This document shows positions 1 to 64,000 of a DNA stretch of 64,000 bases, piece after piece. The notes under the pieces are model-generated. The model saw nothing but the letters and a program-made list of their open reading frames with translations, made no database searches and was not told the DNA's origin. Position 1 is the stretch's first letter. Each line of letters begins with the position of its first letter. Where the stretch lies: the NCBI GenBank assembly GCA_963796685.1, contig CAWCMR010000008.1, positions 704,001-768,000 of the forward strand, read 5' to 3'. Source of the stretch: an uncultured delta proteobacterium (lineage in GTDB: Bacteria; Myxococcota_A; Polyangia; Fen-1088). The translations under genes and the position numbers were made by a program.

Positions 1-220
1 CGATCAGGCGCTGGACCACGCCCGGGAACGGCCGTAGCCCGTCGAAACTGGCCAGGCGCGCGGCAAGGCTGTTCGCCGCGCGAAGATCGGACTCACTAGG
101 GGAGGCGCCATCAAGCCACAGGTCCGTCAACTCCCTGACATCGTCTGGCGCCAGCGACCGCTTTTCCACGTCCCCCTTTTCGGCACGTCAGCCAGAAAGC
201 TTAGCCGCGGGCGGGAAAAA

Positions 221-943
221 TCAGTTCTTCATGACATCGAGATTGTGGCACGCGCTGCTGTCGCCTCCCCGGCACGCCTTGCGGTAGAGATTGGCGGCGC
301 GGGCGTCGTCCTTGGCCAGGCCGCACTGGCCCTTGTTGTAACAAACGCCGAGATTGTTGCACATGCTCGACTCGCCGCCGGCGCACGCCTTCTCGTACAG
401 CATGACGGCGCGCTCGCTGCTCTTCGTCAAGCCGCAGCCGCCGAATTCGTAACACACGCCCAGTTGGCCGCACGCGTTCATGTCGCCACCATCGCAGGCC
501 TTCTCGTACATGTCGAAGCCGCGCTGGCCATCCACGCCAAGACCGCAACCGCCGGTCCAATAACAGCCGCCCAGGCGCGTGCACGCTTCCATGACGCCTG
601 CCTCGCAGGCCTTTCTGTAGTAGACGGCCGCGCGCGGATCGTCGTCCTCGAAATTGGGCAGGGCGCGGTTACCGAGGACGATGATCCTGAAGATACAGAA
701 GATCACGACCACGCCGGACGCAGCCAGGCTCCCGATCTGGAGGGGAAGCTTCATTTCCTTGTCGCGTCGACCGAGCAGCGTCAGTACCACGCACAAGCCG
801 CAGACTCCAACCACGACCAAGCGGGCGATCCGAATCCCGTGCAAGGACCAGATGAGTGGAACGCGACCAAGTGGAAGGAAGCATGCCAACGTTCCAACGA
901 GCGTCACGATCAGGATGGCGAGACGTTGTCTGTGAATGCGCAT
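221..943 (-). CDS. Membrane-anchored Cys-rich Sel1-like repeat protein
   Basis: Three N-terminal hydrophobic helices followed by about 3.5 Sel1 units (e.g. YEKACDGGDMNACGQLGVCYEFGGCG). Confidence 0.85.
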   Translation of the reverse strand: MRIHRQRLAILIVTLVGTLACFLPLGRVPLIWSLHGIRIARLVVVGVCGLCVVLTLLGRRDKEMKLPLQIGSLAASGVVVIFCIFRIIVLGNRALPNFEDDDPRAAVYYRKACEAGVMEACTRLGGCYWTGGCGLGVDGQRGFDMYEKACDGGDMNACGQLGVCYEFGGCGLTKSSERAVMLYEKACAGGESSMCNNLGVCYNKGQCGLAKDDARAANLYRKACRGGDSSACHNLDVMKN

Positions 944-1090
944 ACTGCTCTACGACGGCCAAACAAGCTCGCCACGCGTGGCGAGGCGCGCGACGGTAAG
1001 GATGGCTTCCCCACCGTCCCGCCTTGCATTGGATATCGACGGATCGGTACGGAGCTTGAGCCTGAGGGCTGGCGCGAGCATCCGCCCGGC

Positions 1091-1615
1091 TCAGCTCGGC
1101 AAACGAAACGCGAGCAGCATGCGCACGGTCCAGTAGACGACCCAGCCGCCTAGAAGGACCAGCAGCACCCAAATCCGATGGGGCAGGTGTGGGCTTTGCA
1201 AGAGGTTGGCGCGCATGGCCTCGCGAAAGACAAGCAGCAGAAACAGCAACATTGCGCAGCCGAACCCGACCAGGAAGGACTGCAACCTCTCCGCCGTGCG
1301 TGCCCGGCGTTCGGGGGAAAACCAGTAGTCCTTGTTGGGCAGGTTGATCATACCGGGTGGCAGGCGCACGACGAAGATGGGCGCGAGCCCGAAGAGCAGA
1401 GCCATGAGCCCCAGCACGCCGAGCTGGACGGCGAAGAAGTCGTCCTTGGGCATGAAGGCGTTGGCGTTTCCGCTGGCGTCGAAATGCGAGGCCATGCGCA
1501 CGGGCAAGCGCGGGTAGTACCATGCCATCTGCGCCAGTGTGGCGCCGACCAGCGCCAAGAACACAATCCGAGTCACGGTGAAGAGTCGCCGGGTTGGAAG
1601 ATTCCCTACGGGCAT
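1091..1615 (-). CDS. DUF1648-domain membrane protein
   Basis: YYPRLPVRMASHFDASGNANAF motif typical of DUF1648 plus four TM segments; start placed at the in-frame ATG at 1615. Confidence 0.75.
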   Translation of the reverse strand: MPVGNLPTRRLFTVTRIVFLALVGATLAQMAWYYPRLPVRMASHFDASGNANAFMPKDDFFAVQLGVLGLMALLFGLAPIFVVRLPPGMINLPNKDYWFSPERRARTAERLQSFLVGFGCAMLLFLLLVFREAMRANLLQSPHLPHRIWVLLVLLGGWVVYWTVRMLLAFRLPS

Positions 1616-1649
1616 GTGGAGAGCAGCGTAGCGCGGTCCCGGCTCCTCG

Positions 1650-3278
1650 TCAGCTTTGTTCCGCCCGCTTGAGCTTGCGCCACAGGGTCGCGGTGCTGAT
1701 GCCCAAGATCGCGGCCGCCTGGCGGCGGTTGCCCCCGGTCTGGCGAAGGACATCCTGGATGTGCGCCTCGGCAACCTCGTCGAGCGAGCGTTTGCCTGCG
1801 GATCGCCCAAGTCCTGCCGTGCGATGCACGATGGCCGATGGGAGAAGATCCGGGGTCAGTTGGCCGTCGCGCGAGAGGATGGCCGCGTGCTCGATGGCGT
1901 TCTCGAGCTCGCGCACGTTGCCGGGCCAGGGATAGTTGGTCAGAAGGTTGATGGATTCGGCGGACAGGCGCAGGGCCGGCAGCTTCAGCTTGGTGCGAAA
2001 GCGTTCCACGAAGAACCGCGCCAGGGGCAGGATGTCTTCGCGCCGCTGCCGCAATGGCGGAATGGCGACCTCCACCACGCGCAGACGATAGTAGAGATCC
2101 TCGCGAAAGGTTCCGGCGGTCATGGCAACGGCCAGGTCGCGATTGGTGGCCGCCAACACGCGCACGTTGATGGGACGGTTCTTGCTCTCGCCCACGCGGC
2201 GGATCTCGCGTTCCTGCAGCACGCGCAGCAGCTTGACCTGCGTGGCATGAGAGATCTCGCCGATCTCGTCGAGGAAAAGCGTGCCGCCAGCCGCACTTTC
2301 GAACAACCCCGCGTGATCGGACACCGCGCCGGTGAAGGAGCCCGCTTTGTGGCCGAACAGCTCGGAGTCGAGCAAGCTCTCCGGCAGGGCGCCGCAGTTG
2401 ATGGCCAGAAAGGGCCCCTTGCTTCTGGCCGATCGGCCGTGGATCAAGCGTGCGACCACCTCCTTGCCCACGCCGCTCTCCCCGGTGATGAGCACGGACG
2501 AATCGAAGGGCGCGATGCGCGTTGCCAGCTCGAGCACGCGCGTGAACGCGGGACTTCGGACCTCGACCAGCGGCGGCTTCTCCAGCCGCTCGAGCGTCGA
2601 CAACCGGCGGGTGTTGACCTCAAGCGCGCGGGTGACCTGGCGGAGCTTGTCGGTGAGGGTTCGGATCTTCCCTTTGATGTCGTCGGCGGAAAAGTAGGCC
2701 AGCGGCGCCGCGGGATCGCCGGCCCACGAGGCGACGTCCTTGCCCACGGCCGAGCAGACCCGTCCGCCTTGCGCACGGCAAGTCAGCTCGACGAAGTAGA
2801 TGGAGCGATTGAGGGCATAGGACATGAACCCGCTGGCGTAGCCCGCCAGCATCCAACACACTGGATGCTCGGCCTTGCCCAGATGGGCCACGTGCTCCTC
2901 CGCTTCCCCCGATCCATGCCAGGTCACGTCCATGAAGAAGTGGCCGTCCTTGTCCCCGGTTTCGTCCAGATCGAGGTGCTTGGTCACCCAGCGGGCCACG
3001 CCCTGCATGGCGTGCAGACGCGGTCCGGCCTTCACGAGCTCGAGAGGCTTGCTCCAGGAAAAGACCCGGCGCATGGCCGCCGCGTCCGCCTGGCCCCAGA
3101 AGTAGGCATAGCGGGTGAGAATTCGACGCGCTTGCCTGGCGCCGACCATTTCGTACAGATCCTGGCGAAACTGGGCAAACGCGTCCGTGCTGTGCAGCAC
3201 CAGCCTCCGGCCCTGGAAGTCGATGACGCCATCGCGGAAGGTGAAGAGCTCGTCGAAGCGCAGATCGTCGGCACGCAT
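1650..3278 (-). CDS. Sigma54-dependent enhancer-binding protein, XylR/DmpR family (XylR_N-V4R-AAA+-HTH)
   Basis: V4R motifs ([24 protein letters not shown]), Walker [31 protein letters not shown], Fis-type HTH; start could be 3299/3302. Confidence 0.93.
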
Positions 3279-3282
3279 GAGC

Positions 3283-3317
3283 GTTTCAATATGAAACATC
3301 ACATTTCATTTTGCAAC
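3283..3317. promoter_or_regulatory. Putative tandem upstream activator sites for the divergent bEBP
   Basis: Palindrome GTTTCA-ATA-TGAAAC (3283-3297) and a related copy ATTTCA-TTT-TGCAAC (3303-3317), about 80-110 bp upstream of a sigma54 motif; conspicuously AT-rich. Confidence 0.6.
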
Positions 3318-3393
3318 ACCGGCGACGGGGTTCGCTCCGCGGCATCTCCGACAACCAGGCGTACCGACTGCAGCATCCGGAATCGCACCGCCC

Positions 3394-3409
3394 CGGCATG
3401 GGCCTTGCT
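3394..3409 (+). promoter_or_regulatory. Sigma54 (-24/-12) promoter
   Basis: CGGCATGGGCCTTGCT = GG-N10-GC with TTGC, about 50 bp upstream of the M20 gene and opposite a sigma54 activator gene. Confidence 0.75.
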
Positions 3410-3460
3410 GTACGTCCTTGGCAAAGGCCAGCCGGTGCGCGGCCCACACGAAAGGACCCC

Positions 3461-4678
3461 ATGTACGATCTGCTCAAGAACAAGCTCGAAGGATTGCAAG
3501 GCGAAATGGTCGCGTTCGCCCAGGAACTGCTCAGGACGCGCAGCCGCAGCGGCGACGAAAGCAAGGCCGCGGGACTGGTCGTGGACCAGATGAACGCCCT
3601 TGGCTTCGACCAGGTATCGACCGACGAGCTTGGCAATGTCGTGGGGGTTCTCCACGGCGTCGAAGACGGCCCCACCTTGATGCTCGCCAGCCACATGGAC
3701 ACGGTCGGTACCGGCAATCTTTCCACCTGGGACGAATCGCCTTGGAGCGGACGCATCGAGAGCGGCCGCTTGCACGGTCTCGGCGCCGCGGACTGCAAGG
3801 GGGGACTCGCGGCGCAGGTCTTCGCCGCGGGGCTCATCAAACGCAGTCTTCTGCCGTTGCGCGGAAACCTGGTGGTGGCAGCGACGGTTCTGGAAGAGAA
3901 CGGCATCTCCATCGGCATGCGCGGCTTGCTCAGCCACACGCTCAAGGACATGGGGCTCGTGCCGGCCTACGCCGTGCTCGGCGAACCGACCGATCTCGGG
4001 CTGTACTACGGCCACGACGGCCGCGCCGAGATGGAAATCACGGTGCGCGGGATCAATCCTTTCCGCGTCTCGGACGCGGCCGAGTTGGTTTCGCGCGCGC
4101 TCGACGAGTCCGGCCACGAAGCTGCCGTCGAGGAAATCGCCGTGGGCGAGACGCGCTACGAGGACGGTCCCGGTTTCCGCCAGGCCGTCATCGCCTTGGA
4201 GCGACGCCTGGGCGCGAACGACGAGGTCAACCACCTGGTCGCGCGTATGCGCGGCGAGGCGGTGCGCGCCGCCAGCAGCATCGGCGCCGTGGACGTCGAG
4301 GTCTGCGTGCGCGAGCGCAACGAGGTCATGCCGAGCGGTCTCGTGGTCAACGCGAAACGCGTCACCCAGGCCTGGTCCACCGATCCGTTCAGTCCCCTGC
4401 TCTCACGCGCACGCCAGGCACTGTCCGCGGCGGGTTGCGAGGTTCGGCCGGGGCGCTGGAAGCTGGCCCGCCTGGGCATGGGCACCGCGGGCAGCCTGCT
4501 CGTCAACGAGCACAGCATCCCCACCATCGGCTACGGGCCAGGGCACGAAGAGCAGGCCCACCGCGAGGGCGAATCGGTGGCCATCTCGAAGTTGGTCACC
4601 TGTACCTACGGCACCGCAGCCATCGCGCACGGCCTCGTTGGCATCCCGGTTTTCGGATGGATTCCCGATAGTCTGTAG
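3461..4678 (+). CDS. M20-family metallo-amidohydrolase (ArgE/DapE/YgeY-like)
   Basis: Metal ligand motifs SHMDTV, GAADCKGG, LEEN, GEPT and GPGHEEQAH; RBS AAGGA before ATG 3461. Confidence 0.88.
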   Translation: MYDLLKNKLEGLQGEMVAFAQELLRTRSRSGDESKAAGLVVDQMNALGFDQVSTDELGNVVGVLHGVEDGPTLMLASHMDTVGTGNLSTWDESPWSGRIESGRLHGLGAADCKGGLAAQVFAAGLIKRSLLPLRGNLVVAATVLEENGISIGMRGLLSHTLKDMGLVPAYAVLGEPTDLGLYYGHDGRAEMEITVRGINPFRVSDAAELVSRALDESGHEAAVEEIAVGETRYEDGPGFRQAVIALERRLGANDEVNHLVARMRGEAVRAASSIGAVDVEVCVRERNEVMPSGLVVNAKRVTQAWSTDPFSPLLSRARQALSAAGCEVRPGRWKLARLGMGTAGSLLVNEHSIPTIGYGPGHEEQAHREGESVAISKLVTCTYGTAAIAHGLVGIPVFGWIPDSL

Positions 4679-4692
4679 CCCGCGGAGCAATA

Positions 4693-5916
4693 ATGCGTAT
4701 CATCGTGTTCAACTGCGGAAGCTCGTCGCTGAAGTACCGTCTCATCGACATGCCGAGCGAGACCGAGCTGGCCGCGGGCGAGGCCGAGCGGGTGGGGCCG
4801 AAGACGGCCCTGCCCGGCTGTATTCACCACCAGGTGGGGAGCCGGAAGGAAGACCACCCCCTGGACATGCCCGATCACGGCGCGGCCTTTTCCGCGGTGA
4901 TGAAATTGCTGGAGCGGGACTCGCGCCTCTTGCCCGAGGCCATCGGGCACCGCATGGTGCACGGCGGGGCCATCTTCAAGGGCCACGTGGTCGTCGACGA
5001 CGAGGCCTTCCATCATCTGGAGGAGGTTCAGGATCTCGCGCCCATTCACAACCCACCCGCCCTGCGCCTCTTGGCGGCGTGCCGGCAGCTCTATCCCAAG
5101 CTGCCCGAGACCGTGGTCTTCGATACCGCCTTTCACTCGACGCTTTCGCCCGCGGCGCGCACCTACGCCCTGCCCACCGAGCTGGCACGTCGCCACGGAT
5201 ATCGCAAGTACGGGTTCCACGGCACGAGCCATCAGTACGTGGCGCAAGAGGCAGCGAAGTTCCTCGGCATCCCCATGTCCGAGCTGCGCGCCGTGAGCTG
5301 CCACCTGGGCAGCGGCGGCGCCAGCCTGTGCGCCATCGTGGGCGGCAAGTCCGTCGACAACACCATGGGCTACTCGCCGCTGCAGGGGTTGGTCATGAGC
5401 ACGCGCTCGGGCGATCTGGATCCCGCCATTGCCCTCGGCCTGGTGGCGCGCGCGCAAGGCGACAGTCAATCGGTGGAGAGCATGCTCAACCGCAAGAGCG
5501 GCCTGCTCGGATTGACCGGCGTGTCCGCCGATATTCGCGATTTGGTGTCGGGCGACAGAACTGCGGATGGCACGGAACAAGGCCTGGCTCTCTCGCGCGC
5601 GGCCCAGGTCTATCTGTGGCGAATCCGCAAATACCTCGGCGCCTATCTGGTTGTCACCGAGCGTCCCCACTGCATCATCTTCACCGATACCATCGGCGAG
5701 AAGATGCCCTACGTGCGCTGGGCGGTGACCGCGGGACTCGACAAATTGGGCGTGGTGCTGGACCCGCTCAGAAACGCGGAATCACCGCCCTTGCCCGCGG
5801 ATCTGGCGGCGCGCCGAAGTCGCGTGCGCATCCTGGCCATCGCCACCAACGAAGAAGTCGCCATTGCCCGCGCCAGTTACGCTCTCCTGGCCAATCCAGA
5901 AAGGTTGCCGTCATGA
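4693..5916 (+). CDS. ackA: Acetate/propionate kinase
   Basis: NCGSSSLK, GHRMVHGG, APIHNP, FDTAFH, GFHGTSH, TRSGDLDP and TNEE all present. Confidence 0.9.
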   Translation: MRIIVFNCGSSSLKYRLIDMPSETELAAGEAERVGPKTALPGCIHHQVGSRKEDHPLDMPDHGAAFSAVMKLLERDSRLLPEAIGHRMVHGGAIFKGHVVVDDEAFHHLEEVQDLAPIHNPPALRLLAACRQLYPKLPETVVFDTAFHSTLSPAARTYALPTELARRHGYRKYGFHGTSHQYVAQEAAKFLGIPMSELRAVSCHLGSGGASLCAIVGGKSVDNTMGYSPLQGLVMSTRSGDLDPAIALGLVARAQGDSQSVESMLNRKSGLLGLTGVSADIRDLVSGDRTADGTEQGLALSRAAQVYLWRIRKYLGAYLVVTERPHCIIFTDTIGEKMPYVRWAVTAGLDKLGVVLDPLRNAESPPLPADLAARRSRVRILAIATNEEVAIARASYALLANPERLPS

Positions 5917-6995
5917 ATTCGCTCGTCCTGCTTCCCGGAAAGTCCGGCCTGCGCTACTCGCGGGTTTGTCTCGACCGCATTTGTACATGCGAAGACTCCA
6001 CTGCCTTGACCGAGGGCCTGCGTGGCACCACCGCCTCGGTGGGGGATCTCCAAGCCGTGCTCGCCGCCGCCCACGACGATCGCCCCATCGACGTGCTGAC
6101 CATCCGCGCGGTCTTCGGCGGAAGCGACTTCTCGTCGCCCATCATCGTCGACGACAAGAACCAATCGCAGCTCCTGCGTCTGGGCTCGCAATCTCCCATG
6201 TCCGTGGCCAACACCTCATCCCTGGTCATGGAAACGCGGGTCGCCTTCCCCGAGATCCCCATCGCCCTGGCGTTCGAGACCTCGTTCTTCGTCGATCTAC
6301 CCCACCGAGAGACGACCTATGCGCTCCCGGCCGGTGCGGGCCTGAGCGTTCGTCGCTGGGGCTACCACGGCCTGTTTCACGATGCGGCGACCGGCCAACT
6401 TGCGCGAACCCTTGGCCACGAGAAATGGCCTGCGCGCATGCTCTCGATCTGCCTCGATTCCCAACCTGAAATGGCCGCCGTGCTCGGGCGCACCCCACTG
6501 ACCGTCACCAGCGGCAGCACACCGCTGGAAGGACTGCCGGGCGAATTCAACTGTGGCGAGATCGATCCCTCGATTGCCCTGGCACTGGCAACCGATCCGG
6601 CCCTTGGGCCCGAACGCGCCAACCTCGTGCTCACGCGCGAAAGCGGTTTTCTGGGGATGCTGGGTTGGCCGGCGACGCTTGGCGAGGTACTGACCGAGAA
6701 GCGCGCCCGGGTCGCCCGTGTGCGGGAGCACCTGCTTTACCACATGACCCTTGCCGCGGGATCGAGCCTGGCCGCGCTCGAGGGACTCGATGGTGTGGTC
6801 TTCTCGGGCCGCTACGCCGAGCACGGAGGCAAGGTCGCCAGCTACCTCGTGCCCCGCCTGGAACGGGCTCTCGACCTGGCGGCGGGTTCGTTGCCCTGGC
6901 ACATCTGCGCGACGCCCCTCGATGCCATTGTGGCAGAAGCCGGCATCTCGGCGCTCATCGCAAGTGGCAAGGCCCACACGACTGACCTGCAATAG
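5913..6995 (+). CDS. Degenerate acetate-kinase-like protein (probable pseudokinase)
   Basis: Colinear with AckA (IRAVFGG, AFETSFF, WGYHGLFH, TPLEGLPGEFNCGEIDP, ESGFLG, VFSG) but several catalytic residues are replaced; ATGA overlap with ackA. Confidence 0.8.
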   Translation: MNSLVLLPGKSGLRYSRVCLDRICTCEDSTALTEGLRGTTASVGDLQAVLAAAHDDRPIDVLTIRAVFGGSDFSSPIIVDDKNQSQLLRLGSQSPMSVANTSSLVMETRVAFPEIPIALAFETSFFVDLPHRETTYALPAGAGLSVRRWGYHGLFHDAATGQLARTLGHEKWPARMLSICLDSQPEMAAVLGRTPLTVTSGSTPLEGLPGEFNCGEIDPSIALALATDPALGPERANLVLTRESGFLGMLGWPATLGEVLTEKRARVARVREHLLYHMTLAAGSSLAALEGLDGVVFSGRYAEHGGKVASYLVPRLERALDLAAGSLPWHICATPLDAIVAEAGISALIASGKAHTTDLQ

Positions 6996-7031
6996 CACCC
7001 GAGCCGCCATAATCCCGCGACAGCCGCAGAA

Positions 7032-7066
7032 GGCCGTGGCCGTGGCCGTGGCCGTGCAGGCCGTGG
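7032..7066. repeat. Short GGCCGT hexamer tandem repeat
   Basis: GGCCGT x4 plus one further copy in the intergenic region between convergent genes. Confidence 0.7.
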
Positions 7067-7105
7067 CTCGCGCTATTGGCAAATGGAACCGACGGTCGGG
7101 TGCTC

Positions 7106-7129
7106 GACGTCGGCCCTTCGGCTGACGTC
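7106..7129. terminator. Possible stem-loop terminator between convergent genes
   Basis: GACGTCGGCC-CTTC-GGCTGACGTC hairpin; no long U tract. Confidence 0.4.
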
Positions 7130-10100
7130 AGCCCTTTCGTCGGCGCTTCCGCGCCAGCAGCAGTGCAACCCCCGCGACGAGGAATGGCACGGTCGAGGCC
7201 GCATCCGCGGGCTTGGCCTGCCCGACCTCGCAGCTGCAACCTGACTTGTGCAGGTTCGCGTTCGCGCCTGCGTCGCCCACGCCGCCGTCACGATTGCCGC
7301 TGGCGCCGCCAAGGCCAAGGATGCTGCCGCCGGCGCCGCCCAGGCTCGAGCTGTTCCCCCCACGACCTCCTGTATTCGCAAGACCGCCGTCGTTGCCACC
7401 GCCGATCCCGCCCGAATTGGGAAGGCTGCCCCCGTCGTTTGAACCTCCGCTGCCGCCGCGGCCGAGCGTCGAAGCACCACCCGCGCCGCCGGCATTGGGA
7501 AGAGAGCCATCAGCGCCGCCGAAGTTACCGTCGGGATAGCGGGCCACGTCCACGGTGCCAAAGCCGCCATCGGGATAGCGGGGCGGATCCACCGCGATGC
7601 CGCCAACCTCGGGATAGGAGTACCCGCCGTCCGGGCCCGCGATCCCGCAATAGTAGTCGTAGTTCGAGCAGGTGCCGAAGCCATCGCAGGTGTAGCACGT
7701 GCCACACGTCACCGCGGTTTGGGGATAGGCGCAGTTCCCCACGCCGTCGCAGGTGGACTTGCACACACCGGTGCCGACGCCGCATTCACCCTGCGGATCG
7801 GTGCCCGCCGGGTATGGGCTGCACTTGCCCACCTGCCCCGCCAGGTTGCAGGACGAGCAGGTCCCCGTACACGCGCTGTCGCAGCACACGCCGTCCGCGC
7901 AATTGCCAGAAGCGCACTCGGCCGCGCTGGTGCACACCTGGCCGTTCTTGGTCTTGCAGGCTCCGGCGCCGTCGCAAGATTGGCCGCTCGAACAGCTGCC
8001 CGCCACCTCGGTCCCGGCCTTGACTAGAACACAGGTGCCTTCGGAACCGGCCACGTTGCACGACTTGCACGCGCCCGAGCACGCGGCCTCGTCGCAACAC
8101 ACGCCGTCCACGCAATTGCCGGAGGCACAGGAGGTCGCGAACGAAGCGTTGCACCCCTCGCCATTGCCCAGGCTGCTCACCCTGTATTCCCAGGTCTCGC
8201 TGGTGATGGAGCTGCTGGTCATGCTCTGACCGCCGAACAGGACCACCACGCCGCGGGCGCTGTCGAAAGCCAGGGTGCCGCCGTATTGGTTGCCGGGCGA
8301 CCCGGGCAGGGGGCGCACGTACCAAGTCGGCCCCTTGGCGTCGAGCTCCCAGGTTTCTTGGTAGCCCATGTTCGGACTGTAGGCATCGGTGAGAAGGACC
8401 TCGCGCCTGCGGATGGAATCGTACGCGACGAGATCGTAGTACCCGTAGTCGAGGGAGTCACCGGTGTCGAGCAAGCTCCAGCCCGCGGAAACCGGATCCC
8501 ACTCCCAGAACGCGCTCAAGCTGGTGCCGTAGGTTGCCCCATCGTACAAGAACATCTTCTGCCGGCCTTCGTCGTACGCCAGGATGGGGTTCGAACGAGC
8601 GGTGGGCGCCATCGCGGAAGCGGGCGGCGTTCGATTGGTCCAGGTCAGGGCGGCGCCGTCCCACTCCCAGACCTCGTTGCGCATGGGATTCTTGTAGGAG
8701 GTCCCCGGCCCCGCGTAATAGTAGTCGCTGATGCCCGCGAAGAGCAGGATCTTGTTGCGGACCGTGTCGGTCACCATGCCGGGGCCATAGAGCGGGTCCG
8801 GACTGCTCGAGGGATTGAGCTGCGTCCATTTTCGGGTGCTGCTCCCCCATTCCCAGGTATCGCCGACCGTCCCCATGGAGCCATTGCCGCCGTAAAGGAT
8901 CAGCGACTTCCGCGCCGGATCGTACGCAAGGGCCGCTTGCGTTCGGGCAGAGGGCCGCACGTCCGCGGGCACTTGCACCCAAACCTTGCCATCCCACTCC
9001 CAGAGATCGTCGAGATACTGCCCGTAGGTCGCATCGGAGCCGCCATAGACGTAGGTCTTTCCCGTCGAAGGGTTGTAGGCCATGGCCTGGCTGAAGCGGG
9101 CAGAAGGCACATCGAGGGGCGGCGTGCGGTCGGCGAACGCCGGCGTGGCTGGATCGAGCTCCCACACGTCCCGCGAACCGGCGCCACCACCACCCATACC
9201 GGGCGGTCGGATCTTGATCCCGGCATCCGCCATCCCGTACGAGCCGTACGGCGCCACACCGGCCACCAACTCCATCCGCGCATCCGCGTCGTCCGCGACC
9301 AAGGAGGCGTACATGCGAGGCGAAGGCACGCCGCTCTCGCTTCCGGTCAGCCGCTCGGTCCAGACACCGGTCGTGGGCTCCCACTCCCAAAGATCGTTCA
9401 GGCTTCCACCGCTGCCGATGTCCCACCCGCCGAAGACCATGACTTTCTTGCGGTTGCCGTCGAAGGCCATGGCGTGGGCATAGCGCTGGCTCGGTTTTGT
9501 GCCTGAGGCGGTTCGTTCGGTCCAAGTCGCGGCCGCGGGATCCCACTCCCAGGTGTCCTGCTTGGGAACGCCCGCTGCATTGGCGAGATCGGTTTGCATA
9601 CCCGCGAAAAGCACGGCCTTGTTCCGCGAGGAATCCCACACCAGGCCGAAGTCGTGCCGGCCCGAAGGCGTGCTGGTCACCGTCAGCTCCGTCCAGGTAT
9701 GCGCGGCCGGGTCATACTCCCACGTGTCACCGAGAGAAACCGTGATTCCGGTCCCATCGTAGGAAGCCGAGTCGCTGCGACCGCCACCGAAGAGCAGAGT
9801 CTTGCCCGTGGACTTCTCGTACACCATGCCGTGTTGGCTGCGCGCAGAGGGATGAGCACCGGCCGCGCTGACGTCGGCCCACGCGCCCGTCGCCGGATCC
9901 CACTCCCACGTATCCTCATAGTCGAAGGCACTGCCGGCTCGGCCGCCGAAGAGCACGAGCTTGCCGCGAGCGGAGTCGAACACCATGGCCGCGCCCGAAC
10001 GCGCTTGCGGTGCAGCGCCGGCACCGGTTCGATTGGTCCACTTCCCCGTCGCAGGGCTCCATTCCCAGGTCTCTTGGTTGGGCGTCACCCCTCCCGTGCT

Positions 10101-10349
10101 TGGATTCGTGTTGGTCCCGCCAAACATGACGAAGACCTTGCGAGTTTCGTCAAAGGCCGCCGCCTGGAGATAACGGCCGTCCGGCGTGCTGCTGGACCCA
10201 ACCTTCTGCCAGAGGGCGCTTTCCGAGGGGGGGACCAACCCGAGAGCCGCCTTGGCCGATTCGATATTCGAGGGGTCGTCTTTCCGGGATTCCTCGTTGC
10301 ATGCTGCGAGAGCCAGCAGAACGACAATGGAAATAGTTCTAGGCTTCAT
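7128..10349 (-). CDS. Large secreted kelch/beta-propeller lipoprotein with Cys-rich repeats and MYXO-CTERM-type tail
   Basis: Lipobox LALAAC; about 12 kelch-like blades (LFGG...DTWEWD); CASGNCVDGVCC repeats; Gly-rich linker; SGCSC+TM+RKRRRK; RBS AGGAGG. Confidence 0.85.
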   Translation of the reverse strand: MKPRTISIVVLLALAACNEESRKDDPSNIESAKAALGLVPPSESALWQKVGSSSTPDGRYLQAAAFDETRKVFVMFGGTNTNPSTGGVTPNQETWEWSPATGKWTNRTGAGAAPQARSGAAMVFDSARGKLVLFGGRAGSAFDYEDTWEWDPATGAWADVSAAGAHPSARSQHGMVYEKSTGKTLLFGGGRSDSASYDGTGITVSLGDTWEYDPAAHTWTELTVTSTPSGRHDFGLVWDSSRNKAVLFAGMQTDLANAAGVPKQDTWEWDPAAATWTERTASGTKPSQRYAHAMAFDGNRKKVMVFGGWDIGSGGSLNDLWEWEPTTGVWTERLTGSESGVPSPRMYASLVADDADARMELVAGVAPYGSYGMADAGIKIRPPGMGGGGAGSRDVWELDPATPAFADRTPPLDVPSARFSQAMAYNPSTGKTYVYGGSDATYGQYLDDLWEWDGKVWVQVPADVRPSARTQAALAYDPARKSLILYGGNGSMGTVGDTWEWGSSTRKWTQLNPSSSPDPLYGPGMVTDTVRNKILLFAGISDYYYAGPGTSYKNPMRNEVWEWDGAALTWTNRTPPASAMAPTARSNPILAYDEGRQKMFLYDGATYGTSLSAFWEWDPVSAGWSLLDTGDSLDYGYYDLVAYDSIRRREVLLTDAYSPNMGYQETWELDAKGPTWYVRPLPGSPGNQYGGTLAFDSARGVVVLFGGQSMTSSSITSETWEYRVSSLGNGEGCNASFATSCASGNCVDGVCCDEAACSGACKSCNVAGSEGTCVLVKAGTEVAGSCSSGQSCDGAGACKTKNGQVCTSAAECASGNCADGVCCDSACTGTCSSCNLAGQVGKCSPYPAGTDPQGECGVGTGVCKSTCDGVGNCAYPQTAVTCGTCYTCDGFGTCSNYDYYCGIAGPDGGYSYPEVGGIAVDPPRYPDGGFGTVDVARYPDGNFGGADGSLPNAGGAGGASTLGRGGSGGSNDGGSLPNSGGIGGGNDGGLANTGGRGGNSSSLGGAGGSILGLGGASGNRDGGVGDAGANANLHKSGCSCEVGQAKPADAASTVPFLVAGVALLLARKRRRKG

Positions 10350-10489
10350 CACGGGCCTCCTTGCGCAAGGGAACGAACCAGCGTCGCATCCTGACATCAA
10401 TGGTCGATTCGCGTAAGTGTTCTTGGTCACAGAGCGGCACAGTCGATGGCTCTTTTGCGTAATCTCCCATCGGTGCTATGGAGCTGGCC

Positions 10490-10678
10490 ATGGAAGACCG
10501 CCTGGTGACCCTGGAGATCCGCTACGCGCATCTCGAACGCCAAGTTGATGAGCTGAGCCAGGTGGTCTTCACGCAGCAGCAAGTGATCGACCGTCTGACC
10601 AAGGAGATCGCGCTCTTGCGCTCCCGCGCATCCGGTGTCGAAAACGGGCCCGGCACGGAGAAGCCGCCTCACTATTGA
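10490..10678 (+). CDS. slyX: SlyX family protein
   Basis: EDRLVTLEIR...EKPPHY signature. Confidence 0.9.
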   Translation: MEDRLVTLEIRYAHLERQVDELSQVVFTQQQVIDRLTKEIALLRSRASGVENGPGTEKPPHY

Positions 10679-10757
10679 GACGGTCAGCGCGCGCAAGATG
10701 TTCGGCGAGTACGCGCGCTATTACGGCGATTAGGTCGTCGCGCTGGTGTGCGACGAC

Positions 10758-11948
10758 CTAGCGACAGTCGATGCGGTAGTCGAAGCGCAGTCCGCTGGAG
10801 GCCGGGAAGGTTGCCGCGCGGGTGGCCTTCTCGACGCACGCCGCGAGGGGCGTGCCGGCCACCTTGCCGCCCACGTGGACGTTGGTGACGTGTCCGTCTT
10901 TGCCCACCGTGATCTTCAGCTCGGCGATGCCCTTTTGACCGAGTCGCTCGGCGCACTCGTTGCCGCGGGTCTTGACGCCGGCCATGACCCTGGAAATGTC
11001 GGCTGGCGAAAGCGAGGCCGCAGGCGGCGGCACTTCGCGTTTGGGCGGCGGCTCGGGCTGGCTCTTCTGCACGTCCTTGAGCAGGGCATCCAAATCCTTG
11101 TTTTCGCGCTTCTTGCCCTTGCCGCCCGTGACCCCGTCCGCCATCAGATTGTCGAGTGGATCGGACGATTGAGCTGCCTTGGTCTTCGCTGCGGGTTCGC
11201 TGGGTGATGGCCTGGGCTTTCCGCTTGGGGCGGCGGCCCTGGGCGCCTTCTCGAACTCGTCCTCGGTGGCGAAGGGATCGTCGGATCCCGAGGCTCTCCG
11301 TGTGGAAGACGAGGCCCTCACCGCACCCTTGGTGTGCCGTGAGCGCGCCACCGAAGCCTCCGCTACCGCGCCCTCCGCCCGGGCCGCGACCGGTGCGTGC
11401 CGAACCGGGACTACCACTTCGGCTGTGGGGGTCGGGACGACAACCGGCCCGGTCCTTCTCTCGACGGCGCTCGGGACAGGCTTCACCGCTGCCGGTGTCG
11501 GCTCGCCTGGCGCCTCGGCCGTAGGTGCCTTGGGCTCTCCGGCCGCCAGCCCGGACGCCGGGGTAATCACTGGCGCGATCGCCTTGACTTGAGGGGATAC
11601 GGGCCGGACGGGCGGCGGTGCCGGCCGGTGATTCTCAGCGAAGGGGGGAACGGACAGTCCCAACATCGGAGCCACGCGCTCCACCAGCACATAGGCTTGA
11701 TCGGTCAAAAAGGGCCCCGCGCCGATGCCACCTGCAAACACGAAGAAAGTCCACACCACCAACCATCTCCAGCGCCGCTTGGGCTTGGATTCGGGCACCT
11801 GGGACGGATAGGACAGATTCGGCAGGTTCGGCAGGCTGATGGGCCCCATGGACACGGGGAGGTTCAGCTCGGGCGGGGGCGCCTTGGGGTCCGACCAGGG
11901 ATTGTTTGGCTTCACGACCCGGATATTAGCCGAAAACAGCGCGCACAT
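10758..11948 (-). CDS. Bitopic membrane protein with Pro/Ala-rich linker and C-terminal TonB_C/AgmX-PglI-like domain
   Basis: One TM (WRWLVVWTFFVFAGG), low-complexity linker, C-terminal domain with two Cys (ECAE...ACVEKA...TFP); start uncertain. Confidence 0.65.
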   Translation of the reverse strand: MCALFSANIRVVKPNNPWSDPKAPPPELNLPVSMGPISLPNLPNLSYPSQVPESKPKRRWRWLVVWTFFVFAGGIGAGPFLTDQAYVLVERVAPMLGLSVPPFAENHRPAPPPVRPVSPQVKAIAPVITPASGLAAGEPKAPTAEAPGEPTPAAVKPVPSAVERRTGPVVVPTPTAEVVVPVRHAPVAARAEGAVAEASVARSRHTKGAVRASSSTRRASGSDDPFATEDEFEKAPRAAAPSGKPRPSPSEPAAKTKAAQSSDPLDNLMADGVTGGKGKKRENKDLDALLKDVQKSQPEPPPKREVPPPAASLSPADISRVMAGVKTRGNECAERLGQKGIAELKITVGKDGHVTNVHVGGKVAGTPLAACVEKATRAATFPASSGLRFDYRIDCR

Positions 11949-12033
11949 GACGAGCGCGATACGAGGCGCCGCGCTGTCACGGGGCGCCCGGACAAGGGAT
12001 CCCCGCCCAGGCGCATCCGCGAGCTCGTGCCCG

Positions 12034-12363
12034 CTACTTCTTGAAGCTACGGCAGGCCTTGACCAGGTCCTTGGCCTCCGCGGGCGTCACCTTGGTGGGC
12101 GGCATCATCATCTTGCCCTCGGGGCTCTTGACGCCTTCGAGGATGATCTTCTCCCACTGTGCGTCCGTGGATTCGGCTTGCACCTTGGCGTTGGTCAGAT
12201 CCTTCATCTGGTACTTCTTACCCATCGAGGTGGCGGCCTTGCCGTCCTTGCCGTGGCACCCCGCGCACTTCTTGCCGTACATCTCCATGCCGTCCGCGTG
12301 TGCCGCGCCCGACACGCCGATCACGAACAGGGCTGCCATCATCATCTTGAGTGCTGTCTTCAT
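12034..12363 (-). CDS. Class I monoheme cytochrome c
   Basis: Signal peptide ending AHA, CAGCH motif, distal Met in MMMPP; RBS GGAGG. Confidence 0.92.
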   Translation of the reverse strand: MKTALKMMMAALFVIGVSGAAHADGMEMYGKKCAGCHGKDGKAATSMGKKYQMKDLTNAKVQAESTDAQWEKIILEGVKSPEGKMMMPPTKVTPAEAKDLVKACRSFKK

Positions 12364-12720
12364 GGTCTCGATCCTCCTTCATTTCCTTGGTTCACAGACT
12401 CTTCGGACAAACGCCCTGCGTGGGCGAGATTCTGTCGTTGGCGTGGGATCTCGGTTCGACGCTGGGCGGTCCATGACGGCCCAAAGAAGAGCGCCCTTGT
12501 CTTGCTTTAGCTTTGACTAACACGGGTGCGGCGATATTCAAAGATCGACCTTCGTCAGCCTACGCAAAGGGCCACGTTGACGATTGCGCGGCCCCATCCT
12601 GAGCCGCAACGAAATACTAAGAAGACCGGAATGGTGGGAGTTGATTGCCGGTGGAGCTGGATCCTGCCGAGCCGACAAGGCGCACCTCACTCGCAGTCCG
12701 TGTATTCGTTCCTTCGCAAC

Positions 12721-14262
12721 CTACCCCTTCTGCAAGAAGGTCAGGGAAGACTGCGTCCACGCGATGATGGGTGTCCACCAAATCCCGAACAAGATCAACG
12801 CGGCCGAGAAGGCGCCGAGCATGATCTGGTAGCTGACCTTCGGACGCACGACCAGCTCGCCCTCGGGCGCGTCGATGAACATGGCGCGCACGATGCGCAC
12901 GTAATAGTAAAGCGACACGGCCGTGTTGAGGGCCGCGATGACGGCGAGCACGACGTACCAGCCGCCGCCCTCCTCGGAATAGTGGTTCAGCACCGCCACG
13001 AACAGATACCACTTGCCGGCAAAGCCGGCCAAGGGCGGCAGCCCGGCCAGCGAGAACAGGAAGATGGCGAAGGTGATTGCCAACAAGGGATGGCGATGGG
13101 CCAGGCCCTTGCAGTCGGCGATGGTTTCCGATCCTGTGGCCTGGCCGATGGCGATGACCGCGAGGAAGGCCCCCAGGTTCATCACCAGATAGATCAGCAA
13201 GTAGATCATCACGCTCTGCACGCCGAGCAACGAGGCCGCGGAAAGCCCCATCAGCGCGTAGCCCGCGTGCGAGATGGACGAATAGGCCAGCAGACGCTTG
13301 AGGTTGTTCTGGTGGAGGGCGGTGAAATTGCCCAGGGTGATGGTGACCGCGGCCAGAATACCCACCACCGCGGGCCAGGGAACATTGATGAGACCTCGCG
13401 CGAGTCCCTCGGTGCCCACGCCACTGGCCAGCGAGCTGTAGAAGAACCGGATGGCGAGGGCAAAGCCCGCCGCCTTGGGACCGACGGACAAGAAGGCCGT
13501 GAACGGCGTCGGCGCGCCCTCGTACACGTCGGGACACCACATGTGCCATGGCACCGCCGCAATCTTGTAACCAATGCCGCACAGGACGAAGATGACCGCG
13601 ACCATGATGGCCACGCGCAGGCCGGCCTGGCTACCCGCCATGGCCGGCATGGCCAGGCTGTCGAGACGCGCGCCCAAACCAAGTAGACTCGTGGTGCCGG
13701 TGAGGCCGTAGAGATAGGAGAGCCCGAACAGCATGATGCCCGAGGCGACACCGCCGTAGATGACGTATTTCAGCGACGCCTCGGCGGCAAAACGATCACC
13801 AGGCTTGTAGCCGGCGATGGCATAGCTTGGCAGCGAGACCATTTCGACCGCGAGGTAGAGCATGAGCAGGTCGAGCGAGCTGGCCATGAGGAACATACCA
13901 AGAACAATGGACAGCAAGAGCGCGTAGAACACGCCCAGGCGAAGCGGGCCGAATTCCGTCGCACGGACGGCGATGAGCACGGTGAGCACGCCGGCGGCGA
14001 GGAACAGCCACTTGAAGAAGGTGGCGAAGGGGTCGCTGGCGAGCATGCCGTTGAACATGACGCGACTTTCCACGTGCTGGAAGGCAAGGCAGCCCGCCGC
14101 AACGGCAAAGCAGGCCAGCACGCCCAGGGTCAGGACCAGCACGCGCTGGCGGCTCCTCTTGAAGAGCACGTCCAAGAGAAAGAGCAGCAGCACGCCCACG
14201 CTCAGCACCAGCTCTGGTCTGAACCACGATGCGCTCGCGATGTTGAACTCGGTGGTAGTCAT
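12721..14262 (-). CDS. nuoN: NADH-quinone oxidoreductase subunit N
   Basis: EASLKY, PWHMWCPDVYEGAP, KRLLAYSSISHAGY, SLAGLPP. Confidence 0.95.
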   Translation of the reverse strand: MTTTEFNIASASWFRPELVLSVGVLLLFLLDVLFKRSRQRVLVLTLGVLACFAVAAGCLAFQHVESRVMFNGMLASDPFATFFKWLFLAAGVLTVLIAVRATEFGPLRLGVFYALLLSIVLGMFLMASSLDLLMLYLAVEMVSLPSYAIAGYKPGDRFAAEASLKYVIYGGVASGIMLFGLSYLYGLTGTTSLLGLGARLDSLAMPAMAGSQAGLRVAIMVAVIFVLCGIGYKIAAVPWHMWCPDVYEGAPTPFTAFLSVGPKAAGFALAIRFFYSSLASGVGTEGLARGLINVPWPAVVGILAAVTITLGNFTALHQNNLKRLLAYSSISHAGYALMGLSAASLLGVQSVMIYLLIYLVMNLGAFLAVIAIGQATGSETIADCKGLAHRHPLLAITFAIFLFSLAGLPPLAGFAGKWYLFVAVLNHYSEEGGGWYVVLAVIAALNTAVSLYYYVRIVRAMFIDAPEGELVVRPKVSYQIMLGAFSAALILFGIWWTPIIAWTQSSLTFLQKG

Positions 14263-14287
14263 ACGGTTCCCTTCGGGCCGGGAATAA

Positions 14288-15946
14288 TCACATCGGTTTG
14301 AGGCCGCTGATGAGCTGGACGAGCGTCGGATTGATCACCGACAAGATGGCCTGTGGGTAGAAGCCGAGCACGACAGCGATGGCGCCGAGCGGGTAGAGCA
14401 CGATGCGTTCGCGCCAGTTGAGGTCGGGATAGTCTTTGTAGATTGGGTTCAGCTTGCCCAGGAAGGCGCGGTGGATGGCCCACAAGTAGTAGGCCGCGGT
14501 GATGATGACCGCGGTGGCCGAAATGGCCGTGAACAGCATGTAGGTGGGGAACGAGCCCGAGAGCACCAGGAACTCGGCCACGAACCCGCACATGCCGGGC
14601 AGGCCCAACGAAGCGAAGAACGCCAGCCCGGTGATGGCCGAGTACTCGGGCATGGCCACGGCAAGTCCGCCGAAGCGTCCGATCTCGCGGTGGTGGGCGC
14701 GGTCGTAGATCACGCCCACGATAAGGAACAACATGGGCGAGATGATGCCGTGGGAGAACATATTGAACACGGCACCGGAGATTCCGGCGGGGGTCATGGC
14801 CGCCATGCCGAGCAGGGTGAACCCCATGTGGCTGACCGACGAGTAGGCGATGAGCTTCTTGAGATCGCTCTGCGCCAGGCACACGAAGGCGGCATAGACG
14901 ATGTTGATCACGCCAAAGAGGGCGATGGCGTTGGCAGCCCATTCCGTGGCGTCGGGCAAGAGCGGGTAGTTGAAGCGCAGGATGCCATAAGGGCCCATCT
15001 TCAGGAGCACGCCGGCCAGGATGACGGAGACGGGCGTGGGCGCTTCGACGTGGGCGTCGGGCAACCAGGTGTGGAACGGAAACATCGGAATCTTGATGGC
15101 GAAGCCGATGAAGAGCGCGACGAAGGCGATCTTGCTGAAGGCAAAGCCGAAGATGGCCGACGAGTGGGCGAACACGCCCTGCTTGCCTTGCGTGGCCAGG
15201 GCCAGCAGGTTCAAGGTGTGGCCGCTCGACATGGTTCCGTCGGCCAGCGGCGCGGCGTGGCTGTTGTAGTAGATACCGATGATCGCCAGCAGCATCAGCA
15301 CCGAGCCGACCAGGGTGTAGAGGAAGAACTTGATGGCGGCGTACTCCTTGCGCGGGCCGCCCCAGATGCCGATGAGGAAGTACATCGGCAACAGCATCAC
15401 CTCCCAGAAGACATAGAACAGGAACATGTCGAGGGCGACGAAGGTGCCCATCATGCCGGTCTGGAGCAGAAGCAGCATGCACATGTAGCCCGGCACCATG
15501 CGCACCGAGAAATGCTTGGGGTGATGACCGGCGTCCTCGCCCGGGTGTCCGTGCTCGGTCATGCCCGCCATCTCGCTGTACTTGGCCCCGCTCCACCAGG
15601 GCATGGACGCGATGAAGGCGACGAAGGAGATCAGCCCGGTCAAGAGCACCATCGAGATGGACAGCCCGTCGACGCCCATCAGGTATTCGATGTTGAAGCT
15701 CTTGATCCAGACGAAGTGTTGAACCATCTGCACGCCCGACTTGGCCGGGTCGAACCAGATCCACGCGAGGATCGCGCAACCCATGGACAGGCCGCTGGCC
15801 GCAAGGCCGGTGATGCGCGCCAACTGGTCGAGCGCATGGCGGGAAAGCCCCAGGAAAAACCTGGCCGCCGTGAAGAGAAGGATCACCGCCAACCCGATGA
15901 GCGGGAAGAAGGTGGCCCAGGAAAGGACGTTCTGTTGACTGATCAT
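14288..15946 (-). CDS. nuoM: NADH-quinone oxidoreductase subunit M
   Basis: GVDGLS, FWEVMLLPMY, PFHTWLPDAHVEAP, KKLIAYSSVSHMG. Confidence 0.95.
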   Translation of the reverse strand: MISQQNVLSWATFFPLIGLAVILLFTAARFFLGLSRHALDQLARITGLAASGLSMGCAILAWIWFDPAKSGVQMVQHFVWIKSFNIEYLMGVDGLSISMVLLTGLISFVAFIASMPWWSGAKYSEMAGMTEHGHPGEDAGHHPKHFSVRMVPGYMCMLLLLQTGMMGTFVALDMFLFYVFWEVMLLPMYFLIGIWGGPRKEYAAIKFFLYTLVGSVLMLLAIIGIYYNSHAAPLADGTMSSGHTLNLLALATQGKQGVFAHSSAIFGFAFSKIAFVALFIGFAIKIPMFPFHTWLPDAHVEAPTPVSVILAGVLLKMGPYGILRFNYPLLPDATEWAANAIALFGVINIVYAAFVCLAQSDLKKLIAYSSVSHMGFTLLGMAAMTPAGISGAVFNMFSHGIISPMLFLIVGVIYDRAHHREIGRFGGLAVAMPEYSAITGLAFFASLGLPGMCGFVAEFLVLSGSFPTYMLFTAISATAVIITAAYYLWAIHRAFLGKLNPIYKDYPDLNWRERIVLYPLGAIAVVLGFYPQAILSVINPTLVQLISGLKPM

Positions 15947-15968
15947 GAGCGCATGTCCCCGGTCGTCG

Positions 15969-18248
15969 TCACTTGATGATGAAATTGAGGAGCACGATGG
16001 CGATGGCCCCCACCAGTGCACCGTAGAGATAGGTTTGAATACGGCCGGTCTGCACCCGGCGCAGGATGCTGCCCGCCGACAGCGCCGAGCCCGCCACCAG
16101 ATTGACCGCGCCGTCTACCAAGTAGCGATCGATGGCACCGTCGATGTTGGCGAACACGCGCGTGACCGCGCCGGCCAGATTCACGATGCCGTCGATGAGG
16201 TTCTTGTCGAACCACGACAGCGCGCGCGCCAGGCTCAGCGAGCCGCGCAGCACCGTGGCCTGGTACAGCTCGTCGACGTAGTACTTGTTGTAGACCACGG
16301 TCCAAGCGCGTTTCCATCGTTCGAGGAGTCGGGCGGGCACCTGGCTCTTGTTGTCCTTGTAGAGCATGCGCGCGAAGAGCCAGCCGATGACCCCGGCCCC
16401 GACGCCGATGGCCTGGAACAGGAACTCGGTCGAGTGCGAGGCCTCGGCGAACTTCACGATCGCGGGCAAGGCCGGCTCCAGCCAGTGCTCGAGGATGGGC
16501 GCGCTGCCGGTCCAGGCCGTGGGAATGCCCAGGATCGCCGCCAGCACCGCGCCCGCCGCCAGGGTCACCAGCACGAAGGTAATTGAGCGCGGCGATTCCT
16601 TCGGCTCGTGGCCGTGTCCTTCCACGTGGCCATGGCCGCGATACTCGCCCGTGAACGTCATGTAGTAGCTGCGGAACATGTAGAACGACGTTCCGGTGGC
16701 CGCGATGATGCCCATGAAATAGATGAGCTGGCCGAGCCAAGGCGCGGGGAAGCCGAGAAAGGCCATGCCCTCCTGAGAGAACGCCTTCCACAGGATCTCG
16801 TCCTTGGAGTAGAAACCGCTGGCCCAGGGAAAGCCGGCGATGGCCCAACAGGCGGCCAGGTAGGTCCACTTGGTGATGGGCATGAGCTTGCCGAGCCCGC
16901 CCATCTTGCGCATGTCCTGCTCGTGATGGCAGCCGAGGATCACCGAGCCCGAACCAAGGAACAGCGTGGCCTTGAAAAAGGCGTGGGTGAGCAAATGGTA
17001 GGCGCCGGCCCAGTACGCGCCCACGCCCACGCCGATGAACATGAAACCGAGCTGCGAGACCGTCGAGTAGGCCAGCACCTTCTTGATGTCGTACTGGAAG
17101 AACCCGATGCTGGCGGCGAACAGCGCGGTGAGCGCGCCGATGAACGCCACCCAGCCCATGGCGGTCGGCGAGAGCGCGAAGATGAAATTGAGACGCGCCA
17201 CCATGTACACGCCGGCGGTCACCATGGTCGCCGCGTGAATGAGGGCGGACACCGGCGTGGGACCGGCCATGGCGTCGGGCAACCACACGTGCAGAGGCAA
17301 CTGCGCGCTCTTGCCCATGGCACCGACGAACAGCAGGATGCCGACCATGGCCAGCAGGCCAAAGCCGAAGAGCTTCTGGTGCTTGAGGTGCTCGGCCACG
17401 CCCGTGCTGGTGATGACGATCTCGTCGCGTAGCTCGCGGAAATTCAGGGTGGGACCGGTAATAATTCGGGAACCCTGGGAGGGTTTCGCATCGTCAGGCA
17501 GGCCGTGACCGTGCGCCGCTGCCGCGTAGGCTGCCGTGTGCACGTCGGTCTCGACATAGGTCGTTTTGCCGTCGGGTCCCTCGTGCCACGCCCCGCCCAG
17601 CGCCCAGAACAGCAGGAACAGCCCGAGGATGAAGCCGAAGTCGCCGAAGCGGTTGACCACGAAGGCCTTCATGCCGGCCGCCGCCTTCTGCGAATCCGTG
17701 TACCAGAAGGCAATCAGCAAGTAACTGCAAAGGCCCACGCCCTCCCAGCCGAAGAACATGAGGACGAAGTTGTCGCCCATCACGAGCAGGAGCATCGAGA
17801 AGACGAACAGGTTCAAGTACGAGAAGAAACGCCAGTACGACGGCTCGTCCGCCATGTACCCGGTGGAGAACACGTGAATCGTCGTCCCGATGAAGGTGAT
17901 GATGAGGGTCATCATCATGCTCAGCGGATCGAGGGCGAACCCGAGATCCACCGACACCTTGCCCGCCGTGAAAATATTCCACAGCGTGTCCTGCAAGAAG
18001 CGATGCTCGCCATCCAGACCGTACAAGGTCGCGAAGGCCACGCAGGCGGTGGCGAAGGACAGCAACATGGCGCCGATGCCGATGCCGTGGACCAGGCCTT
18101 TGCCGAAGCGGCGCTGCAGGCGCACGCCCATGGTCGCGTTGATGAACGCGCCCACGAGCGGGAAGAAGGGAATGAGCCACAGGTAGCTCGCGCTCTGCGT
18201 GGCGAGCGGAGCCAGATGGTGGGCAGCGTGTTCCAGCGTGTGTTCCAT
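15969..18248 (-). CDS. nuoL: NADH-quinone oxidoreductase subunit L
   Basis: GWEGVGLCSYLLI, GKSAQLPLHVWLPDAMAGPTPVSALIHAATMV. Confidence 0.95.
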   Translation of the reverse strand: MEHTLEHAAHHLAPLATQSASYLWLIPFFPLVGAFINATMGVRLQRRFGKGLVHGIGIGAMLLSFATACVAFATLYGLDGEHRFLQDTLWNIFTAGKVSVDLGFALDPLSMMMTLIITFIGTTIHVFSTGYMADEPSYWRFFSYLNLFVFSMLLLVMGDNFVLMFFGWEGVGLCSYLLIAFWYTDSQKAAAGMKAFVVNRFGDFGFILGLFLLFWALGGAWHEGPDGKTTYVETDVHTAAYAAAAHGHGLPDDAKPSQGSRIITGPTLNFRELRDEIVITSTGVAEHLKHQKLFGFGLLAMVGILLFVGAMGKSAQLPLHVWLPDAMAGPTPVSALIHAATMVTAGVYMVARLNFIFALSPTAMGWVAFIGALTALFAASIGFFQYDIKKVLAYSTVSQLGFMFIGVGVGAYWAGAYHLLTHAFFKATLFLGSGSVILGCHHEQDMRKMGGLGKLMPITKWTYLAACWAIAGFPWASGFYSKDEILWKAFSQEGMAFLGFPAPWLGQLIYFMGIIAATGTSFYMFRSYYMTFTGEYRGHGHVEGHGHEPKESPRSITFVLVTLAAGAVLAAILGIPTAWTGSAPILEHWLEPALPAIVKFAEASHSTEFLFQAIGVGAGVIGWLFARMLYKDNKSQVPARLLERWKRAWTVVYNKYYVDELYQATVLRGSLSLARALSWFDKNLIDGIVNLAGAVTRVFANIDGAIDRYLVDGAVNLVAGSALSAGSILRRVQTGRIQTYLYGALVGAIAIVLLNFIIK

Positions 18249-18262
18249 GATGACTTCCGCTG

Positions 18263-18574
18263 CTATTCCTTGAGCCTCGTGGCTTGCGACGCGTCGATGT
18301 TGCGCCCCATCTGGTAGATGGCGAGGATGATGGCCAAGCCCACGGCGGCCTCGGCCGCGGCGAGCACGATCACGAACAGACTGAAGACCTGTCCCCCGAC
18401 GCCGCCGGCCACGTAGCGGCCAAAGGCGACCAGATTGAGGTTGGCGGCATTGAGGATGAGCTCGATGCCCATGAGCACGGCCACGGCGTTGCGCCGGGTG
18501 ACCACGGCGAGCATGCCAAAGCCGAAAAGCAGGGCGCCAATGACAAGAAAATGATTGAGCGTCAGGTGTGCCAT
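18263..18574 (-). CDS. nuoK: NADH-quinone oxidoreductase subunit K
   Basis: RRN...GIELILNAANL...AAAEAAVGLAI. Confidence 0.95.
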   Translation of the reverse strand: MAHLTLNHFLVIGALLFGFGMLAVVTRRNAVAVLMGIELILNAANLNLVAFGRYVAGGVGGQVFSLFVIVLAAAEAAVGLAIILAIYQMGRNIDASQATRLKE

Positions 18575-18594
18575 GATGGATTGCCGCCCTTCCC

Positions 18595-19098
18595 CTAGTC
18601 GGACTTGACTTCTTTGCGAGCGATGACGATGGCGCCGACCAAGGTCGCGACGAGCACGACCGACGCGATCTCGAAGGGCAAGAGCCATGTCCCGAGCAGG
18701 CCGTTGCCGATGGCCACGGTCGTGTCGACCACGGGTTTTTCGGCGGTGAGCTTCCAGGGTGCCCAGATGGCGACGAAACAGAGCAACGTCGCCGTGACGA
18801 AGAAGACCGCGTACCCGCCGACGAGCCCCATGCTGCGATTCGAGACGTTGACGTCCTGGATCTGACTGGTGAGCATGACCGCGAAGATGATGAGCACCAG
18901 CACGCCGCCGATGTAGACCAGGAGCTGGGTGATGGCCACGAAATCCGCGGACAGCAGCACGTAGAGCCCGCCCACCCCGACGAGGGACGAGAGCAGGCCC
19001 ATGGCGCTCCAGAAGATGTTGCGCGACAGCGCCACCCCCGCGGCGCCGATCAGGGTCGCCAGGGCGAGAAACGCGAAGATGACGAGCTCGGTTTGCAT
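18595..19098 (-). CDS. nuoJ: NADH-quinone oxidoreductase subunit J
   Basis: QLLVYIGGVLVL, LLPFEIAS; operon position. Confidence 0.93.
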   Translation of the reverse strand: MQTELVIFAFLALATLIGAAGVALSRNIFWSAMGLLSSLVGVGGLYVLLSADFVAITQLLVYIGGVLVLIIFAVMLTSQIQDVNVSNRSMGLVGGYAVFFVTATLLCFVAIWAPWKLTAEKPVVDTTVAIGNGLLGTWLLPFEIASVVLVATLVGAIVIARKEVKSD

Positions 19099-19101
19099 GA
19101 C

Positions 19102-19758
19102 CTAGTCCTTCTTGGAAGAAGGACCCCGGGAGGGTCCTTCAGATCCCCCGCGCCGAGTCCCCTCGGGCGAAGCCCCCCGGTCATCACGCGCCTCGGGGAC
19201 AAGGATGGATGGGGGCGCGATCCACGAGGCCTGCGCCAGCTTCTTGCGCAGGATTTCCCCGACCGGGGCGCGCGGCGCATCCTGGCCCTTGACCGGCCGG
19301 TAGAACGGCGCCGGCTTCTCCGGGTCGGGCACCCAGCGGAAGACCAGGCTGTCGACGGACTTCATGGTGGATTCGAATTCGCGCGTGTGGGCAATGGCGC
19401 CGGTGGGACAAGGTTCGACGCACAAACCACAGAACATGCACTTCGATTCGTCGATGTCGAATTGGGTGATGAGCCGCTGCTTGGGATTCGTCGGATCCTT
19501 GTCGGTCGAGATCTTGATGACGCTGATGGGACAGGCTCGCTCGCAGGCCATGCAGCCCGTGCACACGTTCATGTCCACTTCCAGGATGCCGCGGTAGCGT
19601 GACGGCAGCGTGTCGGCCACCCGCTTCTCCGTGCGATCCGGGTACTGCACCGTGATCGGCCGGCGCAGCATGTAGGACAGGGTGACCGACAGCCCTTCGT
19701 AGAACGTCTTCACGACGTCCGTGATGTGTCCAAAATATTCGCGAATTCCTTCAGCCAT
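19102..19758 (-). CDS. nuoI: NADH-quinone oxidoreductase subunit I
   Basis: TVQYP; two CxxCxxCxxxCP ferredoxin motifs; TGATG overlap with nuoH. Confidence 0.93.
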   Translation of the reverse strand: MAEGIREYFGHITDVVKTFYEGLSVTLSYMLRRPITVQYPDRTEKRVADTLPSRYRGILEVDMNVCTGCMACERACPISVIKISTDKDPTNPKQRLITQFDIDESKCMFCGLCVEPCPTGAIAHTREFESTMKSVDSLVFRWVPDPEKPAPFYRPVKGQDAPRAPVGEILRKKLAQASWIAPPSILVPEARDDRGASPEGTRRGGSEGPSRGPSSKKD

Positions 19759-21140
19759 CACCAATTGCTCAGATCCACGCGGTCACCTTTGACCCGATCG
19801 ATGTTCCGTCGCGTATCGACGAGAAACTTGACCAGCAAGGCCAGCGCAAAAATCGTAAGGACGATCCCGGTGATCTTCGCGCCAACCGGCGGAACCAGGA
19901 TCTGCCACAGCAAGGTCACGATGAAACAGAGGAACGCGCCGGGCACCAGGTACTTCCAGCACAGGGACATCATTTGATCGACGCGCACGCGGGGCAAAGT
20001 CCAGCGCAACCAGATGAACGTGAACACCAGCGCCCAGGTCTTGACCGCGAACACCAACATGGACAGCGCCTGGAAGACGAACCAAATGGGCGAGGGAACC
20101 AATCCGGTTCCAAGCGCGCTCTTGTACATCTCGTCGGAGATACCGGGAACCTGCCAGCCGCCGAGAAACATGGTCACGGCCAGGCCGCCCATGATCCACA
20201 TATTGGCCCACTCGACCATCAGGAAGATGGCCAGGCGGAAACCCGAGTACTCGGCGTGGTAGCCGGCCACCAGCTCGGATTCGGCCTCGGGCAAATCGAA
20301 GGGCGTGCGGTTGCCTTCGGCCAGCGAGCTGGTCACGGCGATGAAGAAGGCGACGAAGGCGGCCGGGTTGCGGAACACGAACCAATCCCACGGCGCCCCA
20401 CCCTGGGCGCGCACGATGCCTTGCATGGACAGGGTCCCCGCCATCAGCACCGGGACCATGAGCGCGATGCCGGCCGGGATCTCGTACGACAGCACCTGCG
20501 CGGCGCCGCGGATGCCGCCGAAGAGCGCCCACTTGGAATTGGAGGCCCAGCCCGAGACCAGAATACCGACGACCACGAACGCCGTCACGGCGGTGACGTA
20601 GAACGCGCCGACGTTCATGTCGGTGACGACGGTACTCTCGCCGAAGGGCAGGACGACAAAGGGCAGGAGCAATCCGACCATGGAAAAGTACGGGGCCCCG
20701 CGGAAGAGCAGACTGTCGGCCGAGGCCGGAATGGTGTCTTCCTTGAGCACCATCTTCACCGCGTCCGCCACCCAGGCCAGAAAGCCGGCGGCGCCCGTGC
20801 GGTTGGGGCCAATGCGGCTCTGCATGCGACCCGCGATGCGGCGTTCGACCCAGGTCGAGACCCCGCCGAAGACCGCGGTGTAGTTGACCGCGATGAAGGC
20901 GACCAGGAGCAGGAAGACGGCATAGACCAGGTGGCGGTAGGGCGAGCCGGCAAGGTCGAACCCGAACCACTGTCGAGCCATGGCGTTCAGTCGCTCGGGC
21001 GTGTTGAGCGGAAAGATGGCCAGGGCCGCGACGTAGAGGCCAAGCGGCACGCCGAAGGCCATGAAGAGAGTGACCAGGATCGCCAGACGCGGGTAGCGAC
21101 GGGTGAGCGAGGTCGAGTCGAGCCCAAGCGTGATCTTCAC
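19758..21140 (-). CDS. nuoH: NADH-quinone oxidoreductase subunit H
   Basis: [45 protein letters not shown]; N-terminal extension. Confidence 0.95.
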
Positions 21141-22294
21141 CGGTCAACCTCCGGAGCCACGACGTCGAGCGAGGCGATGATGGCGATGAGGTCGGCCACC
21201 ATGATCCCGTGCGAAAGCTCCTCGATGATTCCCATGGCCATGAAGCTGCCGGTGCGAACGCGCAGGCGGTAGGCCTTCTCCGAACCGTCGGAAACGGCGT
21301 AGTAGAGCATCTCGCCGCGCGCCGATTCCACGCGGCCCACGGCCTCGCCGGGTTCGGGTTTCAGCTTGCGCGCTACCTTGGCCTGGATGTCGCCCTCGGG
21401 CAGCTTGGCCAGGGCCTGGCGGACGATCTTCGAGGACTCGACCATCTCCCGCACGCGCACGAAGAAGCGATCCCAGCAGTCGCCCACGGTGCCGAAGCGA
21501 CCGGTACCCACGGGAATGTCGAAGTCGAAGTCCGGGTAGGCGCCATAGGGCATGTCGCGGCGGATGTCCCACTTGACGCCCGAGCCGCGCAGGTTGGGGC
21601 CGGCCAGGCCGTAGTCGATGGCCTTGTCGCGCGTGATGATGCCGACATTGGCCAGACGCTGGACGAAGATCTTGTTGAAGGTGATCAGGCGATCCCATTC
21701 CTGGATGTAGCTGTCCAGGTGATCGAGGAAGCGCAACACCTTGGCCGCCCAACCCTCGGGCAGATCGAAAGCCACGCCGCCGATGCGGTGGAAATTGAAG
21801 GTCAGGCGCGCGCCGCACAGCTCTTCCAGCAAGTCGTTGATCGACTCGCGCTCGCGCAAGGCGTGGGTCAGCGGCGTGGCCGCGCCGATGTCCTGGGCCA
21901 TGGTGCCGACCGAGATGAAGTGGTTGGAAATGCGGCACAGCTCGCCCGCGATGGCGCGGATGTACTGCGCGCGCGGCGGCGCCTCGACGCCGAGCAAGTG
22001 CTCGATGGCCAGGGCGTAGCCTTCGTTGGCGAACATGGCGGCCAGGTAATCGATGCGATCGGTGAACGGCATGTACCCGGGGTAGGGCACCATTTCGCCG
22101 ATCTTTTCCAGGCCGCGGTGCAAATAGCCGATGTCCGGCACCGAGCGGCGAATGACCTCGCCGTTGGTCTGCGTGACGAAGTTGATGACCCCGTGGGTGG
22201 ACGGGTGCTGGGGACCGAAGTTGACGACGATCTCCTCGTCGCTGCTGTCGGTGCGGCGAAGGATGTGCCGGTCGAGCTCCATGTCGATGGCCAC
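21137..22294 (-). CDS. nuoD: NADH-quinone oxidoreductase subunit D
   Basis: [26 protein letters not shown], ends EVDR; no NiFe Cys motifs. Confidence 0.95.
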
Positions 22295-22296
22295 GG

Positions 22297-22932
22297 TCAG
22301 CTCTTCCCTTCCGGATCCACCGCCGCTGGCCCCGTGGCCGTGGCCGTGGTCGTGGCCGTGGCCGCTCCCGTCACAGCAGCAGCCGCCGCTGCCGCTGCCG
22401 CAATCGCCTTGCGCTTCTCGTCCGTCACCTTCGAAAGCTGCACCAACGGATCCTGCCGCGCGTTGCCGATGCCGTGGTAGCCGCCGGCCTCTTGGTAATC
22501 CTTGCGCAGCGGATGGCCGACCCAATCGTCGGGCAACAAGATGCGGCGCAGGTCCGAGTGCCCCTCGAAATTCACACCAAACAGGTCGTAAATCTCGCGT
22601 TCCAGCCAGGTCGCGGCCTTCCACACGCCTTCGACCGTGGCGATGCTGGGCTTTTCACGATCCGTCTCGACCTTCACCACCAGCCCGTGCCGATGCACCA
22701 GGGAATAGAGGTGGTAGACGACCTCGATGACCTTGCGTGCCGGCCAGTCGATCGCGGTGATGTCCTGGCAGTAGTCGAACGTAAGCCCCGTCGTGGTCTT
22801 GAGGAAGCGGCAGACGTCGACGATCTTCTCGCCCTTCACCACCACGAAGCGGTCGCCGTTGGTTTCCGACAAGCTTCCCACGGCATCGCCGAACTGCGCC
22901 TGGAGCTGGGTGCAAACTTCTTCCTGGGTCAT
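22297..22932 (-). CDS. nuoC: NADH-quinone oxidoreductase subunit C
   Basis: [38 protein letters not shown]; Ala/Thr-rich tail. Confidence 0.95.
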
Positions 22933-22934
22933 GA

Positions 22935-23492
22935 TCACTTGGCCCTGGGCGAGGGAACCATCATGGGCGCGCCGGGATCGACGCGCCCAGGCCGCATCTT
23001 GGTCTTCCAACGCTCGCACATCATGATGTCCTGGATGCGCAAAAGCCCCTCGGTCAGCGCCTCGGGCCGCGGCGGGCAGCCGGGCACGTAGACGTCGACG
23101 GGGATGATCTTGTCCACGCCCTTGCACACCGAATACGAGGTTTGGAAGAGCCCGCCACAGTTCGCGCACGAGCCCATGGACAGCACGTACTTGGGCTCGG
23201 CCATCTGGTCGTAGAGCAGCTTGGTTCGCACCGCCATCTTGTAGGTCAGGGTGCCGGCCACGATCATCAGATCCGCCTGGCGCGGGCTGGCGCGGAAGAT
23301 GGCGGCAAAGCGGTCGAGGTCGGCGCGCGGGCCACCGGTCTGCATCAGCTCGATACCGCAGCAGGCAAGCCCGAACAGCAGGTAGTGGATCGAATTCTTG
23401 CGCGCCAGATTGATGGCATCGTCGATCAGGCTGGTGTTGGTGAACAAAACGCCGGTGCCGGGTTCGACCTGCTGGTAGTCGTGTGCAGTCAT
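22935..23492 (-). CDS. nuoB: NADH-quinone oxidoreductase subunit B
   Basis: [27 protein letters not shown]. Confidence 0.95.
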
Positions 23493-23501
23493 CGGCGACT
23501 C

Positions 23502-23951
23502 TCAGGCTGAAAGCGACAGCTTGTCGTCGTTGGTCTCGTCGTTTCTCTCATGGGCGGTCCGCGACTTTTGTGACAGGTTCTTGATCCATTCCAGATCCCC
23601 GTGCGCCCACGCCCAGGCCAACCCGACCAGCAGCACGACGGTGAAGAGCATCAGCTCGACAAAGGCGACCCAGGCGGTCCCTTTTCTAATCCATGAAGCG
23701 TAGACCACGACCACGGGAAAGGTCAGCGCAATGTCGACCTCGAAGATGATGAAGACCAGGGCGATGAGATAAAAGCGCGGGTTGAAGTTGTACCAAGCGG
23801 AACCGATGGGCCGTTCGCCACACTCGTAGATGGAAAGCTTGTCGTCGTTCGGGAACCTGGGACGGAACAGGCGTCCGACGAGCAGCATGACCAAGGCGAA
23901 GAGGATCGCCACGACCGCGAAAGCGAGCACTGCGCCGAATTGGTAACCCAT
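23502..23951 (-). CDS. nuoA: NADH-quinone oxidoreductase subunit A
   Basis: YECGERP, FYLIALVFIIFEVD, GDLEW. Confidence 0.95.
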   Translation of the reverse strand: MGYQFGAVLAFAVVAILFALVMLLVGRLFRPRFPNDDKLSIYECGERPIGSAWYNFNPRFYLIALVFIIFEVDIALTFPVVVVYASWIRKGTAWVAFVELMLFTVVLLVGLAWAWAHGDLEWIKNLSQKSRTAHERNDETNDDKLSLSA

Positions 23952-24125
23952 GGACACCTTCCGTCCGTGGCCCACCTGGGCCCTCGGGACGCCCTTATCT
24001 AGACGCTAGGGCCAAGAAGGTCAAGTGTCCTGGGGAAGCAGTCCGAGTCCATCGAAAAACAGGAGCGGCCCCAGAGCACTTTCGATAACGCGACGAAAAA
24101 TCCTACACGCGGTATTCTACCCGTC

Positions 24126-25328
24126 ATGAGCGAACCCGACCGCACCGGCACCTCCGAGACACCGGTGTCCCCGAGCGCCGAACGCGACACGCCCAAGACG
24201 CGATTCGGCAACGAAGCCATCGCGCCCTACTTCTTCGTCGTCCTCTTCGTCCTGGCGCTCTTCGCGGTGGGGTACGTGCTTTTGCCCTTCTTCGGCGACA
24301 TCGTCATCGCCTTTCTGTTCGTCATTCTGTTGACGCCGACGCACGCTCGACTCGCCCATCTGCTCGGCAAGAGGCAGGTGCTGGCTTCAGGGCTGATGGT
24401 CGTGGCGCTGGTGGTGGTGAGCTCCGTGCCAATCTTCTTGATTGCCTCGGCCCTGCTCCGCGACATCAGCGAAGCGGCGGTGACCTGGGGCAGCGCCGGC
24501 CGTTCGCTGGCCTTGCGGGCGATCGCAGGCCGTAACGGCGTCATCATGAGCGGCATTTCGAACATCACCGGCCGCTTGGGAATCACCTTGGCCCCCGAAT
24601 GGGTCGAGCGCGCCCTGCTCGACACCGGTCGCAGCCTGACCCAGTACCTGGCCACGCGCGCGAACGCATTCCTGTCGAGCTTGCTCTCGACGACCCTTCA
24701 CATCGTCATCACCCTGTTCTCGATCTTCTATCTCTTCATCCACGGCGACAAGCTGCGCACCTTCATCTACAGGTTGTCGCCGCTCGCCCACGATGAAGAC
24801 CAGATCTTCATCAACAAGCTGGGCGAAGTCGGCCGCGCCATTCTGGTCGGCAGCGGAACCAGCAGCCTGCTGCAAGGGCTGGTCGCCGGTATCGCCTGGG
24901 TGGTGGTCGGGCTGCCCTCGCCGGTGCTTTGGGGGATTCTCATGGCCATCGCGGCGTTCTTGCCGCTGGTCGGAATCGCCGCGGTCGTTCTTCCCGCCAC
25001 GATCTACCTATGGATCGAGGGGCGTCCCCTCGCCGCGGTGCTCTTCCTCGTCTTCTGCATGGGACAATCCTTCTTCTTCGAATACGGCCTCAAGCCGCGC
25101 CTGATGGGCTCCTCGATGCGTATGAACAGCCTGCTTGTATTCCTCAGCCTGCTGGGCGGCATCATCGGATTCGGGATGCCGGGCATCATCTACGGACCGC
25201 TCATCATGACGCTCTTCCTGACCCTCGTGCAGCTCTACCAAACGCGCTATCAGCAGCACATCGCAAGGCGACTCTCGGTACCCCTCACGAGCGGCCAAGA
25301 CAAGCCCAGAGCCGACCCTACGCGATGA
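24126..25328 (+). CDS. AI-2E family transporter
   Basis: Multi-TM; FLPLVG and LSLLGGIIGFGMPGIIYGPLI motifs. Confidence 0.9.
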   Translation: MSEPDRTGTSETPVSPSAERDTPKTRFGNEAIAPYFFVVLFVLALFAVGYVLLPFFGDIVIAFLFVILLTPTHARLAHLLGKRQVLASGLMVVALVVVSSVPIFLIASALLRDISEAAVTWGSAGRSLALRAIAGRNGVIMSGISNITGRLGITLAPEWVERALLDTGRSLTQYLATRANAFLSSLLSTTLHIVITLFSIFYLFIHGDKLRTFIYRLSPLAHDEDQIFINKLGEVGRAILVGSGTSSLLQGLVAGIAWVVVGLPSPVLWGILMAIAAFLPLVGIAAVVLPATIYLWIEGRPLAAVLFLVFCMGQSFFFEYGLKPRLMGSSMRMNSLLVFLSLLGGIIGFGMPGIIYGPLIMTLFLTLVQLYQTRYQQHIARRLSVPLTSGQDKPRADPTR

Positions 25329-25366
25329 ACGTGCGGCGATGATACAATGCCTCGAAAGGTCTTCCC

Positions 25367-28300
25367 GTGGCATCCCTCAAGGTCATTTGCCCTAAGTGCT
25401 TCAAGGGACAGCAAGTCGTCGTCGAGATCCCACCAGGCGGTATCGACCACGTTTGCTCGTTTTGCAAGACTGCCTTCCGAATAAGACCGCCCGCGCGTCC
25501 TTCCTCGGACGATCTGCCCGTGGCGCGCGAGGCGGTCCCGAGGCCCGGCGATCTGCCGGCGCCACGCGAGGCCGTTCCCAAGCCCAGCGATCTGCCAGCC
25601 GCCCGAGAAGCGGTTCCTCGTCCCGGCGATCTGCCAGCGTCCCGGGAAGCGGTTCCCCGCCCGTCCGACCTGCCCATGGACCGCGATGCGGTTCCCCGCC
25701 CGTCCGACCTGCCCATGGACCGCGATGCGGTTCCCCGCCCGTCCGACCTGCCCATGGACCGCGATGCGGTTCCCCGCCCGTCCGACCTGCCCATGGACCG
25801 CGATGCGGCTCCCCGTCCCGGCGACTTGCCCACGGACCGCGATACGGCTCCCCGTCCCGGCGACCTGCCCACGGACCGCGATACGGCTCCCCGTCCCGGC
25901 GACCTGCCCACGGACCGCGATACGGCTCCCCGTCCCGGCGACTTGCTGCTCGACCGCGACGTCGTTCCTCGCCCGGGCGACTTGCCGACAGACAGGGCGC
26001 CTGGTCTCCAACGACCGGGAGCCTCGGCTGAGCGCTCGCCAAGCAAGACGCCTCCACTCGGCCTGGCCTTGGAGCTGTCATTCTCGCAAGCGCAGGATCC
26101 GCCAAGCGGGAGCGAGCCGCTCAAGCTCGGGGATCCCTTCGCCGATTCCATCGACCTGGGACTGCCGCCACCGCCCGAGCCTCCGCTGAAGAGAGCCTCG
26201 ACCAGCGCACGCCCGCCGGTCCAAGATGCAAGGCCGGAAGCGACGAAGCCGCCGCCACAACACAAGGTGCCGCCACCGCCACCGCGGGCTGGCGCCTCGA
26301 CGACGCCGCCGCCCGTCCCGCGCTCGGGGACCAGGCCCATCAATCCGCCGTCAGGGGCAAAGGCATCACCGGCATCCAGGCCAAGTCTGTCGCCCTTGGT
26401 ACCCACCCCGCCCGAGCCTGCGCTGCTATTCGATCAGGTCGATCCGGTGCCTGTGAATGTGCGTCCGGCTCGGCCGGCGAACCCGGGCAAGGCCGGCGGA
26501 GGCGAAAACCTGGACTTGGGCTTCAGCCTGGAGCTCGAAGGCGATTCTCGCTCCTCGTCGAGCGCCGGGCCCGCCGCCATACCGTTCCCGAACGCGCGTG
26601 TAGCCAGCGAGGGACTCGCCGAGGCCGCTGCGGCCAATGAGGACGAAATCCCGGCCCTGGCACCTCCCTCCAATCGCGGCACCTCGGCGGCACGGGCATT
26701 GCGCCCGGTGGCCAAGAAAAGCGGACTTCCGCGCTGGGCATACTTCGCCGCCGGCGGCACGGTCTTGGCGCTCGTCGGCGTGTTTGTCGGACTGCCCCTG
26801 CTTCACTCTGCGCCCAGTCCGGACTCGGTGATGAAACCGTTCTTGCCGGAGCTCGCGAAGGACAGCCTCGTCGCCTATCAAAGCGCGGCCGATCAGCTAA
26901 GCAAGACCGCCACCAAGTTCAAGGACAAGGGCGCGGATTTGCGCCTCAGAGCAGCCGAGCTGATTCTCACCGCCTTCGCGGCGCACGGCGGAGAGCCGGC
27001 CGATGTGACCCGAGCCGAGCAGCTCATGGAAGGCGAGAGCCACCAGAGCAAGCTGGCCCCCGCCCTTGGCCGTGCGCAAGCCTTGCTGGCCATCGCCAAG
27101 GGCAAGCCGCACGATGCCGAAAGCCTGCTCACCGACCGATCGACGGCGGAGAGCAACCTGATCTTGGGTCTGGCCCGCCTCGCCGACGACAAAGTGGGCC
27201 CGGCGACCGATGCGCTCCGTCGCTACGTCGCCGCCAAGCCGGCTGAAGCGCTTGGGCACTACTTGTTGGCCCGTGCCTTCACGGCCTCATCCAACCCGGA
27301 TGCGCGCAAGGAGCTGCAAGCGGTCTTGGCCAAGAATCCCGCCCACCTGGGCGCCAAGATCGGCATGGTTCGTTTCGAGGAGGACCTGGAGAAACGCCTG
27401 GCAGCCGCGCGCAGCCTGGCCGACAAGAAGGCGCCAGGGGCGGGTCCGGCCGAGCTCGCCGAGTTGCAGACTGCTCATCGGACAAACGGCGCAGACGCTG
27501 GGACGAACCCCCGAGGCCATCGATGCCTTCCAGCGCGCCATCTCCAGCGACAAACATCTCGTGGCAGCCTACATCGCTCTTGGCGAGTCCATGCTTTTCG
27601 AGGGGAAGTACCCGCAAGCCTTGGAACGGCTCAAGGCGGCGGGCCCGAGGCTGGAATCGACCCCGGCAGGCAAGTTCGCCATGGGTGGCGCCTTGATCGC
27701 CACCGGCAATGCCACGGAAGGGCTTGCGCTCATCGCTGCCGCCTCCAAGGAGCGCGCCGACGATCCGCGCGGTCCCTTCTGGACGGGGTTCGCCGCGGCC
27801 GCGAAACAGCCCCCCGATCTGCCAGCCGCCGAAATGGGTTATCGGGACGCCATCAAACGGGACCCGAAGTTCCTGCCCGCATCGCTCAAGCTGGCGGCGC
27901 TCCTACAGCAGCAGAACAAGGTCGAGGACTCGATGACCGTGCTGCGAACGGCGGAAGAGGCCGGCGCACCGCCCGCGGTGTTGCAGCTGGCCTGGGGCGA
28001 GGCCTTGATTGTGGCCAAGCAGCCGGACAAGGCCGAAGAGATTTTCCAGAAGGTGCTGGAAAGCGACCCGAAGTCCATGTCCGCCCGCCTGGGCGTGGCG
28101 GCTGCCCTCGAGGCGCAGGGCAAGCTCGCCGAGGCGAAGGCATCGCTGGAAAGCAGCCTCAAAGCTTCGCCGCAAACCCTGGGTCTGCGCGAGCGTCTGG
28201 CCCAGGTCTGCGTGAAGATGGGGGAGAAGAACGAGGCCCTGACACGCTACCAGGAGGAAATCCAGGCCGGCCACGCGACGCCGGCATTGGGCCTGGATGT

Positions 28301-29051
28301 GGCGAGGCTGGCTCTCGATTTGGGCAAGATCGAGCTCGTGCAGAGCGAAGCCAAAAAGGTCCTGGACGAATCTCCGCGCAATGCGGAGGCCGCCTACCTC
28401 ATGGCGCGCGTGCACGAGTCGCGCAATGAGTTCGGCGCAGCCGTGCAGGAATACCGCCATGCCACCACCTGGGGCAACACCCCGCAGTTCGCCCTGGCCT
28501 TCGGGCAACTCTTGGACAAGCTCGGCAAGCAGCCCGAAGCGCTTCAGTCCTACGCGAACGCGCTGTCGCTGCCGGAGACGCGCATGGCGCGAGGTCGCAT
28601 CTACTACCGCAGTGGCGACGTGGAAAGCGCCCTGGCCGATTTCCAGTCCGCGTCCAAGATGACCCCCGACGACATCGAACCCCTCATCTTGCAAGGCTGG
28701 TGCTACGACAAGATGGGGAACGCGTCCAAGGCCGAGGAAGCCTGGCGAGCAGCGTTGCGCGTCGATCCGGAAGCTCCCGAGCCACACTACCGCTTGGGCC
28801 GCATGGACATGGATCGCGCCAAGCCCACATCTGCCATCGAACACTTTCGCAAGGCTGCGGCCAAGGCGCCCGAAAAGATCGAGTGGCGCGCCGATCTGTA
28901 TTTCGGGCTTGCCCAGGCAGAGCTGCTGACCGGAGCCAAGGCGCTCGCCCTGGGAGATTTCAAGAAATACCTCGCCATTGCCCCGCCCGATGCACCGGCT
29001 CGTCCCGAGGCAACGCAAGAAGTGGCGCGCCTCGGCGGCGGCAAGAAGTAG
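25367..29051 (+). CDS. Zinc-ribbon / Pro-rich repeat / TM / TPR protein, split by a one-base frameshift near 27470
   Basis: CPKC...CSFC N-terminus, DLP repeats, TM, then TPRs continuing in the 27210..29051 frame; an extra A in TTGCAG-A-CTGCTC joins the frames. Confidence 0.8.
25511..25996 (+). repeat. 39-bp coding tandem repeat (12 full units plus a partial)
   Basis: 13-aa unit DLP(M/T/A)xR(D/E)(A/T)(V/A)PRP(S/G). Confidence 0.95.
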
Positions 29052-29151
29052 CTCTCGATCGTCGAACCGAAGGCGGGCTCCGTGCTGCGTGGACAGCCCC
29101 GCGCTGTCGGCCTCGGGCACACGGCGCTGCGGGTGCTATATAGGAAACGCG

Positions 29152-30492
29152 ATGCCCACGGTTTACGTCGAAACCTATGGCTGCCAGATGAATGTGGCCG
29201 ACACCGACATGGTCCTCGGCCTATTGGCCCAGGCCGGTTACGCGCGCACCGACGATCCGGCCGGCGCCGATGTAATCCTCATCAACACCTGCGCGGTGCG
29301 AGAGCGCGCGGTGGAGCGCGTGCGCGGCCGCGCCAGTGCCCTGGCCCAGTACAAAGTCGCCGCCGACAAGCGCGTGGTCCTGGGCATCACGGGTTGCGTG
29401 GCCGAGCACCTGCGAGGCGACCTGCGCGAGCAGGCGCCGTACGTGGATCTGGTGATCGGTCCCGACAGCTACCGCCGGCTGCCGGAGCACATCGAACGGG
29501 CGCGCCAGGGCGAAGCGGTGCAGGACACGGCGCTCGATCCGCACGAGACCTACCAAGGGCTCGACCCGTCCCGCACCATGACAGGCTCGGTGGTCGGTCA
29601 CGTCGCCATCCAGCGCGGCTGCGACCGTTTTTGCACGTTCTGTGTCGTGCCCTTCACGCGCGGACGCGAGCACGCCTCCTCCCCCGAGGAGGTGGTCCGC
29701 CAAGTGCGCGCCATGGCCGAGGGCGGCTTCCGCGAGGTACAGCTGCTTGGGCAGACCGTGAGCTCGTATCGATTTTCCGAGGGCGGGCGCGAGATCGGAT
29801 TCGCCGATCTCTTGCGCCAGGTGGCGGCGGTGGATGGCATCGAGCGCATTCGCTTCGTGTCGCCCTACCCGCTTGGCTTCACCACCGAGGTCATCGCAGC
29901 CATGGCCGAGCTGCCCAAGGTGTGCAAGCACGTGCACCTACCCCTGCAGTCGGCCTCGGACTCGGTGCTGGAGCGCATGCGCCGCGGCTACGATTTTGCA
30001 ACCTACGTGGGGCTGGTGCGGGCCCTGCGCGAGGCCATGCCCAGCATCGCCATCACCACCGATTTTCTGGTCGGCTTCTGCGGCGAGAGCGAGGCGGAGT
30101 TCGAGGAAACCTGCCGCGCGGTCGTCGAGCTGCGCTTCGACAATGCCTTCATGTTCGCCTATTCGGAACGCAAGGGAACGCTGGCCGCGCGCAAGCTGCC
30201 CGACGACGTGCCGCCCGAGGTAAAGCAACGGCGCCTGGCCCATGTGATCGAGGTGCAACGCGCGATCACCGCTGAAATCTATGCCGCCCAGGTGGGCCGA
30301 CGCGAGCGCGTGCTGTGCGAATCGCCGTCGCGCCGATCGCCGGACGAGCTGCTCGGCCGCACGGACAACTTCCGTCCGGTCATCGTGAGCGCGGGCGCGG
30401 CCGTGGGCGAGCTTGTCGACGTGGTCATCGATCGCGCCGGGCCTGGCACGCTGTACGGATGCCCACTTGGCGAGGGAGCTGCCCATGGCTGA
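29152..30492 (+). CDS. miaB: tRNA-2-methylthio-N6-dimethylallyladenosine synthase
   Basis: TYGCQMN, NTCAVRE, GCDRFCTFCVVP, HLPLQSASD, C-terminal TRAM domain. Confidence 0.95.
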   Translation: MPTVYVETYGCQMNVADTDMVLGLLAQAGYARTDDPAGADVILINTCAVRERAVERVRGRASALAQYKVAADKRVVLGITGCVAEHLRGDLREQAPYVDLVIGPDSYRRLPEHIERARQGEAVQDTALDPHETYQGLDPSRTMTGSVVGHVAIQRGCDRFCTFCVVPFTRGREHASSPEEVVRQVRAMAEGGFREVQLLGQTVSSYRFSEGGREIGFADLLRQVAAVDGIERIRFVSPYPLGFTTEVIAAMAELPKVCKHVHLPLQSASDSVLERMRRGYDFATYVGLVRALREAMPSIAITTDFLVGFCGESEAEFEETCRAVVELRFDNAFMFAYSERKGTLAARKLPDDVPPEVKQRRLAHVIEVQRAITAEIYAAQVGRRERVLCESPSRRSPDELLGRTDNFRPVIVSAGAAVGELVDVVIDRAGPGTLYGCPLGEGAAHG

Positions 30493-31006
30493 CGGCAAGC
30501 GCGTCGCGGTCAGCTTCGTGTGCATGGGCAACATCTGCCGCTCTCCCACGGCCGAGGCGGTCATGCGCCACCTGGTGCGCGAGGCGGGTTTGCAGGACGC
30601 CATCGCCATCGACAGCGCGGGAACCGGTGCTTGGCACGTGGGTGAAGAGCGCGACCGGCGCAGCCGGACGGTGGCCAAGCAACGGGGTATGCCCATCACG
30701 GGACTGGCGCGCCAGTTCGTCCGCGGTGACTTCGATTGCTTCGATCTCGTGCTGGCGCTCGACGAGGAAAACGCCCGCGAGCTGCGGCGGCTTGCCCCGA
30801 CCGACGAAGCGCGCGCCAGAATCCATCTGTTGCGCGAGTTCGACAGGGACGCCGCACCGGGCGCGGAGGTTCCCGACCCGTACTATGGTGGCCCCGAGGG
30901 ATTCGAGAGGGTTTTCGACATCTGCCTTTCGGCTTGTCGCGGGCTTCTCGCTCATCTGCAAACGACCTACCGACTTCCAAGCAAGACACCTCGACTCGCG
31001 CCGTGA
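30485..31006 (+). CDS. Low-molecular-weight protein-tyrosine phosphatase
   Basis: VCMGNICRS P-loop, DSAGT, DPYYGG. Confidence 0.93.
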   Translation: MADGKRVAVSFVCMGNICRSPTAEAVMRHLVREAGLQDAIAIDSAGTGAWHVGEERDRRSRTVAKQRGMPITGLARQFVRGDFDCFDLVLALDEENARELRRLAPTDEARARIHLLREFDRDAAPGAEVPDPYYGGPEGFERVFDICLSACRGLLAHLQTTYRLPSKTPRLAP

Positions 31007-31854
31007 CTTCCGACCCGGTCATCTTCGCAGTCGAAGCGGCGCTGGGTAGCGCGGTCAGGACCTGGAGCGGGGTTTCCGGAGGTGATATCAACGAGGCCCA
31101 CGAGGTGCAGCTCGCCGATGGACGCCGGGTGTTCGTCAAGAGCAACCGCGATGCGCCCGCCAGGATGTTCGAGGCCGAGGCCCGCGGGCTCGATTGGCTC
31201 GGACAGGCCGGCGCGTTGCGCGTACCCGAGGTGATCGCGCGAGGGCCGAGCTTTCTCGCCCTCGAGCACCTTCGACCCGGGCGGCGCAGGCCTGACTTCG
31301 ACGAACGGCTCGGCCGGGGTCTGGCCGCGCTTCATCGCGCATCCGCGCCAAGCTTCGGCCTCGATCATGACAACTTCATCGGGCGGTTGCCCCAAGCCAA
31401 CCAGCCGCTGCCGACCTGGCCCGAGCTCTACCGCGAGCGCCGTCTGCTGCCCCAGCTACGCCTGGCCACCGATGGGCGCCGGGCCAGCCCGACCATGCGA
31501 CGCGAATTCGCCCGACTGCTGCCGCGCCTGGAAGACCTCGTCGGACCGCCCGAGCCGCCCGCCCGACTGCACGGCGATCTATGGGGTGGCAACGTCATGG
31601 TGGACGAACAAGGCATGCCTTGTCTGATCGATCCGGCCGTGTACGGCGGCCATCGCGAGGTGGATTTGGCCATGATGCAGCTGTTCGGCGGCTTCGGGCC
31701 TCGGGTTTTTTCGGCCTACCATGAGGCCTTCCCGCTGGCGCCCGGCCACGAGAAGCGGGTATCGCTGTACCAGCTCTATTTTCTGATGGTGCACGTGAAT
31801 TTGTTCGGCGGCGCCTACGTTGCTTCGGTCGAGCAGGCCCTGGCTGGGGTATGA
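31003..31854 (+). CDS. Fructosamine kinase family protein
   Basis: GGDINEA, VFVK, LHGDLWGGN, IDPAVYGGHREVDLAM. Confidence 0.92.
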   Translation: MTSDPVIFAVEAALGSAVRTWSGVSGGDINEAHEVQLADGRRVFVKSNRDAPARMFEAEARGLDWLGQAGALRVPEVIARGPSFLALEHLRPGRRRPDFDERLGRGLAALHRASAPSFGLDHDNFIGRLPQANQPLPTWPELYRERRLLPQLRLATDGRRASPTMRREFARLLPRLEDLVGPPEPPARLHGDLWGGNVMVDEQGMPCLIDPAVYGGHREVDLAMMQLFGGFGPRVFSAYHEAFPLAPGHEKRVSLYQLYFLMVHVNLFGGAYVASVEQALAGV

Positions 31855-31888
31855 TCCTGGCCCCCGACCTCGCCCCGCCCCGGAACGA

Positions 31889-32926
31889 ATGAAGCCAAGA
31901 CATCCGCCGCACGCCTTCGTCTACCGCGCCGGGATCGGCCTCGCGGGGACGCACATCACCTGCGACGCCACGGGATTCCCGAGCGACCTCATCTTCGTGT
32001 CGCATGCGCGCGCGCTGGCGCCGCGCGGGCCGGTCGCGCTGACGGGCGCGCGGGCGGGCAGACGGCAGATCGTGACCACCGACCTGACGCTGCGCCTGCT
32101 GGGCGACGCGGGTGAGAAGCTGCGCTCGCGCACCCTGCCTGCGGCCTTCGGTCGCCCGTTCAATCTGGGCGACCATCGCCTCGAGGTCGTGCCCACCGGC
32201 CACCTGCCGGGTTCGGCGGCCCTGTTGTGCGAAAGCGAGCAGCGACGAATCTTCTACCTGGGCGCCTTCTGCCCCGAGCCGCTCTGGGCGGACCTTACGG
32301 CCAGCGAGGTGAGAAGCGCGGATGCCGTCTGTGTCGACGCCACCTTCGGCGACCCGCACCTGGTATTTCCCGCGCGTGGGGAAGCCGTCGCGAGCATCCG
32401 GAGCTTCGTGAAGACGACTCTTGGCGACGGGCGAACACCCGTGCTGCTGGCCTCCCCTTTCGGCGCTCTGGCGGCCGTTGCGCAGGATCTGACCGCCGCC
32501 GGCTTCGCCTTGCGCGCCCACCCGCGCGTCGCTTCGGTTCTCGCCCGCCTGCGCGCGATCGTCGAGGCCCTGCCGACCCCGGCTCGCTTTACCGGACGCG
32601 TCACAAAGGGCGAGGTGCTGCTCTGGCCGCCCGAGGCGCGAGACGCGGAAAGCCTGACTGCGCTCGACAACCTGCGTCTCGCCCTGGTGTCCGGTTCCGC
32701 GGCAGAGCCCGGTGTGCTCGAGCGCATGCGCCTCTCGCACGGGTTTGCCCTGACCAATCTGCCCGGCAACGCGGAAATCCTGGCTGCCATCGCGGCCACC
32801 GGTGCCAAGGAGGTAGCACTTTTTCACCGCGGTGCCGAACCCTTGGCCGCGCTCCTGCGCGAGCGCGGCCTCGATGCGTACGCGATGGGACCGCCACGCC
32901 AAATGACGCTTCCGGGCAATCCGTAG
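31889..32926 (+). CDS. Metallo-beta-lactamase/beta-CASP fold protein with degenerate metal motif
   Basis: IFVSHARAL in place of HxHxDH, GHLPGSA, VDATFG. Confidence 0.65.
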   Translation: MKPRHPPHAFVYRAGIGLAGTHITCDATGFPSDLIFVSHARALAPRGPVALTGARAGRRQIVTTDLTLRLLGDAGEKLRSRTLPAAFGRPFNLGDHRLEVVPTGHLPGSAALLCESEQRRIFYLGAFCPEPLWADLTASEVRSADAVCVDATFGDPHLVFPARGEAVASIRSFVKTTLGDGRTPVLLASPFGALAAVAQDLTAAGFALRAHPRVASVLARLRAIVEALPTPARFTGRVTKGEVLLWPPEARDAESLTALDNLRLALVSGSAAEPGVLERMRLSHGFALTNLPGNAEILAAIAATGAKEVALFHRGAEPLAALLRERGLDAYAMGPPRQMTLPGNP

Positions 32927-33034
32927 CCTCGTCCGACTTTGCTCCCGATCCTCGCCCCATCCGAACCGCAATTTCTTTGGCGGGCGTGCGTGTCAAGGTG
33001 GAAGTGACACAAGTTTAGGGCTAAGACTGTCATC

Positions 33035-33787
33035 GTGTTCAATCTCGGATTTGGTGAGATCGCCGTCGTGCTTGTCGTCGCGCTGGTCTTCCTCGGGCCA
33101 AATATGCTGCCCGAGATCGCCACGGGGCTGGGCAAGGTCATCCGCGAGATCCGCAAGGCCACCGCGGATATCCGGCAAGACATCGAGCTGGACGACATGA
33201 TTCGCCGGCCACTGCAAGAGCTGCGCGACGCGGCCACCTTGCCGCCCGAGGAGCTGAAGCGGCGGGACGAAGCCAGGGCCGCGCAACGCAGGGTCGCGGA
33301 GGCGGAATCCAAGCGCAAGGAGCAGGAGGCCAAGGCTGCCGAGGAAGCCCGCCGCAAGCAGCAAGAGGCCGAGGCGGAGGCGCAGCGCCAGCAAAAGGCA
33401 AACGAGGAGCTGGCCAAGGCCGCCGCGGCACTGCCGAGGCCTGCCGGCCCGACCGATGTGGTCAGCTCGGGCGGGACGATGATTGCCAATCCGCCTCCGA
33501 CCGACGACATCCGCACCCTCACCCCTTTGCCCGATTTGCATTCTCCGCCGCCCGCGCTCACCGCCCATCCGCCACGCCTGCCACCGCCCTTGCCACCGCC
33601 GTCCTTGCCGCCGCCTCACCCAAGCGCAGCCAGGCCCGCCATCCCCGAGGACGCGACCGTTGTCGATCTGCACGCGCATCTCCATGCCGCGGCGGCGCAA
33701 ACGACAGCCCCGGCCGGTCCTCCTGCCTCGCAGCGAGCGCAACCGATGCCGTTGCAGAGGCGTCCGCCGGAAAGCAAGAAGGGCTAG
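33035..33787 (+). CDS. tatB: Twin-arginine translocase subunit TatB
   Basis: MFNLGFGEIAVVLVVALVFLGP; long Pro-rich tail; adjacent to tatC. Confidence 0.85.
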   Translation: MFNLGFGEIAVVLVVALVFLGPNMLPEIATGLGKVIREIRKATADIRQDIELDDMIRRPLQELRDAATLPPEELKRRDEARAAQRRVAEAESKRKEQEAKAAEEARRKQQEAEAEAQRQQKANEELAKAAAALPRPAGPTDVVSSGGTMIANPPPTDDIRTLTPLPDLHSPPPALTAHPPRLPPPLPPPSLPPPHPSAARPAIPEDATVVDLHAHLHAAAAQTTAPAGPPASQRAQPMPLQRRPPESKKG

Positions 33788-33790
33788 ATC

Positions 33791-34696
33791 ATGGCGGAAC
33801 AAGAGTCCGATGTAGCCCAATCGGCCGCGCCCCAGAACGGGGATCCCTACCTCGCGGCGGATGCCACCCCTCTTCAGATCGGCGGCACGACGGTAGCGGC
33901 CGGCGAACCCGATCGCCCCGGCGAGAAGCGCATGTCTTTTCTCGAACACCTGGTCGAGCTGCGCGTGCGCCTGCGCAACGCCGCGCTGGCCTTCATGGTG
34001 GCGATGATCGCGTCGTTCATCTTCGTCCAGCGCTACTTCGACTGGCTCACCCGACCGGTTCGCCGCGGCCTGCGCGATGCCGGCCACGAGATGAACTTCT
34101 ACGCCAAGAGCCTGACGGAGCCGTTCTGGGTCTACATGAAGTTGGCCATCGTGGGCGGTCTGTTGATCTCGGCGCCGTTCATTTTCTGGGAGCTGTGGCG
34201 CTTCGTCGCGCCCGGGCTGTATCGCAAAGAGCGCCGCATCGGCGTGCTCGTCGCCACGGCGACGGGGGTGTGCTTCATGGGCGGCGCGGTCTTCGCCTAT
34301 TCCTTCATGTGCGAACCCGCGGCCTACTACCTGACGAAGCTATGCACCAGCTTCTCGGGCGATCTTCCGTTCAAGCTCGATACCATGTTGATGATGGACG
34401 AGGTCGCCAACTTTCAGATGATGACCCTGGCGGGGTGCGGTCTCGCCTTCGAGCTGCCGGTCGTGCTTTCCATCTTGGGCTGGATCGGCCTCATCAGCAG
34501 CCGCGGCCTGCTCAAATTCAACAAGTACGCCATTGTGCTCGCCTTCGTGGTCGGGGCCGTGCTAACGCCAAGCACGGATCCCTTCACCCAGACGCTCTTG
34601 GCGGTACCCATTTTCGCGCTCTACAACCTGAGCATCCTGGTGGTCTGGCTGATCGAGCGCGGCCGGCGCAAACGCGACGCGGCCCTGGCCACGTGA
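33791..34696 (+). CDS. tatC: Twin-arginine translocase subunit TatC
   Basis: FLEHLVELRVRL, FVAPGLYRKE, FELPV, TPSTDP. Confidence 0.95.
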   Translation: MAEQESDVAQSAAPQNGDPYLAADATPLQIGGTTVAAGEPDRPGEKRMSFLEHLVELRVRLRNAALAFMVAMIASFIFVQRYFDWLTRPVRRGLRDAGHEMNFYAKSLTEPFWVYMKLAIVGGLLISAPFIFWELWRFVAPGLYRKERRIGVLVATATGVCFMGGAVFAYSFMCEPAAYYLTKLCTSFSGDLPFKLDTMLMMDEVANFQMMTLAGCGLAFELPVVLSILGWIGLISSRGLLKFNKYAIVLAFVVGAVLTPSTDPFTQTLLAVPIFALYNLSILVVWLIERGRRKRDAALAT

Positions 34697-34702
34697 TTTC
34701 GG

Positions 34703-35971
34703 CTAAGTGATCTTATACCAGCCGAGCATGGCGACAGAGGTGACCGCCATCCAGACAATGCCCGTGTTGCGGGTCGCCTGGCTGTGGGCTTCGCCGACCT
34801 GGCCGTCGAGCTCGTCGAAGCGATGCATGAGCTCCTCGGTGCCCGGCTGCCGAGAGAGCAGCTCTTGTTCGACGCGTAGCTTGTGTACTTCGGTGGTGCC
34901 CGGGCCAAAGCAGTAGTACACCGCAGGCAGAAACCCAAGCACCAGCGCGAAGACCAGACCCAGAAAGGCTCGCTTGGCTGGCTTGCGACGAAGGTCGCCG
35001 ACGTGGAAGCCGGCGGCCTTCTCTTCCATCTTGTTCGCCGCTTCGCGCGCCGTCGAGAGGCACTTGCGGCACCCCGAAGCCTTGGACTTGTCGTAGTAGA
35101 GGCCGTGCTGAACGCACCTCACCAGGTTGAGGTTCTTGGGATCCTCGTCCATGGCCACTCCCGAAGCTGCACCCATCCCCAGGTCGCGCAGGGAGCCGGC
35201 CGAGGCCGCCGATCGACTGTGCGCGGCGGACATATCCTCCTCGGAACCGCCGCGATCGCCACGCGCCAGCTCCAATTTCGGTTCAGGCGTAACATCGAGA
35301 GCCAGCCCGGAACCCGAGGGTTGACTCTGTCGGGGTTGGCGCCCTGGCGGCGCGGGCGTAGCGCCTTGACGAGCCCGCCCCGAAACCCCCAGCACCGGAG
35401 TCGCTGCGCGCTTCGGCTTGAAGGGATCATGCTCTCCTGTCTTGGCCGCTATCCGCAATGGGGCCGGCGTCACTGGCGCAAAGGGATCGCCCGAGGACGC
35501 AGGCGAGATCGAAGGCAGGTTGAATCCCCCACCGGCCGTGCCCCCCAACTGAAGATTGGATGAGGTGGACGCAGGATCTCCGCCTAGTGCGACCGACGCG
35601 CCCGGCCAGCCGCTCCCGGGAGAAGGCGTGGCCACCTTGGCCCGCGCCACCGGCGAGGGCACCGTGGGCGAGGGTTGGGACATCGGCATGTTCGATACCT
35701 GACTTGGCGAAGGCGAGTGCGTGTGCCCTCGGGCGCCGGCGGGGCGAATGACCGTCACGGCTCCGATCGATTGAAGATGGCGAACCAAGGCCTGCGCCTG
35801 GGCCTGCTCCAGACTCTGGCCGGCGCGCAGATTCTTGGCCGAGATGGCCTTCGCCACCGTGGCGAGCGGAACGCCGTGCTTGGCCGACAAAGCTGCCGCC
35901 AACCGCGTTTCGCCCGCGGCGCTCGGATCCGAGGAGCCCACCACGAACACATCGAACAGGTTGCCCGGCAT
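34703..35971 (-). CDS. Hypothetical membrane protein with CxxH...CxxC motif
   Basis: Small N-terminal globular domain, P/S/G-rich linker, CVQH...CRKC, two C-terminal TM helices; TATACT 7 nt before the ATG. Confidence 0.65.
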   Translation of the reverse strand: MPGNLFDVFVVGSSDPSAAGETRLAAALSAKHGVPLATVAKAISAKNLRAGQSLEQAQAQALVRHLQSIGAVTVIRPAGARGHTHSPSPSQVSNMPMSQPSPTVPSPVARAKVATPSPGSGWPGASVALGGDPASTSSNLQLGGTAGGGFNLPSISPASSGDPFAPVTPAPLRIAAKTGEHDPFKPKRAATPVLGVSGRARQGATPAPPGRQPRQSQPSGSGLALDVTPEPKLELARGDRGGSEEDMSAAHSRSAASAGSLRDLGMGAASGVAMDEDPKNLNLVRCVQHGLYYDKSKASGCRKCLSTAREAANKMEEKAAGFHVGDLRRKPAKRAFLGLVFALVLGFLPAVYYCFGPGTTEVHKLRVEQELLSRQPGTEELMHRFDELDGQVGEAHSQATRNTGIVWMAVTSVAMLGWYKIT

Positions 35972-36282
35972 GGGAGCTAGTATATCGGGGTCGGGCCGTC
36001 TACCAAACCTCCGAAATGGAAAGGTTGCGGCAGGCGTCAGCCGTGAGTTGAAACTTCCCGGTAAAAAAGGGTGCGAAAAACTTGACCGGAAACCGGCACG
36101 CCACAGGATGAGAGGATGCTGAGTGTCGCCTGCCACGAATCGCCGCCGCCCGCGCCCCCCGCGGAGCCGGCCCAGGCTACCTATCCGTTTCGCCGGCTCG
36201 CCGTCACCTTCGACAACGACGAGAGCCGAGGGCGAGTCCAGCGCCGCCGACGCGCGGCCATCCCCACCCTGAGCGTTCCCGT

Positions 36283-37556
36283 CTACAGCCGCATCGTCTT
36301 TCGTGCCGGCGCGGTGTCGATTCGCTGATCGATTCGTCGGATCCAGAGAACGACCGCCGCCACGAACAGGACGGCAAGAATGAGCGGCGACCTGGACTCG
36401 GGAGGCACGCCCCCGAGGACACAGCCGCATCCTGAACCGTTGCTCGTCCTATTCGTGCTGGCGGGCTGACCGCCACTACCCGCACCGCCGCCGCTGCCCG
36501 TCGAGCCGCCGGAATTCGAACCACCCAAGCTGGGTGCGCCGCCGTTCGAGATTCCGGCAGAACCGCCGCTTGCGCTGCCACCGCTGGTCCCGCCCGAGCC
36601 ACCGCGGCCGCTGCCACCAGAACCTCCACTTGCGACTCCGCCGCTCCCGGCATTGCCGCCCGAACCCGCGCTGACCATACCACCCGTCCCGCCACTCGCG
36701 CTGCCGCCTGCGCCGCCGCTGGCCAGGTTGCCGCCTGCGCCGCCGCTGGCGTCGGCGGGAACGATCGCGGCGTCGGAATTGGTGGTGGAGCCCGTGTCGG
36801 CGTCGAGAAAGCTGGCCAGCGCGTAGGTCAGCGGGGCGTTCCAGTTGATGGCCACCTCGTTCAGCTCGTAGTCGTTCACGTCGTCGGTCCAGTTCGTCGC
36901 GCCGTTCTTGTTGCCGTTCGGAGCCTGCGTGGACGTGTTGTTGCCGCCGCCCACCAGCAGTCCCGGCCACGGGGCGTCGATGCCGTCGGACTGCGAAGGA
37001 CGATGGTGGGGATGCATGGGCGGGTTGATGCCGAGCCCCGTGACCTGCGAGCGGTCGTAGTAGTTGCGGCCGAAGAGCCAGCTTATCTGATCGACACAGG
37101 TATCGAGGTAGTCGGCCTTGGGCGAAAGCCGGCTTGTCCGTTGAACGTGAACGAGACCGCCGTGTTGCAGCGCCAGCCGTAGAACCCCAGCATGGTCGCG
37201 ACGAAGGCATCGCGGTACACGTCGTCGCCGACGGGAAAAGTCACCGAGCGGCCCACGCCCGGGACATCGACGTAGAACTTGCCGGTCTCGCCGAGCTGGG
37301 TGAAATCCGCGATAACGATGCTTTGGCTGGTGTCGGGATCGGTTTTTGCCGCGCCCGCCGTGCCGGTGTAGGCGACGGAGCCATCGGCGTCGCGCTTGAC
37401 CGTGAAGGACGTGGCGGCGGCGGTGATGGACGCCCGCTTCACCCGGCCGGACAGGTAGCCGATGGAGCTGACCTTGACGTCCGAATCGGCGGCCTGAGCG
37501 AGCAGCGGGCCGACCAGGGCAAGGGCTGACACGAGAGCGGACAGGCATGGGCGCAT
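36283..37556 (-). pseudogene. Glycoside hydrolase family 9 cellulase with large internal deletion and frameshift; MYXO-CTERM-type tail
   Basis: Signal peptide, Ig-like CelD_N domain and FYGWRC joined out of frame near 37130 to LFGRN...HPHHRPS...NEVAINWNAPL, G/S linker and GSGCGC+TM. Confidence 0.85.
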
Positions 37557-37609
37557 GCGAACCTCCGGCAAGGGCGGGCGACCGCGCGACGATACCAAAG
37601 GTTTCGATC

Positions 37610-38800
37610 CTATTCCGACGGAATGATCTCGAGCAACTCTATATCGAAGACCAGCGTCCCGGCGGGAACGCCAGGCCTGGAAGGTGCGTTGCCATACGCC
37701 AGCTCTCCGGGGATCCAGAACCGCGTCTTGTCGCCGACCACCATCAAGCGCAGGCCTTCGGTCCATCCCCTGATCACGCCATTGAGCGGAAATTCCGCCG
37801 GCTCGCCGCGCACGACCGAGCTGTCGAACAGCTTGCCATCGGTCGTCCATCCCGAGTAGTGAACGCGCACGCGATCGGTGAGGAAGGGATGCACCTTTCC
37901 ACTGCCCTTGGTCAGGGTGACGTAGGCCAGGCCCGAGGCGGTCCTGGTGGCGTTCTTCGGCGGCGCGGCCACGTCACTCGGTGGCTCGAGCGGTCTTTTG
38001 CCTGGGATGATGTCGAGCAGCTCGACATCGAACACCAACATGCCGAAGGGGCCACCGGGCTGGCGGGCCGTTTCGCCATAGGCCAAGTTGGCGGGAATCC
38101 ACAGGCGGCGAACCTCGCCCACGACCATCAACTGCACGCCCTCGGTCCATCCCGCGATGACCTGGTCCAGTTTGAAGGTCGCCGGGCCGCCACCGGCCGC
38201 CGAGCTGTCGAACATCTTCCCGCTCGTCATCCAGCCCGTGTAGTGGACCGTGACCTTGTCCCAGCGATGCGGGTGAACCGTGCCGGTCCCTGGCCGCAGC
38301 ACCCTCGAGGCAAGCCCGGAGGCGGTCTTCTCGGCGTTGTCGGGTGGCGCGGCCACATCGGCGGGCGCCTTGCGCGGGTCGGCGGCGCTGGGTGATGGCT
38401 TGGCCCCCGACCTGGGCGCGGACGGTTCCCAACCGGACACCGCAATCCAATAGAGATCCTTGTCGACCGTCAGCTTGGTTCCCGGCAGATAGGTCTTGCC
38501 CTTCAGGGTGACCTTCTTGCGCACGGTCAGCTTGGTCCCGTAGCACTGATAGCGTGGCTCTCCCTCATCGTTGACCGGAATGTACCCATCCCCCAGCGAC
38601 AGCTTCTGGTCGTCTCCCCCCACGACCTCCGCCTCGGTCTCGCACAGTGGCACACCGTCGGGATAGGTCTTCACGACCTCCTCGTAGCTTGGCAAAGGTG
38701 TGCCACGTTCCTTCTTCACCGAGCCTTTGGCGTTCGCCAGGCCCGAAGAGAATGGAAACAGCAAGGCGACAACGGAAAGAAACACAACGCGCGAGTTCAT
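37610..38800 (-). CDS. Secreted FKBP-type peptidyl-prolyl isomerase with two FKBP domains
   Basis: Two copies of VHYxGW...FDSS...VIxGWTEG...WIPxxLAYG...LVFDxELL; signal peptide. Confidence 0.92.
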   Translation of the reverse strand: MNSRVVFLSVVALLFPFSSGLANAKGSVKKERGTPLPSYEEVVKTYPDGVPLCETEAEVVGGDDQKLSLGDGYIPVNDEGEPRYQCYGTKLTVRKKVTLKGKTYLPGTKLTVDKDLYWIAVSGWEPSAPRSGAKPSPSAADPRKAPADVAAPPDNAEKTASGLASRVLRPGTGTVHPHRWDKVTVHYTGWMTSGKMFDSSAAGGGPATFKLDQVIAGWTEGVQLMVVGEVRRLWIPANLAYGETARQPGGPFGMLVFDVELLDIIPGKRPLEPPSDVAAPPKNATRTASGLAYVTLTKGSGKVHPFLTDRVRVHYSGWTTDGKLFDSSVVRGEPAEFPLNGVIRGWTEGLRLMVVGDKTRFWIPGELAYGNAPSRPGVPAGTLVFDIELLEIIPSE

Positions 38801-38884
38801 GGGCTTCGGCCCAAACCGTAGCACGAGCGCTAGGCATTCGTGTCCCGCGTTTCCCCACAGGAGTGGCCAATTCGACGTCTCTGC

Positions 38885-39310
38885 CTATTGCGCGAATGGC
38901 CCTTCGGCGGTCTTTGCCAGGCTGAAGATGCCTAGGGCATTCGACCAGTAAACACACTCATCGTCAACGGCGACGGAGCCGCCCCCGGTCGAAGACATGG
39001 TCGCGAGAATGGCGAAGGAGCTGCCGTCCGCGGCCATTCTCCCGAGCCGCTCGGTCGTGCCGGACTCGCCACCCATGACGTAGAAATCGTAGCCATCGAA
39101 CGCGACGTTCAACGGGCGCGCCAGAGCTGCCGGCAGCGGTATGACCGCGATGGGCCCGCCCGTGGGGGCCATGCGCATCATCGCGTCTGCCCCCTCGTCT
39201 AGCCAGCACGCATCGGTTCCGCATGGCATGAGATCGGTGGGGCCAGCAGCGCCCACACCCAGAGGCGTGACCGGGCTGCTCGCGACCGGTGGCAGCCGGA
39301 CACTGTTCAC
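38885..39310 (-). CDS. Hypothetical protein, probable C-terminal fragment of a beta-propeller protein
   Basis: [10 protein letters not shown] and [12 protein letters not shown] blade-like repeats; no signal peptide; start uncertain. Confidence 0.45.
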
Positions 39311-39349
39311 AGCCCCTATGTAGCCAAGGCGCGTGGTACGCTCCAATCC

Positions 39350-39899
39350 ATGCAAGCAGCGCCGCACGTTCGGCGTTTCCTCGAGCTTTGGCTTGTCCGT
39401 CACGGAGAATCGACCTTCAACGCCGAAGGCCGGTATGCGGGTTGGTCGGACCCGCCTCTTACCCCAGCGGGAGAGGCGATGGCACAGGCGCTGTCTCCGC
39501 AGGCTGGCCGGGATCGAGCTCGATGGAATTTGGCGCTCGGATCGCATACGGACCCGGGAGACGGCGCGGCTGGCCGGATTCGAGGGCGTTCCGACCGATG
39601 TGCGCCTGCGCGAGATTCACTTCGGAGAGCTGGAGGGCAAGACCTTTGTCGAGGCGGGCGAGGAATGGCGCGAGCGGCTGCGCTCCTTCGCCGACTTCGT
39701 CGCTCCCGGTGGCGAATCCACGGCGGATGTAAGGCGCCGCGCCGAGAGCTTCCTTGCCGGCTTGGCCGTCGGCCGCCACTTGATCTTCTCCCACGGAGGT
39801 TGGATCCGATGTCTCATGGCGGCCTGCGGACACGACCGCTTTCCGGACAAGGCCGAGCTGGTGAAGCTCGACTGGTCGAATCGTCGGCTCATCCCGTGA
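39350..39899 (+). CDS. Histidine phosphatase family protein, one-base frameshift near 39500
   Basis: LVRHGES in one frame; [15 protein letters not shown] and FSHGG in the next. Confidence 0.85.
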
Positions 39900-39948
39900 G
39901 CGCACCTCCAGCCTACCAAGCTTCGGTTCGCCCTCGAAAGAATAGGGA

Positions 39949-40827
39949 TCAGACGAGGAAGTCGAACATCTGCACGCGCGCGAGGTAGCCCTCGAGCACG
40001 GCGGCGAACTCGTCGAGGAGGAGGTCGAGGACCAGGACGAAGCGATCCTTGTGGACGCGCAGGACCCGGCCCGAGGCTGGGATCTCGGGACCGGCCAGGA
40101 CGAGAACGCCGGAGATCTCGCTGTCCTGCGCGGGAAGCGTACCGGTGAGACGGAGATTGAGGTGCGTGCGCGAGAGCTCGACCACGGGGGCGACGCGGCC
40201 GTCGTCGAGCCGGAGGTGGGCGGCGAGGGCCGGGGGTGGCTCGACCCGGTAGTTGGCGCGGCGGTTCTGCTGAATCAGACCTTCGAGCTCGTCGTGGACG
40301 CGGCGTGAGATGGGCGAGTCCGGACTCTCGAGGATGAAGTCGCGCAAGCCCTTCATCGTCTTCTGGGTGACGATGATGTGCTCGCGCATCTCGGCGCTGC
40401 GTCGCTGGTCGTGGGCGATCTTCTCGGCGGCCGAGCCGAGCAGGGCGCGGTAAAAGGGCAGTCCGATGTCGGGGTTTCGCGAGCAGAAGTCGTGCAGACG
40501 CGCCGAATCGATGCGACGGAGGACCGCCTTGGGCCCAACCACCGCGTGGCAGTGGCGGAGAATGCCCGTCGTTGCGCCGAGCTCGCCGATGAGGCATGGC
40601 GGCTTGAGGAGGTAGACCTCGCGCTCGTCCTGGCGCAAGGAGACCTCGCCGGCAAGCAGGAGGTAGAAGGCGCCCGCCGCCTCTCCCTGGGCAAAGAGTA
40701 TCCGGCCCTCGCTTGCCTCGACGGGCTCGAAGAGCTCGGCCAAGCGCTGGACCTCTTCGTCGCTGAAGCCGCGAAACAATGGGATGCCGTGCAACTCGGC
40801 CGGGCCGATTCCTATTTTCTCGATCAT
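39949..40827 (-). CDS. Cyclic-nucleotide-binding domain protein with C-terminal PilZ-like domain
   Basis: IPLFRGFS...LFAQGE...IGELG...R cNMP cassette; RRANYR followed by a beta-rich domain. Confidence 0.75.
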
Positions 40828-40936
40828 GGGGCTGCAGACTATCACGGCGCCGGGGTTGTCGCCGTCGCGGTGAAGTGGTGTCGAAGCAAGAACGACGCGC
40901 CAGTCCTGCTCGCCGGCCTCGTGGTAGCTTTGTCGC

Positions 40937-42344
40937 ATGCCACGGCCAGCGACCCACGAAACCCTCGACCGATTGAAGACGCTCGTCGGCCCGGCCGGGT
41001 TTTCCGTCGACAGCGACGAGCTTGCGCCCCACCTTGTCGAATGGCGCAACCGTTTCGTGGGCAAGACGCCGCTCTTGCTCAAGCCGGCATCGACGGAAGA
41101 GGTCGCCGCCATCGTGCGCATCTGCGCCGACGCCGAGGTGGGCATCGTGGCGCAAGGTGGAAACACGGGCCTCGTGGGCGGGCAAATCCCTCGTCCCGAG
41201 GGCGCCGATCTCCTGCTCAGCATGGGCCGCATGAACAAGATCCGCTCGGTCGATGCCGTCGACGACACCATGGTGGTCGAGGCCGGCTGCACCCTGGCCG
41301 TGGCGCAAGAGGCAGCGACCGACGTCGACCGGCTGTTGCCGCTCAGCCTGGCCGCCGAGGGCACGAGCCAGGTCGGCGGCAACCTCTCCACCAACGCGGG
41401 GGGAATCCACGTGCTTCGCTACGGCAACGCCCGCGATTGCGTGCTCGGTCTCGAGGTCGTGACCGCGGACGGCCAGATCTGGAATGGTCTGCGAGCGCTG
41501 CGCAAGGACAATACGGGTTACGACTTGAAACAGCTCTTCGTGGGCGCGGAGGGCACGCTCGGCATCATCACCGCCGCGGTGCTGAAGCTGTCCCCCCGCC
41601 CGCGCCAAATCGAAACCATCCTGGCCGGCACATCGGATCCCGACAAAGTGCTCGGGTTACTCACGCTGGCGCGGGAGCTGACGGGCGATGCCGTCTTCGC
41701 CTTCGAGATGATTTCGCGCTTTGCCCTCGATCTGGTCCTGCGCCACATCCCGGGAACGTCCGACCCGCTGGCCGCACACACGCCGTGGTACGTGCTCACG
41801 GATCTCACGGTTGGGCGCGAGGTGGCCGAGACATTCCTGGCCGCAGCAATGGAACGAGGCCTGATCGAAGACGCAGTCCTGGCCGGGAAGCTCGGCACAA
41901 GCCCAGGCCCTGTGGAAGTTGCGCGAGTCGATCTCGGAATCGCAGAAGCACGAAGGGGGCAGCATCAAGCACGACATCTCCGTGCCGGTGTCGCACATCC
42001 CGGCCTTCATGCGCGAGGCCCTGGCTGCTGCCGAAAAGCTGATCCCCGGCGTCCGCCCCGTGCCCTTCGGCCACGTGGGCGACGGCAACCTGCACTTCAA
42101 CTTCACCCAGCCGACGGACATGGACAAGGACGCCTATCTCCAGAAGTGGGCGGCCCTGAACCGCGTGGTGCACGATATCGTGGTCGCCCACGACGGCTCC
42201 ATCAGCGCCGAGCACGGCATCGGCGTGCTCAAGCGCGAGGAGGCCCGCCGCCGCAAGAACCCAGTCGAGCTGGACCTGCTTCGTCGAATCAAGCAAGCCC
42301 TGGATCCCAAGGGCATCATGAATCCCGGCAAAGGGGTCGTGTAG
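40937..42344 (+). CDS. FAD-linked oxidase (D-2-hydroxyacid dehydrogenase/GlcD family), frameshift near 41887
   Basis: QGGNTGLVGG, STNAGG, LRKDNTGYDL, GAEGTLGI; then KHDISVP, GHVGDGNLH, SAEHGIG, MNPGK in the shifted frame. Confidence 0.9.
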
Positions 42345-42361
42345 AAGCTGGCCAAAGGTCT

Positions 42362-42991
42362 TCACCCACGCCATCGGCCTCGCATGATGGCGAAGATCGC
42401 ATCGAGGGTGCCCGACTCCTTTCTCTCGCGCGCCTCGGACATGGCCGAGATGAGCCCTTCCTTGCGAAGCAGGGCCAAGCCATGCACCTCGGCCCAGGCG
42501 TGAAAGGCGAGCGCCGCCGCATCTGCGCGCGGGTCCATCGAGCCTTCCGCCTGGCATTCCTTCACGGTGGCCTCGACCACGCCGAAGGAATCGTAGTCTA
42601 TCGAGTGGTTTCCCGCTTTCTCGCCCATGTCCATGGCCGCGGCCATCCCTTCCTTGGAGAACATGACGCTGAGGTATTCCGGGTTCTTGCGTGCGAACTC
42701 CAGGTAGGCCAGCCCCTCGGCCATCAACTTGTCGATGGCCTTGCCCGGGCAACGCGCCCGCGCGTCGAGCAAGCCGGTCCGCAGCCGTTTGTGCCCCTCC
42801 GACATCAAGGTAGCCAGGATGGCTTCCTTGTTCTCGAAGTGGCGGTAGGGGGCGGTGTGGCTGACCCCGACCTCCTTGGCAAGCCTGCGCAGGGAGAATT
42901 CGCGCATACCCTCCTCCTTGATCAGGCGAACGGCGCCGTCGAGCAGAGCCTGACGCAGATCGGGGTGATGGTAGCTCCGTTTCTTGGGCAT
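42362..42991 (-). CDS. TetR/AcrR family regulator (WHG-type C-terminal domain)
   Basis: YHHPDLR, SLRRLAKEVGVSHTAPYRHF, WAEVHG. Confidence 0.92.
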   Translation of the reverse strand: MPKKRSYHHPDLRQALLDGAVRLIKEEGMREFSLRRLAKEVGVSHTAPYRHFENKEAILATLMSEGHKRLRTGLLDARARCPGKAIDKLMAEGLAYLEFARKNPEYLSVMFSKEGMAAAMDMGEKAGNHSIDYDSFGVVEATVKECQAEGSMDPRADAAALAFHAWAEVHGLALLRKEGLISAMSEARERKESGTLDAIFAIMRGRWRG

Positions 42992-43009
42992 GCAGCAAGT
43001 GTGCATTTT

Positions 43010-43061
43010 ATGTTGACACTGTCAACATTCGGATCTACACCAATGTTTACACTGTCAACAT
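43010..43061. promoter_or_regulatory. Two 19-bp palindromic TetR operators
   Basis: ATGTTGACACTGTCAACAT (43010-43028) and ATGTTTACACTGTCAACAT (43043-43061) between the divergent tetR and flavodoxin genes. Confidence 0.85.
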
Positions 43062-43083
43062 CGCTTCACCCAAGGAGGTCACC

Positions 43084-43629
43084 ATGCAGTGCTTGATCTT
43101 GAACGGAAATCCCGGGCCATCGGACTTCGACGACTACCTGGCCCGGCTTGCGCGAGCGCTGGAACGAGAGGGCCATTCGGCCGAGCGCATCGACCTGCGC
43201 GATCTGAACCTGCGCTACTGCATGGGCTGCTGGACCTGTTGGTGGAAGACGCCGGGCCTGTGCGCGATGAAGGACGACATGGCCGACATCTATCCCAAGA
43301 TCGTGAAAGCGGATCTCGTGCTCTGGGCAAGTCCCCTGATCTTGGGAACCATCAGCGCGCTCCTCAAGAAGGTCCAGGATCGCTTCGTTCCTGTCGCCCA
43401 CCCTTACGTCGAGCTGGTGGACGGGGAATGCCACCACCGGCACCGCTACCCGCACAACGCCGACATCGGCGTGATCGTCGAGCCGACAGCGGACGACACC
43501 GATGCCGATCTGGCCATCACGCTGGAGCTCTTCCAGCGCTTCTCGCGGAACACGCGCACGCGCTTCCGCCTGTTCGCCACCACCACCACCCCTATCGAGG
43601 AGGCCGCCCGTGAAACGCTTGCTGCTTAA
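43084..43629 (+). CDS. Iron-sulfur flavoprotein/flavodoxin-like protein
   Basis: CMGCWTCWWKTPGLCAMKDD, LWASPL; RBS AGGAGG. Confidence 0.85.
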   Translation: MQCLILNGNPGPSDFDDYLARLARALEREGHSAERIDLRDLNLRYCMGCWTCWWKTPGLCAMKDDMADIYPKIVKADLVLWASPLILGTISALLKKVQDRFVPVAHPYVELVDGECHHRHRYPHNADIGVIVEPTADDTDADLAITLELFQRFSRNTRTRFRLFATTTTPIEEAARETLAA

Positions 43630-44281
43630 TGGCTCCCCCCGCGGCAAAGATGGCAACTCCCGCAGAATCCTCACGTGGATCGCGCAAGGGCTGGAACAAG
43701 CCGGCATCCGCGGGCTGCCCATCGTCGATCTCGCTCCGGATCCGACGCGCGCGGCCTCGGTTCAGGCATTCCTGGACGCGGACGAGGTCGTGCTCGCCCT
43801 CCCCCTGTACACCGATTCCATGCCGGGAATCGTGAAAGGGTTTCTGGAAACCGTCGCCCGCGCGGACAAGACACGGCTGCAAGGCAAACGTATCGCCTTC
43901 ATCATCCAGTCGGGCTTCCCCGAGGGCATCCACACCGAGGCCTTGGGCTCCTACCTGGCCCGATTGTGCGAGCGCATCGGGTTCATCCACCTTGGGACCC
44001 TACGCAAGGGCGGCGTGGAAGGGATACGCATGATGCCGGCGAGGAGCGTCGCCAAGATCCAAGCCCGCTTCGTGAAAGCGGGCCATGAGCTCGGCGTCCG
44101 AGGCAGTTTCTCGCCGGAATCGATTCACGCCATGGCCGAGCCGAGAACCTTGGGGTGGAAGGGGCGCGCCCTCATCCGCCTGCTTGGCGGCATGGGCCTG
44201 CTCAATTTCTACTGGAACACCATGCTGAAGAAGCACGGCGCCTTTGAACGCCGCTTCGATGCGCCGTACCTGACGCCCTAG
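43610..44281 (+). CDS. NAD(P)H-dependent flavodoxin-like oxidoreductase
   Basis: LNGSPRGKDGNS, LPLYTDSMPG, QSGFPEG. Confidence 0.85.
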   Translation: MKRLLLNGSPRGKDGNSRRILTWIAQGLEQAGIRGLPIVDLAPDPTRAASVQAFLDADEVVLALPLYTDSMPGIVKGFLETVARADKTRLQGKRIAFIIQSGFPEGIHTEALGSYLARLCERIGFIHLGTLRKGGVEGIRMMPARSVAKIQARFVKAGHELGVRGSFSPESIHAMAEPRTLGWKGRALIRLLGGMGLLNFYWNTMLKKHGAFERRFDAPYLTP

Positions 44282-44339
44282 CGACAGCCCTTTCAAGGCC
44301 CTGCCTTGACGGCCATGGGGTGATAGCCTTGCCGCGGCC

Positions 44340-45299
44340 ATGCCCAGCAAGACCCCAACCACCATCCCGGAGGATCGCCTGACCGAGGCCCTGAGTCCCG
44401 CCGACGATTCAGGCCTGCGCGCGCTACCCAAGGCGGATGTGCACTGCCACGCCCTTCTCAACTGCCCGCTTTCGACCTACGAACGCGTCCTCCGGCATAA
44501 ATTGCCCGCGCCCCCCATACGCTTTCGCAATTTCGGCGAATTCGGCGGCTACCTTGCGGCGAACATGTTCCCCGCCATTTGCAGTCTGGACGGTATTCGC
44601 ACCCTGCTGCGCGCCGGGCTCGAACGCATGGCCGGCGAAGGCGTGGTCTACGCCGAGGCCAGCGTCGACCTGCTCTTGCCCTCGCACATCCACGCCCCCG
44701 CGCAAGCCGTGCTCGAGGTCATCGCCGAGGAACGCGACCGAGTCTCCGGCCAAGTGCGCTTCGTGCCCGAGATCGGCATCAACCGTCGCGTAGCACCCGA
44801 TCGCCTGTGGCCGCTCTTCGTCGCCTACCTCGACTCGGGCGTCTTCGGCGGCATCGACCTCTACGATGACGAGCGCGCCGGCAATCTGCGCGAGTTTCAG
44901 CGCTTCTTCCGCCTCGCGCGCGAACGCGGGCTCGCGCTCAAGTCCCACGCGGGAGAGACCTGCGGTCCCGAACGCGTGCGCGAGACCATCGAAACCCTGG
45001 ACGTGGACGCCATCCAGCACGGAATCGCCGCCGTTCAAGACCCTTCACTTTTGGAAGAGCTGGCGCGGCGGGGAACCCAGCTCAATCTGTGTATGGCCAG
45101 CAACATCGCGCTGGGCGTGGCCGGATCGTATGAGGATCATCCCATTCACGCGCTGCTGGCCGCGGGCGTGAACGTCGCCCTTGGCACCGACGATTTCGCC
45201 ATATTCGGCGCCAGCCTGTCGGACGAAATCCGCCGCCTGCGACGTTCGGGCATGCGCCTGCGCGACCTGGCGAAGGTGCGCCTCGGCCCACCGGCGTAA
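44340..45299 (+). CDS. Adenosine/adenine deaminase family protein
   Basis: LPKADVHCH, HAGE, QHG, SN, GTDD. Confidence 0.88.
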   Translation: MPSKTPTTIPEDRLTEALSPADDSGLRALPKADVHCHALLNCPLSTYERVLRHKLPAPPIRFRNFGEFGGYLAANMFPAICSLDGIRTLLRAGLERMAGEGVVYAEASVDLLLPSHIHAPAQAVLEVIAEERDRVSGQVRFVPEIGINRRVAPDRLWPLFVAYLDSGVFGGIDLYDDERAGNLREFQRFFRLARERGLALKSHAGETCGPERVRETIETLDVDAIQHGIAAVQDPSLLEELARRGTQLNLCMASNIALGVAGSYEDHPIHALLAAGVNVALGTDDFAIFGASLSDEIRRLRRSGMRLRDLAKVRLGPPA

Positions 45300-45314
45300 C
45301 CTGGGCTGCGGTCG

Positions 45315-46040
45315 CTAGTCGCCCGACAGGTCTTCGCTCTTGTCCGCCGTGGACGAGAATCGGTAGCCGATGCCGCGCACGGTCTCCACGTAGGCCCCGG
45401 CAAAGCCCAGCTTCTCCCGCAAGCGCTTGATGTGGGTGTCCACGGTGCGCGTGTTGTTCTCCGGGCTCGCTTCCCAGACGTCGTCGAGCAGCACGCTGCG
45501 CGTCTGGACCCGTCCACGGCGCTGGTAGAGCGTCCACAGCAGCTTCATTTCGAGCGGTGTGAGGGTGATCTCCTCGCCGTCCACCCAGGTCCGATGCGCG
45601 CTTCGGTCCACGCGCAAACGGCCGAACACCAGCCCGTCCTCCGGCTCTGGATTGACCCCAAGGGCGGCACCGCGCGCGCGCCTCAAGACTGCCTGCACGC
45701 GCAGAATCAGCTCCCTTACGCTGAAGGGTTTGACGACGTAGTCATCGGCCCCCAATTCGAAACCCACCACGCGATCGATCTCCTCACTGCGGGCGGTCAG
45801 CATCATGACCGGAACCTCGCGCAGAGTCGGGTCGCTCTTGAGCTGGCGGCAGACCTCCAATCCCGAAATATCCGGCAGCATCAGGTCGAGAAGCACCAGC
45901 TCCGGACGCTCCTTTCGCGCCAAGTCGAGTCCTGTGGCGCCCCGATCGGCGACGAGCACCTCATGCCCGGCTTGACCGAGGTTGTAGGCAAGGATCTGAC
46001 GAATGTCTTCTTCGTCTTCGACGACCAGGATACGTGACAT
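45315..46040 (-). CDS. OmpR/PhoB-family response regulator
   Basis: VVEDE, LLDLMLP, GADDYVVKPF, RTVDTHIKRLREKL, TVRGIGY. Confidence 0.95.
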   Translation of the reverse strand: MSRILVVEDEEDIRQILAYNLGQAGHEVLVADRGATGLDLARKERPELVLLDLMLPDISGLEVCRQLKSDPTLREVPVMMLTARSEEIDRVVGFELGADDYVVKPFSVRELILRVQAVLRRARGAALGVNPEPEDGLVFGRLRVDRSAHRTWVDGEEITLTPLEMKLLWTLYQRRGRVQTRSVLLDDVWEASPENNTRTVDTHIKRLREKLGFAGAYVETVRGIGYRFSSTADKSEDLSGD

Positions 46041-46127
46041 GGCCCGTACCTTTTACACCCCAATCCGCCCTACGGGCAGGGGGGACAGCGAGCGATGGCT
46101 GCCAAGGTGCGGCGTCCCCGGCGCCGT

Positions 46128-46520
46128 TCACGGAAGACCGAGAATCCAATTGGCGATGGTCTGGTACTCGAGACTGTCGGTGGCAAACCGTTGTCCGCCG
46201 GTATGGCCGTCGCCGGTGGCCTTCATCAGCAACCTGCTGTCGCCGGGATTCCCCGGAGTCACCAGGGCCACGACCATGGCGCGATCCGAGCCGGCGTTGC
46301 CCGTGAGGACGAAGCTCGTGTTCGATGCCGCGCCGCCCGCAGAATGACAATATCCGCAGTCGAGCTCGAGGATGGGATACACCAACTTCTCGAACGCGAG
46401 ATCCTCGATCTCCGAGTCGGCTGTCCCCCCGTCGCGCGGCGCGGGCCCGCGATGGAAATCGGCGCAGCCCACGCTGGCCAACACGGCGGCCGTCAGTGCG
46501 AAAAGCAACCTAGAACGCAT
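46128..46520 (-). CDS. Lipoprotein with one c-type heme motif
   Basis: Lipobox ASVGC; CGYCH; PGDSRLLMKA...HTGG supplies a candidate distal His. Confidence 0.75.
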   Translation of the reverse strand: MRSRLLFALTAAVLASVGCADFHRGPAPRDGGTADSEIEDLAFEKLVYPILELDCGYCHSAGGAASNTSFVLTGNAGSDRAMVVALVTPGNPGDSRLLMKATGDGHTGGQRFATDSLEYQTIANWILGLP

Positions 46521-47705
46521 AGGTCACCGTCAAGCGCAGGAGATCGTCCGGACGTTCGTCGACCTTCTCGAAGTTCCAAAAGTAGGCCAGGCTGACTTGC
46601 GCGCCCGCATATTCGGCCACCAACGCCAGGTTGTGGTGCGAACCGTCGTTCGCGTTGGCATAGCGTGCGTCGTAGAAGAGCCCCGCGCGGTTGTCGAAGG
46701 TCGCCAAGCCGCTGCGCGCCTGCAGGTAGAGCCAATCGCCCAGGTAGGCGCGCAGCCAGACGTAGTCGGCGAAGTGAAAGTACGCACCGGCTCCTGCCAC
46801 GGCATCGGGCCGACCGTAGCTCTCGTCGGCCGAGACGTGGGCGCGCACGGCCCCGAGGCCCACGGCCAATCGATTCAGGATGGGCCAATCAGGGCGCCAC
46901 ACGGTGAGGTCCACGGCCTGCATGACGAGCTGGCGGCCGAATCGCATCGGGTTCCAATACAGCGAATACCACAGCGTGAACGGACCGCTGGAAAGCGCCA
47001 GCCGGTTGCCCACCGCCACCCGCGCACCGTCGTAGGCAAACAGGTCGCGCTGCATGTCGAGGGTTTGGTCGCGCGCGGGAAGGTCGAAGCCCTGCGCCGT
47101 GTAGATTTCGTCGCTCGCGGACAGCCGACGCCACACCAGGGCGAAACGCACGCCGCCGCCGATGGCCGACCAAACCACGGGCAGCGTCCTCTGATCCACG
47201 CCGCTCAGTCCACCGTAACTCTTGTGAAACAGCGGATCCGGCCCGAAAGGCACCAAGATCTTGCCTGCGTGGGCGGACACGCGCACGGTCGAGCCCTTGC
47301 CCGAGAGTCGCGTGGTCAGCTCGTAGAAATAGAGCCCCAGCAGCTCGGCGTTGAACCCCACGGGCACGTCCTCGCCTTGGCGGGACAGAAACAGAAAGTG
47401 GTGGTAGCTCTGAAACGCGTTGTGCCCGCTGCCGAGCTCCCCGACCTGCCCGCACGCTCATAGACCGCATCGAACATGCCACCGAGGCGGATGCCACCCG
47501 GCAGGACGAAGGCTTGGCCTCCGTGCTCTTCGGCTTCCTCGTTCGGCGGTGCAGTGGCCGGCGCGGCCGGCGGCGAAGTCGCGTTGGCGGATGGGCCTTC
47601 TCCTGGACTGTCTGCGGCGTCCCCCTCGTCGGACGCGGCCAAGGACGGCAGCGCCGCCGCGGTCACGACGAGGAAGACAAGCGTGCGAATGACGACCCCT
47701 CTCAT
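46510..47705 (-). CDS. Outer-membrane beta-barrel protein, frameshift in a G-run near 47440
   Basis: Signal peptide, alternating amphipathic strands, AGKILVPFG, C-terminal LRLTVTYAF; the frames join if TCGGGGAG has one more G. Confidence 0.72.
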
Positions 47706-48043
47706 TTCGCGTGACACGAAGATTTGCAGGTGGCGCGCGCACCGCTGGTCGGCGGCGCCGTCCGGCCGTCATGACAAGCGCCGCAGAACTTGCCCTCGTC
47801 CATCTGGTCGTGGGTGAATCCGACGCGGGCGCGGGGGAACAATGCCGGGTGACAGGTGACACAAAGGTATTGGTCGTGCTGCCAGTGCGAAAACAGGCCC
47901 GGCGCGGGCGGATCGGCCTTGCCGTGCTCCCTGACGACGGGAACGCGCACCTCTGCCGGCACAGCCAGCACCGAGGCCGAGGCGAGGACAAGCACGCCCG
48001 GCAGAAGGAAGGCGAGCCACCTGTTCCACGTCTTCGTTGCCAT
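47702..48043 (-). CDS. c7-type triheme cytochrome c
   Basis: Signal peptide, FSHxxH, CVTCH, FTH, CGACHDG, CKSSCH. Confidence 0.85.
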   Translation of the reverse strand: MATKTWNRWLAFLLPGVLVLASASVLAVPAEVRVPVVREHGKADPPAPGLFSHWQHDQYLCVTCHPALFPRARVGFTHDQMDEGKFCGACHDGRTAPPTSGARATCKSSCHAK

Positions 48044-48200
48044 GATGGATGCCGACCCCGATGAGACCTCAGCTTGCCTTCACCGCCGTCGACGACGCGG
48101 TCGCTGTCGACACCGCCGCCAGCACGGACGTCATCTTGACCCCCATGCTCCCACGAAGGGCAGGGTTAGCGGTTCTCACCATCATCATCTCCGGCTTGTT

Positions 48201-48216
48201 CGTGAAGTCTGTCACA
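48201..48216. promoter_or_regulatory. CRP/FNR-family-like binding site
   Basis: CGTGA-N6-TCACA, 9/10 match to TGTGA-N6-TCACA, about 160 bp upstream of the c7 gene. Confidence 0.35.
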
Positions 48217-48300
48217 GCGAGGAAGACAGCATTGTCGGATGTCTCGGTGCCAAAGTCGACCGTCTTCCACATTGCCGGGTGCTTAACAGAAAATGAGGCA

Positions 48301-48537
48301 TCTAAGGAAGTCAGGAATGGGTGGTATGGCCGTTGGGAGGCAATGACACCCTTGATTTCGAGCGTCGGCTTGGTGAGGGCGTTCTCGGAGACCACCTCCA
48401 GAATCCCGGTTCAGGTGCCTTGTAGACCTCGATCACAGCGCCGATGACACTGCCGGTTGGGTCCCCATGCTCGAGATTTGCTTGTCCTGTTGGGTGCTGC
48501 GGGGTTTCTTTCTTCCTGCTTTCCTGGCTTCCTCAGA
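48301..48537 (-). mobile_element. Decayed GxxExxY element with 17-bp imperfect terminal inverted repeats
   Basis: Minus-strand relic LEHGDPTGSVIGAVIEVYKAPEPGF/LEVVSENAL fused to KPTLEIKGVI; arms TCTAAGGAAGTCAGGAA and TTCCTGGCTTCCTCAGA (15/17 complementary). Confidence 0.65.
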
Positions 48538-48615
48538 GGTTATCGAATCGAGGTCGCGTCGCCCACGTGCCCCGGTCGCGGCTTGGCCCTGGCGGGGTTG
48601 ACTCCCATCGAAACT

Positions 48616-48647
48616 GAAGCCTGCCCCACCGAAGTGAGGCAGGCTTC
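48616..48647 (-). terminator. Strong hairpin with cUUCGg tetraloop downstream of GH6
   Basis: GAAGCCTGCCTCAC-TTCG-GTGGGGCAGGCTTC followed by AGTTT on the minus strand. Confidence 0.7.
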
Positions 48648-48736
48648 CCTTACCCAAGCCCGACGAGGCGAGGAGAGATTTGGCGTATTTGCTCCGTCAG
48701 GCTCTTTCCGACCTTACCCGGACGCTCTTGCTCCCC

Positions 48737-49906
48737 TTACAACCCCGGCCTGGCGTTGTGGACCAGATCCATGAAGTAGGCTTCGAACCACTTGCCTGCC
48801 TGCGGGGCACCCTTGGCCGCGTCGGGGCCGGCACACATGGCGTCGAAGCGCGGACCATTCGGGTCAGACGAGCCATCGGATTCTCCCGGTGGTTTGACCC
48901 AGTAATAGGCGTCGATGCCAGGCGCGGGATCGGCGCGCGGGCGCTCACCCAAGCCCGCGCCATGGACGTTGCACCAGCTCCCCCACTTTTCCCGGATGCC
49001 GCCCTTGCCGTTGCGTGAGGTATCGATGATGAACCCGTGGTCCTTGAAGCCGTACATGGACAGCATTTCGCCCAGCATCTTGGCGTAGGTCAGCTCGTTC
49101 GGACACGGGTTGGAGGGCTCGAGCGCGGCGCCGTCGCGGTTCGACAAGTGGGTGTAGTTCGAGGTGTTGATGGCGAAGCCGCGAATCATCTGCGGGCCGC
49201 CGGCCTCGCTGAGCACAGTTCTGAACACCTTCGCGATCTTGGCGCGGTTGTCGTCCCAGCCCAGCCAGCCCGAGTGCGCGGCATCGAGATAGACGCTCAC
49301 GTTGGGTAGGTGGAAGCTCTTGATGGCGTAGACGATGCCGTCCTTGTACACGGACTTGGCCCGCTGGCACTTTGGTAGGCTCATATTGGTGGCCAGGTTG
49401 CCGAGCGAGTCCGGTTCCAGAACCACCGCAATGGGCTGATCCGCGTGGGCCTTGAGCTGGGCGGTGATGGGATCGATGAATTCCGTGCGGTAGCGGGCCT
49501 CGCCGTTTTCTTCGACCTTGAGCTCGCCGGCCGACGATTCGGCCGCACAGTCGCGGTTGGGCAAGTCGTAGACCACGATGACGGTCATGGTCGGCACGCC
49601 GCTCGCGTCCTGTTGCTTCTTGGCCTCGTCGAGCCAGCCCTTCAGATTCTCGACAGCCTTGATGTCGGAGAGCCACACGCCCGTCGGATAGGTCGCGACC
49701 TTGCGGATGGTTTCCGCCTCGTCCGGATGTTTGGCCGCGGTGGCCTCGACGGAGGCGGTGTACTCGGGGTTGAGGAAGAAGCGGACGTGCTTGAAGGGAT
49801 TGCCACCGCCCGTCTTGACCTCATTTTGGGGAGAGCCGATGCTCCCCATACCGCCGGCACAGGCGGCCAAGGAGAGTGCCGAAGCAAGAACTGCAAAGTG
49901 ACGCAT
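48737..49906 (-). CDS. Glycoside hydrolase family 6 cellulase, lipoprotein
   Basis: Lipobox LAAC; VYDLPNRDC, LEPDSL, YLDAAHSGWLGW, IDTSRNG, WVKPPGESDG. Confidence 0.95.
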   Translation of the reverse strand: MRHFAVLASALSLAACAGGMGSIGSPQNEVKTGGGNPFKHVRFFLNPEYTASVEATAAKHPDEAETIRKVATYPTGVWLSDIKAVENLKGWLDEAKKQQDASGVPTMTVIVVYDLPNRDCAAESSAGELKVEENGEARYRTEFIDPITAQLKAHADQPIAVVLEPDSLGNLATNMSLPKCQRAKSVYKDGIVYAIKSFHLPNVSVYLDAAHSGWLGWDDNRAKIAKVFRTVLSEAGGPQMIRGFAINTSNYTHLSNRDGAALEPSNPCPNELTYAKMLGEMLSMYGFKDHGFIIDTSRNGKGGIREKWGSWCNVHGAGLGERPRADPAPGIDAYYWVKPPGESDGSSDPNGPRFDAMCAGPDAAKGAPQAGKWFEAYFMDLVHNARPGL

Positions 49907-49961
49907 GAGAGGCCTCCTAAAGGGTCCGTGTCTTGTGTGAACCCAACAGGCAACTTCCCTC

Positions 49962-49977
49962 AGCAAGGCGCGTACCA
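49962..49977 (-). promoter_or_regulatory. Sigma54 promoter for the GH6 gene
   Basis: Minus strand TGGTACGCGCCTTGCT = GG-N10-GC, about 55 bp upstream of the ATG. Confidence 0.7.
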
Positions 49978-50221
49978 ATCCCGGCAACCCCGTCCCGGCG
50001 CCATTGCCAATGGGATTCGGCAGTCCTTGACGCCTCCGCCTCCTGTGTCCGGACGTCCGCGGACGTCCGCGGTCAAGGGGCTCGTCATCGAGGCGGTCTC
50101 CGCAAGGGCAAGGTTGCCTGCCAGCGGGTAGCTCGTCGCCTCTCATCCGATCGCCGCACGCCGCGCGGCGATCAGGCTCTTTCGGGGCCCGTTCCCGGGG
50201 CACGGACCCCCAAGAGAGAAA

Positions 50222-50533
50222 CTACGCCACTGCGTCCTTGGCCGCCTTCACCGGACGTCCCTTGATGACCTTGCGAGCTGGCTTGGCCTTGAAGACGGTC
50301 GGCTCCTTGGTGAAGGGGTTGATGCCCTTGCGCTCCTTGGTGGCCGGCTTCTTGACCACAACCATGCGAACCAAGCCGGGTACGATGAAGATGCCGTTCT
50401 TCTTCAGCTCGGCGTGACCGATGCTGGCCATGGTCTCGATGATGCCCTTGACGTCTTTTCGGGTGAGATTGGTAGCATGCTTGTCGACGAGTACTTGGAT
50501 CAGGTCGGATTTCGAAAGAGGTCCTTTGGACAT
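50222..50533 (-). CDS. HU family DNA-binding protein
   Basis: LSKSDLI...KKPATKERKGINPFTKEP..FKAKPA. Confidence 0.92.
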   Translation of the reverse strand: MSKGPLSKSDLIQVLVDKHATNLTRKDVKGIIETMASIGHAELKKNGIFIVPGLVRMVVVKKPATKERKGINPFTKEPTVFKAKPARKVIKGRPVKAAKDAVA

Positions 50534-50816
50534 GGTGTCTCCTTGGGTTGGGGATGGCGTGCTCTCCGTGGCGGGAACGACCAGGGATGTTCCCGGCCAG
50601 CGCGAGAGCGATGGTGAGCCACGGAAGGTAGCCCATCTTGCGTGGTCGTTGCGATGAAAATCGTGGAAACCGATGTTGTCCAAGCCTTGAGCAAACGCGT
50701 CATTGCCCCCGCGGCCTTGGCCGTGGTCGACAGCACCGGTCGACAGCACCCGGGGTGGCGCTCATCTAGGATTTGCGCTAGTTGTATTTGGACCTTTCCA
50801 CGACGACTCCATTCCC

Positions 50817-51737
50817 ATGTCGGTCTTGCGAACAATCCGCGATGCTCTGCCATCGGCGTTTGATGTGGCCAAGGTGGGCTTCCGCCTGTTCGGCCTGCCA
50901 CGCAATGCCTTCGGGTCGATCGACGTGACCCAGAAGTGCAACCTGCGCTGCAAGCACTGCTACTTCTTCGAAAACGACCAACCGGAACGGGCGCTCGACG
51001 CCGAAGAGTGGGTGGCCTTGCTCGACAGCTGGAAGCGAGCGCGCTCGCGCTGGGAGTTCCCCTTCTTTCAGTGCTCATGGGTCGGCGGCGAGCCGCTCCT
51101 GCGCCCGCAGGTCATCGAACGCTGCCGCAAGTTCTTCCGTTACAACCTGGTGGTCACCAACGGAACCCTGCCGCTGCCCGATTGGCCCGACGTGGACTTC
51201 TACGTCTCCATCGACGGCGACGAGGAGGTCCATGAAGACCTCCGCCAGCGCAAGGGCATCTACCGCCTCATCAAACAGAACGTGTTGGCGCGTCGCCGCG
51301 GGAGCGTCACCATTTCCTATTGCATCACCCGCCAGAACGCCCACTGCATCGAGCGCACGATCGACGAATGGGCGCCCATCGCCGGAGGCTTCACCTTCGA
51401 TTTTTACACCCCGATGGAAGGCAGCGACGATCCCCTGTGGATTTCGCAGCAGGAACGCGACCCCATCATCGAGCGGCTGCTTGCCTTGCGGCGGAAGCAT
51501 CCGCAGCGCCTGAAGGTCACCGAGCGCGCGCTGCGGCTGATGGTCTCGGACACCGCCGCGACCGTAACGAAGGATTGCCTGTTCGCCAAGAAGGCCTTTG
51601 CCTACACCGCGCTCGGCCAGCTCAAGGAAAAGTGCATGATGGGCAAGAAGGCCGATTGCTCGCGCTGCGGGTGCATCGTGCCCTTCTATCTGCATTCCCT
51701 GACCCATTCGGTTCCGGGGAGGGCTCAAGCCCCATAA
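50817..51737 (+). CDS. Radical SAM protein with C-terminal Cys cluster
   Basis: CNLRCKHC, GGEP, TNG, SIDG; C-terminal C...KCMMG..ADCSRCGC. Confidence 0.88.
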   Translation: MSVLRTIRDALPSAFDVAKVGFRLFGLPRNAFGSIDVTQKCNLRCKHCYFFENDQPERALDAEEWVALLDSWKRARSRWEFPFFQCSWVGGEPLLRPQVIERCRKFFRYNLVVTNGTLPLPDWPDVDFYVSIDGDEEVHEDLRQRKGIYRLIKQNVLARRRGSVTISYCITRQNAHCIERTIDEWAPIAGGFTFDFYTPMEGSDDPLWISQQERDPIIERLLALRRKHPQRLKVTERALRLMVSDTAATVTKDCLFAKKAFAYTALGQLKEKCMMGKKADCSRCGCIVPFYLHSLTHSVPGRAQAP

Positions 51738-51784
51738 GGGAAAGTCGATGCTGAGTAGATGGCGTATTGTTCCACCCTTTCTCC

Positions 51785-53146
51785 ATGCCCGGGTCCACTG
51801 AAACCCTAGACCAGGTCGGGTCCGCCAAGTTGCAGGTTGGTCGCGAGATGATGGGACAGATCCGCGGGCAAGCACTCGTGCTGACCGCAGCGATTCGCGT
51901 CATCGCGGTGACGGTCTTCCTGGGCCTGGGAATCGCCTGGACCTCCACGCGCGGAACGTCCCCGTGGATCCTCACGCGCCCCCTGGCGCTTTACCTCACC
52001 CTGGCGACGATGGCATTCGTGTACCGCCGCCGCGCCTTCACCCTGCGGCTGGCGTGGGTCCTGCCGTTTCTCGACATTGGCGTCGCCTTCCTCGTGCACC
52101 GCCAGGGCATCTTGGCGGACGCTGGAGTATCTCGCTTCATGGCAGCTTGGGGGGTCACGGGTCTTGGCGTCTACACCCTCATCGTGGCCCTGGCCGGCCT
52201 GGCCATGCCACCTCGCCTCGTGGTCTTTCTGACTTTGTGGTCGATGGCGGCGGAGGTGGCGCTTCTCCACCTGGCCGGCCTCACCTACTGGCCCATGACC
52301 ATGGCCGTGTTGGCCCTCGCCTTCGTGGCCGTGGCCACAAGCGCCGTGCCTCGCAACGCCACGGCGGCCCTCGCGCGCGCACACCAGGCCACCACCGCCT
52401 TGATGTCCCTCGCCAAGCTGCAAGAGCAACACCAGCGGCTCGAGCTCCTGCAACGGGAGAAGGACGCCTTGCTCGAAATCATCGTGCACGATATGCGCAG
52501 CCCCGTCGGGGCCGCCCTGCTCTCGCTCGAATACCTGGCCCTCGAGCTCAAGAAACACCCCAGCCAGGCTTCGCTGCTCGAGGCGACCGACGATGCCCTG
52601 GGGACGCTCAACAGTCTGAGCGGCATGATCTCGCAGATCCTCGACATGTCGAAACTCGAGAGCGGACGACTCACCCTGCGTTTGGATTTCGCCGAGCTGC
52701 GACCCCTGCTCGAGGCCACCGTCCGCGAGGCGTCCGCGCGCGCACGAGCGCGATCGATTGCGCTCGACTTCGATGCCCCGGAAGGGCTGACGGCGGCCGT
52801 GGACCTGCGTCTGTTCCCACGCATCTTGGAAGTCCTGACCACGCACGCGCTTCGTCACACGCTCGAAGGGGGCCGCATTCTGCTGGTAGCCACCGCCGGG
52901 GCAGCGAACATCCGCGTGTCGATCCACAGCACCGCGCCCGCCATGCCGGAAGCCGACCGCCAGCGCATATTCGACAAGTTTCCGTTGGCCGGGACCGAGC
53001 CCCGGCGTATGTCGGTCTGGGGCGTGGGCCTGTACTTTTGCAGCCTGGTCGCCGCTGCCCATCAGGGCTCGATCTCGGTTGAGGACGTGAACGGCTGGCC
53101 AACCTCGTTCGTGATACAGCTGCCAGACCAGCGCAAGCCGGCTTGA
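51785..53146 (+). CDS. Membrane sensor histidine kinase with degenerate ATP-binding boxes
   Basis: About 6 TM, H-box VHDMRSP, F-box IFDKF, G2 WGVGLYFC; N and G1 boxes altered; start uncertain. Confidence 0.8.
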   Translation: MPGSTETLDQVGSAKLQVGREMMGQIRGQALVLTAAIRVIAVTVFLGLGIAWTSTRGTSPWILTRPLALYLTLATMAFVYRRRAFTLRLAWVLPFLDIGVAFLVHRQGILADAGVSRFMAAWGVTGLGVYTLIVALAGLAMPPRLVVFLTLWSMAAEVALLHLAGLTYWPMTMAVLALAFVAVATSAVPRNATAALARAHQATTALMSLAKLQEQHQRLELLQREKDALLEIIVHDMRSPVGAALLSLEYLALELKKHPSQASLLEATDDALGTLNSLSGMISQILDMSKLESGRLTLRLDFAELRPLLEATVREASARARARSIALDFDAPEGLTAAVDLRLFPRILEVLTTHALRHTLEGGRILLVATAGAANIRVSIHSTAPAMPEADRQRIFDKFPLAGTEPRRMSVWGVGLYFCSLVAAAHQGSISVEDVNGWPTSFVIQLPDQRKPA

Positions 53147-53175
53147 AAGGCGTGGCGAGCTCGCTGTCTTGCACG

Positions 53176-55110
53176 CTACTGCATGGGCTGTGCGACCAGC
53201 GTGATGAGCTTGCGGACCACGCGCGGGCTCAACGGCTCGAAGTGTCGCACCGGCATGACCCCGCTGGCGATTTCGGCGATTCGCCGGGTGCTGGCCAGGT
53301 AGTAATCGTACAAGTGCAACGCGTCTCTCACCGCCTCGGATTCGCGGCGCCAAGCTCCGTCGATCTCCGCGAGCTCGCGGCCGGCCAGGACGCGTGCCAT
53401 CGAGCTGCCACCGCCCGCGGCTTGCAGATTTTCGCTCGTGCGACTGTGCCTGTCGAGCAGGATGTCCAACCTGCCGCCAGCACCTTGCAGAAAGGCCGCC
53501 AGCTCGGCCAGGCGTTCGAGCACCGAACGACTGGCGGCTTCGAGCACCCGGCCATCGAGCGGCCCCTGCAAGTCGTCCGCGCTGTGCGGCCATCGCTTGA
53601 GCGAGTAGGCGATGCGACGACTTTCGAGATAGTCACCCAGCATGGCGGCCACACGCATCCGGTGGGTTTCGCTTTCGGCGGTGGTCTTGCGGATGGCCTC
53701 GAACAGCGGGACCAAGCGGTACGCCGGGGCTTGTCCGCTGGCCAGCACGCGCATCTCGGCCTCGGCGCGTCGGCGCAGGGCTTCGCTTTCGGTCAGTGCG
53801 GTCCATTCCTCGCGCAAGAGGCGCGCCCGCACGTTCATCGAATCGACGTAGTACGCCTCGGGTGCCTCGATCGTGCCCGCGACGAACAGGCCAGTGCGGG
53901 TTTCGGGGCGAAGCCCGGTGTCGTGCATGAAATTGGTGCGGCTCGACTGCAACACCATGGACAAGCCGGTCTGCGTGTAGTCCACGCCGAATCCCATGGC
54001 CCAGCGCAAGCTGCCCGTGAGATCCGATTCGACTTCGGTGGAGCTACGCAAGGTGATGGTGCGCCACCGGAACGGGTGCTCACGCTTGACGAAGACACCC
54101 CCGCGCGCGGTGAAGGTCTCACCCTGGTAGTTGTCCTGGGCGGAGAGCACGCGGCGGATCGCGGCTTCGAAGAAGCTGTCCCAGCCGCTGCTCCTGGTAA
54201 ATCGATTGATGTAGCTCTCACGCAGCGCCATCTCGAAGATCCCGGAGGCGCCGTCCGCAGGCGCGCGCACCTGTTCCAGAAGGCCCGCCGACATCTCCAG
54301 ACCCGGAATCCGCATGGTCAATCCGCCGCGCAGATTGGGCTGGAGGTGGTAGCCCAGGTGGGAAAATCCGCCATACCATCCGACGTTGCACAGGTCGTCC
54401 TGGCAGCGTCTGATGGTTCCGGAATTGTTGAGCGCGCCCGCCTCGAACATGGCACCCAGCCCCGCCACCGTCAGCGCAAGCGCCCCCTCGTGTTGGGCGA
54501 TCTGGTGCTTGCGAATGTCCCATTCCTCCTCGTTCTCGGGAAAGAATGGTTGCTGTGCCAGCATGAAGACGCCCAGATCCACGAATTCTCGCGCATTGAA
54601 ATAGTGCACGATGGAGCTCGCGAGCTGACTGCCGCTCTCTTCGCCATTCAGGATGTCGAGGTTCACGGAGATCAGGCCGACGGAGTCCACGGTCAGGTCC
54701 TGGATCCTGCGGCTGCGAATGTCGTCGAGTCGGGTCATCTGGGCAACCATCTGATCGAACACGGGATAGGCCACGTGCAGGGGTGCGAGGGAAAGCTTGT
54801 AGGCTGTCGAGTCGTTCAGCTCCCATGGGTTGCCCACGAGACGGTCGATTTCACTCTCGACATTGAAGAGCTCGATCCGATTGAAGAAGTCGAGCATCTC
54901 GCCGCGCGACTTGGTTCCGAGTTGCGTCGTCAGATCGGAAAGCACGCGTAGAAGATCGCCGAAGTCGTTCTGCAGGCGCCCCTGGCCGAGCTGGGCCTCG
55001 GCAGGACACGCCCCCATGGTGGAGGCGCCGACGAACACGGCCAGCGCTGCCAGCACGCGCAACGGAGATCCACGCTTATGACGATCACTTCCCAAGTGGG
55101 ATGGCTCCAT
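53176..55110 (-). CDS. Hypothetical secreted protein (about 640 aa)
   Basis: Long ORF with normal composition, signal-like segment ending AEA-Q, beta-rich centre, helical C-terminus; start uncertain. Confidence 0.7.
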   Translation of the reverse strand: MEPSHLGSDRHKRGSPLRVLAALAVFVGASTMGACPAEAQLGQGRLQNDFGDLLRVLSDLTTQLGTKSRGEMLDFFNRIELFNVESEIDRLVGNPWELNDSTAYKLSLAPLHVAYPVFDQMVAQMTRLDDIRSRRIQDLTVDSVGLISVNLDILNGEESGSQLASSIVHYFNAREFVDLGVFMLAQQPFFPENEEEWDIRKHQIAQHEGALALTVAGLGAMFEAGALNNSGTIRRCQDDLCNVGWYGGFSHLGYHLQPNLRGGLTMRIPGLEMSAGLLEQVRAPADGASGIFEMALRESYINRFTRSSGWDSFFEAAIRRVLSAQDNYQGETFTARGGVFVKREHPFRWRTITLRSSTEVESDLTGSLRWAMGFGVDYTQTGLSMVLQSSRTNFMHDTGLRPETRTGLFVAGTIEAPEAYYVDSMNVRARLLREEWTALTESEALRRRAEAEMRVLASGQAPAYRLVPLFEAIRKTTAESETHRMRVAAMLGDYLESRRIAYSLKRWPHSADDLQGPLDGRVLEAASRSVLERLAELAAFLQGAGGRLDILLDRHSRTSENLQAAGGGSSMARVLAGRELAEIDGAWRRESEAVRDALHLYDYYLASTRRIAEIASGVMPVRHFEPLSPRVVRKLITLVAQPMQ

Positions 55111-55236
55111 CGCCAGTATACCCTCATACCCCTTGATTCCTCCGCCAACCTGGCATAATCCGGTGCCTCGCGGCCGCACCACGGTCGAGCGAGCTCCCCT
55201 TTCGATGAAGCCCTGCCCCCTCAAAGGATCCTTGAA

Positions 55237-56226
55237 ATGCCCGAGATGAATATCATCCAGGCCATCAACGACTGCCTGCACGTGGAAATGCGGCGTGACG
55301 GTCGCGTCGTCGTGCTGGGCGAGGACGTGGGCCATTTCGGCGGCGTCTTCCGCGCCACCGTGGGACTGCAACAGGAATTCGGCCCCGACCGTTGCATGGA
55401 CACCCCGCTGGCCGAGAACGGCATCGTCGGTGCCGCCATCGGCATGGCCCTGTACGGCCTGCGCCCCGTGGCCGAGATCCAGTTCGCCGACTACGTGTAC
55501 CCCGCCTTCGACCAGATCGTGAACGAGCTGGCCAAGATGCGCTACCGCTCGGGCGGCGAGTACACCGCGCCGGTCGTGATCCGCATGCCGGCGGGCGGCG
55601 GGGTGCGTGGCGGCCACTACCACTCGCAATCGCCCGAGGCCGTGTTCATCCACACCCCGGGCCTGCAGGTCGTGTATCCATCGAGCCCGGCCGACACCAA
55701 GGGACTGCTGGCGTCGGCGATTCGCGGCGAAGACCCGGTCATCTTCCTGGAGCCCAAGCGCCTGTACCGAACCAGCCGCGGCGAAGTCCCGGCGGGCGAG
55801 TACACGGTTCCCATCGGACAGGCCAAGGTCCTACGTCGGGCGGCAGCGCGCTCCGGGCGGTCGGTCACCCTCCTCGCCTGGGGCAGCATGGTGCAGACGT
55901 CGATGGAGGCGGCGGACAAGGCCGCCGGCATGGGCTTCGACATCGAGCTCATCGATCTGCGCACGCTTCTACCTTTCGACCTCGAAACGATTCTTCAGTC
56001 GGTGCAGAAGACCGGCCGCGTGATCGTCGTGCACGAGGCGCCACGCACCTGTGGCTTCGGCGCCGAGCTCGCGGCGTCGATCCAGGAGCACGCCCTGCTG
56101 CACCTGGAGGCTCCGATTCTGCGCGTGACCGGTTTTGATACCCCTTTCCCGTACACCCTCGAGCCCGAATACCTGCCCGACAAGGATCGCGTCCTGGACG
56201 CGATTGAGAAAGTCACCACCGGCTAG
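55237..56226 (+). CDS. 2-oxoacid dehydrogenase E1 beta subunit
   Basis: GEDVGHFGGVFRAT, DTPLAE, EIQFADY, HSQSPE. Confidence 0.95.
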   Translation: MPEMNIIQAINDCLHVEMRRDGRVVVLGEDVGHFGGVFRATVGLQQEFGPDRCMDTPLAENGIVGAAIGMALYGLRPVAEIQFADYVYPAFDQIVNELAKMRYRSGGEYTAPVVIRMPAGGGVRGGHYHSQSPEAVFIHTPGLQVVYPSSPADTKGLLASAIRGEDPVIFLEPKRLYRTSRGEVPAGEYTVPIGQAKVLRRAAARSGRSVTLLAWGSMVQTSMEAADKAAGMGFDIELIDLRTLLPFDLETILQSVQKTGRVIVVHEAPRTCGFGAELAASIQEHALLHLEAPILRVTGFDTPFPYTLEPEYLPDKDRVLDAIEKVTTG

Positions 56227-56234
56227 GAGAACGC

Positions 56235-57431
56235 ATGGCCTACGAATTCAAATTGCCCGACATCGGTGAAGGAATGGCCGAGGGCGAGATCGTCCGCTGG
56301 CTGGTCAAGGAAGGCGATGCACTGGCGCAAGACCAGCCCATGGTCGAGGTCATGACCGACAAGGCCACCGTGGAGATTGCCACGCCCCATGCGGGCCGCG
56401 TCCTCGAACGGCGTTTCAAGGAGGGCGAACGCTGCCCGGTGGGCGCGGTTCTCATCGTGATCGAGGTGTCTGCGGACGCGGACAAGACGCCCATGGGGAG
56501 CCTGGCCAAGACACCTGGCCCGAGGACAGAGGGCCCAAGCGGAGGGATTCTCGCCACCCCTGCCACGCGCAGACTGGCACGGGAAATGGGCGTGGAGCTG
56601 TCCAAGGTCAAGGGTTCGGGTCCGGGCGGACAGATCACCATCGCCGACGTGCGCGCGGCCAAGGTCGGCACAGCTTCCGACGAGGCCTTCGACAACCAGC
56701 CCACGCCCGGCATTTCCACCACGTCGACCGGTGACGTCCGCATCCCCTTCCGCGGCGTGCGCCGCATGATCGCCGAGCACATGGTGCTGACCCAGCGCCA
56801 GGTCGCCCACTTCACCTACGTCGAGGAGATCGACTGCACCGAGCTGGTCGAGCTGCGCGACAAGGCCGAGCGACGACTGACCGGACATGGCGTCAAGCTG
56901 ACCTACCTGACCTTCTTCGTGAAAGCGGCGGTGGAGGCGCTCAAGAAGCACCCGCAGCTCAACGCCACACTCGACGAGCCAGCCGGCGAAATCGTGCAGC
57001 GCCGTGAGTACCACATCGGTATCGCGGCACAAACCCCCGAGGGACTGATGGTGCCCGTGATCCGCCACGCCGATCGCCGTTCGCTGTTGGATCTGGCGCG
57101 GGAGATCGATCGCCTGGGCGTGGCGGCCAAGAACGGTCGCGTGTCGCCGCGCGATCTCGGCGGCTCGACCTTCACCATCACCAGCCTCGGTACCCTGGGC
57201 GGCATCGTGGCCACGCCCATCGTGAACTACCCCGAGGTCGGCATCCTGGCCATCCACAAGATCGCCAAGCGTCCGGTCGTGGTGGACGACAAGATCGTCG
57301 TCCGCCATATGATGAACCTGTCCCTGTCCGTGGATCACAGGCTGGTCGACGGCTACGACGCCGCCACCTTCGTGGCCGAAATGAAGGCATCGCTGGAAAC
57401 GCCGGGCCTCATCTTCCTCGACCAGACCTAG
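56235..57431 (+). CDS. 2-oxoacid dehydrogenase E2 dihydrolipoamide acyltransferase
   Basis: Lipoyl motif MTDKAT, PSBD ATPATRRLARE, catalytic DHRLVDG. Confidence 0.95.
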   Translation: MAYEFKLPDIGEGMAEGEIVRWLVKEGDALAQDQPMVEVMTDKATVEIATPHAGRVLERRFKEGERCPVGAVLIVIEVSADADKTPMGSLAKTPGPRTEGPSGGILATPATRRLAREMGVELSKVKGSGPGGQITIADVRAAKVGTASDEAFDNQPTPGISTTSTGDVRIPFRGVRRMIAEHMVLTQRQVAHFTYVEEIDCTELVELRDKAERRLTGHGVKLTYLTFFVKAAVEALKKHPQLNATLDEPAGEIVQRREYHIGIAAQTPEGLMVPVIRHADRRSLLDLAREIDRLGVAAKNGRVSPRDLGGSTFTITSLGTLGGIVATPIVNYPEVGILAIHKIAKRPVVVDDKIVVRHMMNLSLSVDHRLVDGYDAATFVAEMKASLETPGLIFLDQT

Positions 57432-57440
57432 CGAAGGACG

Positions 57441-58589
57441 ATGGCGCAAGCAACGGCACCCGACAAACGCCGATCGGGTCAGACCACCGCCGAAAGCGTG
57501 GAGGTCTGGTCCGACGGGGATTATGCGCGGGCCACCGGACTCTTCCAGATCCTGGACGAGCACGGCCAGGCCGACGTGGCAAAGGTGCCTGCGCTGGCGC
57601 CCGCCACGTGGCTGCGCATGTTCGAGGGAATGCTCCAGTCGCGCCTGCTCGACGAACAACTCCTGCCCTTGCAGCGCCAAGGTCGCATCGGCCACTACTT
57701 CGAGGCACGCGGCCAAGAGGCCGGTCCCATCGCGGGCGCCGAAGCCATCCTCAAAACCGACTATTTCGTTCAGGGATTGCGCGAGGGCGCGGCGGCCATC
57801 TACCGTGGCATGCCTCTCGACAGGTACCTTGCCCAGATTCTGGGCACCGCCCGCGACATTGGACGCGGCCGTCAGATGCCCTGTCACGTCTCCTCGGCCG
57901 CCATCAGGCACGTCAGCACGTCGTCGTCCGTGGCCTCGCAGATCCCGCACGCGGTCGGCATCGCATGGGCGGCCAAGATCAGCAAGGCGAGCGATATCGC
58001 CCTTTGCTTTTTCGGTGACGGCGCCACCAGCGAGGATGACTTTCACGCGGGGCTCAACTTCGCGGGCGTCTACCAGGCGCCCGTGGTCTTCGTCTGCCAG
58101 AACAACCAGTGGGCCATCTCCACGCCCGTCGCGGGGCAAACCCAATCCGAAACCCTTGCCATCAAGGGCTTGGCCTATGCCGTGCCGTCGTTGCGGGTCG
58201 ACGGCAACGATGTGCTCGGCATGTACGTGGCCATCAAGACCGCCGTGGACAAGGCCCGTTCGGGCGGCGGTCCCACCTTCATCGAGGCCGTCACCTACCG
58301 CCTGGGTGCGCATTCCAGCGCCGACGATCCGACCCATTACCGGGACAGCGGCGAGCACAAGGCGTGGCAGAAGCGCGATCCTATACTCCGCTTCGCCACC
58401 TGGCTCGAAAAGCAGGGCATTCTCCCGACCGAAGCGCAGGCGGCGATGAGAGCGCGTATCACCGGCGCCATTCGCGCGGCCATCGCCAGCGAGGAAGCCG
58501 CGGGGCCACCGCCATCCTCGAGCCTGTTCGAGGACGTGGTGGCAAAGCCGACCTGTTCCCCGGGCGGGACACCAGGCGCAATCCGTTAG
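57441..58589 (+). CDS. 2-oxoacid dehydrogenase E1 alpha subunit (branched-chain-type)
   Basis: QRQGRI, GQEA, GRQMPCH, GDGATSE...NNQWAIS, HSSADDP. Confidence 0.93.
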   Translation: MAQATAPDKRRSGQTTAESVEVWSDGDYARATGLFQILDEHGQADVAKVPALAPATWLRMFEGMLQSRLLDEQLLPLQRQGRIGHYFEARGQEAGPIAGAEAILKTDYFVQGLREGAAAIYRGMPLDRYLAQILGTARDIGRGRQMPCHVSSAAIRHVSTSSSVASQIPHAVGIAWAAKISKASDIALCFFGDGATSEDDFHAGLNFAGVYQAPVVFVCQNNQWAISTPVAGQTQSETLAIKGLAYAVPSLRVDGNDVLGMYVAIKTAVDKARSGGGPTFIEAVTYRLGAHSSADDPTHYRDSGEHKAWQKRDPILRFATWLEKQGILPTEAQAAMRARITGAIRAAIASEEAAGPPPSSSLFEDVVAKPTCSPGGTPGAIR

Positions 58590-60901
58590 GCCTCCTGTTT
58601 CTCCAAGGCCGCGCGGATTTTCGCCAGCAGCTCTTCCATCGTGTACGGCTTCTGCACGAATCCCGAGAGCCCCTTGCCGGCGAATCGGTTGACGATGTCT
58701 TGCTCGTTGTATCCTGAGCTCATGATCACCTTCACGCCGGGTCGCAGCCTTCTCATCTCGCGGTAGCAAGCCTCGCCGTCCAGATGGGGCATGGTCAAAT
58801 CCAGGATGACCAGGGTGATGCCGTCCTTGTCGCCGGTGAACTTCTCGATGGCTTCGCGGCCGTCGGCGGCGACGAGGACCTCGAAACCCGCCCGCTGCAA
58901 CATGCGGCGCCCCAAGTTGCGGATCGTGTCCTCGTCGTCGGCGAGCAAGATCTTTCCCGAGGCGTGAAAGGCGGCGGGGATCGCGACCTTGGGTTGCAGC
59001 TTGCTGGCCCGGCCTTCGCTGGCCGGAAAGAGCAGCTTGAAGGTCGTGCCACGATTGAGCTCGCTGTAGACTTTGATGGCGCCGTGGTGGCCGCGCATGA
59101 TGCCGAGCACGGCGGCCAGGCCCAGGCCGCGCCCGGTGAACTTGGTCGAAAAGAACGGGTCGAAGATCCGGTCCATGGTGGCTTTGTCCATGCCGTGACC
59201 GGTGTCGGCGATCTCCACGTAGACATAGTCCCCCGGTTGCAGCCGATCCGAGCCGAAGCAACCCCGAAGATAGTCGGTTTCGCAATGGGCCAGGCCCACC
59301 GTGACCGAGATGACCCCGCTGCGTTCGCCGATGGCCTCGGACGCGTTGACGATCAGGTTCATGATGACTTGCCGAAGCTGCGTGGCATCGGCCTCGACCG
59401 CCGGGATCCCGCTGGCGAAATGGTACTTGAGCACGACCTTCTTGCTGATGCTCACCAGCAGCAGGTGCCCCATCTCCTCGACCAGTTCCTTGAGACTGAT
59501 GGGCTGGATGATGAAGCGGCCGCGACCGCTGTAAGCCAGAAGCTGGCGGCAGAGATCGGCGGCGCGGCGGGCTGCGACCTCGATTCCTTCCAGGCTGGCG
59601 CGCGACGGGGCGAGCGGCGACATCTCGGTCTTGGCCAAGTCGGCGTTGCCCAGAATCCCGGTGAGCAGGTTATTGAAGTCGTGCGCGATGCCGCCGGCGA
59701 GCACGCCCAGGCTTTCCAGTTTTTGCGTGTGCAGCATCTGCTGCTCGAGATTGCGTTGATCCGTGACATCGCGGCCAACCGAGAGCACCACGGTCCTGCC
59801 GCCCAGCTCGAACGGGCGCGCGAAGATCTGCATGGTGCGAAGCTGTCCGTCGCCTCGCCGTATGCGAAACTCCAGCCAGTCGACGTGTTTGCCCTGCGCC
59901 AGGTTGGCGTACATGCCCTCGCGCAGAGCGGGATCGAGCCAGGTCGAGAGCTGCCGCGTGGACTTGCCCAGCATCTCCTCTTGCGGATATCCCATCGCCG
60001 CGCAAAAGGCTTCGTTGCAAGCGATGATGGTGCCATCCAACTCGGCCAGGGTTACCGGACCTGGAATGAGCTCGAAGATGCGTCGGAACCGCTCTTCCGA
60101 GTCGCGCAAAGCCTTTTCCTTGCTCGCACTTTCGGTGATGTCTTGGATGATGCCGACCATGAAGGTCGGCCGGCCGAACGCGTCCTTCTCGAGCTCGCCC
60201 ATGCCGTGGACGAAACGAACGCTGCCATCGCTGGCGCGCACGATGCGATAGCGGCGGTCGAAATCGCACCCGCCCTGGACAACCTCGTCCACGAAGTAAC
60301 GATGCATCGCCTCGCGTTCGTCGGGGTGCACCAGGCTGAGCCAACCCGCGAGATCCTTGTTGAACGCCTCCGAGATGCCGAAAAGAACGTTCAGCGCGCT
60401 CGAGCTTGCCCAGGTGCCCTTGGCGATGTCGTAACGATACGAGCCGAGGTGTGCGACGTGTTGGGCTCGCTGCAGGAACCATTCACTTTCGCGCAAGGCC
60501 CGCTCGTTGCGCTTTCGCTCCGAGATGTCGAGGAAGATCGTGGCGAACTGCAGGGTGCCGAAGGGCACCACGCTGATGTCGTAGTAGCGGTCGAAGGGCT
60601 CGAACTGCGATTCGAAACGCGTCGGCTTACCGTCGAGCACGGCACGGGCGAACTCGGCCAGGAACGGCGGCTCCGGCGTGCCGTAGATGTCGGTCGCCAG
60701 CTTGCCTACCGCGTCCGCACCAACGATCCCCACGTATTGGTCGAACTGCGGATTGACGTCCAGAACGCGGTAGTTGATCGCGGCGCCTCCCGCATCGCAG
60801 ACCAACTCGTGCAAGGCGACGCCCTCGCGCATGTGAAGGTAGAGCGATCGAAAGACTTCGCGGCCATCGAACTTGTCCGGTGCCTTCCCGACTTCGGCCA
60901 T
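58586..60901 (-). CDS. Cytoplasmic hybrid histidine kinase (3 PAS-HisKA-HATPase-REC)
   Basis: GGIAHDFNNLL, NLIVNA, DTGHG, FFSTKFTGRGLGL, ILDLTMP receiver. Confidence 0.93.
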   Translation of the reverse strand: MAEVGKAPDKFDGREVFRSLYLHMREGVALHELVCDAGGAAINYRVLDVNPQFDQYVGIVGADAVGKLATDIYGTPEPPFLAEFARAVLDGKPTRFESQFEPFDRYYDISVVPFGTLQFATIFLDISERKRNERALRESEWFLQRAQHVAHLGSYRYDIAKGTWASSSALNVLFGISEAFNKDLAGWLSLVHPDEREAMHRYFVDEVVQGGCDFDRRYRIVRASDGSVRFVHGMGELEKDAFGRPTFMVGIIQDITESASKEKALRDSEERFRRIFELIPGPVTLAELDGTIIACNEAFCAAMGYPQEEMLGKSTRQLSTWLDPALREGMYANLAQGKHVDWLEFRIRRGDGQLRTMQIFARPFELGGRTVVLSVGRDVTDQRNLEQQMLHTQKLESLGVLAGGIAHDFNNLLTGILGNADLAKTEMSPLAPSRASLEGIEVAARRAADLCRQLLAYSGRGRFIIQPISLKELVEEMGHLLLVSISKKVVLKYHFASGIPAVEADATQLRQVIMNLIVNASEAIGERSGVISVTVGLAHCETDYLRGCFGSDRLQPGDYVYVEIADTGHGMDKATMDRIFDPFFSTKFTGRGLGLAAVLGIMRGHHGAIKVYSELNRGTTFKLLFPASEGRASKLQPKVAIPAAFHASGKILLADDEDTIRNLGRRMLQRAGFEVLVAADGREAIEKFTGDKDGITLVILDLTMPHLDGEACYREMRRLRPGVKVIMSSGYNEQDIVNRFAGKGLSGFVQKPYTMEELLAKIRAALEKQEA

Positions 60902-61008
60902 TCATCCTCCACGAGAGCTGCAGGGGCAAATGCAGTGCACCGCATTTCTCGACGGGAATGTTATCAGGATTTGCGTGCGGCTGTCACGCCGATTGGGTAG
61001 ACGCGTCG

Positions 61009-62823
61009 CTAGTTCGGCGTAAAGGCGTAGACTTGGTTGTTCGCGGCCACGAACACCCGACCGTTGGCGACGATGGGCGTTTCGAACTTTTGCACGGACG
61101 ACATGGTGTCAGTGCTTGTCCCACCCGCGAAGAGGGACTGCCCGGTTTCGCCGTCGAGACCGTAGAGCTTGTTGTCGCTGCCCACGATCCACACCACGGC
61201 ATCCGTTCCAGCGGCGTCCGTGGCGCTGACCGCGGGCGAATCCTGGGTCGTCGGACCTCCACACCAGGCCACGGAAGCGGTGGGAGGACTGGCAGCCGCG
61301 ATCTTGAACGCGACCAACCCGCCGGACTGGCCGCTTGGGCAGGATTTTCCCGAGCCTTTGAAAACCACGTAGGTTCCGCTGGGCGTGGTGTAGGCGGCGG
61401 AGGCGTTGATAATCAAGCCGGTCGCGACCGAGGCCAGCACGAGAGGACTGCCGATGCCGCCGAAATTGCCGTGGTCGAGCAGGTAGGCATTGCCGTCCTT
61501 GCCCAGGCCGACGACGAGGGACGAGGGCGTGGCACCCGGCACCTTGACGAGGATGGGCGCGGTCCCGCCGATGTCCGTATCCGCGTCGTCGAGCGCGGCC
61601 CAATTGGTGGGCGTAAAATAGTCCGCGTTCTGTCCGCTGAAGGAGAGCGACGGCGGCAAACGAAAGATGGTCTCGCCATCTTGCCAGGTCGGGGGCGCGG
61701 AAAAGGTGTTGGACTGGTTCTCCGTGTTGCCGGTGGCGAAGATCAGCGACTGGCCGTCCGAGGCAAGACCACCCGGTGCCCAGATACCGCCGGCGATGGC
61801 GCGACTGACCCAGGTGCCGACCTGGGTGGGGTCCGAGGTCGCGATGCCGACGATCCAACCGTGGTACACGCCGCAGTCTCCGACGTGTCCGCCGAAGGGA
61901 ACGAAGACCTTGCCACCGAGCAGGATGAGGGCGCCGCGCTGATTCTCCGCCAGCGAATCGAACGTGGTGGAACCGGACATGGCCGTGCTGTTCAGATCGA
62001 CCGGCCACCCCGATTCGATCGCGCCGGTGCCGGCATCCAGGGCAAAAACCTGATGCTGGGCGGTCGCGTTGGTGCTGGCGATGGTCATGGCGTCCAAGTA
62101 GATCGTGCGCGTGGCCGCGTCGATGACGGGCGTGCCGGTGATCCCGAGGGGATCGATGTTTCCACACCCGTTGCGAAGCGTGGCCAGGCGCGACTTGGGC
62201 AAGGGTGTGCCGAGGCTCTTGTCCCAAACCGCCTTGCCCCCGGTCGCGGCGTCGAAGGCGTAGACGTGATTTTGCTCGGTGGCGACGATGACCAGATCGG
62301 GACCACCGCCTGTGCCCGCGAGATAAAGAGGCTGGGCGTAGGTCGGTCCCGACACCGTGGCACTGGCAAAGGTCGTATCCACGTGCAGCTTCGCAATCGC
62401 GGCTTTGCCGAGGGCGGAATCCACATAGAATCCGTCTCGCGTGGCATCGTTGTGGTGCTGGAGGACAGACACGTGTCCGCTCGAGCCTCCGGTTCCCGAG
62501 CTGTCGGATTGTGCCATGTCCTCCGGGACATCTTGGCCGGCATTCGGCGCCTCGCGACCGGTTTCGGTTGCGCTGGGGCCGCTGTCCTTGCGTGGATTTC
62601 CGTCCGCCTGCCCGTTTGCCAAATCGGGTCCGATGGCGCTCAAATCGGGCCCCCCGGTCGGCGGATCCGGATCCCCCGTCGCATCCTGCAGGGTCGCGGC
62701 GGAGTCGGCACCGGCCTTCTGGGTATCCGCGATGCTCCCATCCACGAATTGCTTGGGGGCATTCGCCGAACGACAACCGCCGCCGGCGAGCACCATGGCC
62801 AAGAGCAAATGTGTACTGCGCAT
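61009..62823 (-). CDS. Secreted PQQ-like beta-propeller lipoprotein
   Basis: LAGGGC lipobox, Asp/Gly linker, VYAFDAATG..W, GITGTPVID, PIVANGRVFVA. Confidence 0.8.
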   Translation of the reverse strand: MRSTHLLLAMVLAGGGCRSANAPKQFVDGSIADTQKAGADSAATLQDATGDPDPPTGGPDLSAIGPDLANGQADGNPRKDSGPSATETGREAPNAGQDVPEDMAQSDSSGTGGSSGHVSVLQHHNDATRDGFYVDSALGKAAIAKLHVDTTFASATVSGPTYAQPLYLAGTGGGPDLVIVATEQNHVYAFDAATGGKAVWDKSLGTPLPKSRLATLRNGCGNIDPLGITGTPVIDAATRTIYLDAMTIASTNATAQHQVFALDAGTGAIESGWPVDLNSTAMSGSTTFDSLAENQRGALILLGGKVFVPFGGHVGDCGVYHGWIVGIATSDPTQVGTWVSRAIAGGIWAPGGLASDGQSLIFATGNTENQSNTFSAPPTWQDGETIFRLPPSLSFSGQNADYFTPTNWAALDDADTDIGGTAPILVKVPGATPSSLVVGLGKDGNAYLLDHGNFGGIGSPLVLASVATGLIINASAAYTTPSGTYVVFKGSGKSCPSGQSGGLVAFKIAAASPPTASVAWCGGPTTQDSPAVSATDAAGTDAVVWIVGSDNKLYGLDGETGQSLFAGGTSTDTMSSVQKFETPIVANGRVFVAANNQVYAFTPN

Positions 62824-63023
62824 GAAGATCTCCCGGCAGCCGTCCAAAGCGGACTCCTGACGTCCGGCTTTGGGTGGGATGCTGGCATTGCGCTATTCGT
62901 CGCAAGGAATCCATCTAACGCACCGGCATGTAAACAACCCGTAACCAATGCCGGCCAGCGCAGAAAGTCTGAATCAACGGATCGCGGGGTGGCATCCAAG
63001 CGAGCCGAAGGAGAGACCCTAGC

Positions 63024-64000
63024 ATGAAGAAGAACATCATCGCTCGCGCGCCAGGTACCGTGTTACTGGCGTTGTTCGTTTCCGTGATGGCCGTGGCCTG
63101 CTCTGACAGCAGTAGCACGGGAAAAATGGATGGCGGCGGCAAGACCGACGTTGCCGGTTCGCCGGAGGTGGGCTTGGCGGATGCGCCGACCGCTGCCGAG
63201 CACCCTGCTGCCGATTCTCAGCCTGCCCGACGCACCGATCGTCGATGCGGGGGTGGCCGATGCCGCAGGCCAGGACGCCAGCATCGTCGACGCCCCGGCC
63301 GTGGACGCTGGCTTGGTGGACGCCGGCCCGGTAGACAGCGGCCAGACGGCCTTGGTGGCGCGCGGCAAGTACATGGTCGAGCACGTCGTTGCCTGCTCGG
63401 ACTGCCACACGCCCAAGCTGCCATCGGGTGCGCCTGACATGACCCACTTCTTGGCGGGCAACCCGACCTTCGTCCAGCTGCCGAATGGCGATGTCCTGCC
63501 CTCGCGCAACCTGACCCCGGACAAAGCCACCGGCCTAGGAAGCTTCACCGCCGCGCAGATCAAGCACATGTTCATGGACGGCATCATCCCCGCCGGCGAC
63601 GGCGGCACCGCGGCGCTCAACTCGGTCATGCCGTACTACGTGTTTCACAACATGGCGTCGGACGATGCCGATGCCATCGTGGCCTACCTCCAGTCGATTC
63701 CTGCCGTGGTCAACGACGTCGGCAAGCGCTCGGCTTCCTTCGATGTCCCGGCCCCGTCGGACTATCTCGATCCGGCGACGATCCCGACGCCGGCGACGAG
63801 CTACCCGCAAAGGGACAGCGCCCTGCGCGGACGCTATCTCGCCACCGAGAGCGGCCTGTGCATCGAGTGTCACACGCCCCACTTGCAAGGTGGAAGCAAG
63901 CCTCTCGATACCAGCAAGTTCTTCCAGGGCGGCGAGGACTTCAGCAGCTTCTTCGCGGGCACCCTCAACATCCACCCGGTGTCCGCCAACCTGACTTCCG
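63024..64000 (+). CDS. Diheme cytochrome c lipoprotein (runs off the window; frameshift near 63228)
   Basis: Lipobox AVAC, DAG-rich linker, RGKY...CSDCHTP...NLTPD...MPY and RGRY...CIECHTP...ANLT. Confidence 0.82.

What the first reader, a model, noticed from the sequence alone, without database searches (positions are those of the whole stretch)
46128..48043. Minimal porin-cytochrome-like operon: c7 triheme + beta-barrel + heme lipoprotein
Seen: three overlapping, co-oriented genes encoding a periplasmic triheme cytochrome (one CX3CH site), an approximately 400-aa barrel ending in Phe (hidden by a frameshift) and a monoheme lipoprotein, followed by an orphan OmpR/PhoB regulator. Known: periplasmic cytochrome-porin-lipoprotein cytochrome is the layout of the MtrABC and Geobacter Pcc conduits, which use many more hemes. 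Inference: a miniature, possibly undescribed trans-outer-membrane electron-transfer or metal-uptake system in a myxobacterium.
Basis: partly seen in the sequence, partly recalled or inferred. Interest (0 to 1): 0.7.

Follow-up and report, generated by a model that had tools for sequence, protein, structure and literature searches.

The report
Small conserved porin-cytochrome gene cassette
Three overlapping genes encode a small three-heme periplasmic cytochrome, an outer-membrane pore protein and a one-heme lipoprotein; the trio is conserved in soil myxobacteria and looks like an undescribed, very small relative in design of the systems bacteria use to exchange electrons with iron outside the cell.

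Summary
On the minus strand lie a c7-type triheme cytochrome (47702-48043, one CX3CH site), a ~397-aa barrel split by a one-base deletion at 47439-47442, and a 130-aa monoheme lipoprotein (46128-46520). Starts and stops overlap.

The barrel model matches 16-strand porins (OprP Z 21.5), not the 26-strand Mtr type.

The trio is conserved wherever flanks allow: c7 in 21/21 and lipoprotein in 19/21 genome loci, in 9 of 10 further genomes of the phylum, and in 80 metagenome loci.

About a third of the barrel family (28 of 85 full-length cluster representatives) carries one or two copies of the lipoprotein's heme domain fused to the barrel N-terminus. This includes proteins of cultured Corallococcus. 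It ties the heme domain physically to the pore, as in Cyc2.

Some distant loci add NapC/NirT quinol dehydrogenases and 10-heme cytochromes.

Best reading: a compact outer-membrane redox module, Cyc2-like in mechanism and Pcc-like in layout. Direction and substrate are unknown.

The PhoB-like regulator is only a local neighbour. The frameshift is probably an assembly error, but this is unproven.

No description was found in the literature searched.

The parts
47702..48043 (-). Periplasmic c7-type triheme cytochrome, 113 aa (signal peptide; CVTCH, CGACH, CKSSCH)
   Evidence: ORF. PF14522 E 1.4e-10. TIGR04257 46.5 bits against cut-off 40. In an alignment of 31 orthologues all keep three heme motifs and F[SP]HxxH.
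47443..47705 (-). Porin gene, N-terminal part (signal peptide, Pro/Ala-rich linker, first strand ...GGIRLGGMFDAVYERAGRSG). The ATG at 47705 overlaps the c7 stop by 4 nt.
   Evidence: Frame translation. Matches profile positions 4-115 of the barrel family. P0002 begins MRRVV... at the equivalent ATG.
47439..47442 (-). Frameshift site: a run of four G (minus strand) where relatives have five bases (GGGNG). This is a one-base deletion.
   Evidence: Relatives' contigs show one extra base here (table 4 and the loose end of X2 record 5).
46510..47438 (-). Porin gene, C-terminal part (about 310 aa), ending ...LLRLTVTYAF plus stop
   Evidence: P0001. 154 homologues at E<=1e-3, most of 390-420 aa. Fold of the intact homologue matches 16-strand porins.
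46128..46520 (-). Monoheme lipoprotein cytochrome, 130 aa (lipobox ...SVG-C19, conserved CADFHRGP after the Cys, CGYCH, conserved H-x-G-G). Its start overlaps the porin's end by 11 nt.
   Evidence: 73 homologues. Alignment A2. Model pLDDT above 90 over residues 41-134. Weak PSCyt1 and PccH profile hits.
45315..46040 (-). OmpR/PhoB-type response regulator, 88 nt downstream. It is a neighbour, not a conserved member of the cassette.
   Evidence: PF00072 plus PF00486. TIGR02154 PhoB 239.7 bits, below its cut-off of 296. Syntenic only in L001, L109, L110 and L114.

Best explanation
This is a compact, conserved outer-membrane porin-cytochrome module.

Shown:
- A secreted c7-type triheme cytochrome, a 16-strand OprP/OprO-like porin and an outer-membrane-anchored monoheme class-I-like cytochrome are encoded by three translationally overlapping genes.
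- These genes always travel together.
- In many relatives, one or two copies of the same heme domain are fused to the porin's N-terminus.

Inferred:
- The N-terminus of such porins is periplasmic, so heme domains sit at the periplasmic mouth of the pore, as proposed for Cyc2.
- A small redox-active solute enters the pore and exchanges electrons with that heme. Candidates are Fe(II), chelated Fe(III), or a quinone/humic-type shuttle.
- The c7 cytochrome carries the electrons to or from the rest of the chain. In extended clusters of distant relatives that chain includes a NapC/NirT-type quinol dehydrogenase.
- Direction (reduction or oxidation) and substrate are not known.

In this window the porin gene carries a one-base deletion. 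I judge it more likely an assembly error than a real pseudogene (about 2:1).
For: - Identity of the parts: c7; barrel: OprP 2o4v_A Z 21.5, rmsd 3.4 A over 284 residues; OprO 4rjw Z 21.4; PorB, OmpF about 20; nearest named Atlas clusters are Porin_O_P, an alginate-export-like cluster and an LbtU family siderophore porin cluster; lipoprotein: confident four-helix heme domain; best structural neighbours FoxE Z 5.7 and PccH Z 4.3, both weak; PSCyt1 sub-threshold in 20 of 33 members, PccH in 7 of 33.
- Genome-contig loci: c7 in 21 of 21 and lipoprotein in 19 of 21. L014's contig ends 54 nt after the barrel. L020 has none at E<=1e-3.
- Phylum sample: 10 of 400 other genomes have the barrel (a floor). 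Eight have the full trio on one contig, one (G364) has it split over two contigs, and one (G354) lacks c7.
- Metagenome loci (80): c7 in 49, and the 31 without all have the barrel domain starting within 1381 nt of the locus start. Lipoprotein is downstream in 72, and the 8 without have at most 288 nt of downstream flank.
- Fusions: L019's barrel gene encodes a signal peptide, two heme domains and the barrel. 37 long homologues of 697-824 aa include Corallococcus exiguus and C. macrosporus.
- Of 85 cluster representatives of at least 330 aa, 24 have two CXXCH, 4 have one and 57 have none.
- The fused domain is homologous to the lipoprotein: hhalign 98.9%, E 3e-17, and 96%, E 4e-9 for the 413-aa single-heme fusion P0349.
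- Link to the quinone pool: NapC/NirT cytochromes lie beside the cassette in L018, L019 and L035.
- Keffer et al. 2021 (PMC8406198, passages read) model Cyc2 as a 16-strand porin on the same OprO/OprP templates, with its cytochrome as a periplasmic plug and Fe2+ entering the pore.
- Only one lesion is present in the porin gene. A second gene in the window is also frameshifted in a near-identical sequence context, and the genome is a 26-contig assembly.
Against: - No experiment, no expression data and no complex model support this.
- The barrel model is only moderately confident (mean pLDDT 66.6). The most conserved loop (FGPDPLFH...YGG, residues about 152-171) is modelled below pLDDT 50.
- The lipoprotein stays a separate gene even where two heme domains are fused (28 of 49 metagenome loci that have c7). 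This fits a location that a fusion cannot reach, for example the cell surface.
- 10-heme Ig-domain cytochromes of extracellular type flank the cassette in L019 and L035. This suggests electrons may reach the surface, which a pure pore-diffusion model does not need.
- Structural resemblance of the lipoprotein to FoxE and PccH is weak (Z below 6).
- Sequence homology to Cyc2 was not tested.
- Whether the frameshift is real could not be settled: only relatives' contigs (at most about 96% identical) were found in public runs.
Confidence: 0.5

Rival explanations
1. A true miniature Mtr/Pcc-type conduit. [quoted passage not shown] This could work by part of a cytochrome or its linker inserting into the lumen, or with the help of the many invariant aromatic residues.
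For: - The gene layout (periplasmic cytochrome, porin, lipoprotein cytochrome) equals that of OmaB-OmbB-OmcB and MtrA-B-C.
- The lipoprotein is never replaced by the N-terminal fusions.
- A conserved CADFHRGP motif follows the lipidated Cys directly, then a linker of about 25 residues.
- 10-heme Ig-domain cytochromes are adjacent in L019 and L035, and NapC/NirT in L018, L019 and L035.
- The barrel is unusually conserved, with many invariant Tyr, Trp, His, Arg and Asp.
Against: - The barrel is of the 16-strand class with an L3-like inward loop. By general knowledge of porin dimensions, this leaves no room for a roughly 90-residue heme domain.
- One heme on each side cannot bridge a membrane-spanning barrel by tunnelling.
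- No export route for the lipoprotein was identified.
- Surface exposure was not tested.
Confidence: 0.25
2. A reductive or oxidative metal-acquisition or detoxification device rather than a respiratory conduit. The porin admits chelated Fe(III) or another metal or oxyanion. The anchored heme, fed by c7, changes its redox state at the pore so that it can be taken up or kept out.
For: - The cassette usually stands alone, without energy-conserving partners, in the Polyangia loci L001-L017.
- Carriers include Corallococcus. That these are aerobic predators is recalled, not tested.
- Nearest named Atlas clusters for the barrel include an LbtU family siderophore porin cluster and phosphate-selective porins.
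- The family is sparse and patchy: 10 of 400 phylum genomes, and 153 clusters among 1.84 billion representatives.
Against: - No iron-uptake genes (Feo, TonB receptors, Fur boxes) were seen next to the cassette in the loci inspected.
- The extended clusters with NapC/NirT and 10-heme cytochromes look respiratory.
- The neighbouring regulator is PhoB-like but is not conserved with the cassette.
Confidence: 0.15
3. In this organism the cassette is dead. The one-base deletion is real and the porin is a recent pseudogene, so the trio has no function here, whatever it does elsewhere.
For: - The deletion is in the assembled sequence.
- No read set of the organism itself was found to contradict it.
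Against: - There is a single lesion only, and both flanking genes are intact.
- Both halves are 94% identical to an intact homologue.
- The deletion lies in a G-run.
- A second gene in the same 64 kb (FAD-linked oxidase, about 41885) is frameshifted in the near-identical context GGG[G/A]AGCTCGGCA. This points to a systematic assembly or base-calling error.
Confidence: 0.3

Closest known systems
Cyc2 fused cytochrome-porin of Fe(II) oxidisers (Keffer et al. 2021, PMC8406198; passages read)
   Same: - A 16-strand porin modelled on OprO/OprP (4RJW, 2O4V), which are the top structural matches here too.
- A single c-type heme domain associated with the pore's periplasmic side.
- Relatives of this barrel are literally fused to one heme domain (P0349, 413 aa) or two.
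- A periplasmic cytochrome is the presumed partner.
   Different: - In the window the heme domain is a separate lipoprotein, not fused.
- The heme domain is a full PSCyt1/PccH-like class-I fold of about 90 aa, joined by long linkers.
- A c7 triheme gene is always upstream.
- Even the fused forms keep the lipoprotein.
- Sequence homology to Cyc2 was not tested, and no Fe(II) oxidation has been shown.
Geobacter Pcc (OmbB-OmaB-OmcB) and Ext conduits (abstracts of PMC4282303, PMC4245776 and PMC6148476 seen in search listings)
   Same: Gene trio of periplasmic cytochrome, porin-like protein and outer-membrane lipoprotein cytochrome.
   Different: - 3 and 1 hemes here, against 8 and 12.
- A smaller barrel of the general/specific porin class.
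- No detectable sequence relation (no Pfam or NCBIfam hit for the barrel).
MtrCAB / MtoAB / PioAB
   Same: The concept of a porin plus cytochromes spanning periplasm to outer membrane. NapC/NirT (CymA-like) partners occur in some extended clusters.
   Different: MtrB has 26 strands with a decaheme MtrA inside (as stated in PMC8406198). Here the barrel has about 16 strands and there is no decaheme in the cassette.
PpcA-type c7 triheme cytochromes / TIGR04257 c7-type triheme domain
   Same: The family models are matched above their cut-offs. Three heme sites and the FxHxxH motif are present.
   Different: - The third site is CX3CH in the window and L001-L017.
- There is a conserved N-terminal VPxxVRVPxV segment.
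- The gene is dedicated to a porin operon.
PccH (PDB 4RLR) and FoxE (PDB 5MAB) monoheme/diheme cytochromes; Pfam PSCyt1
   Same: These are the best, though weak, structural and profile neighbours of the lipoprotein's heme domain.
   Different: - All matches are below family thresholds (Z 5.7 and 4.3; Pfam bits below gathering).
- The protein here is a lipoprotein, with a conserved H-x-G-G as the only candidate sixth ligand.
OprP/OprO phosphate-selective porins
   Same: Best fold match (Z 21.5 and 21.4). Many conserved charged residues.
   Different: PF07396 is not matched at E<=1. Obligatory linkage to cytochrome genes.

Membership tests
Cytochrome c7 family (PF14522 / TIGR04257) | Score above the curated cut-off of the family model | tested here: met
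   PF14522 41.2 bits against 24.8. TIGR04257 46.5 bits against 40.
Cytochrome c7 family (PF14522 / TIGR04257) | Three c-type heme-binding motifs in a mature protein of about 70-90 residues | tested here: met
   CVTCH, CGACH and CKSSCH. 31 of 31 aligned orthologues have three motifs.
Cyc2 fused cytochrome-porin | 16-strand porin of OprO/OprP-like fold | tested here: met
   OprP 2o4v_A Z 21.5 and OprO 4rjw Z 21.4. The definition is taken from PMC8406198. The model used is the 94%-identical intact homologue P0002.
Cyc2 fused cytochrome-porin | N-terminal CXXCH cytochrome on the same polypeptide as the porin | tested here: not met
   No CXXCH in either half of the window's barrel. It is met in relatives: 28 of 85 full-length cluster representatives.
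Cyc2 fused cytochrome-porin | Sequence homology to Cyc2 proteins | not tested
   No Cyc2 sequence or family model was on hand.
MtrCAB-type conduit | MtrB/PioB-type large (26-strand) porin | tested here: not met
   No Pfam family at E<=1 for either barrel half. Model of about 16 strands matches 16-strand porins.
MtrCAB-type conduit | Decaheme periplasmic and decaheme lipoprotein cytochromes | tested here: not met
   3 hemes and 1 heme.
Geobacter Pcc (OmbB-OmaB-OmcB) | Gene cluster of periplasmic cytochrome, porin-like protein and lipoprotein cytochrome | tested here: met
Geobacter Pcc (OmbB-OmaB-OmcB) | 8-heme periplasmic and 12-heme outer-membrane cytochromes | tested here: not met
   3 and 1 heme motifs.
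Geobacter Pcc (OmbB-OmaB-OmcB) | The three proteins form one trans-outer-membrane complex | not testable with these tools
Natural fusions give indirect support only.
PSCyt1 (PF07635) / PccH (PF22297) monoheme cytochromes | Score above Pfam gathering threshold | tested here: inconclusive
   The window protein has no hit at E<=1. Among 33 family members, PSCyt1 hits 20 (best E 0.001) and PccH hits 7 (best E 4.8e-4), all below cut-off.
Bacterial lipoprotein | Signal peptide with a lipobox Cys | tested here: met
   ...LASVG-C19. The Cys is nearly invariant (at least 90%) in 33 aligned homologues. Read by eye; no predictor was run.
Porin_O_P (PF07396) | Match to the family profile | tested here: not met
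   No Pfam hit at E<=1. The resemblance is in fold and language-model features only.

The most novel reading that the evidence does not exclude
The cassette is a previously unrecognised, minimal trans-outer-membrane electron conduit. With only 4 hemes (6 in fused forms) and a 16-strand porin, it moves electrons between the periplasm and the cell surface. The lipoprotein heme would be outside and c7 or the fused hemes inside, bridged through the pore lumen by an inserted segment or by the invariant aromatic and His residues. It would be a third architectural solution beside Mtr/Pcc (heme wire in a wide barrel) and Cyc2 (single fused heme). It is present in cultured aerobic myxobacteria such as Corallococcus, where it could be tested directly.
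Probability: 0.2. Interest if true: 0.85.

Novelty: new variant of a known kind. Interest (0 to 1): 0.66.

Why it matters
Porin-cytochrome systems are how Gram-negative bacteria couple metabolism to iron, humics, minerals and electrodes. Those studied use large barrels with many hemes (Mtr, Pcc) or one fused heme (Cyc2).

This family shows a modular middle ground. The same 16-strand porin works with a separate monoheme lipoprotein, or with one or two fused heme domains, and always with a dedicated c7.

It has no Pfam or NCBIfam model. It is annotated 'hypothetical'. I expect, though I did not test this, that marker-gene surveys of iron cycling built on known systems would miss it.

It occurs in soil, fen and rhizosphere Myxococcota, including cultured Corallococcus, so its function can be tested genetically. 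If it mediates Fe or humic redox exchange, it would extend such chemistry to abundant soil predators and cellulose degraders.

Tried and rejected
- Complex prediction (barrel + heme + lipoprotein): the queue was full and the tool was then declared unavailable. No multimer test was made.
- Public runs: only 5 DNA runs held small shares (0.05-0.08) of the words, and no RNA holder was listed. Laying four of them gave only relatives' contigs. So the frameshift could be neither confirmed nor corrected for this organism, and nothing can be said on expression.
- Foldseek of the lipoprotein model against the PDB: no match at E<=0.001.
- Rfam on 45000-49000: no match at E<=1.
- The sigma-70 promoter scan found none, and terminator-like sites were at chance level.
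- Idea that the PhoB-like regulator belongs to the system: rejected, because it is syntenic only in the nearest relatives.
- Idea that the barrel is MtrB-like: rejected.
- Idea that AGCTCGGCA alone marks frameshifts: the two other copies in the window (1093, 28519) sit in unbroken sequence. Only the longer context GGG[G/A]AGCTCGGCA is shared by the two frameshifts.
- Tree of 80 barrel domains: only the quick tree finished. Diheme fusions cluster mainly in one clade, and the single-heme fusion P0349 lies in a distant clade. Fragmentary metagenome proteins blur the count of fusion events, so I make no claim on their number or order.
- Literature: searches found no paper describing this trio or the fused myxobacterial proteins. 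Papers outside the held library were not searched.
Full report
**What is there**

On the minus strand of 46128-48043 lie three genes whose starts and stops overlap.

The first (47702-48043) encodes a 113-aa secreted protein with CVTCH, CGACH and CKSSCH. It passes the curated thresholds of Pfam Cytochrome_C7 (41.2 against 24.8 bits) and of NCBIfam TIGR04257, the c7-type triheme domain (46.5 against 40 bits).

The second starts at the ATG inside the c7 stop (AAATGA, 47705) and ends ...LTVTYAF at 46510, but it changes frame once. Frame translations and the 94%-identical intact homologue P0002 (397 aa) place the break between ...YERAGRSG and ELGSGHN.... Relatives have TCG GGN GAG there and the window has TCGGGGAG, so one base is missing at 47439-47442.

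The third (46128-46520) starts 11 nt before the barrel's stop. It encodes a 130-aa lipoprotein (lipobox ...SVG-C19) with one CGYCH.

A PhoB-like response regulator follows after 88 nt (45315-46040).

**The middle protein is a porin of the 16-strand class**

Neither half matches any Pfam or NCBIfam model. An AlphaFold2 model of P0002 with 29 homologues (mean pLDDT 66.6, pTM 0.66, about 16 strands) matches solved 16-strand porins:
- Foldseek E down to 9e-8.
- VIA-align Z 21.5 for OprP (2o4v_A, rmsd 3.4 A over 284 residues), 21.4 for OprO and PorB, and about 20 for OmpF.

The nearest named clusters in the ESM Atlas are Porin_O_P, an alginate-export-like cluster and an LbtU family siderophore porin cluster.

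The most conserved stretch (VPFGPDPLFH.SYGG) lies where these porins carry their inward loop, but it is modelled with low confidence. The family is unusually conserved (62% mean column identity in 29 sequences), with many invariant Arg, Asp, His, Tyr and Trp.

**The lipoprotein is a divergent class-I-like monoheme cytochrome**

- Its model is confident over residues 41-134 (four helices).
- Foldseek finds nothing at E<=0.001.
- The wide VIA search puts FoxE (5mab_A, Z 5.7, rmsd 2.8 A over 79 residues) and PccH (4rlr_A, Z 4.3) on top, both weak.
- A profile search of PDB sequences finds only PccH's N-terminal helix plus CXXCH (E 0.025).
- Of 33 family members, 20 give sub-threshold PSCyt1 hits and 7 give sub-threshold PccH hits.
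- The alignment shows an invariant CxxCH and a nearly invariant H-x-G-G, the only candidate sixth ligand.
- It also shows a conserved CADFHRGP directly after the lipidated Cys.

**The trio is conserved**

- Genome contigs: in 21 loci found with the barrel, tblastn finds c7 upstream in 21 and the lipoprotein downstream in 19. L014's contig ends 54 nt after the barrel, and L020 shows none. These include non-myxobacterial records (a Calescibacterium MAG and unclassified bacteria).
- Phylum sample: in 400 other genomes of the window's phylum the barrel was found in 10, which is a floor. Eight have c7-barrel-lipoprotein on one contig. One has the cassette split over two contigs. One (G354) has barrel and lipoprotein but no c7 within 11 kb.
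- Metagenome loci: 80 loci were found with fused relatives as query.
  - c7 is present in 49. The 31 without all have the barrel domain beginning within 1381 nt of the locus start.
  - The lipoprotein is present in 72. The 8 without all have at most 288 nt of downstream flank.
- All 31 aligned c7 orthologues keep three heme motifs. The third is CX3CH in the window and L001-L017 and CXXCH in the distant ones.

The regulator is syntenic only in the closest relatives (L001; L109, L110 and L114 with one gene in between).

**Natural fusions**

L019's barrel gene encodes a signal peptide, two heme domains (CRGCH...GHKGG and CSGCH...THAGG) and then the barrel.

A search for longer homologues returned 37 proteins of 697-824 aa. 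They include Corallococcus exiguus and C. macrosporus proteins named 'hypothetical' or 'cytochrome c domain-containing'.

A profile search of 1.84 billion cluster representatives found only 153 relatives at E<=0.001. Of the 85 that are at least 330 aa long, 24 have two CXXCH, 4 have one and 57 have none.

The fused domain is homologous to the lipoprotein (hhalign 98.9%, E 3e-17). For the 413-aa single-heme fusion P0349, the figures are 96% and E 4e-9.

Among the 49 metagenome loci with c7, the barrel carries two fused domains in 28, one in 8 and none in 13. The separate lipoprotein is still there in all that have enough downstream flank.

In a quick tree the diheme fusions cluster mainly in one clade, and P0349 lies far away (the careful search did not finish).

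**Context in distant relatives**

- NapC/NirT-type tetraheme cytochromes lie beside the cassette in L018, L019 and L035, with an extra class-I monoheme in L018 and L035.
- ORFs with three or more heme motifs sit at the same place at the locus edge in L024, L029, L030 and L034, but these were not checked against Pfam.
- 10-heme cytochromes with an Ig-like domain flank it in L019 and L035.
- L021 has an unclassified molybdopterin oxidoreductase, an Fe-S subunit and a chaperone directly upstream.
- The Polyangia loci, like the window, have no further cytochromes nearby.

**Interpretation**

The evidence supports a dedicated outer-membrane porin-cytochrome module.

The barrel is of the same structural class, and matches the same templates, as the porin of Cyc2. 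Keffer et al. (PMC8406198, passages read) argue that Cyc2's cytochrome plugs the periplasmic mouth and that Fe2+ must enter the pore.

N-terminal fusion places the heme domains of this family on the periplasmic side too. I therefore favour a Cyc2-like mechanism (confidence 0.5). A small redox-active solute meets the anchored heme at the pore, and c7 connects to the periplasmic and inner-membrane chain.

The Pcc/Mtr-like reading has the lipoprotein on the surface and electrons crossing through the barrel. It is kept at 0.25. The lipoprotein is never replaced by the fusions, and extracellular-type decahemes are sometimes adjacent. Against it, a 16-strand barrel leaves no obvious room for a heme wire.

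A metal-acquisition or detoxification role is a third possibility (0.15). Direction and substrate are open.

**The frameshift**

Only one lesion is present, and it lies in a G-run.

The window holds a second frameshifted gene, an FAD-linked oxidase. Its FAD_binding_4 domain is in one frame and its FAD-oxidase_C domain in another. The shift lies at about 41885, in the context GGGAAGCTCGGCA. The barrel's context is GGGGAGCTCGGCA.

The genome is a 26-contig assembly, 88.6% complete.

I judge an assembly or base-calling error more likely than a real pseudogene, but no reads of the organism itself were found.

**Novelty**

No Pfam or NCBIfam model covers the barrel or the lipoprotein, and source names are 'hypothetical'. 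Seven full-text searches found no description. Papers outside the held library, and supplements, were not examined.

It is a new variant of the porin-cytochrome kind, not a member of Mtr, Pcc or (as far as tested) Cyc2.

Noticed in passing
window 41075-42341 (+), shift near 41882-41890: A second gene split by a frameshift. An FAD-linked oxidase has FAD_binding_4 in the frame of 40928.. and FAD-oxidase_C in the frame of 41865-42341. The local context GGGAAGCTCGGCA is nearly the same as at the porin frameshift (GGGGAGCTCGGCA). This may be a systematic assembly or base-calling error.
   Followed up: partly
window 48740-50203 (-): A glycoside hydrolase family 6 (cellulase-type) gene lies directly upstream of the cassette, co-oriented (PF01341, E 1e-104). 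About 690 nt of lower-GC DNA (58-59%) lies between them.
   Followed up: no
window 48069-48395 (-); L001 4453-4536; L002 4437-4616: The stretch just upstream of c7 is partly conserved in the two closest genome loci (tblastn E 2e-6 and 4e-9). There is no Pfam, NCBIfam or Rfam match. It may be a small ORF or a regulatory region.
   Followed up: partly
L021 170-4604: In an uncultured bacterium the cassette directly follows an unclassified molybdopterin oxidoreductase (945 aa), a 4Fe-4S subunit (best match ArrB-like, below cut-off) and a NarJ/type II DMSO-reductase chaperone. The arrangement recalls DmsEFAB-type extracellular reductases; that comparison is recalled, not tested.
   Followed up: partly
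L019 6174-8771; L035 about 5600-7638 (+): 10-heme cytochromes with an Ig-like (Big_2) domain lie next to the cassette in two distant genomes. In L035 the gene is divergent from the barrel gene and takes the place of c7.
   Followed up: partly
L005 1162-4658 and 6772-7497 (likewise L006, L009-L014, L017 by the receiver-domain match): In one Myxococcales sub-clade the cassette is preceded by a PAS hybrid histidine kinase and a REC-HD domain regulator. It is followed on the other strand by a hemerythrin/DUF2249 protein.
   Followed up: no
L097 5028 and 5457; L098 5064 and 5652: There are two lipoprotein-like heme-domain matches downstream of an unfused barrel: either tandem paralogues or a diheme protein.
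   Followed up: no
L018 6347-6871; L035 3582-4001: An extra class-I monoheme cytochrome (PF00034) lies between the lipoprotein and the NapC/NirT gene in extended clusters.
   Followed up: no
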